From assembly GCA_011364975.1 (NCBI GenBank), contig RDOE01000030.1, positions 1 through 37,705 on the forward strand: DNA of 37,705 nucleotides. Reading direction: 5' to 3'. The notes under the pieces are model-generated. The model did not search any database and was not told where the DNA came from. It worked only from the letters and a program-made list of their open reading frames with translations. The position numbers were made by a program, and so were the translations under genes. This DNA comes from Promethearchaeota archaeon. Lineage in GTDB: Archaea; Asgardarchaeota; Lokiarchaeia; Sigyniarchaeales; SOKP01. Of the stretch, positions 1 through 37,705 are shown one piece after another (position 1 is the first letter of the stretch; the number at the start of each line of letters is the position of its first letter).

Positions 1-38
1 TTTTTAAAAAAATTAATTTTAAAAAATAGTGGACTATC

Positions 39-3000
39 TTGATTCGGATAAAAAATATCGAAAATTTTAAAATTACCTTCTTAATACTATCTATACTTAC
101 ATCATCAAGTATTTTATTGAACTCATTTTTATTTTTTCCAGAAAATGGGATCGATATAGTTGATAACGGATATAATGATAGTGATTTTCAAACCACTGAT
201 ATTATAGCTCATCCAAAATCGAATTATTTTGGAGATGCTCCTTGGTGGAGTGATTCATTTGAGTATAGAAAGGTTATAAATATCACTAATCCTTACATGT
301 CATCTTTTAAGGATTTTGGAGTTAGTTTTTCTTTTAATTACTATGAACTAGTTGAGAATGGGAAATTACAAGGGGATTTAGACGATATTAGAATAATAGA
401 AAACGGTTGTTTGCGTAAATATTACGTAGTTAAAGATTATCCTTTATCAAATCAAGCTACTGTGTTTTTTGAGACAAATATTTCACAGAACACGGTAGAA
501 ACAGATACATATATGTATTTTGGTAATCCAACAGCAAGTAATTTAGAATCCATTGATCCCGAGGATAGCTTTGGATGGATTAAAAATGGTAATTTTGAAC
601 TGGATATTAGTTTAAGTGATAAATTTGTACCTTATGGTTGGTCTTTTTCCCATAATCCCGTAGACCAAATTATGGATCATGCAAATCCTAATCCTAATCC
701 TTATAACAGCTCTGATACAAGTATTCAATTCTTTGTTAATAAACTGATCAATAATCCTCAAGGAGCAGAGAGAGTAGCTCAAGGGACTTACACTTATAAA
801 TTTGGAGCTTTAAGTCCTACACTTCCAGATGGTGCAGTTAATGACTATGCAGGTACTTTTTTCTCATATCCATTTAAAGTACCTACTGTTGAAGGAGGTA
901 TTTCATTAACTTTTTATCGTAATATCAGAACATACCGTTTTGAAAGGCCTAAAAATATGGGAGATATTAACCAAGATGGATATTTCATTCGTATACTCAA
1001 TGGGTCGATTTCGCATTATGATATAAATCCAGATAATCATGATGATAATGCTATTAGTATTAGTTTTGAAAATTATGTTGAATCTTACGATGGATATGGA
1101 TATTATAATGTACCTGCGAAGAAATGGAGTGATCCTACAGTACTAATTGATTATCCAAACCATTTAACAACTAAAGATACCTTATCAGATACTGGAAATG
1201 ACGGAAATCTAACAGGGTATGTTGAATTTGATTTGTCAAACTATATGGGAAAGGATATTTTTTTTGAAATTGGAGTCTGGGGAGATGAATCAAATGTAGA
1301 TAGAAAAGAAAAATCAGCTTTTTTCCAATTAGACGATCTTAAATTTAACTACACTTTAACAGCAAGCCTAAATGAAATCCAAGCAAGGAAATCAAATATT
1401 ACTATCATTACGAGAGATGTGGATGGCCGAATAGTACCAAATACAAAAATATTTTTATTGAATGAAACTGCAAAAGGAACTCCAAACTATATTGTTAATA
1501 CAGGATATACTTCAGAATTAGATGGCTCAATAACCTTTAATAATGTTTTAAATGGTGAATATAATATTACCGCAAATTATACTTTAGGACCCCGGGAAAG
1601 ATTTGTAGGAAATAAACTAAAACAATTGAATGGTACGAATTATATAGTTGAATTATCAATAAATATATGGACAATAGATTTTGAAATTGTAGACTGGGAC
1701 AAAATTCCAATGAATTATGGTTACATTGAGATAAATGAAAGCTTTGGAGGACCTATGTTAAAGAATATGACGTTAAATAATGAAGGAAAAGCAACCTTTC
1801 GTTGGCTTAATCAATCAGAGTACTATTTCAAAGTATATTACAAAAATCGAGATTATAGAAATGGTACATTTTTATTAAGTGAATCATACATAACACGGCA
1901 AGAATATAATAATGAGCGTTTTAAAAATCAATCATTTGTTGTTTCAAATATAAATAAGGCTAATGCTGTTGAAGAACGTTACCTAGTTCAAGAAAGAATC
2001 TATACCAATGGTTCAAGAACCGAAATTGGAAACAAGATGCTTATCAAAGCAAATATTACTTTAGTAAACATGAATAGTAGACTTAAGAATATTTCTGTAT
2101 ATTATATCGATAAATATAATTCAACGGGCGTAGGAAATGAGAATCTAATATTTTTCAAAAATTACTATGGGTTTAATGAAGATAATGATTTCATTAAAAT
2201 AGATCTCCCATTATCAGATAATATTAAGTTAAAAAGTGAGAAATTTCAAGTTTATGGATTATACGTAGTAATAAATGGAGAAAACAGCAGTCAATGTGAT
2301 GGGATAGTTAGTTTTGATTTCTTAGAAACCTGTAATGTATATAATCAAACTAATCTTTCCAGATTAAGTATTCGAGTAATAAACAAAAATGAATTATCTC
2401 CTACTGGAAGCCCAGTCGATTCTATTGTAAAAGTTCATGACAATATGACAGGAGATTTAATCGTGAGCTTGCTCTCTGATGAAAATCGTAATGGTTATGC
2501 TTTCGGACAAATTAATGATATTCCATTTTGGTTTTTTAAAGATAGGGTATATAACTTTTCAATAGACATTGTAAACATCACTGATTCTTATTTTAATATT
2601 ACATTAATGACGCCTGAAAATCAGTGGAAACCAGTAGACAATACAGGACTACAATATTATAATTATTCATTCTACGGTAAAGCTGCGATAACATTTAACA
2701 TAATACTTGAGCAAACGATAAATATTACAAATTATGATACTGCTTTAGTTAATGCTTCTGGATCGTTGGAAGTCTTCTGGAGTGAGCAAATCACTTATTC
2801 GATTATATTTGAATATACACAAGATAATGGAAATTCTTGGTATGCAGTAACTAATCCAATGGCATATTGTAGTTTGTCTATTAAACAAGTAGGATCTGAA
2901 GTAAATCTAATTGAGGTAATCATGAGTAGAGGATTAGGAGATGGTAATTTTACTTCTACAATGAATTCTAGTTTTCTTTCTGCGGGTGTCTCTTCAAAAT

Positions 3001-4412
3001 ATTATATAGTGAAAATAACTGGTCTTTTTCCTGGCTATCCTGAACCAAATTCAATTAGCTTTATTTTAAGAATAAATTCAATTCCAACAGCAATATCTGT
3101 ACATGATTATAATACTAAGATAGAAAGAATTGATAAATCATTTACGACATATTTTAATGAACTTATTAATATCTCTATTAAGCTAAGTGTATTTGAAAGT
3201 GGTTCATCCCTATATGGAGCATTAGTTACCTACACATGGATTGGACTAGAACCAATAGAAATATTAGAGGATTATTTGAACAACGATTATTATACTTTTA
3301 CAATTAATAGTTCAAGAGCTTTAAGCACTGGGGTTAAAATCATAAGCATATCCACCTTACTTGAAAACTATTCCTCGCAAATTAATTTCTTAATATATCT
3401 TGATATTCTTGAAAGAAGAACAGAATTAAATGGAGAAGAAAATTTACTCTACCTAAATCCTAAAGTACTAGTGCAAGATGCTAAAAATTTCATTTTTACG
3501 TATAGAGATGTCAACTCACAAGAAATTATTGGTGATTTAACGGTTGCATCATACACCTGGCAAGAATTATATGAAAATGGAACGATTATTCCAGGACGTG
3601 ATGGAATAGGAAGTTTAACTCAAAATGCGAATAAATCGTACTCCTTAGATTTTAATACAGAATTTAAAAATATTGGTTTTTATTTCTTGTATATTACTTT
3701 ACAAAAAGAAAATTATGAGTCGAAATTCGCATTGATAAATTTAGAAATTATATTGAGAGATTTTACCGCAGAAGTAATTCTTGATGACTTACATAGGACT
3801 CAAATAAACTTAATTCATGGTACTGACTTAGAATTCGAGATTGTTATTAATGATTCGTCGAGAGGAAATATACCTTTACAAAACGCAATAGTGGTCTTAA
3901 AACTTGGAGATTATCAATATAACTTTAATGAAACTTCCCCAGGTGTTTATATGTATATTTTTGAAACTGAGAACATTGAAACTTTTTTCGCACCTCGTTT
4001 ATTAGCAGGGACGATTTTGATTCAAAAATCAAACTTTACTTCTCAGGAGACTAGAATTAATATAAGCATACAAATGGAAGAAATTTTCCCTGGAATGCCA
4101 ACATTTTATTTTATTTTGCTAATTTCAGCAATCATAGGCATTGCTGGGAGTTTAACCATATATAGAGTAGTTCAGCAAGCAAGAATACCAAAATTCATCA
4201 AAAAAGTAAGAAAAGTGAAAGCTGTTATTAAGTCCAACAAACCCATACGTGATTCTTTATTAACCAAAACAAAGGAGCAAATGATGATAAACCTTTATAA
4301 TGAAGATTGGAAATCACTTGAAATATCCTTAGAAAGTATTTTAGGCATTGAGGAAAAGAGGCCCAAGGAACTAATTAAAAAAGATAAAAAACCACCAGAG
4401 GAGGTAAAATGA
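39..4412 (+). CDS. Large membrane-anchored cell-surface glycoprotein (N-terminal signal/TM, DUF2341-like domain, multiple Ig-like/beta-sandwich domains, C-terminal TM, ~82-aa basic cytoplasmic tail)
   Basis: 1457-aa ORF with TTG start. Hydrophobic N-terminus ITFLILSILTSSSILLNSFLFF. PWWSDSFEYRKVINITN...DLDDIRI...YMYFGNP is typical of DUF2341-type domains. About 40 N-x-S/T sequons by eye, all before the TM FYFILLISAIIGIAGSLTIY (nt 4104-4163). Confidence 0.8.
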   Translation: MIRIKNIENFKITFLILSILTSSSILLNSFLFFPENGIDIVDNGYNDSDFQTTDIIAHPKSNYFGDAPWWSDSFEYRKVINITNPYMSSFKDFGVSFSFNYYELVENGKLQGDLDDIRIIENGCLRKYYVVKDYPLSNQATVFFETNISQNTVETDTYMYFGNPTASNLESIDPEDSFGWIKNGNFELDISLSDKFVPYGWSFSHNPVDQIMDHANPNPNPYNSSDTSIQFFVNKLINNPQGAERVAQGTYTYKFGALSPTLPDGAVNDYAGTFFSYPFKVPTVEGGISLTFYRNIRTYRFERPKNMGDINQDGYFIRILNGSISHYDINPDNHDDNAISISFENYVESYDGYGYYNVPAKKWSDPTVLIDYPNHLTTKDTLSDTGNDGNLTGYVEFDLSNYMGKDIFFEIGVWGDESNVDRKEKSAFFQLDDLKFNYTLTASLNEIQARKSNITIITRDVDGRIVPNTKIFLLNETAKGTPNYIVNTGYTSELDGSITFNNVLNGEYNITANYTLGPRERFVGNKLKQLNGTNYIVELSINIWTIDFEIVDWDKIPMNYGYIEINESFGGPMLKNMTLNNEGKATFRWLNQSEYYFKVYYKNRDYRNGTFLLSESYITRQEYNNERFKNQSFVVSNINKANAVEERYLVQERIYTNGSRTEIGNKMLIKANITLVNMNSRLKNISVYYIDKYNSTGVGNENLIFFKNYYGFNEDNDFIKIDLPLSDNIKLKSEKFQVYGLYVVINGENSSQCDGIVSFDFLETCNVYNQTNLSRLSIRVINKNELSPTGSPVDSIVKVHDNMTGDLIVSLLSDENRNGYAFGQINDIPFWFFKDRVYNFSIDIVNITDSYFNITLMTPENQWKPVDNTGLQYYNYSFYGKAAITFNIILEQTINITNYDTALVNASGSLEVFWSEQITYSIIFEYTQDNGNSWYAVTNPMAYCSLSIKQVGSEVNLIEVIMSRGLGDGNFTSTMNSSFLSAGVSSKYYIVKITGLFPGYPEPNSISFILRINSIPTAISVHDYNTKIERIDKSFTTYFNELINISIKLSVFESGSSLYGALVTYTWIGLEPIEILEDYLNNDYYTFTINSSRALSTGVKIISISTLLENYSSQINFLIYLDILERRTELNGEENLLYLNPKVLVQDAKNFIFTYRDVNSQEIIGDLTVASYTWQELYENGTIIPGRDGIGSLTQNANKSYSLDFNTEFKNIGFYFLYITLQKENYESKFALINLEIILRDFTAEVILDDLHRTQINLIHGTDLEFEIVINDSSRGNIPLQNAIVVLKLGDYQYNFNETSPGVYMYIFETENIETFFAPRLLAGTILIQKSNFTSQETRINISIQMEEIFPGMPTFYFILLISAIIGIAGSLTIYRVVQQARIPKFIKKVRKVKAVIKSNKPIRDSLLTKTKEQMMINLYNEDWKSLEISLESILGIEEKRPKELIKKDKKPPEEVK
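4400..4405 (+). promoter_or_regulatory. Shine-Dalgarno site for the 4417 gene, embedded in the 3' end of the upstream ORF
   Basis: GGAGGT 11 nt before ATG 4417; only 4 nt separate the two ORFs. Confidence 0.55.
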
Positions 4413-4416
4413 AGCT

Positions 4417-5520
4417 ATGCCAATTGGATTAATTATCATGAAATGGGATCCTAAAATAAGCACCGAAATTGTTAAAAAATACCCTGAAGAAATAATTGTT
4501 ACAGATGAGACTTTAATGCAAATTTACGCCGCTCATGAATATACGTCTGAACCGGGCATGATTAGTTTATTAGTAGGACATTTGAATATTGCCTCCTATT
4601 ATACTGGTAGTGAAAAACCCTTATATATTATCTTATTATTGGGTTTAGATGAAGATCCTGATCTTTATGAAGGGGGATTAACGGATATTGCAAGATTAAT
4701 TCTTCAAAATTATGAGGAAAGAGCATATGTTGAAATGGTTCCTTTCTTATTTCAGAGATTATCAGCTTATCCCCATTTAAATAAAGAACAAACTTTAGCT
4801 ATCACATATCAAGACGAAATAAATAGATTAATTATAAATAGACTTAGAGAAGAAGGAGTAGTCTTAAAATCTGATTTGAAGATTTGGTTAAAAGATAAGT
4901 ACAGAAAGGTATTTATTGATCTCGACTCTACATTGATGGAATTAATTAAGAGAGAGATTATTAAAGAAAGCACTGTTAAAGGAATGCCTTCTGAATTAAT
5001 TTTCTTTATAAATGATATTTTTATGATTCGAAAACCTCCTACTAATCTATATATAAACCCAGTAGAGCGGGGACTTCCTGAAGATTTTGCAGAAGAATAT
5101 CATTCTATGATTAAACGGTTTTTCCAATCATATCGCCCAAATGAAGAGGATTACCTTAAACTTTTAGATCTTTTTACTGATCCACAAACCTACGAAATTT
5201 TAAAACTACTGAGGCTCGCAATAGTAACAAGAAATTCTTTAGAAAAACTTAAGAAAAAAGGAGTAGAAGATCTCGATAGCGGATTAAAGAAATTATGGAA
5301 TAATAACCTTGTTCATGTTTTTATGAATAATAATGGTGTTGAATTTTATGCATTAATTTCGGATTTTCAAATCTCGTTAGTTTATCCCAAATATATCTTA
5401 AATACAATCTTACATCAGTATGATGTCAAATCTAAATCGGAGGGGGTTTTAATTGAATATCTTAGAGTGCTGGAAGATGTATATTATCCACATAAACCAA
5501 AAAGAAAAACTAAGGCTTAA
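4417..5520 (+). CDS. Longin/uDENN-like domain protein with two predicted winged-helix segments (NPRL2-like architecture)
   Basis: N-terminus MPIGLIIMKWDPKISTEIVKKYPEE followed by a beta/alpha pattern matching the longin/uDENN fold. wHTH-like segments LIINRLREEGVVLKSDL..LMELIKREII and EILKLLRLAIVTRNSLEKL..LKKLWNNNLV. Fold call is by eye. Confidence 0.55.
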   Translation: MPIGLIIMKWDPKISTEIVKKYPEEIIVTDETLMQIYAAHEYTSEPGMISLLVGHLNIASYYTGSEKPLYIILLLGLDEDPDLYEGGLTDIARLILQNYEERAYVEMVPFLFQRLSAYPHLNKEQTLAITYQDEINRLIINRLREEGVVLKSDLKIWLKDKYRKVFIDLDSTLMELIKREIIKESTVKGMPSELIFFINDIFMIRKPPTNLYINPVERGLPEDFAEEYHSMIKRFFQSYRPNEEDYLKLLDLFTDPQTYEILKLLRLAIVTRNSLEKLKKKGVEDLDSGLKKLWNNNLVHVFMNNNGVEFYALISDFQISLVYPKYILNTILHQYDVKSKSEGVLIEYLRVLEDVYYPHKPKRKTKA

Positions 5521-5524
5521 ATAA

Positions 5525-5540
5525 TTTTTTTTATATTTTT
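5525..5540 (+). terminator. Oligo-T archaeal terminator-like tract between convergent genes
   Basis: T8 followed by a second T run just after the TAA at 5518-5520. Confidence 0.45.
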
Positions 5541-6577
5541 TAATCTTTAATATATCTTCTTAATCTTTCGGCTTTTTCATTAAATTCTCTATAAAGTGCA
5601 TGATCACCTATATCCAAGCATATATGTGATATTTGTTCAAATAAGTTTACACTTTCTTCTATTTCCCCTTCCTCTAAGCTTTTTCTTGCCAGCTGGATTA
5701 ATCTATCTCTTTCAAAGATTGGTTTTAATAATGGAGAGGCTTCCATATTCATATCTAAAATTTCAGCAATGATTGTAATCATTTTTTCGCGATTATTAGG
5801 ATCAATAGCAATCATAGGATAGGTTCTTAAACCCATTATCGCTTCAATTTTTTCAAGGCTTAAAGCATCATGTAAATCTTGTTTATTACCAATTACAGCA
5901 GAATGTGCATTTGGACATTGATCTTTAATTAATTCCACAAAATATCTACTTTTTTCTACATTTTCTAAACGGGAGTCTGTAATTATAAGAACTGCATCAC
6001 TTCCATAAATAAAGTCATTCCATAAATAACTAAATTGCTCCTGTCCAGCAAAATCCCATAAATGAAAGTATAATTTTCCAATTTTAATTGTAGAGACTTT
6101 GCCGGTTATTGTCGGTATATGAACACTTGGAATTTCTTCAGCTCTTATAAGGTTAGTAATTGTGGTTTTTCCCACTCCAGAAAATCCAACCAATGAGATT
6201 TTTGTCTTTATATTTTTATGTATTGATTCTACTATGGGATTAAGTATCTCTAGTAAAGTTAAATCTAAATTATCAAGGCTATCACCAAAAGATTCAACAA
6301 ATTCTTTTTTTAATTTTTTCAATTCGAATTTTACTTGTTCTAAGTCATCATTTAAACCGATTATGAATATAAAAGTAACCCCTAAATCTTTATCAATAGT
6401 ATATAAGATTTGATATTTAAAGTAATAAGAAGTACCAAAATCATCAAAAAATCCATAAGATGCTTGAATTTTAATTTCTTCATAAATACTCTGAAAATTT
6501 TCAAATGTTAAGTTTCTTCCAAAATTCTTTTCGTAAATAATATTACCATCTTTAAGAATGTATACTTGTCTTAACAT
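5540..6577 (-). CDS. Arf-like small GTPase with N-terminal longin domain and C-terminal helical (TPR/MIT-like) extension
   Basis: G1 GFSGVGKTT (nt 6161-6187), G2 IPTIT, G3 WDFAGQE, G4 NKQD, G5-like MIAID. The N-terminal ~120 aa (MLRQVYILKDGNIIYEKNF...FIFIIG..DD) is longin-like. Confidence 0.9.
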   Translation of the reverse strand: MLRQVYILKDGNIIYEKNFGRNLTFENFQSIYEEIKIQASYGFFDDFGTSYYFKYQILYTIDKDLGVTFIFIIGLNDDLEQVKFELKKLKKEFVESFGDSLDNLDLTLLEILNPIVESIHKNIKTKISLVGFSGVGKTTITNLIRAEEIPSVHIPTITGKVSTIKIGKLYFHLWDFAGQEQFSYLWNDFIYGSDAVLIITDSRLENVEKSRYFVELIKDQCPNAHSAVIGNKQDLHDALSLEKIEAIMGLRTYPMIAIDPNNREKMITIIAEILDMNMEASPLLKPIFERDRLIQLARKSLEEGEIEESVNLFEQISHICLDIGDHALYREFNEKAERLRRYIKD

Positions 6578-6621
6578 TATTGCGTAAAAGTATAAATTTA
6601 ATTTATTTTTAAAATATTCCC

Positions 6622-6641
6622 GTCAAATTAACACATTTGAC
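6622..6641. promoter_or_regulatory. Perfect 7-bp inverted repeat (GTCAAAT-N6-ATTTGAC), candidate transcription-factor operator upstream of the GTPase gene
   Basis: Sequence gtcaaat taacac atttgac, 45-64 nt upstream of the minus-strand ATG at 6577 and just upstream of a TTTTAAAA TATA-like element (6607-6614). Confidence 0.35.
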
Positions 6642-6869
6642 AAAATTTGAAACAATATTTCTTGATTAACCAATCTTAATTTATATATTTAAATTTATAC
6701 AAATAGTAAATGAAGCAATTTTACACAGGTTTGCTCTTTCATGACTATTTAGTATGAAAATTTTTGCATATAAATCTATTATCTTGATTCAATGAATATG
6801 GGATTGGATTTTAATCTATTAAAGCTTGAAATTTATACATTTTGCAATAAAATTAACATCCTTCTGAAT

Positions 6870-7646
6870 TCATAGATTTAATATTTTAGATAGATTATAT
6901 CTAATTTCTTGATAACTAACAGCGCTCTCGGAAATATCAATTATAGGTTTACCTTGAGCATCATAATTTCTAATTATTTCGTCTTCAGGTATTAAAGCGA
7001 AAAGCTCAAAATTCAATTCGTGAAGCTTAACTATGATCTTATTGGGATCTAATTTGAAGCGATTTATAATTATACCAATTTTTTTATAGTTAGTAAATTT
7101 TTTTGCACTTTCTCTAATAGAAATTGCGGTATTAATACTCCTCTGAGACTCATCTGAAACAATGATTACAATGTCAACAGATTGTATTACCATTCGGTTG
7201 ATCTGCTCTAAACCCGCCTCACAATCAATCAAAACAATCTCAAAGTCTTTGGAAATAGATTCAATCACTTTTTTCATTATCGCGTTCGAAGGACAAAAAC
7301 AACCTGGTTCTTCTGATTGACCAATCGAGAATAAACTATACTGCTTTGTTTCAACTAAAGCGTTATAAACCTGAAAATCAATAATTTCTGCTAAATCTTC
7401 TCCGTTTTTCTCTCCCGATTGAATATTTGCAATTAATTCAGATTTAATTGCTTCTAAACTTCTTGTTGGATTTAGTTTCAGCATCTTACTTAAATGTGGA
7501 TAGGTTGGATCCCCATCAATCAATAAAAGCTTATAATTATAATTAGTAGATAAAGCTTTGATGAGTAGTGTTGTTATGATTGTCTTTCCGGCTCCACCTT
7601 TTCCCACAACAGCAATTATCAAAGGTTTTTTTTTAATTTGAAGCAT
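6870..7646 (-). CDS. cooC: CooC/AcsF-family nickel-insertion ATPase (MinD/SIMIBI class)
   Basis: Deviant Walker A GKGGAGKT, IDGDP, metal-binding GCFCP (CxC), Walker B/switch IDCEAGLEQINR. Confidence 0.85.
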   Translation of the reverse strand: MLQIKKKPLIIAVVGKGGAGKTIITTLLIKALSTNYNYKLLLIDGDPTYPHLSKMLKLNPTRSLEAIKSELIANIQSGEKNGEDLAEIIDFQVYNALVETKQYSLFSIGQSEEPGCFCPSNAIMKKVIESISKDFEIVLIDCEAGLEQINRMVIQSVDIVIIVSDESQRSINTAISIRESAKKFTNYKKIGIIINRFKLDPNKIIVKLHELNFELFALIPEDEIIRNYDAQGKPIIDISESAVSYQEIRYNLSKILNL

Positions 7647-7664
7647 TTTTATCTTTTTTGAATT

Positions 7665-8432
7665 TTAATTTTCTAATTCTTCTCTCTCTATTAGTACTTT
7701 TTTGATATTATAACAGTCTTCTTGATAAGGACAAATTTCACAGCCCCAATCATACTCACAATCAATTCTTTTTTTCCATTCTTCAACTTTTTTTTTCCAT
7801 CTATTTTTAATTTGTGTGATTAATTCTAAAGATACCTCTATAAAATGATCTAAGGTGTCAGGATAAGAATTAATGAAAAATACTTCTATTGCTCTTATTA
7901 GTTTTCCAAATTTTTGTCGATATAAGTGCTGGATTGCATTTCCTAAAAATTCAAATGAGAAACCTTTTTTAATAATATCGGAACTAATTCTACACCAAAA
8001 TTTTCTAGGGATAGTTCTTATCAAGAATCCTTCTATGCTATTAGAGATGAAATTCAACTGTCTTAATTTCTCAATTTCTTTTTCAATACTTGTTCCAATT
8101 CCAATTAATAAAAAAAGACCAAAATCTAATGGAGAATCCTTGATTGAATTAATTTCATGGCCCAATAATGTAATGTTATTATCTTGTATCAAATTTAATT
8201 CTTGTAATGGAAAAATTAGTGAAAAAGATTTTTTATTTATGCCTCCTAATTCTAATCCAGTTTCTTCCTGTATAATTATTTCTTTATAATGATCTAGCGC
8301 TACTCCAATATCATAATTTGCAAGAAAGTTGGAAAAATTAGGATTCCCTTGATATATAATCAGATTTTTCCCGCGTTGAGATTCGTTGTTAAAAAAATGT
8401 CTAATTCTTTTTATCACTGGTTCATACTGCAT
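7665..8432 (-). CDS. Truncated acetyl-CoA synthase beta (CdhC/AcsB)-like protein with a C-terminal four-Cys motif
   Basis: ELGG..KSFSL, I.D..ITLLG.EI, IEGF.IR, WCRIS..IIKKGFSFEFLG and AIEVFF match the N-terminal part of archaeal CdhC. The protein ends in CEYDWGCEICPYQEDC rather than an A-cluster domain. Confidence 0.65.
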   Translation of the reverse strand: MQYEPVIKRIRHFFNNESQRGKNLIIYQGNPNFSNFLANYDIGVALDHYKEIIIQEETGLELGGINKKSFSLIFPLQELNLIQDNNITLLGHEINSIKDSPLDFGLFLLIGIGTSIEKEIEKLRQLNFISNSIEGFLIRTIPRKFWCRISSDIIKKGFSFEFLGNAIQHLYRQKFGKLIRAIEVFFINSYPDTLDHFIEVSLELITQIKNRWKKKVEEWKKRIDCEYDWGCEICPYQEDCYNIKKVLIEREELEN

Positions 8433-8616
8433 TAATTATTAATAACTCTTTTAACTTATTTAATTGCTTATATGAACCTCTTTTTCATAAAAAACATTAT
8501 ATTTTTAAACATAAACAGCATTATTTAATCTAATTTGTGAATTAATCCAAATCCATTGATAAATATTAAAATACATATAAGCTAAATTTAATGAAACAGC
8601 AAAAAGAGTTAAAAAA

Positions 8617-9738
8617 ATGTCTTTTTTAGAACAATTTATACAAGCAAAGCCCCTTTTAAATCCTTGGATTAAAAATTGGAAAAGTGAGGATAAAAAGGTT
8701 TTAGGGTATTTTTGTTCGTATATTCCTGAAGAAATAATTTATGCTGCTGATATTTTACCAATTAGAATTAGAGCAAGAACATGTACTGATACTCCATTAG
8801 GAGATGCTTACATGAGTTCTACTACCTGTAGTTACACAAGATGCTGTCTTGAGTTAGCAAATAGAAAACAGTTAGATTTTCTCGATGGAATAGTTTCCTG
8901 CAATTGTTGCGATCAAATTAGGCGACTTTATGATAATATTAGATATAAAGCGCCTTTTAAGCATCACTATATTATGGGAATACCAGGTAATGTCAGTACT
9001 ACAACCTTGGATTGGTTTAAGCATGAAATAAACAAATTTAAAGCTTATTTAGAAAAAAATTTTAATGTTAGTATCACAAATGAAAAAATTAGTAAAGCAA
9101 TTTCAATATATAATAAATCACGAGAGCTTTTAAGTAAGTTGTATGAGCTTAGAAAAGATAAGTATCCTCCAATATCAGGAAGCGATATTTTGGAGATATT
9201 AACTGCTGCAATATCCATTCCAAAATCTGAATTCAATGCTTTACTAGAGAAGCAACTTCCAGAAATTAAAAGGAAGAAAGGGGTTAACAATTATAAATCT
9301 AGGATTATGATGGTGGGAAGTTTGCTTGATGATCCCGAATATTTAACAATTATAGAAGATCTAGGAGGATTAGTAGTAACAGATTCCTTATGTATTGGAA
9401 GTAGATACTTCTGGGATAAGGTTGAAGCATCTTCAAACCCTCTAGATGCTCTTGCTCTCCGTTATTTATCGAAAGTCTCATGTCCCCGTATGACAGACGG
9501 ATATTTGCAAAGAGCAGAATTTATGATGAATATGATCAAAGAGTTTAATGTAAATGGTGTTATATTTCAAAGATTGAAGTTTTGTGCTTTATGGAGTGCT
9601 GAGATATTCCTGCTTAGAAATAAATTAAAAGAAGAAAATATTCCTTTCCTTGATTTAGAAAGAGAATATATATTAAGCGGTACCGGAGCTATTAAGACTC
9701 GAGTGCAAACCTTCATGGAAATTTTAGAAGCGAGATGA
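8617..9738 (+). CDS. 2-hydroxyacyl-CoA dehydratase / benzoyl-CoA reductase family subunit (HgdB/FldC/BcrC/BzdN-like)
   Basis: GYFCSYIPEEIIYAA, TCSYTR, NCCDQIRR, CPRM, KFCAL and C-terminal TRVQTFMEIL. Confidence 0.88.
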   Translation: MSFLEQFIQAKPLLNPWIKNWKSEDKKVLGYFCSYIPEEIIYAADILPIRIRARTCTDTPLGDAYMSSTTCSYTRCCLELANRKQLDFLDGIVSCNCCDQIRRLYDNIRYKAPFKHHYIMGIPGNVSTTTLDWFKHEINKFKAYLEKNFNVSITNEKISKAISIYNKSRELLSKLYELRKDKYPPISGSDILEILTAAISIPKSEFNALLEKQLPEIKRKKGVNNYKSRIMMVGSLLDDPEYLTIIEDLGGLVVTDSLCIGSRYFWDKVEASSNPLDALALRYLSKVSCPRMTDGYLQRAEFMMNMIKEFNVNGVIFQRLKFCALWSAEIFLLRNKLKEENIPFLDLEREYILSGTGAIKTRVQTFMEILEAR

Positions 9739-11063
9739 AGAGCATGGATGTAGAATTATTTAACAAATATAAAAAACTAGGTAGAGGAAATTGGGGAAAC
9801 GATCTTTCTATGTGGAAAATGATGTATATGGGATTTTTGAACCAAAGAAAAGAGGAAGAATTTACACCTATTTTAGAGCTATTATTTAACATCTTTCTGG
9901 ACCTTCCTAAGGCAAGAAAGGAAGGTAAGTCTGTTGTAATGCATCCATTCAATTATGGTCCTGAATTATTTTATGCAATGAACTTAGCTCCTCTTATGCA
10001 AGAAATATTTAGCGTTGGGTTAGCCCCATTACATCTTAATGAGCCTTATATAGATTTTAGTAATAAAATAGGATATGGAGACAATCCAACGTTATGTAAT
10101 GCTCAAAGACCTTTAATCGGCTCTTTTATGCAGGGGGTTGCACCAATTCCTGATCTCTTGTTTTTTCTTTCCACGCCTTGCAATTCTCTTGCTATGACTT
10201 ATCAAGTTTTTGAACATTTAGCAAAAATCCCTGCGTTTAATATGGATGTTCCTTATTGGGCATATGAGAAGCAGAATAATGAATTTTATGATGAAAAAAC
10301 TCTTGAATATATGGTTAACCAAATAAAGGATTTAATTTCATGGTTAGAACAAGAAAAAAAGCAAAAGTTAGATTTTGAAAATCTGCAACAAACCATGAAA
10401 AATGTCAATCAATCAAGAGAATATATTTTAGAGTTTAATGAACTTTTAAAAACAATTCCTTGTCCCATGCCAAGCCAAGCAGGTTTTGGAAATTTTCTCG
10501 CTATGGTAACTCGAGGTGGTACTGATGATGCTGTCAAAGCTACCAAATTTCTGCGTGATACTGCTTTAGAAAATGTTAAAAATGGCATAGCGGGTGTACC
10601 TGATGAGAAGGTTAGAATTGCTTGGCCTTATACTCATGTCTTTTTTGATGCAGATCTTTTAACCTGGTTAGAAAAAACATTCAACGCAGTGACGATTATG
10701 GATATTTTAGGATATTACCAAATTCTTCCCCATGATACCAATACAATTGAGAAATGTTATGAGAGTCTAGCCTTAGGAACGTTAGATTTTTCTATGGTTG
10801 GAACATGTCGAGGCCCTATCGAATATTATATTGAATTCTTATTAAATTATGTAAAAGATTATAAAATAGATTGTGTAATTATGCCTATGCAGTTTGCATG
10901 TAAACATGCTTATAGTATGGCTAGGGTTAGTTCAGAAGCTTTGCGAGAGGAGACAGGTATTCCGGTTTTAATCTTTGGTTGTGATCCTTACGATTCACGC
11001 GAGGTAACTTCAGATGCAATAAGAGGCAGAATTTCAGATTTTCTCACTCAAATAGTTTTATAA
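9735..11063 (+). CDS. 2-hydroxyacyl-CoA dehydratase / benzoyl-CoA reductase family subunit (HgdA/FldB/BcrB/BzdO-like)
   Basis: PELFYAM, LCNAQR, PCNS, DVPY, FACKH, DPYDSR..RISDFL. ATGA overlap with the previous gene. Confidence 0.85.
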   Translation: MKSMDVELFNKYKKLGRGNWGNDLSMWKMMYMGFLNQRKEEEFTPILELLFNIFLDLPKARKEGKSVVMHPFNYGPELFYAMNLAPLMQEIFSVGLAPLHLNEPYIDFSNKIGYGDNPTLCNAQRPLIGSFMQGVAPIPDLLFFLSTPCNSLAMTYQVFEHLAKIPAFNMDVPYWAYEKQNNEFYDEKTLEYMVNQIKDLISWLEQEKKQKLDFENLQQTMKNVNQSREYILEFNELLKTIPCPMPSQAGFGNFLAMVTRGGTDDAVKATKFLRDTALENVKNGIAGVPDEKVRIAWPYTHVFFDADLLTWLEKTFNAVTIMDILGYYQILPHDTNTIEKCYESLALGTLDFSMVGTCRGPIEYYIEFLLNYVKDYKIDCVIMPMQFACKHAYSMARVSSEALREETGIPVLIFGCDPYDSREVTSDAIRGRISDFLTQIVL

Positions 11064-11079
11064 AGGAGGTTTATTAAAA

Positions 11080-11853
11080 TTGATAGTAGCAGGATGTGAT
11101 GTTGGTTCTTTAACTGGGAAAGCTGTTATTTTAAATGAGGGAGAAATGTTATCGTATAGTATTGTTCCAACTACGCCTAAACCAGAAATAACTGCTCAAA
11201 ATGCTATGAAGGAAGTGCTCAAAAAAACTAATCTATCTTTAGATGATATTGAATATATCGTGGGAACTGGATATGGAAGGGTAAAAATCCCCTTTGCCAA
11301 TTCTCAAATCTCTGAATTAACATGTCATGGATTGGGAGCTCACTCATTTATTCCATCGATTCGAACAATAATTGATGTTGGAGGCCAAGATTGCAAAGTA
11401 ATTAAAGTAGATAAGAATGGAAAAATACTTGATTTTGCAATGAATGATAAATGTGCTGCTGGAACAGGTAGATTTTTAGAAGTAATGGCAAGAACTCTGG
11501 AGTTGAAACTTGAAGATCTAGGACCAATATCTTTAGAATCAAAAAACCAAGCTAAAATTACAGCTCAATGCAGTGTATTTGCTGAAACAGAAGTTGTAAG
11601 CTTAATGGCAGATGGAATCGAAGTTTCTGATATAGTAGCAGGAATACATGACGCTGTCGCATCTAGAATCATGTCATTGGTATATAGAGTAGGACTTGAA
11701 GAAGATCTAACTATAACAGGCGGTGTAGCAAAAAATGTGGGAGTTGTGGCTTATTTAGAAAAAAGGTTAGGCGTAAATTCTAAAAAGCTTCCGATTGATC
11801 CTCAAATCATTGGTGCATTAGGAGCTGCATTAGTAGCAAAAGAAAAACTATAA
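11080..11853 (+). CDS. ATP-dependent [4Fe-4S] activator (HgdC/BcrAD/BzdQ, ASKHA family)
   Basis: GCDVGS..K, TGYGR, ELTCH, IDVGGQDCK, MNDKCAAGTGRFLE, CSVFAETE, GGVAKN, ALGAAL. TTG start after an AGGAGGT SD. Confidence 0.93.
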   Translation: MIVAGCDVGSLTGKAVILNEGEMLSYSIVPTTPKPEITAQNAMKEVLKKTNLSLDDIEYIVGTGYGRVKIPFANSQISELTCHGLGAHSFIPSIRTIIDVGGQDCKVIKVDKNGKILDFAMNDKCAAGTGRFLEVMARTLELKLEDLGPISLESKNQAKITAQCSVFAETEVVSLMADGIEVSDIVAGIHDAVASRIMSLVYRVGLEEDLTITGGVAKNVGVVAYLEKRLGVNSKKLPIDPQIIGALGAALVAKEKL

Positions 11854-11923
11854 GTTCTGTATAAATCTAACCTTCTTTATCTATATTCACAAATTGACTT
11901 AATTGAAAAAGGAAAAAAAATTA

Positions 11924-13162
11924 TTATATAGCTTTTTCTATTAGTTGAGAAATATCATAGACACTAATTTCTTCATTTTTGATATTAGTTTTAAATTGAT
12001 TTAAACAAAAAGGACAAGAAGAAACTATAGCAGTTGCGTTAGTCTCCAACGCTTCATCAATTCGTTCTCGAGCAGAGAATTCAGATAAATCCTTGAAAGC
12101 GGACCTCACACCACCACCCGACCCACAACACCATGCATTATGCATGTTTCGATCCATTTCAACTAGTTCTAAACCAGAAATATTCTCCAAAACGGTTCTC
12201 GGTTCTTTATATAATCCCATATGACGTCCTATATGACATGGGTCATGATAGGTGACTTTCATATTAATGTTATTATTAAATTTCAAAGAGCCATTTTTAA
12301 GCTTTATCGAGATGAATTCAGGTAAATGGATAATTTCAATTCCATGTTTCAACTCAAATTTTTTAGGATAAATTTCCTTTAACGCTCTATAACAACCTGC
12401 ACAAGAAGTGATTATTTTTTCAATTTTTTCGTCCTTAAACATTTCTACATTACTTACTGCTAATTCTTTAGCTTTATCGGTTTGACCTGTCATAAAAACT
12501 GGAGAACCACAACAACTTTCATTTTCTAAAATCCTAAAATCAATATTTAAAGAGTTTAAAATCTTAACAGTGGATACTGCAATATCATTTTCTCGATAAC
12601 TAGCCGTACATCCAACGAAGTATGCTAATTTGGAACTGGTATTTTGAGTTATTTCACTTGGAAACCAAGCTCTACGATTTTCATGTTGTTCTCCATAAGG
12701 ATTATGAAGATCATCAATATATTGGGCATATTGTTTTTGTTCAAGCATTGGACCAAAACCATTTTGCACCGCATCTTCTCTCATTGCCATTAACCACTCA
12801 CCAGCATAAGTATGGAGTTCAGGAATTTGACATTGTTGAGTACATGCTAAACAGAGGGAACATTTATAGAAAATTTTGGCTAAATTATCCGTCCATTTTA
12901 ATTTACCGGAAGTTAATCCCCATATTAGTAAATTTTTGCCTCCAAGATAATATGCTTCAAATTTTCCTAATTCTCCAGAGGGACACACTCTTGCCCAATT
13001 TACGTCTTGAAACACTGTTCTACAAGTTCCACACTTCCCACATTGATATATAATATCCTTGTAATGTTCAATTCCTTGATGGCGATCTATAACGTGATCT
13101 TCTTGAGTAGAAGCAATTTTTTCAATACCCAATCCTTTGATATATCTAACTTTTTTCATCAT
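11924..13162 (-). CDS. Fe-S oxidoreductase, GlpC/GlcF/HdrD-like (ferredoxin motifs + two CCG domains)
   Basis: CGKCGTC..C, CSLCLACTQQC, FVGC..CCG..SCAGC, YHDPCH..CCG..SCPFC. Start moved from 13198 to ATG 13162, which follows a purine-rich GAAGGGGAGA SD overlapping the upstream stop. Confidence 0.85.
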   Translation of the reverse strand: MMKKVRYIKGLGIEKIASTQEDHVIDRHQGIEHYKDIIYQCGKCGTCRTVFQDVNWARVCPSGELGKFEAYYLGGKNLLIWGLTSGKLKWTDNLAKIFYKCSLCLACTQQCQIPELHTYAGEWLMAMREDAVQNGFGPMLEQKQYAQYIDDLHNPYGEQHENRRAWFPSEITQNTSSKLAYFVGCTASYRENDIAVSTVKILNSLNIDFRILENESCCGSPVFMTGQTDKAKELAVSNVEMFKDEKIEKIITSCAGCYRALKEIYPKKFELKHGIEIIHLPEFISIKLKNGSLKFNNNINMKVTYHDPCHIGRHMGLYKEPRTVLENISGLELVEMDRNMHNAWCCGSGGGVRSAFKDLSEFSARERIDEALETNATAIVSSCPFCLNQFKTNIKNEEISVYDISQLIEKAI

Positions 13163-13175
13163 AATATTCTCCCCT

Positions 13176-14606
13176 TCAATCTCCTTTAACCCATCCATGA
13201 CCAGGATTCATTATATTATTTGGATCGAGCATCCTTTTTATTTTTAGAATTAATTCACTCGTTGAAGGTAAAGTTTTATCTCTATATACTTGATGAGCCC
13301 ACTCTGGAGCTTTATACATGACTACTCCGTCTAATGATTGCACTTGTTCGTGAATTTCCTTCAAAATATTACGGGCAGATTCAATGTCCTTTGGATCGTT
13401 TTTGTTAAAATTGATATTGGTTCGAGCAACACAATAATGACCTCCAAATAATAATCGAGAATAAAATTGAGGTGTATGTCCATGGTTTAAAGCAACTTTT
13501 CTTGCTAAATTATAATAGGTTGTAATATCACGAGTAGAGCAGTAACTTCCAATCCATTCTCCCCCTCCTCCTCTTGAAAAGTTCCAACAACCCCAAAGCT
13601 GGATGGGCATCGTACCAAGAAGCTCCTCGGGATTGACTCCTGGAGCTTCTACTAATTTTCCTTCTTTGCATACCATCTCAATTGCTTCACATTGAGCTTC
13701 ATGCTGTTTTTCTGTATAAGCTTGAGTAGTGATAATTGCCGCAAAATCAGGTAATTTTTTCTCTCTTGGGTCAATTGGAACTTTTTTTTCATTTCCACCT
13801 AAAGATGATTGAAGCCAACCATAATTCTGGATAACTATATCACATATACCTAAACCAAGTTTTGATAATTTTAAGATGACTGGAATGCCAACATCCATAG
13901 TTGGTCCTAAAAATATATAATCCTTTCGAAATGGTAATTTGGGCCACAATTTCACAGCTGCTTTAGTAACTATTCCCGTGGAACCTTCCCAACCAATAAA
14001 TAGACCTGCTAAATCGGGTAAAGGTTGTCTTCCATACCAACAATCAGAAAGACAGCAAGATCCCACCTTAACTAATTCTCCAGATCCAAGTACTACTTCT
14101 AAACCATTAATAAATTCCGCTCCTGTACCACCAAGCATTCCTAAATCAAACATTCCATAACATAAACATGACGCAACTACGCCTGTCCCAGGTGGTGACC
14201 AAGTTATGCCTGCTCTTAAATCAGGATGATTCTTTTGAAGATATCCTTGTAGGTCCGCCCAAGTTGTACCACCTTCGATCACAGCATACATATCGTCACT
14301 ATTAACTTCAATTATACGATTTAATCTTCTTAAGTCAACAACAATTCCCCCTTTTACGGGATTTGCAGTAGCTCCAAAATTAATACCTGAAACCCAAGGA
14401 ACGATGGGGATTCTAAATTTATTAGCTAATTTAACTATCTCTTGAACTTCTTCTGCACTGTTCGGCATTATTACGGCATCACAGATTCCTTCTGGTTCGG
14501 CGGTAATAAAGTCATAATGATAAAGAAAAGTGATTTCGGGTTCATTAGAGATATAATCTTCTCCCACAATACGCTCTAGTTCTGTAATTATTTCATTATT
14601 AATCAT
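13176..14606 (-). CDS. FAD-binding oxidoreductase, FAD_binding_4 (VAO/PCMH/GlcD superfamily)
   Basis: P.SAEEVQEIVKLAN, SGINFG, VDLRRLNRI, GLEVVLGSG, PDLAGLF.G.EG..GIVTK, DPNNIMNPG. ATG 14606 lies 6 nt after GGTGA (the ORF track starts at TTG 14612). Confidence 0.88.
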   Translation of the reverse strand: MINNEIITELERIVGEDYISNEPEITFLYHYDFITAEPEGICDAVIMPNSAEEVQEIVKLANKFRIPIVPWVSGINFGATANPVKGGIVVDLRRLNRIIEVNSDDMYAVIEGGTTWADLQGYLQKNHPDLRAGITWSPPGTGVVASCLCYGMFDLGMLGGTGAEFINGLEVVLGSGELVKVGSCCLSDCWYGRQPLPDLAGLFIGWEGSTGIVTKAAVKLWPKLPFRKDYIFLGPTMDVGIPVILKLSKLGLGICDIVIQNYGWLQSSLGGNEKKVPIDPREKKLPDFAAIITTQAYTEKQHEAQCEAIEMVCKEGKLVEAPGVNPEELLGTMPIQLWGCWNFSRGGGGEWIGSYCSTRDITTYYNLARKVALNHGHTPQFYSRLLFGGHYCVARTNINFNKNDPKDIESARNILKEIHEQVQSLDGVVMYKAPEWAHQVYRDKTLPSTSELILKIKRMLDPNNIMNPGHGWVKGD

Positions 14607-14741
14607 TTTCAATCACCACTTAAATAATATTTATTCAAACCCTTTATTTATAGATTAGTGGGAAATTATAAAGTTAAATAATTTAATGTGATTTAGGCTT
14701 ATATTATTATTATACAAACTTCGGATTAAACGTTAGAACGA

Positions 14742-15854
14742 ATGAAGAGGAATATAAAAGTCTTTGGTGCAGCATTGGATGCCAGTGATTTAGGCTTAGC
14801 AATCCAAATGAAGTTAGCATACTTAAATCGTTTAGTAAATGGTCTAATTGAGGAATCAGATTTTCTGGATCCATATGATGGACTCCTCAAGTTATCTCAA
14901 TTATTAAAGAGAGACTTTTTTAAAAAGATAGGCAAGTTTCCAATTGAAAGCTGGTTAACTCCAAAACCAAGACTGATGGATATACATTTGATTAATCAAC
15001 TAAATTACCAAAATTTCACAAATGAAGGAAATTTAAAAAATTATTCGGAAAGACTTAAGGAATTCGTTCAGAAAGAGATATTCCCGGACATTCCACTCAT
15101 GCTTGGTGTAGATCACTCTTTAACTGGAGGAGTTTTGACTGCAATATCTCAGGACGTAGGGAATGATGATTTATTAGTAATAATATTTGATGCCCATTTT
15201 GATGGATTACCCGCAAGTATGACTCTTAAGATTGCAGAGTATGTAAATGATCATCCTCAAGTAGCTAATCCTTTAATATTAGTAAATAATCCGTTACAAT
15301 TTGAGAAGCTAAATTTAAAAGATAATTATAACTGTGCATCATTTTTGCATTATTTACTTAAACAAGAAACAATACTTCCTGAAAATTTAATTATATTTGG
15401 TTGTCAAGATTATCCAAATGAAGAGTACAGATCTATTGATAATTCAGGTATAATTGAATTTGTCGCGTTTTTTGATGAATTAGAATGTTCGGGTGTGAAT
15501 TTCATACCGATAAACGAACCACTTGAAATGCTTAGAAGTTTAAACCAAACATTAAAAGGACTAAACACCAACAACTTATACATATCATTTGATGTCGACG
15601 TTTGTGCATTAAAAGAAGTAATTGCAACCAGATTCCGAAATGTTATCGGTGTCGATAAATCTACACTGATAAACGCAATTCACATAATAAATAAGTATAA
15701 AAAATCGAAAAATGTAGAAATTAAAGGGCTTGATATTATGGAAATTGACACACACTTGTTAAATAGGTTTTTCCCTAAATCTAATAGAATAGATCAAACA
15801 ATTGAAGTTATAGATGATTACCTTAAAGCCTTATTTTCTGAGAATTTATCCTAA
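14742..15854 (+). CDS. Arginase/agmatinase-family ureohydrolase, substrate unknown
   Basis: Metal-ligand motifs GVDHSLT, DAHFD, SFDVD and DIMEI. Confidence 0.78.
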   Translation: MKRNIKVFGAALDASDLGLAIQMKLAYLNRLVNGLIEESDFLDPYDGLLKLSQLLKRDFFKKIGKFPIESWLTPKPRLMDIHLINQLNYQNFTNEGNLKNYSERLKEFVQKEIFPDIPLMLGVDHSLTGGVLTAISQDVGNDDLLVIIFDAHFDGLPASMTLKIAEYVNDHPQVANPLILVNNPLQFEKLNLKDNYNCASFLHYLLKQETILPENLIIFGCQDYPNEEYRSIDNSGIIEFVAFFDELECSGVNFIPINEPLEMLRSLNQTLKGLNTNNLYISFDVDVCALKEVIATRFRNVIGVDKSTLINAIHIINKYKKSKNVEIKGLDIMEIDTHLLNRFFPKSNRIDQTIEVIDDYLKALFSENLS

Positions 15855-15856
15855 CG

Positions 15857-17011
15857 TTACAATGCTTTTTTAATAGCTTCTTTTACAGCTTGTGCAAGAC
15901 GAATCGGTCTCGAATCTTCTCCAAGTAACACCATTTTATTCATAGCATATGCATAACTAATTTTTTTATCAAGATCCATAACACATTTAGAGCCCCCAGC
16001 ACCGCTCCAAAAAAAGCTGCGAGGTCCTATTAAAAAATCTTCACTCAATAAACCAAAACCTAGACCAAAACTAGCAGGCTGACGAAAGGTAACTATATCT
16101 TTTCCCCTATTTTGTTCTTCAAGAGCTTTTTCAATTGTGTTCAATGATAATAATCGCTTATCCATGTATTTACCTCCACAAGCTAGAATTGCACCCACCT
16201 GAGCAGTTGAACGGGCGTTTCCATGTCCATTTGAGGCAGGAATTTCTGCAGCACGCCATTCTCTACTATTAAAATCAACTTGCTGAAGATCAGGGTTAAA
16301 GAACACTTTTTTAGCGTTTCTAAAGAGTAAACCAAGAAGAAACAATTTTATTCTTGAGATACGCTCAGGAACAACTATATCGGCTATTCTTTCATCAAAT
16401 TTATCGGATAAACCTATGTGAAAGTCAATCCCTAAGGGTTCCGCTACTTCTTCACGGAAGAATGTTCCCAGAGTTTTTCTGGTTACCCTTCGTACAATTT
16501 CTCCTAAAATATATCCAAAAGTTATTGAATGATATCCAATTTTACTGCCAGGTTTCCACCATGGTTTCTGAGAAGCTATTATACCAATAATCCTGTCCCA
16601 ATCATAAATTACGTTTTCTGGTATTGGCACATCAAATCCTGGTAATCCAGCACTATGTGATAAGACAAATTTAATTGGGATTAATTCTTTACCATTTTGA
16701 GCAAATTCTGGCCAATATTTAGCTACTGGATCATCCACATTAATTAAACCACGATCTACAAGCATATGGATGCAAAGTGCAGTCATAATTTTAGTTGTTG
16801 AAAATACATTAACAATCGTGTTTTCTTCCCATAACTGCTGTTTAGCTTTATCTTTATAACCACCCCATAAATCTACAACTAGTTGTCCATTAAGAGTCAC
16901 AGCAAATGAAGCTCCTACTTCTAGCCCAAGTTCAAAATTTTGTTTAAATGCCTTCTTAACTGGAAGAAAAGGATCAGCACAATGTCCATGAATTTCAATT
17001 TTATCGTTCAT
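15857..17011 (-). CDS. Serine hydrolase, beta-lactamase/family VIII esterase (EstA-like)
   Basis: SxxK motif FSTTK, LSHSAGL, PWWKPG..GYHS, AEIPASNG, WSGAGGS. Confidence 0.9.
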   Translation of the reverse strand: MNDKIEIHGHCADPFLPVKKAFKQNFELGLEVGASFAVTLNGQLVVDLWGGYKDKAKQQLWEENTIVNVFSTTKIMTALCIHMLVDRGLINVDDPVAKYWPEFAQNGKELIPIKFVLSHSAGLPGFDVPIPENVIYDWDRIIGIIASQKPWWKPGSKIGYHSITFGYILGEIVRRVTRKTLGTFFREEVAEPLGIDFHIGLSDKFDERIADIVVPERISRIKLFLLGLLFRNAKKVFFNPDLQQVDFNSREWRAAEIPASNGHGNARSTAQVGAILACGGKYMDKRLLSLNTIEKALEEQNRGKDIVTFRQPASFGLGFGLLSEDFLIGPRSFFWSGAGGSKCVMDLDKKISYAYAMNKMVLLGEDSRPIRLAQAVKEAIKKAL

Positions 17012-17128
17012 TGTTTAGAGCACTTTTTTACTAATTTAATTTAATTATTGTTATTTTAGATTAAGAATTAATTATTTATAGTTTGTAGTAAAAATAACTT
17101 TATCAGCTAAAAAAATGATTGATTCGAA

Positions 17129-17551
17129 ATGATATCTATACAAAAAGGTGAGGATTTACTCTCAATTTCGCTTAACAATATCCTTAGTTATAGGAAAAAT
17201 GATGATGAATTTATTGAGCTAGTAAGGAATTGGAATAAAAAAATTGTGATAGAACTTGAGGATTTCTATCCCGTAGAGGTCATTTTTCAAGGAACTGAAA
17301 TAAAATTTAAAACCAAGGATTTAGATCAAAAAGTGGATTTAAAAGTATTCATGAACCTTAATACGTTATTAAATTTAGCCTACGGAAGGCTTAACCCTGT
17401 GAACGCGGTTTTAACACGAAATTTAAAAATTAAGGGAATTTTGAAGATTTTAACGCTTATGAAGTTTATAAAAATATTTTTGACAAGCATGAAAATGGTA
17501 GCTAAAGATTCAGCAATTAATTATTATGAAAAAAATAAGGCCACAAGGTGA
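17129..17551 (+). CDS. SCP2 sterol/lipid-binding domain protein (copy A)
   Basis: DLKVFM..TLLNLAYGRLNPVNAVLTRNLKIKG is the SCP2 C-terminal signature. Confidence 0.75.
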   Translation: MISIQKGEDLLSISLNNILSYRKNDDEFIELVRNWNKKIVIELEDFYPVEVIFQGTEIKFKTKDLDQKVDLKVFMNLNTLLNLAYGRLNPVNAVLTRNLKIKGILKILTLMKFIKIFLTSMKMVAKDSAINYYEKNKATR

Positions 17552-17561
17552 GATATTTTCT

Positions 17562-19037
17562 ATGACAATAACAAAAGAGAGAAATGTGTTTGAAAAAGCT
17601 AGTAAGGAGGAAATTTACAATAAATTAGTTGAGATCTTTGGAGAAAATAACGTTTCACAGAAACCAGTTGATCTATACCCGTATTCTTATGATATGACTG
17701 AATCTGATCCACATATGCCGGATTTTGTAGTTATTCCCGAAAATGTATATCAATTAGTAAAGTTAGTAAACTTTGCAAATACAAATAAAGTGCCTATTGT
17801 TCCGTATATCTCGGGAAATAATGTTGGTGGTTTAACTATTCCGGAGTACGGAGGAATTATTGTAGATTTTGGGAAAAAGATGAATAAGATACTCCACATC
17901 AATGAAAATATGATGTATGCTCTGTTAGAACCAGGAGTTACTTTTGGACAATTACAAAAATATTTAGAAAATAATTATCCTCATCTTAGATATAGTTATC
18001 CTTTTGCCCCACCTTATGCTGGGGTGGTTGGTAATGCAATTTTGAGTGGAATGAATAATTTATCCTGTAAATTGGGTTCAATGGGAGATTCCATCAATGG
18101 GTTAGAAGTTATAACAGCAGATGGAGAAATAGCTAGAATCGGTTCTTGTTTTTATGGCGAGAAAGAAGCAGATCTCGATTCTTGGTGGAGTAGATATCCC
18201 ATGCCTGACCTTATGGGGTTATTTATCAACTGGCAGGGGATGACTGGCTTAGTAACAAAATGTGCTGTTCAATTGTGGCCTAATCCCCCTATAACGAAAA
18301 CTTTTTTGGCAGTTGTATTTGGGTTAACAGATATAGCTCCCGTAATGAGGGAGATTGGAAGAACCGAAGTGGTGGATGATATCTCAGCAGTGAGTATTGA
18401 GGTAATTAAAATGACTGTAAATTTACCCGAACCCATTAAGTTGCCTGGAGAGCCTGATTTTGCTGCGTTATTTCCAATTTCTGCAAAAACAGAGAACTTA
18501 TTTAATGCTAAAAAAGAGATTTTAGAAAAAACAATTGAAGAGTTAAGGGATAAAGGTATCAAAGTATTATTGGTAGATGTAGATGAATTCTCTAAACTTT
18601 TCAATTTAAGAGTAAGATGTTATTTAGATTTACCTGCCGCTTTATTATCACTAGTAGAATATTCGGGATTAACTTGGTTTGGGTCATATGCTCCCACTCA
18701 TAAACTCGAAGAGTTAATTCCGAAAGTAAATCGTCTTTTCTTAAATTACAATGTGCCACCTTTTATTTATATGAAGATAATGAAACATTCACATTATGGA
18801 ATCTTTAGACCTATTATTAGATATAAAAAATCTTCTGAAGAGGAAAAAATACATAAGCTATTAACTGAGATAACAGAAGTTTGTATTGACGGGGGATGTA
18901 TCCCTTATAAGGCACCGATTTGGATGACTGAAAAATTGAGAAAAAAAGTCAATCCAGGGTGGTTAAACTTGCTAGAAAAGGTTAAAAAATGGATGGATCC
19001 TAACAATATTTTTAATCCCGGAAGATGGAATACTTAA
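17562..19037 (+). CDS. FAD-binding oxidoreductase, VAO/PCMH-like (copy A)
   Basis: SGNNVGG, VDFGKKMNKI, YALLEPGVTFGQL, GLEVITADG, PDLMGLF, GCIPYK, DPNNIFNPG. ATG 17562 follows an AGGTGA SD that overlaps the SCP2 stop and aligns with the start of copy B. Confidence 0.88.
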   Translation: MTITKERNVFEKASKEEIYNKLVEIFGENNVSQKPVDLYPYSYDMTESDPHMPDFVVIPENVYQLVKLVNFANTNKVPIVPYISGNNVGGLTIPEYGGIIVDFGKKMNKILHINENMMYALLEPGVTFGQLQKYLENNYPHLRYSYPFAPPYAGVVGNAILSGMNNLSCKLGSMGDSINGLEVITADGEIARIGSCFYGEKEADLDSWWSRYPMPDLMGLFINWQGMTGLVTKCAVQLWPNPPITKTFLAVVFGLTDIAPVMREIGRTEVVDDISAVSIEVIKMTVNLPEPIKLPGEPDFAALFPISAKTENLFNAKKEILEKTIEELRDKGIKVLLVDVDEFSKLFNLRVRCYLDLPAALLSLVEYSGLTWFGSYAPTHKLEELIPKVNRLFLNYNVPPFIYMKIMKHSHYGIFRPIIRYKKSSEEEKIHKLLTEITEVCIDGGCIPYKAPIWMTEKLRKKVNPGWLNLLEKVKKWMDPNNIFNPGRWNT

Positions 19038-19090
19038 TATAAATTAATTTATTTCTTTAATTAATCTGAATAGAGTTTAAGCGTTACTAT

Positions 19091-19522
19091 GTGAAAAATA
19101 TGATGGAAATACAACAACCAGACGATCTAATTTCTATTTCCTTATATAATGTATTTTCTCAAAGGAAAGACGATCGAAAGTTTATTAAGTATGCGAAAGA
19201 TTGGAATAAAAAGATAGTGCTCCATATTATTCCGTTTTATCCTGTTTCAGTTTTTTTTGAAGGTAATCGGATAAGTTTCAAAAGAGGCGAAATAGAAAAC
19301 GCTGATATGAAAGTAACGATTCATATTAATAATATGTTGGATATTGCTTATGGTAGAGTTAATCCATTTTATGCCATGGAAGAAGGAAAATTAGAGATTG
19401 AAGGTTTGGGTGAAGATAGTGATAAATTAACTAAATTCTACAACATTTTTGTAGTTTCGATGGAACAGATTGCTCAGGAACCTAATCTTAATTATTATGA
19501 AATAAAGAAGCAGGGTAGGTAA
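19091..19522 (+). CDS. SCP2 sterol/lipid-binding domain protein (copy B)
   Basis: ADMKVTI..MLDIAYGRVNPFYAMEEGKLEIEG. True start may be ATG 19100 or 19103. Confidence 0.78.
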   Translation: MKNMMEIQQPDDLISISLYNVFSQRKDDRKFIKYAKDWNKKIVLHIIPFYPVSVFFEGNRISFKRGEIENADMKVTIHINNMLDIAYGRVNPFYAMEEGKLEIEGLGEDSDKLTKFYNIFVVSMEQIAQEPNLNYYEIKKQGR

Positions 19523-19535
19523 AGGGTGTGAAATT

Positions 19536-21032
19536 ATGACAATATCAAAAAAATCAAATGCATTTGAAAAGATCGGTAAGGCAGAAGTTCTTTCTCGTTT
19601 AATTGATATATTTGGATCTACTAATGTATCAAATAAACAAGTAGATTTGTATCCATATTCTTATGACATGACGGAAAATGAACCTCATATGCCTGATTTT
19701 GTAGTTATACCCGAAAATAAAGAACAATTAGTGGAATTAGTTATATTTTGTAATCAGTATGCGATTCCAATAGTTCCTTATACCTCCGGAAATAATGTCG
19801 GGGGTTTAACGATTCCAGACTATGGGGGAATAATTGTAGATTTCGGAAAAAAAATGAACAAAATCATACACGTAAATGGCAATATGATGTATGCTTTAAT
19901 TGAACCAGGTGTTACCTTTGGTCAACTGCAGAAATATTTGGAAGAGAATTATCCCCATCTAAGATATAGTTATCCAAATGCTCCACCATATGCAGGTGTA
20001 ATGGGAAATGCTTTATTAAGCGGAATGACTAATTTAGGTGCTAAGATCGGCTCCATGGCAGATAGCGTAAATGGATTAGAAGTAATAATGGCTGATGGCG
20101 ATATTGTGAGAATTGGATCTTGTTTTTATGGAAAGGAAGAAGCAGATCTAAATAGTTGGTGGAGTCGTTATCCTATGCCAGACTTATTAGGATTATTTGT
20201 TAATTGGCAGGGTATGACAGGTTTGGTAACAAAATGTGCTGTCCAATTATGGCCAAAAGAACCGGTAGAAAAGCCTCAATTAGCAATTTTTTTCGGTTTA
20301 ACTGATCTCGCACCCTTTCTAAGAGAAGTGGGTAAAATAGATATCATTAATGATATTGCGGCTTTTTCGGTTGAGGTAGCAAAAATGGAAGTTGGAATAC
20401 CTGAACCAGTGAAATATCCTGAAGAACCTTATTATACAGCGGTTATTCCTATATCAGCCAAGAATGAAGAACACTTAAATGTAAAGCTGAATCTTTTAAA
20501 TGAGATTGTAGAAAAGCTTAATCATCAAGGAACTAATATTCATCTGATAGATTATAACGAGTTTTCAAAGCTTTATGACTTAAAAGCACGGAATATTTAC
20601 GATCTCCCATCACAAATTCTTTCATTGCATGAGTATAGTGGTCTTACTTGGTTTGGAGCGTATGCTCCTACTGATAAATTCGAAGAATTAATTGAAAAAA
20701 CTGATAAAATCTACAAAAAACATGGTTTTCCCCCTTTTAATTATCTCAAGATAATGAAAGGTGGACATTATGGTATTTTTAGACCGATATTTCGTTTTAA
20801 ACGTTTTACTGAAAGAGAAAGAGTTTTTAAGCTGGCAGAAGAAATTGCTGATACTTGTATTGCTTTAGGATGCATTCCTTATAAAACTCCATCTTGGTTG
20901 ACAGCTAAATTAAGAGAAAAAATCAATCCCGGATGGATAAGGTTATTTGAGAAAGTAAAAAGGTGTCTTGATCCCAATAATATTTTTAACCCAGGAAGAT
21001 GGAATACAAGCCCTTCTTCAAATAAAAATTAA
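19536..21032 (+). CDS. FAD-binding oxidoreductase, VAO/PCMH-like (copy B)
   Basis: Same motifs as copy A, including GCIPYK and DPNNIFNPGRW. Confidence 0.88.
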   Translation: MTISKKSNAFEKIGKAEVLSRLIDIFGSTNVSNKQVDLYPYSYDMTENEPHMPDFVVIPENKEQLVELVIFCNQYAIPIVPYTSGNNVGGLTIPDYGGIIVDFGKKMNKIIHVNGNMMYALIEPGVTFGQLQKYLEENYPHLRYSYPNAPPYAGVMGNALLSGMTNLGAKIGSMADSVNGLEVIMADGDIVRIGSCFYGKEEADLNSWWSRYPMPDLLGLFVNWQGMTGLVTKCAVQLWPKEPVEKPQLAIFFGLTDLAPFLREVGKIDIINDIAAFSVEVAKMEVGIPEPVKYPEEPYYTAVIPISAKNEEHLNVKLNLLNEIVEKLNHQGTNIHLIDYNEFSKLYDLKARNIYDLPSQILSLHEYSGLTWFGAYAPTDKFEELIEKTDKIYKKHGFPPFNYLKIMKGGHYGIFRPIFRFKRFTERERVFKLAEEIADTCIALGCIPYKTPSWLTAKLREKINPGWIRLFEKVKRCLDPNNIFNPGRWNTSPSSNKN

Positions 21033-21073
21033 TCAAACGAATTTAATAAACAATGAAAAAAGTGAGTTAAAGT

Positions 21074-22252
21074 ATGGTTGAAATTGATGAAAAAGTTATG
21101 AATAAAGAAGTTTTGGAGATGGCATTTGATAGATGCATTAAATGTAGCACATGCAAATACAGTTATAAAAATTTTGAAAAGTCTTGTCCTTCGGGGGAAA
21201 AATTCCTATTTGAATCCTACTGGGCTTCCGGTAGAATAAGGATAATAAGAGGAGTTTTAAATGGTGAGTTAGATTGGACTGATGAGTTAATAGATCCCAT
21301 TTTTGCTTGTACTACATGTGGAGCTTGCATGGATTCTTGCCAAGCTCCGCACGCAGATTATATTGTTGAAATGATCGAAACTCTCAGAGAGTTGGCTGTA
21401 CAACATATTGGTCCGGCCAAAAATCAGCAATTCTTAGTTTCACGATGCGAAGAGAGTTGTAATCCTTATGGTGAACCAAATTCTGATAATGAAGATTTGA
21501 AGAAAAAGTATAATCTACCTGATAAGGCGGAATGGGTTTATTTCATAGGATGTACTTCAAATTATCGCCAACAGAGTTTAAGAGATGCTACCTTAAGATT
21601 CCTAAAGAAAGCTAAAATTGATTTTACATTGGTTGATGAACATTGTTGTACTAGCCCAATGATAAGAACTGGACAACTTAGTATTGTTAAAGATTATATG
21701 AATTATAATATAGCCCAGATCAAAAATACAGGTGCGAAGAAGGTAATAACTTCATGTGCTGGTTGTTATAAAACCTTAATAAACGATTTTGAAAGGTTCG
21801 GAGAGGAGATGGGTTTAGAGATTTATCACTCACTCGAATTAGTTAAGCAATTACTCGATAAAAAGAAATTGAAATTTAAATCGGGTTATAATAAAACTGT
21901 GACTTATCATGATCCTTGCCACCTTGGGAGGCATATGGGAATTTACGAGTTACCAAGAGAAATATACAAACAGATACCGGATTTGAAGTTGGTTGAAATG
22001 AAGAGAAATAGGAACTTTTCTTGGTGTTGCGGTGCAGGAGGTGGTGTAAAAATAGGGTATCCAGATTGGGCAATTGAGATTTCAAAAGAACGATTAGAGG
22101 AAGCAAAAGAAACAGGTGCAACTGTAATAACTTCAACTTGCCCTTTTTGCAAGACTAATTTAACGGATGCTAACGAAGCTTATAATTTTGATTTTGAAGT
22201 ATTAGATTTAATGGAAATATTAGATAAAGTCGAAATTGAAATAGAGGTCTAA
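21074..22252 (+). CDS. Fe-S oxidoreductase, GlpC/GlcF/HdrD-like (ferredoxin motifs + two CCG domains)
   Basis: CIKCSTC..C, CTTCGACMDSC, FIGC..CCTS..SCAGC, YHDPCH..CCG..TCPFC. Confidence 0.88.
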   Translation: MVEIDEKVMNKEVLEMAFDRCIKCSTCKYSYKNFEKSCPSGEKFLFESYWASGRIRIIRGVLNGELDWTDELIDPIFACTTCGACMDSCQAPHADYIVEMIETLRELAVQHIGPAKNQQFLVSRCEESCNPYGEPNSDNEDLKKKYNLPDKAEWVYFIGCTSNYRQQSLRDATLRFLKKAKIDFTLVDEHCCTSPMIRTGQLSIVKDYMNYNIAQIKNTGAKKVITSCAGCYKTLINDFERFGEEMGLEIYHSLELVKQLLDKKKLKFKSGYNKTVTYHDPCHLGRHMGIYELPREIYKQIPDLKLVEMKRNRNFSWCCGAGGGVKIGYPDWAIEISKERLEEAKETGATVITSTCPFCKTNLTDANEAYNFDFEVLDLMEILDKVEIEIEV

Positions 22253-22319
22253 TTTTCTTCATTAATTTTTTTTTCCAGTGTTTAAAATCACTCTTTAAAG
22301 AAAGATAGAGAGGGTTCAA

Positions 22320-23681
22320 GTGACAATCAACAAAAGAATTTCTACCTTTAGACAAGAGAGATGTGATAGATGTGGATTATGTTTTCATCAATGTCCTGTT
22401 CTGAGTTTACCAATCAATGAGTCAAAGACAGAAATCCAACGATTAATTGAAGGGAGTGGGTCAAAACATGTTTTGTACAAATGCAATACCTGTTTTTCAT
22501 GTAATATCTATTGCCCTCAACAAGCAAATCCTTATCAATTAATTCTAGAAAATTGGAATCGAATTTATAAAAAGCGAGGCGCACCACCACTTTATCGGTT
22601 TGTTTGTCCTACTGAGGAACCCAATATCTGGCAACTCCTAAATCTATTTCTCCCCAATCAAGAAAAAAAGTGGATTAATAAATGGGTTACCCATACTCCT
22701 AAAGCTAATGAACAAATACTATTGATAGGGAATTATACACATTTATTTCCTTTCATTATAGGCGACAGTAAGCTCTTAAAACATTATACTCCTGTTTCTA
22801 GAATCGATCAATGGGAGGGCGGTGCGTATTTATATCAAGGAGGTTATTTAGACATAGTACAACAAATTGCATCTCGTTGTGATTCTGATTTTAAAAAATG
22901 GGGTGTGAAAAAAGTGGCAACTCTCCTTGATGCAGTTTATTATATATTTTCAGAAATTCACCCCGAAGAGATGTTAGTTAATCATTCTCAAGAATTTATT
23001 AATTTTAATGAATTGATGCTAGAAGAGATAAAAAATGGAAATATAACATTACCAAAAAAATTAAATTTAGATATTACAGTTCATGATAACTGTTATTCAA
23101 AAGCTCTCGGAGGTGCATATTGGGATACACCGAGGGAAATTTTGCTAAAATGTGGTTGCAACCTTAAAGAGATGAGACATAATAAAGGAGATTCACTGTG
23201 TTGTGGGTTTGGTGCAGGAGCTTCTTGGTTTAAAAATATATCCATTCCTTTTGATATAATATCAGAGGGTACAAAAAAGTTTAACGAAGCCGAAGTAACG
23301 GGAGCAAATGCGTTGGTAACTTACTGTAGTGGCTGTCTTTATCTCTTATGGGCAACAAAAGAATTACTAGGTTATAAAATAGATTTATATCATATAATAG
23401 AGATAGTTAGAATGGCTATGGGAGAAACCATACCTTATCCTGAAGCTCATCAAACACGCGCTTGGGATATAATTGCTATAATAACATATCAATTAATGGT
23501 TTCCACTATACAGAAGAATTTTTTTATTAAAAAAATTACATATGAACAAAACTTAAACACATTTTGGCCTAAAAGATATTTAATTCTCAGGATCATTAGG
23601 ATATTATTTAAAATATCTTTGGTTCGCCAAATTTATAGTAAAATGTTTGTTATATTAATGCGATTACTGAAATCTAGATAA
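22320..23681 (+). CDS. Fe-S protein with 2x[4Fe-4S] ferredoxin motifs, one degenerate and one intact CCG domain, and a basic/hydrophobic C-terminal extension
   Basis: CDRCGLCFHQCP and CNTCFSCNIYCP; HDNC..CCG..YCSGC intact; GTG start. Confidence 0.78.
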   Translation: MTINKRISTFRQERCDRCGLCFHQCPVLSLPINESKTEIQRLIEGSGSKHVLYKCNTCFSCNIYCPQQANPYQLILENWNRIYKKRGAPPLYRFVCPTEEPNIWQLLNLFLPNQEKKWINKWVTHTPKANEQILLIGNYTHLFPFIIGDSKLLKHYTPVSRIDQWEGGAYLYQGGYLDIVQQIASRCDSDFKKWGVKKVATLLDAVYYIFSEIHPEEMLVNHSQEFINFNELMLEEIKNGNITLPKKLNLDITVHDNCYSKALGGAYWDTPREILLKCGCNLKEMRHNKGDSLCCGFGAGASWFKNISIPFDIISEGTKKFNEAEVTGANALVTYCSGCLYLLWATKELLGYKIDLYHIIEIVRMAMGETIPYPEAHQTRAWDIIAIITYQLMVSTIQKNFFIKKITYEQNLNTFWPKRYLILRIIRILFKISLVRQIYSKMFVILMRLLKSR

Positions 23682-23722
23682 AAGCATATTTAAGTTATTA
23701 GAAAAATTGAAATTAGTATATT

Positions 23723-25891
23723 ATGAAAGTAATAGACTGGTTATTGAATAAAGGACATCGAATCAAACAAAAAGAATGGAGTCGCTCGTGGAAAATACCA
23801 AGATTTTTGTTATATGCATTTGGTATTTTTACAATTTTTTGGTATTTTTGGAGCATTATTGGGATTATGGTTGGGCTGCTCTATTTTATATTATTTAAAG
23901 ATCTAGCTTGGAAAAGAAATGGCATCATATTGAGCGTAGTTATTTCCTCTGTTGATGTATTTATCTATTTTTATAAGGAATTTGCTCCATTAAAGTTAGC
24001 CATTTGGTCGGGAGTAGCATTTATAAGTGGTTATTTGTTTATTTTATTGGTAGTAGAGCTTTTAAAGAAAAAATCTTTAAAATTCAATCATCTTAGGAAA
24101 GGCATCTCTCATAGATTAAAAAATTTATCCATAATTCAAAAAAGGCTATTTTTTTTAATTCTGTTCACTACTCCAATTGGATTATGGTCATCAGTAAATA
24201 TTGATTTGGGTGTAATGTTCGATAATAGTTCCCGATTTCTCTGGATTAATGTACCTTCAAAAGTCAACACTGGAGATAATTTCACTATTACTATTGAAGC
24301 ATGGGATTCTTTTGAAAGATTAAGTGCTACTTACAATGGGAAAATTGAGTTTTCAATCGAATCATATAATTTAAGTAGTTATTTACCAATTTCTATGCCA
24401 CTAGTGGACTTCCCGGAGCCGTACACATTTTCTGGTCAATTATTTGGAAGTGACATTGCCTATGAAATTAATGATGGAAAAGATAATGGTATGAATACTT
24501 TTGAAATGACTATTGGAACTCCCGGTATTCATTATATATTAGTATCTGATAGTTTAACAGGAAATACATATTATAGTAATCCTATTATAGTAAAAAATTA
24601 TGAAAGCTCGGAGCAATTGATAGCATGGGGGGATATCCATACTCATTCCCATTTATCGGATGGTAGTGGGACCGCTGAACATAATTTCAACTTTGCTAGA
24701 AATATTGCACGTTTGGACTTTTTTGCACTTACAGATCACGGAGAAATATTACTTTTTAACCCAGATTCTCTTGATTTCATTGAGACTTTAACTAATAGTC
24801 AATATGAACCAGGTAAATTTGTAACTTTTCACGGAATTGAATGGACACAGGTTGAAACTGGACATTATACATGTATTTATAGTGGAGAGAATATGTTAAA
24901 AGAACCTCTTTTATCATATTTGACTATCCCTACAACAAATGGTTTATGGAATACCTTGGACCAGTTTACTTCCAAAACAGGAGATCGTGCGCTTGCACTA
25001 CCCCATCATACAACAAAAAAAGCATATATTCAAGATTGGACATACATTAATCCTAAGTATGTAAAGCTAGCGGAAGTTACATCTGTTCATGGTGAATTTT
25101 TGTTCGAACAACGAGATGGACTAAATTATCGTGGAGCTATTGATTCACCATTTCAATATACATATGGTTCTTCTATCATGGATGCATTCAAGATGGGATA
25201 TAGAATGACATTATATGCCGCGAGTGATGTTCATGATGGTCACCCCGGACATAGTCTAAGTCATACTCGAGCATACATCGGTCATCAGCGACCTTTGAGT
25301 ATTTGGCATACAAGAAACGAACATCCTTATCCAGGGGGCTTAACCGCAGTGTTTACAGATAATCTTACTAGAGAAGGTGTATTTTCAGCATTAGAACAAC
25401 AACAACTTTTTGCGAATTCAGATCATGGTCGCCCAATCCTTATATTTAATATAAATGGAACTAAGGTTGGAAATGGATCAACTCTTATTGTAAATAATCA
25501 AACTTCTCCAAGATTGCTTAATATTTTTTTGGCACAAGATGGTGCACCTGTAGGATTAATGTCAGAAGCGGCTTCAATTACTCCTAACTGGGTCCCAAAT
25601 TGGAATGCGTCGATTGAAATCCTAAAAAATGGAAAATTATGGCACACAATCCGTGTTTCAGAAGCGGTAAGTAATATCAGTGTTTTAGATACCGATGCTA
25701 TTATGGGTGCCACATTTGAACCTTATTGTATCGAGAGGGATGGAAATTATTACATAAATAGTTTTAGCGATAATTCGATTGATCCTACCTCTTTGAACAC
25801 TAATGGATTTGATTTTTATATAATACGGATAGTAGGAGATAATGGTAGAACCTCATATGCTGGTCCAATTTGGGTTGAATATGTCATTTAA
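23723..25891 (+). CDS. Membrane-anchored PHP-fold metallohydrolase (DUF3604/CehA-McbA-like)
   Basis: Several N-terminal TM helices, a beta-rich Ig-like region, then WGDIHTHSHLSDG, LTDH, GIEWT, GH, PHH, EV.S.HG, SDVHDGHPG, GGLTAV..LTRE and C-terminal YAGPIWV. Confidence 0.78.
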   Translation: MKVIDWLLNKGHRIKQKEWSRSWKIPRFLLYAFGIFTIFWYFWSIIGIMVGLLYFILFKDLAWKRNGIILSVVISSVDVFIYFYKEFAPLKLAIWSGVAFISGYLFILLVVELLKKKSLKFNHLRKGISHRLKNLSIIQKRLFFLILFTTPIGLWSSVNIDLGVMFDNSSRFLWINVPSKVNTGDNFTITIEAWDSFERLSATYNGKIEFSIESYNLSSYLPISMPLVDFPEPYTFSGQLFGSDIAYEINDGKDNGMNTFEMTIGTPGIHYILVSDSLTGNTYYSNPIIVKNYESSEQLIAWGDIHTHSHLSDGSGTAEHNFNFARNIARLDFFALTDHGEILLFNPDSLDFIETLTNSQYEPGKFVTFHGIEWTQVETGHYTCIYSGENMLKEPLLSYLTIPTTNGLWNTLDQFTSKTGDRALALPHHTTKKAYIQDWTYINPKYVKLAEVTSVHGEFLFEQRDGLNYRGAIDSPFQYTYGSSIMDAFKMGYRMTLYAASDVHDGHPGHSLSHTRAYIGHQRPLSIWHTRNEHPYPGGLTAVFTDNLTREGVFSALEQQQLFANSDHGRPILIFNINGTKVGNGSTLIVNNQTSPRLLNIFLAQDGAPVGLMSEAASITPNWVPNWNASIEILKNGKLWHTIRVSEAVSNISVLDTDAIMGATFEPYCIERDGNYYINSFSDNSIDPTSLNTNGFDFYIIRIVGDNGRTSYAGPIWVEYVI

Positions 25892-25927
25892 TAAATTTCA
25901 TAAACCATTGAATACATCATTTAATGG

Positions 25928-26440
25928 GTGTTATTAGTGAAATATGAAAAAAATCAATATTCAGAAGGAGTGAGTATTTGCTCATTTATTATAGCTGGAA
26001 TGTTCCTTTACTGGGGATTAAATGATCTTCTAATAAAACCTTTGATGGAGGGTGCAGCTATCGGATGGTGGGGGTGGTTTTGGATAGCAATTGGAGTAGC
26101 TATAATAGTGGGGCAAATAGCAAGATGGACAAATAGATCCAAATTAAGAAATGCTGTTCTATATGAATATGAGGAACATCCTAACGCTACAATTGAAGAA
26201 ATTAGTCAGAATACAGCTATTACTCTAAAAGATGTTCAAGCTGTTGTATTAGACTTAAAGGCATCGGGACTTCTCCGAGGTAAATTTTCATCTACTACAG
26301 GTGAGATGACTAATGTGGAAGTCGCTAAGAGCATAGAAGAACCAAGTATGGATACCACAGTAAAATATTGTCCAAATTGTGGAACTGCTAAGACAAAAGA
26401 AGCAGCTGCATTTTGTTCATACTGTGGAACTAAATTCTAA
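25928..26440 (+). CDS. Two-TM protein with PCI-like winged helix and C-terminal zinc ribbon
   Basis: Two hydrophobic helices; TIEEISQNTAITLKDVQAVVLDLKASGLLRGKFSSTTGE; CPNCG..FCSYCG. Confidence 0.7.
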   Translation: MLLVKYEKNQYSEGVSICSFIIAGMFLYWGLNDLLIKPLMEGAAIGWWGWFWIAIGVAIIVGQIARWTNRSKLRNAVLYEYEEHPNATIEEISQNTAITLKDVQAVVLDLKASGLLRGKFSSTTGEMTNVEVAKSIEEPSMDTTVKYCPNCGTAKTKEAAAFCSYCGTKF

Positions 26441-26462
26441 TTTACTATTTTTGATTTTTTTT
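26441..26462 (+). terminator. Oligo-T terminator-like tract
   Basis: tttactatttttgatttttttt immediately after the stop at 26440. Confidence 0.45.
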
Positions 26463-26464
26463 AA

Positions 26465-26686
26465 TTTACAAATAGAAAAGTATATATTCGTATTATTATC
26501 ATTTTTGTTGGAAATTTTAATATTGGATAGTTGATATGTGTGATTTTAACAATAAATTTAGGATTGCTTATTACACTGATTTTTGTGCGTGATCCGACAC
26601 CTAAAACAGGTAATACGACTAAGATATTCTCATTTGGATTCTTAGGGATGTTATTGATTATTGGTATGATACTTGGGAGAATTTAG
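26465..26686 (+). pseudogene. Unannotated hydrophobic reading frame: either a 51-aa two-TM small protein (TTG 26531) or a membrane-protein gene remnant with an in-frame TAG at 26528-26530
   Basis: Manual translation: ..KVYIRIIIIFVGNFNIG*LICVILTINLGLLITLIFVRDPTPKTGNTTKIFSFGFLGMLLIIGMILGRI*. Confidence 0.4.
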
Positions 26687-26715
26687 ATGAAATATAAAAA
26701 AAAGAGAATTTAAGA

Positions 26716-27990
26716 TTATTTTTTCTCTGCTTCTTTTGCCCAAATTAAAGGAATGATAGCTGTAATAATTATGATAGCTGAGATTATGAAAAGTAATGAA
26801 GGAGGAATATAACCTGGTAATAACCCTAATTCTGTTGTTGTAGTAAAGTATGTTCCAAATGTTTCAGCAATAAATCCGCCTAATAAGGAGCCTACAACCA
26901 TTCCTATTAAAATGTTAAATACAAGATAATATCCATGGAATTGTCCACGCCTAGTTTCAGGATAAAGATCTTTTAACCAAGTTCTTGTAGAGACATTAAA
27001 AGCAAGAAAAGCATAAATCCAAACTGACACAGTGATTACAAGATATATAAATTCTCTAGCAAAAGCAAAAAGGAACAGAAATATCGTTTCAATGATTACA
27101 GAGATCATAGCAACTTTCTTTCTTCCAATTTTATCAACAAGTCTACCGGTTGGGTAAGCAAGGATGATAGAGATGAGGAATGCAATAAAAACTATAATTG
27201 AGGCAGTCCCAATATCTATTTCCAAATTGTATTGCACATAAATTAAGATAAAAGGAAAAAAGGAAAAAAAGCCGATCCCCCATAAACCAACGCTTCCTAG
27301 TACAAGAGTCAAATCTTTATTTTCCTTTAAAGTTCTTGGATTGAACGTGTCTTTTATTGTATTCCAATATCCTCTTTGATTAGGCTTTAAATTTTCTGGT
27401 TCAGGAGCTATAAAAGCTCCTGGGATGCCAAATATTGCGGCTATTGCAGCGATTATTAAAAAGTATATTAAATAATCAAAAGCCTCAATAATGTATCCGG
27501 ATAATCCATATACAACTAAAAGCGCTACAAAAAACATAATCTCTTTAATTGAACCGATTTTTCCTCGGTTTTCTATTGTCGTAATGTCAGTAACATAAGC
27601 ATTTAACGCTGCATCATTTGCCGTGGCTCCAAAAAAAGTCATAATGCTATCGAATAGAATTGCTATAAAAACTGCTAGAGCAACAGAACCAAAAAACATA
27701 GAAAAAGGAAATAACGCAGTAGTTAATGTGAAGAAAATCATACCAATTTTTAAAAAAATTGTTCTCTTTCCTTTTGTATCACTTAAAGCACCCATAAATA
27801 TTGTTGTTAAAGTAGAGATTACTGCAGTAATTGAAACAAGTAATGATACATAAAGAGGGACTGGAGCAATTTTATTATAAATAAAAGTATTAAAGTATTG
27901 GTTTTCAACTGCCCAAGCAAGCTCTCCAGAAAAACTAAGTAAAACTATAGACCAAAGAGTTCTTTTTGGAAACTTTCTTTCATTAGACAT
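26716..27990 (-). CDS. MFS transporter
   Basis: About 12 TM segments; motif A variants GALSDTKGKR and GRLVDKIGRK. Confidence 0.9.
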   Translation of the reverse strand: MSNERKFPKRTLWSIVLLSFSGELAWAVENQYFNTFIYNKIAPVPLYVSLLVSITAVISTLTTIFMGALSDTKGKRTIFLKIGMIFFTLTTALFPFSMFFGSVALAVFIAILFDSIMTFFGATANDAALNAYVTDITTIENRGKIGSIKEIMFFVALLVVYGLSGYIIEAFDYLIYFLIIAAIAAIFGIPGAFIAPEPENLKPNQRGYWNTIKDTFNPRTLKENKDLTLVLGSVGLWGIGFFSFFPFILIYVQYNLEIDIGTASIIVFIAFLISIILAYPTGRLVDKIGRKKVAMISVIIETIFLFLFAFAREFIYLVITVSVWIYAFLAFNVSTRTWLKDLYPETRRGQFHGYYLVFNILIGMVVGSLLGGFIAETFGTYFTTTTELGLLPGYIPPSLLFIISAIIIITAIIPLIWAKEAEKK

Positions 27991-28121
27991 GAATATCCTC
28001 TAAATATATAGTAAATTTAATTCTAATTATTGAAAGATAAAATTTAAACTATTGAATATTTTAAAAGAAAGAATGAATTTTTATTGTGAAATGTCTTAAG
28101 AAGTGTGTTTTTTTATAATAA

Positions 28122-29522
28122 TTAAGAAATCTGATCCGAAACAAGAGTAAATTTCATTTTTTCCACTTGATTCCATAATTTTTCTGCAATTTCAACCCAT
28201 TGTTCGAAATCATTAATATTTTCTGGATATTCTTCATAATGCTTTCGAATTCTTCCAGAAATTTTCATATATCTAAGCATAGTTGATAGGGCTTTTCTTG
28301 AAAATTGACGCGTCAATAATCCCCAGAGAAAGAGACTAACTATTTTTAGTATCCGTCCAAAACTAATTTCCAATTCCAAATTCTCCCACATAGATGTAAA
28401 ATCTCGTCCACTAAAAATGAAATTATGTTTAAAGAGATAAGTGACATCTTTTTTAGTAGTATTTGCTGCACCAGGAATTTGGGCTAATAAAGCTGCAAGT
28501 TTTGCTCCTCGACCTCTAAAATATTGTATATTAATTTGCCATAAATTCTCCATAGTTAACTTTTGGTCTTTTTTTAAAACTCTATCAATCACTTCAACAG
28601 CAATTAAGCTAGCATTCCAAGAAGATTCTATTGCCTCCCCACTGAAAGATTTCGACATACAAGCACTATCTCCAACACAAAGGAAGCCATTCCCTACAAG
28701 TGAATAAGGGGGTCTACGATATGCAGTAGTGGCTTTATGTATTTCAAGAATATCATATAGTGGAAAAGGAACTTCTTTTAGAAAGATTTCTGTAGCTTTT
28801 TCTTGGTTTCCATATCCCCCGGGTTGTCCACCGCCAAAAATATTTGCATTTGGTAAAAAATGGGGTGCTAACCAAGTTTTATAATAAAGCCATGAAATAG
28901 ATTCTTCATATTCTCCTGTACCAGGGTGTGGCTCATCAGGATTTTTCCATTGGATAACTCTTTGTATTACATACATCTTCTCATCCTCCTCAATCTTAAA
29001 TGTTTCGACTCCAAAATTCTTTGGGAGCGAAGAGCGAACAACCGCTGAGGATCCCGTAGCATCAACTATGAGTTTCCCTAAGAATTCTTGAATATTTCCT
29101 TCTTTCTCAACTTTTATTCCAATGATATGATTGTCTTTAATTAATACTTCTTTATATTCAGTAGAGAATTGAAAATGAACATTATTCTCTTCTGCTAATC
29201 CTATTAGTCTTTGAATAAAAAACTGAAAACGCATTGCTGTTACGGGGTATTTCATCACTTGTTGATACTTTCCATAAGGACCATAATAGGAAGTATATTC
29301 AAAATTAGTGATAAGCTCATCAGTTCCCTCCATGGGGGGAGGAATTCCATACTTTTCAAAAACCATGGTTTCTAAATGAAATTGATCCATTTTCGAACCT
29401 GCATCTTTCCTTGAATTACGTTCTAAGATTATAACTGAATTATTTCTTTTAGCTAATTGCCACCCTAAATAAATACCAACTGGTCCGGCACCAATTATAA
29501 TAATATCTGCTGTATTCTTCAT
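28122..29522 (-). CDS. FAD-dependent oxidoreductase, geranylgeranyl reductase-like
   Basis: DIIIIGAGPVG Rossmann motif, IVDATG..AVVR, VGDSA...SFSGEAI. Confidence 0.72.
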   Translation of the reverse strand: MKNTADIIIIGAGPVGIYLGWQLAKRNNSVIILERNSRKDAGSKMDQFHLETMVFEKYGIPPPMEGTDELITNFEYTSYYGPYGKYQQVMKYPVTAMRFQFFIQRLIGLAEENNVHFQFSTEYKEVLIKDNHIIGIKVEKEGNIQEFLGKLIVDATGSSAVVRSSLPKNFGVETFKIEEDEKMYVIQRVIQWKNPDEPHPGTGEYEESISWLYYKTWLAPHFLPNANIFGGGQPGGYGNQEKATEIFLKEVPFPLYDILEIHKATTAYRRPPYSLVGNGFLCVGDSACMSKSFSGEAIESSWNASLIAVEVIDRVLKKDQKLTMENLWQINIQYFRGRGAKLAALLAQIPGAANTTKKDVTYLFKHNFIFSGRDFTSMWENLELEISFGRILKIVSLFLWGLLTRQFSRKALSTMLRYMKISGRIRKHYEEYPENINDFEQWVEIAEKLWNQVEKMKFTLVSDQIS

Positions 29523-29783
29523 TTCAATAACACTAATATCCTAATAATTTGAATTTTTTTCCTTACTATTAAAAAAAGGATTAAAACTTTTGAGTCTTAT
29601 TAATTCAATTCTAGTTAATAATTCTATCATAAAAGCATTAGAAATCTAAGATAATGTAAGTAAAATGAGTTATAAGATTAAAAATTGGTAAAAAAATTTA
29701 TAAATCAATTTAGCAAACTATGAATAATTCCAATAGGATTTTACATACTCTTATTTTGAAAGGAGTAATATTGAGGAATAAAA

Positions 29784-30833
29784 ATGGAACTGCAAGATGA
29801 AAGATTTATTGATGATAATAAGATATGGGTCGAGCATAATATCCCACTGGCTTTTGATCAAGATAAAATGACCAAATGGTTTAATGAGGAGAGAGGGGGG
29901 GTAAAGGGAGGAGCGGATGTTTTTTATCTTATGTTTGGTATCACTTATAATTGTCAGCTAAAATGTCCTCATTGTTGTGTAGGGAATTATGAGAATGAAC
30001 CAAATAGAGATTTAACAACCAAAGAAATAAAAGATGTATTGGATCAATCTGACAAAGCTTTTGTTGTTAATTTTTTCGGAGGTGAACCTACAATGAGACC
30101 TGATTTAATGGAATTGATTAAATATGCTTCAGAGAGGGCAGTATATGTTTTTTGTGATACAAATGGAATAAAAATCACTAAAGAATATGCAAAACAACTG
30201 AAACAAAACGGATTAGAAGTTCTTTATGTAAGTATAGATAGTCCAATTCCAGAAAAGCATGATGAATTGCGTGGTATGAAAGGATTATTTGAGAAAGCAA
30301 TTCAAGGTGTTAAAAATGCTCTCTCAATTGGATTAAATAGCGCTTTATCTACTTATATTACTCATGAAAACCTAGCTAACGGTGAATTTGAAAATGTAAT
30401 CAATCTAGCAAAAGAGATTAAAGCGAGTGGAGTTAGATATTTATTACCAACTCCAACTGGTAGATGGCTCTATAATCCTGAAGTAAGATTATCACCTGAA
30501 GAGCAGAAAAAAGTTAGGAAAATCGCAAAATTTCCATATGTATGCAGGGATTTCTACTTTCAAAATCAAACTTCAAGTCAATGCAGAGGAATGTCTGATC
30601 AAGTCTATTTTTATATTTCTCCTTACGGTGATGTTCAACCTTGCTGTTTCATACCACTTACTGCGGGAAATGTAAGAGATGAACCTCTAAAAACTATATT
30701 AGATCGGATGTGGAATCATGAGATGTTTTGTGAGGACTGGGTAAAAAAAGAATGTCCGATGCTAAATAAAGAATTTAGAAAGAAATATATCAATTCTATT
30801 CCTTCTGGTACAAAATTACCAGTTAAGATGTAA
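29784..30833 (+). CDS. Radical SAM protein with SPASM/Twitch-type C-terminal domain
   Basis: CQLKCPHC, GGEP, TNG, VSIDS..HD..RG, CRG..ISPYGDVQPCCF..GNV. Confidence 0.9.
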   Translation: MELQDERFIDDNKIWVEHNIPLAFDQDKMTKWFNEERGGVKGGADVFYLMFGITYNCQLKCPHCCVGNYENEPNRDLTTKEIKDVLDQSDKAFVVNFFGGEPTMRPDLMELIKYASERAVYVFCDTNGIKITKEYAKQLKQNGLEVLYVSIDSPIPEKHDELRGMKGLFEKAIQGVKNALSIGLNSALSTYITHENLANGEFENVINLAKEIKASGVRYLLPTPTGRWLYNPEVRLSPEEQKKVRKIAKFPYVCRDFYFQNQTSSQCRGMSDQVYFYISPYGDVQPCCFIPLTAGNVRDEPLKTILDRMWNHEMFCEDWVKKECPMLNKEFRKKYINSIPSGTKLPVKM

Positions 30834-30874
30834 ATTCATATCTTAATTCTATTAAGGTATAAGTGAAGATTTAA

Positions 30875-31705
30875 ATGATGGAAAAGATAAAAGTATCTTG
30901 CGTACAATTTTCTTATAAACCGATCAGTAATTATAAAGATTTTGAAAAAAATGTTGAGAAATTAATTGAGCAAGCTAAAGGGTCACATTTTGTTGTCTTT
31001 CCCGAAACCTTTACTCTCGAGTTACAATATATTATTCCTAATCACGATTTAAGCAAAATTTCAGATTTTACTGAAAAATATATTAGCTTATTTACGAATT
31101 TATCCCAAAAATATTATCAATATATAATAGCAGGAACTCATTTGGTTAAAGAAAATGACAAAGAATATAATATCAGTCATTTATTTTGTCCTGATGGTAA
31201 CATATTTAAACATCGCAAAACCCATTTATTTCCGTTAGAATTACAAATGGGAGTAGTTCCGGGCGACACTCTTGAGATTTTTGAAACTGAGTTTGGGAAG
31301 ATTGGTATCTCTATTTGTTATGAAATGGAATTTCCGGAAGCTGTAAGAATATTGACTTTAAAGGGAGCTGAGATCATTTTTTGTCCATCATATACAGTCG
31401 GGGAACATGGTTTTTGGAGAGTAAGACATTGTTGTCAGGCTAGAGCTATTGAAAATCAAATTTACGTGATACATTCTTGTATGGTGGGTTCTGCACCATT
31501 AGGAGGTTTAGAAGGTTATGGTAAATCTTCAATTCTTAGTCCATGTGAACTTCCTTGGAATCCTAATGGAATAATTGTTGAAGCTGAAGCGAATAAAGAA
31601 ATGATTATTTCTAGTGAATTAGATATAAAACTGTTACATAAAAAAAGAAATAGAAGTGCTGCTCCAACCTTAAAGGATCGGCGTCCAGAAATCTATAATT
31701 TATAA
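30875..31705 (+). CDS. Carbon-nitrogen hydrolase (nitrilase superfamily)
   Basis: Glu-Lys-Cys triad in VFPE, RKTHLF and ICYEMEFPE; ARAIENQ; DRRPEIY. Confidence 0.92.
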   Translation: MMEKIKVSCVQFSYKPISNYKDFEKNVEKLIEQAKGSHFVVFPETFTLELQYIIPNHDLSKISDFTEKYISLFTNLSQKYYQYIIAGTHLVKENDKEYNISHLFCPDGNIFKHRKTHLFPLELQMGVVPGDTLEIFETEFGKIGISICYEMEFPEAVRILTLKGAEIIFCPSYTVGEHGFWRVRHCCQARAIENQIYVIHSCMVGSAPLGGLEGYGKSSILSPCELPWNPNGIIVEAEANKEMIISSELDIKLLHKKRNRSAAPTLKDRRPEIYNL

Positions 31706-31870
31706 CTAATTTTTTCTTTAGATTGTAGTTTTTATAGATTTTAAACTTTAAAAGTTCATTTTAATTAACAAATTATTAACTTTAGATTTAAATTAACCTT
31801 TACATTTCATTGATCTGAAAATCTCTGAATAATATTCTATTCATTTTTTCTTAAAAAGGAGAAAGAGATA

Positions 31871-33115
31871 ATGTTAAGATTTAGTATTAAAAATGCATTT
31901 CGAAAGAAATCAACAGCAATATTAGCAAGTATCGGAGTAGGAGTCGGTTTAATGCTTGTTTTTGTAATTGGCGCATTTACTGCAGGGGTTACGGCTCAGT
32001 TTCAAAGTAATTTAGCCCAAACAATTGGCATTGTAGAAGTCTTAGAAAAAGATGTTGATACTCGAACTAATAGTCATCTGCCTTTAAGTTTACCAGATGA
32101 ACTTTTTACTACCCCAAATGTAGGAGATTTCATCTCACAGTATAATGTTGAAGTGCAAGCTCCCTTCTTCTATACTTCAAATTATTCTGGAGAAGATCAA
32201 TTAAGGATAAATGGAGATCTTTTGACTTTAAAGGCAATAAATCATACTTTAGATCAGTTATGGGGCGGACCTACCAATAATATAATTCAAGGAAGAGTAT
32301 TTGAACCTGATAGTAAAGAAATTATAATAGATTCTCGATTATTAACTGATGCCCAATTCCCAGTAGGTCTAGGTGATGCTTTAGGAGTTAAACTCGATCT
32401 TGGAGACGTTAATAAATCTAGTCTCACAATAGTAGGTGTATATCAGCAAGATGATATTGGAGCACCTCCATTTGTTCCAAAAGAATATTATATTTATACA
32501 GATATATCCACGCTATGGAATTTCTTCAATATTTCTGGTTTGGAAACAAATAGTTATACCGCTATAGAACTACTTTTTAATGTCGAGACTACTAAAGAGA
32601 CAAATCTTTTTGTTGATAGAATAAATACTTATTCGAATGATGGGGGATATTCCCCTATATTTGTAGTTGCATTTGCTTTAGCGGCATTTTTTGAAAATTT
32701 TGAGTCAACCTTCGCCCTTTTTGATGGTTTTGCAGCAATAATTGGGTTTATAACCGTTCTCGCGGGAGGGATGGCAATTATTGTGACACAATTAATGTCT
32801 GTTACTGCAAGAATGAAAGAATTTGCGATTCTCAAATCAACAGGTTGGAAAAATCGGCATATATTTCTAAATGTTATTTATGAATCACTCACTCTCGGCT
32901 TATTAGGTGCCCTTATTGGACTGGGTTTGGGAACCCTCCTTATTTTGCTATTTTCTAGTGGTGGAAGTCCTTTCGGTGGAGCATCAGCAACGATAACTAC
33001 GGGAGGAATTATTGAGGTTATTGCATACGCCTTAGGTTTAGGTATCATCGGGGGATTGTACCCAGGGATAAAGGCTGCGAGAGTTAGACCAGTAGTTGTA
33101 TTAAAAGGAGAATAA
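31871..33115 (+). CDS. ABC transporter permease, MacB/FtsX/LolC family
   Basis: N-terminal TM, large extracytoplasmic domain, then RMKEFAILKSTGW..ES and YPGIKAARVRP. Confidence 0.9.
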   Translation: MLRFSIKNAFRKKSTAILASIGVGVGLMLVFVIGAFTAGVTAQFQSNLAQTIGIVEVLEKDVDTRTNSHLPLSLPDELFTTPNVGDFISQYNVEVQAPFFYTSNYSGEDQLRINGDLLTLKAINHTLDQLWGGPTNNIIQGRVFEPDSKEIIIDSRLLTDAQFPVGLGDALGVKLDLGDVNKSSLTIVGVYQQDDIGAPPFVPKEYYIYTDISTLWNFFNISGLETNSYTAIELLFNVETTKETNLFVDRINTYSNDGGYSPIFVVAFALAAFFENFESTFALFDGFAAIIGFITVLAGGMAIIVTQLMSVTARMKEFAILKSTGWKNRHIFLNVIYESLTLGLLGALIGLGLGTLLILLFSSGGSPFGGASATITTGGIIEVIAYALGLGIIGGLYPGIKAARVRPVVVLKGE

Positions 33116-33129
33116 TGAGGTGAATATAG

Positions 33130-33837
33130 TTGTCATTGATCAAATTGGTAAATATAAGCAAAATTTATGGTGAAGAAAGAACTACCATTAAGGCTTTAGA
33201 CGATGTGAGCTTAGAAATCGAGCAAGGAAAAATTATAACTATAATGGGTCCATCTGGAAGTGGAAAGTCAACTTTATTGAATATTCTTGGTGCAATGGAT
33301 AAACCTACTAATGGAGAGGTATTAGTTAACGATAAAGATATTGGAAAAGTCGCTGAAAGTAAATTATCTTCATATAGAAAAAATATTATTGGATTTGTAT
33401 TTCAAAGTTTTTACCTTTTACCAAATCTGGATGTCATTAACAATGTATTAATCCCTTTAATCCCTTATGGTATTAAGGATCCCGATAGAGAAAGAGCACA
33501 AGAACTTTTAAATTTAGTTGGATTAGGAGAACGATCTAAGAGCAAAGTAAGAAAACTTTCTGGTGGCGAATCTCAGAGAGTAGCTATTGCAAGAGCGTTA
33601 ATTAATAACCCAAAAGTGATATTAGCGGATGAACCAACTGGAAACTTAGATTCAGTAACAGGAAAAGCAATAATTGACCTGCTTATTAAATTGGCTGAAC
33701 AAGGAACGACAGTAATAATAGTGACTCACGATCCTAGAATTGCACAGGTAATCTCCGAACATCCTCTTGGGCAAAATATTTGGATAAAAGATGGTAAATT
33801 AAGTAACGAACCAACTTATGATATGTACTGTTGGTAA
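33130..33837 (+). CDS. ABC transporter ATP-binding protein, LolD/MacB family
   Basis: GPSGSGKST, GFVFQ, LSGGESQRVAIARAL, LADEPTGNLD, VTHD. TTG start after GAGGTGA. Confidence 0.95.
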   Translation: MSLIKLVNISKIYGEERTTIKALDDVSLEIEQGKIITIMGPSGSGKSTLLNILGAMDKPTNGEVLVNDKDIGKVAESKLSSYRKNIIGFVFQSFYLLPNLDVINNVLIPLIPYGIKDPDRERAQELLNLVGLGERSKSKVRKLSGGESQRVAIARALINNPKVILADEPTGNLDSVTGKAIIDLLIKLAEQGTTVIIVTHDPRIAQVISEHPLGQNIWIKDGKLSNEPTYDMYCW

Positions 33838-33939
33838 TGATATTTTTTTCAAAAATTATTTTTTTTATCTTAAATTGATTTTATTAATTAATGCTAAAAA
33901 TAGCTTTAATTTGTTAATTTCAAATTATCGGGGATATTA

Positions 33940-34548
33940 TTGGAAGATTTATCTGTATATTTAGAGCCTACTTATTTCATTGATTCAGATTCAGAATATA
34001 TTAAAAATTTAGCACAAAAGATAACTCAGAATGCAAAGAACAAAAAGAAAAAAGCAATTAAAATATTTTATTGGACGCGAGACACAATATATTATGATCC
34101 TTATGAAAGTTTTGCTTCAAGAAAATCTTGGTATAAGGCTTCAAACACTGCAAAAAGAGGAAAGGGATGGTGTGTTCAAAAAGCAGTGGTTTTAACAGCT
34201 CTTGGAAGAGCTCTCGGTATCCCTTCAAGATTACATTTTGCAGATATTAGGAATTATAAAATAAGTGAAAAACAGAAAAATATCATGCATACTGATGTGT
34301 TTATTTATCATGGTTTTACTGAATTATTTATGGATGGTAAATGGGTTAAATTAACACCCGCCTTTAATAAAGAGCTTTGTATTAAATTTAGCTTGCCTAT
34401 TGTAGAATTTGATGGAACTAATGATGCAATTCTTTCCGCGTATACATTAAATGGAGAGAAATATATCGAATATTTAGCCGATAGAGGCCCTGAGATTGAT
34501 CTCCCTTTTAAAAGAATATTTAAGGCCTTTTTTGAATACTATGTCTAA
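33940..34548 (+). CDS. Transglutaminase-like cysteine protease family protein
   Basis: GWCVQKA..ALGRALGIPSRL, YHGFTE, GKWVKLTPAFN. Confidence 0.82.
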   Translation: MEDLSVYLEPTYFIDSDSEYIKNLAQKITQNAKNKKKKAIKIFYWTRDTIYYDPYESFASRKSWYKASNTAKRGKGWCVQKAVVLTALGRALGIPSRLHFADIRNYKISEKQKNIMHTDVFIYHGFTELFMDGKWVKLTPAFNKELCIKFSLPIVEFDGTNDAILSAYTLNGEKYIEYLADRGPEIDLPFKRIFKAFFEYYV

Positions 34549-34576
34549 AAATTAGTTCTCAAAAAATATAATTTGA

Positions 34577-34597
34577 AAAAAAAAAGAATTAAAAAAA
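34577..34597 (-). terminator. Oligo-T terminator-like tracts for the minus-strand 34621 gene
   Basis: A9 and A7 runs on the plus strand, downstream of the minus-strand stop. Confidence 0.4.
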
Positions 34598-34620
34598 TTT
34601 AATCCACTATTTTTAATAAT

Positions 34621-35775
34621 TTATACTTGAGCACTTTCTCCGTCAACAGCTACATTTCCAGTCGATGTAGTTAAACTAAAATTGTATTTTTGAGTTGCTG
34701 TGCCATAATTTAGGGATTGATAAAGGTCTCCCAAGATTTCCATAGTAGAGTCGGAGGTATAATCTATCGAACCGGTACTCGTTGAGCTTAAGAATCGAAC
34801 TCCTGTATTCGCTAGAGTATCTCGGTAAAGCACACCGATACTTCCAGTTGAGGTCTCTAAGTGGCTTGTAACATTCGCATTCATATTGTTGTATTGATAT
34901 ACATAGGCATTTATTCCTCCGGTAGAAGTCTCAAGATTAAGATTTAGATTTTTAGTATAAACCATGTTATAACTTCTATAGGCAATTGAACCAGTAGAAA
35001 CAAGACCATCAATGTTATCTCCCATTAAACAACTAGTAAAATTTAAGGTTAATGACCCTGTAGATGTTTTTGCATAATATCCTTCCATGAAATCAGTTCC
35101 CGTAGCAAAAATACTGGAAGATCCCGTGCTTGTGGTCATACTGACTAAACCATTGAATATACCATTGGTTGCATCCATACTTACCGACCCGGTACTTGTA
35201 TCCAAACTAACTTGACCGTCAAATGTAACATTAGTTGCTTCCATTGATACTGATCCGGTGCTACTGTATAATAATGTTCGATTTAATACTACATTCTCTG
35301 GAACATACATTTCTATGGAACCTGTACTAGATGAGGCAAGTAAATCGTAAACAACATCAGTTCTAAGAGTCACAGTTATATTAATATTATATGAGCTAAA
35401 CCAGTGCGAAGGATCGAACCAAACTTCAGGTAAGACTTCAAGTGTAAAAGTTTTTGTTGATTCATCCCACCAATCTGAACTAGCTTTAAAGAAATCAGTA
35501 TAAGATTTTCCTGCCATAAACAGTCCTGAAACTTTTATACTTACGTCGATGCTAGCATAATGGGAAGTAGCTGAAGAATTATATTGAACAAAAATTTTAC
35601 CAATATCTGCATTTATTTTTAAATCTTCAATAGGATTTGGTGAACTTGGATCATAGGAAATGTTATAATCATACTCTATTACCCCTGCAGTTGCAAAACC
35701 CGTAATTACAAATCCTAATCCTGCGCCTCCAAGGAGCACTACAACCACGATAATTGCAATATTATAATTTCTCAT
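34621..35775 (-). CDS. Membrane-anchored beta-strand repeat protein (DUF4097/putative adhesin-like)
   Basis: N-terminal TM; ten STG(S/G/N) repeats, mostly spaced 22-25 aa apart. Confidence 0.75.
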   Translation of the reverse strand: MRNYNIAIIVVVVLLGGAGLGFVITGFATAGVIEYDYNISYDPSSPNPIEDLKINADIGKIFVQYNSSATSHYASIDVSIKVSGLFMAGKSYTDFFKASSDWWDESTKTFTLEVLPEVWFDPSHWFSSYNINITVTLRTDVVYDLLASSSTGSIEMYVPENVVLNRTLLYSSTGSVSMEATNVTFDGQVSLDTSTGSVSMDATNGIFNGLVSMTTSTGSSSIFATGTDFMEGYYAKTSTGSLTLNFTSCLMGDNIDGLVSTGSIAYRSYNMVYTKNLNLNLETSTGGINAYVYQYNNMNANVTSHLETSTGSIGVLYRDTLANTGVRFLSSTSTGSIDYTSDSTMEILGDLYQSLNYGTATQKYNFSLTTSTGNVAVDGESAQV

Positions 35776-35907
35776 TTCTTCTTTTCACTTTTATTTTTAT
35801 TTTTAAGCTAGAATTTATTTGAGAATATTTAAATAAAATTTAGACTGATTTTTGTGAAATACTTCTTTTTTAAAAAGATTAATTTTAATAAAATAAAAGT
35901 AATGATT

Positions 35908-36426
35908 TCAAACCTTTTTTAATAAGGTTTCTCCAAATCTTTTAGCTTTATCAAGATCTACTTTATTAGGACGACCTTTAATCTTTTCCATATCTTCTAG
36001 TGCTTTCTTTTTTTTATCTTCCGGTAGTTTATCAAACATAGTCATTCTTGTTTTTAGAGGTATACCAATATTATCTCCAACACAATCAAATTCATCAACA
36101 ATTTTAGATCCATGTTCTGCTAATATCTTAGTTATATTATAAAATGGTTTTTGATAAAATTCTAAACTTGCATGCGTACAAAAATAAGCAAATTTAGAAG
36201 GCAAATTTGGTGCGGCTTCTTTTACAAGATTTACGAGGGATTTATCAATACGACTTGCGTAAATTCCAGACCCTAATAATACAAGATCATAAGCAGCAAT
36301 TTTTGATGCATCTACATCTTTTACTGGAATAAGGTCTACTTCATTTTCTTTTAAACCTTCTTTAATACTATATGCCACTTTTTCAGTATTGCCAGTGTTT
36401 GAAAAATAGGTTATTAATATTTTCAT
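35908..36426 (-). CDS. Flavodoxin family protein
   Basis: MKILITYFSNTGNTEKVA, YDLVLLGSGIY. ATG 36426 lies 5 nt after GGTGA (the track starts at TTG 36438). Confidence 0.88.
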   Translation of the reverse strand: MKILITYFSNTGNTEKVAYSIKEGLKENEVDLIPVKDVDASKIAAYDLVLLGSGIYASRIDKSLVNLVKEAAPNLPSKFAYFCTHASLEFYQKPFYNITKILAEHGSKIVDEFDCVGDNIGIPLKTRMTMFDKLPEDKKKKALEDMEKIKGRPNKVDLDKAKRFGETLLKKV

Positions 36427-36544
36427 TAAATTCACCAAAGTTATTTCTTCTTAAATTATATAATTCATTTTTAATAATAATATTTGAGGAAAAAATCAAA
36501 ATAATTCGTTTTTCATTAATCTTGAAATTAAATTGACCCGCTAA

Positions 36545-37453
36545 TTAAGTTTCGATATCTAAATTGAAAAATTCAAGCGCGTTATGCACTGTTTTAGTAC
36601 TAACTTCAGCCTGAGAAATATTATGAGTATAGGAAATAGCTGCAATTGAGTATCGAACATTTAATGGTACATTTAAGGGTCCATGTAGATAAGGATGTTG
36701 GTAATAACTATCTGTTTCAGTAACTAGCGAATCTAATGAAGATTTTGCTGTCACCCTCCGCCACTTTTTATTACCATAAGCCGAGCTCGGAACAGAAAGT
36801 TTATATCCTTGTTCAGAAAGAGATAATCCGTATTCATCTGGTCCAGAAAAGCAATGCCACATAACTTTTGATGATTTAATATTAAATTCCTCTAATATTC
36901 GTAATATTTCTTTAGTGGCTCCATCATAATGGTTAAATTTATGATTCGGATTTTCAATATCTAATTCATTTTTAGCAGCATTTCTTACATGTAAAATATA
37001 TGGCTTATCTAAATCTAGTGTTAATTCAAAAATTTTTTCTAATTCTGAAACTTGTTTGGTACGTTTTTCAAGAGTTTTTGCATGATGGAAATCAATACCT
37101 ATTTCTCCGATTCCAAGAAAATTTTTACTGTTGTTTATAACAAAATCGATCCATTTCTTCCATTCCTCATTATATTTTTTTTCAGGAGTGTAAGTTACGG
37201 TCTGTGGTGCCCATCCACAAGTATAGCCGATCTTATTTTTTCCCTTTATAAAATTTTGAATTAATTTTAATGTAGCGTTATCGATAGAACTTGTAATTAG
37301 ATATACACCTCCATTTTCCAGATATTGTTTGTATTGTAGTTCATCAGGAGGAAGTTTATCATTTTTCTGGGGTCGTGGAAAGGGTAAATGACAGTGTGTA
37401 TCTATGAATTTAAGACCTTCTTCGGGTTCGGCAATTATTATTTTTTTAGTCAT
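36545..37453 (-). CDS. tatD: TatD-family hydrolase/DNase
   Basis: IDTHCHL, IGEIGIDF, ILHVR, WHCFSG, VTETDS. Confidence 0.88.
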   Translation of the reverse strand: MTKKIIIAEPEEGLKFIDTHCHLPFPRPQKNDKLPPDELQYKQYLENGGVYLITSSIDNATLKLIQNFIKGKNKIGYTCGWAPQTVTYTPEKKYNEEWKKWIDFVINNSKNFLGIGEIGIDFHHAKTLEKRTKQVSELEKIFELTLDLDKPYILHVRNAAKNELDIENPNHKFNHYDGATKEILRILEEFNIKSSKVMWHCFSGPDEYGLSLSEQGYKLSVPSSAYGNKKWRRVTAKSSLDSLVTETDSYYQHPYLHGPLNVPLNVRYSIAAISYTHNISQAEVSTKTVHNALEFFNLDIET

Positions 37454-37579
37454 TTGTTTATCTCAATTTCTCTTAAAACTTTTATTATGAAATACTTGAT
37501 GCAATTTAATTTTTGTTTTAGTGGTTTGTTTTTGGATTTAAATAAATTTTTAAAATGTTTCAGTTATTAATTTGATATA

Positions 37580-37705
37580 ATGATTGATCAGCTAAAATCT
37601 AAACTTAATGAACTAGAGGAAAAAAAACGAGAGCTACAACCGAAAATAGAAGAAATTGAAAAGGAAAGAATTGAAGAATTAGCCGAAATAAATAAAAAGT
37701 ATGAT
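37580..37705 (+). CDS. 5' part of a coiled-coil protein, truncated by the window end
   Basis: ATG 37580, open to the end of the window: MIDQLKSKLNELEEKKRELQPKIEEIEKERIEELAEINKKYD, with a heptad pattern. Confidence 0.65.
   Translation, partial: MIDQLKSKLNELEEKKRELQPKIEEIEKERIEELAEINKKYD

Follow-up and report, generated by a model that had tools for sequence, protein, structure and literature searches.

Three neighbouring genes in the window (the whole 37,705-nucleotide stretch of DNA that was analysed) are best explained as encoding one membrane-associated small-GTPase module, a reading to which a probability of roughly 60% is assigned. The products are a large surface protein (SURF), a 367-residue protein (P367) that would be the hub of the module, and a GTPase with a longin-like and an Arf-like domain. 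Homologues of the three genes are conserved and number in the hundreds (match counts of 702 and 1097) and the gene adjacency recurs in 79 and 48 further loci, an arrangement that is far beyond chance. SURF would be a single-pass, glycosylated surface protein with a conserved transmembrane (TM) helix and basic tail that carry P367. P367 would be a constitutive cytoplasmic subunit, produced in step with SURF through translational coupling and fused to it in some lineages. For the neighbouring GTPase it would be the cognate platform, for docking or for regulation (as GEF, GAP or effector), which would tie the nucleotide state of this eukaryote-like switch to a particular surface protein.

An ORF check of the window finds the three genes at the predicted positions. 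The ORF sizes, 4-nt gap, embedded Shine-Dalgarno (SD) motif and 19-nt convergence described in the first-pass annotation all match the re-read coordinates, as follows.

39..4412, + strand: SURF, 1457 aa, TTG start; the window begins 38 nt upstream
72..137, + strand: SURF N-terminal hydrophobic signal/anchor segment, residues 12-33, read from the sequence
4095..4163, + strand: SURF C-terminal TM helix, residues ~1353-1375, from sequence and conservation
4164..4409, + strand: SURF basic cytoplasmic tail, residues 1376-1457 (82 aa), from conservation and pI
4400..4405, + strand: GGAGGT, SD-like motif for P367, within the SURF coding end and 11 nt 5' of the ATG
4417..5520, + strand: P367, 367 aa
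4417..4782, + strand: P367 longin-like domain, residues 1-122, from AF2 topology, conservation and pI
4783..5061, + strand: P367 winged-helix domain 1 (WH1), residues 123-215, from hhalign against WH2
5134..5391, + strand: P367 winged-helix domain 2 (WH2), residues 240-325, ArsR/TFIIE-like, from Foldseek, PDB profile and Pfam
5521..5539, no strand: T-rich spacer of 19 nt between the convergent stops of P367 and the GTPase
5540..6577, - strand: longin-like + Arf-like GTPase, 345 aa
6215..6577, - strand: GTPase N-terminal longin-like domain, residues 1-121, from AF2 topology and Pfam
5759..6205, - strand: GTPase Arf-like G domain, residues 125-273, from motifs, Pfam, PDB profile and Foldseek
5546..5725, - strand: GTPase C-terminal three-helix extension, residues 285-344, from AF2

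The 4-nt gap lies between the SURF stop codon (TGA, 4410-4412) and the ATG of P367 at 4417. None of the three proteins matched any PADLOC anti-phage family at E ≤ 0.01.

SURF and its coupling to P367

Judged from its sequence, SURF is a candidate type-I single-pass surface glycoprotein. Its 1315-residue ectodomain carries 42 N-x-S/T sequons, compared with ~19 estimated from its own composition, and the only Pfam matches (DUF2341 and CarboxypepD_reg) are weak and below cut-off. The first-pass annotation had proposed a C-terminal TM segment and a tail of ~82 residues, and both are found, at residues ~1353-1375 and 1376-1457 respectively. Conservation in SURF is highest in the membrane-proximal part, the TM helix and the basic tail. 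Across 100 sequences, mean conservation is 0.63-0.76 for residues 1378-1437 versus 0.31-0.59 for the ectodomain, and columns 1338-1377 (0.64-0.71) are among the highest. The tail carries a conserved juxtamembrane motif, QQARIP.F[IV]KK.RK.K, and its charge (pI 9.9 for residues 1377-1457) is complementary to that of the longin-like domain of P367 (pI 4.5). Large surface proteins cover Lokiarchaeal cells, which lack an S-layer, according to the available part of one study (PMC9834061), and the SURF anchor belongs to these large cell-covering proteins.

The association of SURF with P367 extends well beyond the window. A same-strand ORF ends between -60 and +40 nt upstream in 110 of 118 full-length P367 copies at 79 related loci; 98 of these 110 ORFs encode at least 400 aa, and 72 overlap P367 by 1 nt at the stop/start. 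From this layout, SURF and P367 are an almost invariant and apparently translationally coupled pair. In addition, the two can be joined in one chain. One in-frame SURF-P367 fusion occurs within the 79-locus set, further in-frame fusions occur in distant loci, and the genome from which the window derives also encodes one. P367 stands at the C-terminal end of proteins of 588-2548 aa in 9 of the 150 representative clusters listed, and TM helix, tail and P367 were found in a single chain in each of four fusion proteins inspected. The fusions suggest that P367 may be a constitutive receptor subunit rather than a recruited factor.

A 328-aa GTPase adjoins the fused paralogue in the window's own genome. 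Its N-terminus looks roadblock-like by eye; Pfam gave only Ras-family matches (E ≤ 0.001), and the protein is therefore not assigned to the roadblock type.

Domains of P367 and of the GTPase

The longin fold is described, in the accessible portion of PMC10933270, as a five-stranded sheet in the order b-b-a-b-b-b-a-a, with no N-terminal helix and two C-terminal helices, unlike roadblock. Residues 1-122 of P367 are predicted by AF2 to have this order (E4-11 E15-22 H30-43 E48-53 E56-62 E69-75 H81-97 H104-116; block pLDDT 77-88), the longin assignment of P367 being one of AF2 topology only. The domain is acidic, and W10 and P23 are conserved across the family. Position 15 is G in at least 90% of the family and S in this window. 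No longin-type Pfam family was found in the window's P367 at E ≤ 0.1. A scan of 61 family members gave 74 Pfam families, and the 25 of them listed include no longin-type family; Pfam and NCBIfam gave nothing meaningful for P367 itself. There was no longin match in a PDB profile search with P367, a profile of close P367 homologues gave a single chance-level match against PDB sequences, and Foldseek with the whole P367 model matched only winged helices and no longin. The ESM Atlas returned only unnamed Asgard clusters for whole P367. For the N-terminal part, the rank-2 match (0.81) was an archaeal cluster with NPR2 on 19% of its members, which is a weak lead.

The remainder of P367 consists of two winged helices that align with one another (hhalign probability 97.8%, E 7e-13), indicating duplicated domains. 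WH1, in which AF2 confidence is low, has a weak PDB profile match to the Mnd1 WH (E 0.012). WH2 is matched by PH1932 in the PDB profile search (E 1.8e-4) and by HlyU/CzrA in Foldseek (E about 1e-2), and HTH_20 or TFIIE_alpha is matched in 6 of 61 family members.

The first-pass annotation had described P367 as NPRL2-like and uDENN-like. The former description holds for the architecture, a longin-like domain with tandem winged helices, and fails for Pfam NPR2 and for a conserved arginine. NPR2 (PF06218) had no match in the window's P367 at E ≤ 0.1, was absent from the 25 listed Pfam families of the 61 members and had 0 matches in the window's own genome at E ≤ 1; across 201 genomes of the phylum it was weak in 2, with none over cut-off and none at a P367 gene. 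A Folliculin Pfam search of the own genome and the 201 phylum genomes likewise gave no match related to P367. Within residues 1-122, the 61-member alignment shows no arginine at 90% conservation or more, which argues against an NPRL2-type arginine-finger GAP, and that idea was rejected; R93 and R114 are invariant only among 24 close homologues. As for the uDENN-like description, no DENN family was found in P367 or among the 25 listed Pfam families of the 61 members, and the longin-like domain is followed by two winged helices in place of core and downstream DENN domains.

Tandem winged helices with profile matches of the ArsR, TrmB and TFIIE types, together with a mildly basic WH1 (pI 8.9), could also be read as DNA-binding. 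P367 would then be a membrane-tethered transcription regulator, its release or activity under the control of SURF, in a form of one-component transmembrane signalling. This is considered very unlikely. P367 is acidic overall (pI 5.7) and WH2 is neutral (pI 6.8), the recurrent operon partner of P367 is the GTPase, and P367 is permanently fused to a membrane protein in several lineages, where binding to the chromosome would be awkward without cleavage. Moreover, in NPRL2/NPRL3 the longin and wHTH layout serves a GTPase-regulating complex, as stated in the part of PMC3747258 available.

The first-pass annotation's description of the third gene as a longin domain joined to an Arf GTPase is supported. 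Pfam Arf matches residues 117-252 (E 4e-20, 72.3 bits versus a cut-off of 22.3) and is the best family in 24 of 24 orthologues, in all of which the GFSGVGKT, PTITG, WDFAGQ and NKQD motifs are invariant. The best PDB profile match is Arf1 (E 8e-16), and the top Foldseek matches are Arl1, GerdArfR1 and Arf1. The protein thus combines a Pfam Arf score over cut-off with intact G1-G4 motifs and the catalytic Gln of WDxxGQ. The N-terminal domain has a predicted longin topology in AF2 (E4-9 E12-18 H25-40 E48-52 E55-62 E67-73 H79-103 H106-121; block pLDDT 74-90). Two of the 24 orthologues have a weak Pfam Longin match (best E 0.031), and the N-terminal domain of a relative in a P367 operon of family f12 matches Clat_adaptor_s just over cut-off (22.8 bits versus 22.5). 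The C-terminal three-helix extension has a weak TPR_8 match in 2 of 24 orthologues. An N-terminal amphipathic helix or myristoylated Gly2 is absent, the protein starting MLRQVYIL within a longin-like domain of ~120 aa, and there is no TM anchor. The longin-like domains of P367 and the GTPase share the same AF2 topology and have no sequence similarity (hhalign probability 0.5%).

A longin-fold domain and an Arf-like GTPase at a membrane also recall SR-alpha (SRX) and SR-beta of the signal recognition particle receptor, and weak SRPRB matches are present in the f12 operon GTPase and in 8 of the 24 orthologues, the best of these at E 8.2e-5. With a large secreted membrane protein encoded alongside, P367 and the GTPase might accordingly form a targeting or biogenesis device for the giant glycoprotein, acting during its membrane insertion or glycosylation. 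Such a role is highly improbable. P367 has no SRP54-type NG GTPase domain, the GTPase has no TM anchor, and Arf, not SRPRB, is the best family throughout the orthologues. In addition, where P367 is fused to the C-terminal tail, it is the last part to be synthesised and remains attached to the mature protein.

Linkage of P367 with the GTPase

In the window the GTPase gene converges on P367, and the first-pass annotation had cautioned that operon structure does not show the GTPase link. That caution stands for the window and falls elsewhere, where same-strand operons occur in other Asgard families. Among close relatives (at least 68% identity), the GTPase converges on 44 of 44 orthologous P367 genes with room for it, a figure inflated by shared ancestry because the whole region is syntenic; the distance is 20-102 nt and once 422 nt, and 2 other orthologous loci that end too soon are outside the count. 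RuBisCO-like and LRR genes are also conserved near the module in these relatives. Most paralogous SURF-P367 pairs have no such gene: the convergent longin-Arf gene was found at 0 of 33 primary P367 copies with at most 64% identity.

The more distant evidence comes from 48 loci in 19 GTDB families, picked blind to their neighbours and holding 52 P367 copies. A longin-Arf-like GTPase is directly adjacent to 15 of the 52, and in 14 of these 15 it lies on the same strand as P367, with gaps of -4 to 692 nt, in 8 families. Since genomes hold at most about 6 copies of the GTPase family, chance adjacency is well under 1% by our own estimate. Loci L100 and L139 are same-strand operons in the order SURF, P367, GTPase, and in L133 the GTPase comes after a SURF-P367 fusion. 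Family f12 has a full P367 on one side of the GTPase and, on the other, a shorter protein whose match to P367 is confined to the longin part. The P367-GTPase operons often lack SURF (families f8, f9, f11, f12 and f19); families f13 and f15 also have same-strand operons. In addition, the phyletic patterns of the two genes are concordant: among 201 genomes of the phylum, 148 have P367 and 139 the GTPase, with both in 16 families and neither in 7 families (45 genomes). Together with the SURF-P367 pairs and fusions, these operons make the gene-neighbourhood survey proposed in the first-pass annotation strongly positive.

There are loci in which the association is not seen. No GTPase adjoins 74 of 118 P367 copies in the near set or 34 of 52 in the distant set, most SURF-P367 pairs thus standing without one, and in family f7 the count of adjacent GTPases is 0 of 7 copies. 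These pairs, the convergent orientation in the window and the broad synteny of close relatives, unrelated genes included, would fit a complex of two parts only, in which the role of P367 is to anchor, fold or sort the SURF tail or connect it to other cytoplasmic structures and the GTPase is a neighbour by descent. The same-strand P367-GTPase operons of 8 families, often without SURF, the three-gene operons L100 and L139 and the concordant phyletic patterns make this unlikely. Complex prediction for P367 with the GTPase scored 0.00 in two runs without controls, which has no bearing on binding in either direction.

On the evidence of this linkage the three-gene module is real. Its products would bind one another. 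In the mechanism put forward by the first-pass annotation, the SURF tail would recruit P367, the longin-like domain of P367 would pair with that of the GTPase, and an extracellular cue would be passed on to the switch. Information may flow inwards, as signalling, or outwards, as GTPase-controlled placement or clustering of the surface protein.

Significance and comparison with known systems

Asgard archaea encode dozens of eukaryote-like small GTPases, together with longin or roadblock proteins. To our knowledge, which regulator pairs with which GTPase, and where, is largely unknown. Genome layout rarely helps in making such pairings, according to the available text of Tran et al. 2024, in which GTPase genes of MK-D1 are generally not in operons with roadblock or longin genes. 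The module brings together, as a matched set, a defined GTPase of Arf-like type, a defined partner of longin type laid out like NPRL2/NPRL3 and a defined membrane anchor, and its conserved linkage makes a surface-to-switch link testable. Should the binding be confirmed, the module would be the first in which a concrete path leads from the cell surface to a eukaryote-type GTPase switch in the archaea most closely related to eukaryotes, and one open to study with recombinant proteins. No description of the module was found in searches of full-text literature; the supplements of Liu et al. (asCOGs) and Zhu et al. may already list P367 as an NPRL2-like longin family.

NPRL2-NPRL3 of GATOR1 (Npr2-Npr3 in yeast) is a longin-domain GAP complex for RagA/Gtr1. 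In both subunits a longin domain at the N-terminus precedes at least two winged HTH repeats (PMC3747258, in the portion available), and P367 has a comparable predicted layout of a longin-like domain and then two repeated wHTHs. P367 is likewise tied genetically to a small GTPase, and the f12 GTPase flanked by two P367-type proteins recalls the heterodimer. P367 differs in lacking the Pfam NPR2 match and the conserved longin arginine. In place of a Rag heterodimer with C-terminal roadblocks, it has an Arf-like partner that bears a longin-like domain at its own N-terminus. Furthermore, P367 is attached to a surface protein, and no DEPDC5-like neighbour was seen at the surveyed loci.

Longin and roadblock dimers are established GTPase platforms (PMC3747258, PMC10933270, as far as the accessible sections go). 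As in Ragulator-Rag and MglA-MglB, in those sections, a membrane-held platform of longin or roadblock fold is here proposed to dock and regulate a small GTPase. The anchor of the module is a giant single-pass glycoprotein, not the lipidated LAMTOR1 or a polar landmark, and the predicted fold of the platform is longin, not roadblock.

In the AP and COPI adaptors that act with Arf1, longin-fold sigma and mu/zeta subunits bind cargo tails. The parts of the module are similar, a TM protein with a cytoplasmic tail, a longin-fold protein and an Arf-like GTPase, and one operon GTPase has the Clat_adaptor_s match described above. The module differs in that it is linked to neither large adaptin subunits nor coat proteins, the longin-like domains are on the GTPase itself and on P367, and the GTPase has no amphipathic N-terminal helix. 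It is conceivable, if rather improbable, that P367 and the longin-Arf GTPase represent a prokaryotic forerunner of Arf-driven cargo selection. The GTP-bound switch would then engage longin-fold adaptors on specific glycoprotein tails and sort, cluster or shed them, each SURF paralogue having its own adaptor paralogue and all sharing one switch. Protrusions and vesicles are seen in cultured Lokiarchaeia, and either could be, for example, the destination.

In architecture, the GTPase of the window agrees exactly with the longin-GTPase fusions of Asgard archaea. These have been reported as an L-G architecture (Tran et al. 2024), as AArfs with an N-terminal longin (Zhu et al. 2025) and as longin-Rag-family fusions (Liu et al.). 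The available text of those papers gives no partner for them, whereas here operons and fusions point to a specific longin-type partner and to a membrane anchor.

Domain architecture of the three gene products

The three open reading frames (ORFs) described in the first-pass annotation were confirmed:

39..4412, + strand, SURF, candidate surface protein, 1457-aa ORF
4417..5520, + strand, P367, longin-like and winged-helix protein, 367-aa ORF
5540..6577, - strand, GTPase, longin-like and Arf-like protein, 345-aa ORF

The TGA stop of SURF occupies 4410-4412, with the ATG of P367 4 nt further on and a GGAGGT at 4400-4405 ahead of it, and 19 nt separate the convergent stops of P367 and the GTPase gene. 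The window is AT-rich (27-35% G+C) and begins at a contig end, so the SURF promoter is not visible. Upstream of the GTPase gene and on its strand, 6870-8432 (-) encodes an ATPase of the MinD/ParA type (Pfam CbiA) and a 255-aa protein whose match covers only the beginning of CdhC (acetyl-CoA synthase beta), a pair kept only in related loci L001-L003 and L021. An HGD-D/double-cubane-cluster reductase-like gene (Pfam E 2e-97) and an overlapping 442-aa ORF follow at 8617-11063 (+).

SURF has an N-terminal hydrophobic segment (residues 12-33) and a single C-terminal TM helix (approximately residues 1353-1375), followed by an 82-aa tail (pI 9.9 for residues 1377-1457). The ectodomain carries 42 N-x-S/T sequons in 1315 residues, against an estimate of about 19 based on its N, S and T composition. 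Pfam gave DUF2341 and CarboxypepD_reg, both sub-threshold, and nothing else. The ectodomains of relatives contain Ig-like/CarboxypepD_reg domains and a sub-threshold LamG-like match, and FG-GAP repeats are present in one homologue from GTDB family f2 (53 bits, over the Pfam cut-off). That homologue, a SURF-type protein encoded upstream of P367 at L105:7936-12780 (-), has FG-GAP in three stretches, and its propeller ectodomain, one TM helix and short tail recall integrin alpha chains. When the last 400 residues of SURF were aligned with 99 SURF ORFs upstream of P367 genes, the most conserved stretch began close to the outer face of the membrane, spanned the TM helix and took in the first 60 tail residues (top-residue frequency 0.63-0.76, versus 0.31-0.59 further out); it contained the motif QQARIP.F[IV]KK.RK.K. 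Conservation of the tail while the ectodomain diverges suggests that a partner in the cytoplasm is conserved too.

P367 has no family in Pfam or NCBIfam, and its close profile found no relative among PDB sequences. At E <= 0.001 it has 702 homologues; among the 120 listed, identity is 62-99% and every named one is a 'hypothetical protein' of Asgard bins. A profile matched 408 clusters among 1.8 billion representatives. The AF2 model (mean pLDDT 68.5) has the order b-b-a-b-b-b-a-a in residues 1-116 (block pLDDT 77-88), then a poorly predicted helical stretch and a confident winged helix at approximately residues 245-321. The passages of Tran et al. 2024 (PMC10933270) on strand and helix order distinguish the longin from the roadblock by its lack of an N-terminal helix and its two C-terminal helices; by that definition the modelled order is that of a longin, not a roadblock. 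The C-terminal domain matched the ArsR-type winged helices HlyU and CzrA in Foldseek (E about 1e-2) and PH1932 as a PDB profile (E 1.8e-4), HTH_20 or TFIIE_alpha was found by Pfam in 6/61 diverse members, and residues 123-215 are an internal duplicate of this winged helix (hhalign probability 97.8%, E 7e-13). Together, fold order, matches and duplication indicate a longin-like domain followed by two wHTH domains. Some stand-alone members have long C-terminal extensions, namely P0287 (1046 aa; repeat-rich), P0312 (700 aa; charged and proline-rich) and L137:6423-8501 (692 aa). The winged helices might suggest that P367 is a tethered wHTH transcription factor, a reading that is considered very unlikely for a protein with recurrent GTPase neighbours (see below). 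P367 is acidic (pI 5.7; longin part 4.5), opposite in charge to the SURF tail.

The description of the third protein as a small GTPase with a longin-like start was upheld. Pfam Arf matched residues 117-252 (E 4e-20), Arf1 was the top PDB profile match (E 8e-16), and Foldseek placed Arl1, Asgard GerdArfR1 and Arf1 first; the motifs GFSGVGKT, PTITG, WDFAGQ and NKQD do not vary among 24 orthologues. In the AF2 model (mean pLDDT 75.5), residues 1-121 have the order b-b-a-b-b-b-a-a and are followed by the G domain and three helices. Pfam Longin was detected weakly in 2/24 orthologues (best E 0.031), and a related GTPase from an operon matches Clat_adaptor_s just above cut-off in its N-terminal domain. 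The two longin-like domains, of P367 and the GTPase, have no detectable sequence similarity. All nine neighbouring GTPases scanned with Pfam carry an N-terminal extension of approximately 60 to 165 residues; Arf is the top family in seven, Roc stands just above Arf in the family-f12 operon GTPase, and Ras is top in a 328-aa GTPase of the window's genome. A second longin-Arf paralogue of that genome (C132:5088-6122, +), present across family f1 genomes, has an open frame of 600-730 aa and hence a long C-terminal extension; genes of 567-571 aa in L106 and L133 seem to be of this type.

Coupling of SURF with P367

The pairing of surface protein and P367 proposed in the first-pass annotation recurred throughout the gene-neighbourhood survey. 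Within 79 related loci (the near set), holding 118 full-length P367 copies, several per locus, 110 copies had a same-strand ORF ending -60 to +40 nt upstream; 98 of these ORFs were at least 400 aa and 72 had a 1-nt overlap. The other eight comprised one in-frame fusion, two without room on the contig and five with no such ORF. The pair persists in distant families in either order: SURF first in f1, f2, f13, f17, f26 and one of three f3 copies, P367 first in f7, f15 and f13, and P367 separated from a following SURF by a small ORF in f3 and f13. At least 28/52 P367 copies of the distant set were fused or had a SURF-type neighbour.

Gene fusion is a classical sign of two proteins acting as one unit. 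Among the matches listed, P367 ends 588-2548-aa proteins in 9/150 representative clusters, and all four that were read have TM helix, basic tail and P367 in one chain without a stop. Locus L133 holds a complete fusion of 2661 aa, and L082, on another contig of the window's genome, a fused paralogue whose 727-aa frame runs off the contig end. These fusions fix the topology, with P367 on the cytoplasmic side. At L082 384-3587 the fused paralogue converges, with a gap of 34 nt, on the 328-aa Ras-family GTPase, whose N-terminal extension is 160 aa long. The arrangement gives the genome a second receptor-GTPase pairing, with another GTPase family.

Linkage of P367 with the GTPase

Near-set loci were grouped by identity of the primary copy to the window's P367. 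Of 46 loci at >= 68% identity, a longin-Arf gene converges in 44, with gaps of 20-102 nt (422 nt in one case), and the remaining two end 0 and 52 nt past P367; no such gene accompanies the 33 primary copies at <= 64%. Also retained in these clusters are a second SURF-P367 pair, a RuBisCO-like 438-aa ORF (by eye) and an LRR-type gene. In L005-L079, a 430-470-aa RuBisCO large-subunit-like ORF (by eye) lies downstream of the second pair in 51 cases, and a convergent LRR-type 320-aa ORF beside the cluster in 22. Taken alone, the convergent GTPase could be inherited synteny, and a distant set of 48 loci from 19 GTDB families was therefore chosen from match lists before neighbours were known.

In this set, a longin-Arf-like GTPase lay within two genes of 18/52 full-length P367 copies and directly adjacent to 15. 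The first-pass annotation had conceded that convergent orientation gives the GTPase link no operon structure; such structure appeared here, with 14 of the 15 on the same strand as P367 (families f1, f8, f9, f11, f12, f13, f15, f19). Many gaps were very short, -4 nt in L103 and L113 and 7-41 nt in L096, L100, L101, L111, L112, L123 and L127. L100 (f13) and L139 (f1) have SURF, P367 and GTPase in order on one strand, and in L133 the GTPase follows the fusion. Family f12 loci (L097, L118, L128) encode, on one strand, a 313-320-aa protein matching P367 in its longin part only, a GTPase and a 514-580-aa P367, a trio that may represent a GTPase and its heterodimeric pair of longins. As the GTPase family has at most about six copies per genome, chance adjacency is, by our own estimate, well under 1% per gene.

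Phyletic patterns also agree, in counts where relatives are not independent, thresholds matter and the adjacent GTPase of an f11 genome scores below the cut.

Occurrence in 201 genomes of 27 families (P367, E <= 1e-10; GTPase, E <= 1e-30)
P367 present: 148/201 genomes, 19/27 families
GTPase present: 139/201 genomes, 17/27 families
Both: 16 families
Neither: 7 families (45 genomes)
P367 only: 3 families
GTPase only: 1 family

A putative receptor-GTPase module and known longin systems

The partners of P367 are surface proteins in some lineages, a GTPase in others and both in several, which marks it as the likely hub of the module. The most probable reading (about 0.6) makes P367 a constitutive subunit on the inner side of the surface protein and, for the longin-Arf GTPase, the cognate platform that regulates it or serves as its effector. 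The SURF tail would carry P367 through a putative tail-binding domain, P367 would act on the GTPase as GEF, GAP or effector, their longin-like domains may pair, and information may flow inwards or outwards. Counting against this model, most paralogous SURF-P367 pairs lack their own GTPase and would have to share one if it holds. A two-part SURF-P367 complex with the GTPase as an unrelated neighbour would suit those pairs, and is judged unlikely beside the same-strand adjacency of distant families. That P367 and the GTPase form an SR-like biogenesis device is very unlikely given the SURF fusions.

Asgard archaea are already known from Liu et al. (preprint), Tran et al. 2024, Zhu et al. 2025 and Rodrigues-Oliveira et al. 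2022 to encode GTPases fused to longins and 'NPRL2-like longin' families. Full-text literature searches, supplements aside, gave no account of giant surface proteins coupled to a longin-wHTH protein, nor of longin-wHTH operons with longin-Arf GTPases; some of the module may already be in print.

The label 'NPRL2-like' held for layout and failed for sequence. Pfam NPR2 did not match the window's P367 at E <= 0.1, was absent from the 25 Pfam families listed for 61 members scanned, and had no match in the window's own genome and two in 201 genomes, weak and unrelated to P367. Membership of P367 in NPR2 is thus not supported, although NPR2 is carried by 19% of members of an Atlas neighbour cluster (a lead only, at score 0.81). 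In the longin part, W10, G15, P23, H40, S60 and L75 are kept across the diverse family but no arginine is, which makes an NPRL2-type arginine finger unlikely; in this P367 differs from the Asgard FLCN/SMCR8-type longins, with GP motif and arginine finger, discussed in a 2025 Traffic paper. Its longin-like domain and two wHTH domains nevertheless reproduce the layout of NPRL2 and NPRL3 described by Levine et al. 2013 (PMC3747258), and the module appears to belong with the systems that combine a longin/roadblock platform and a small GTPase.
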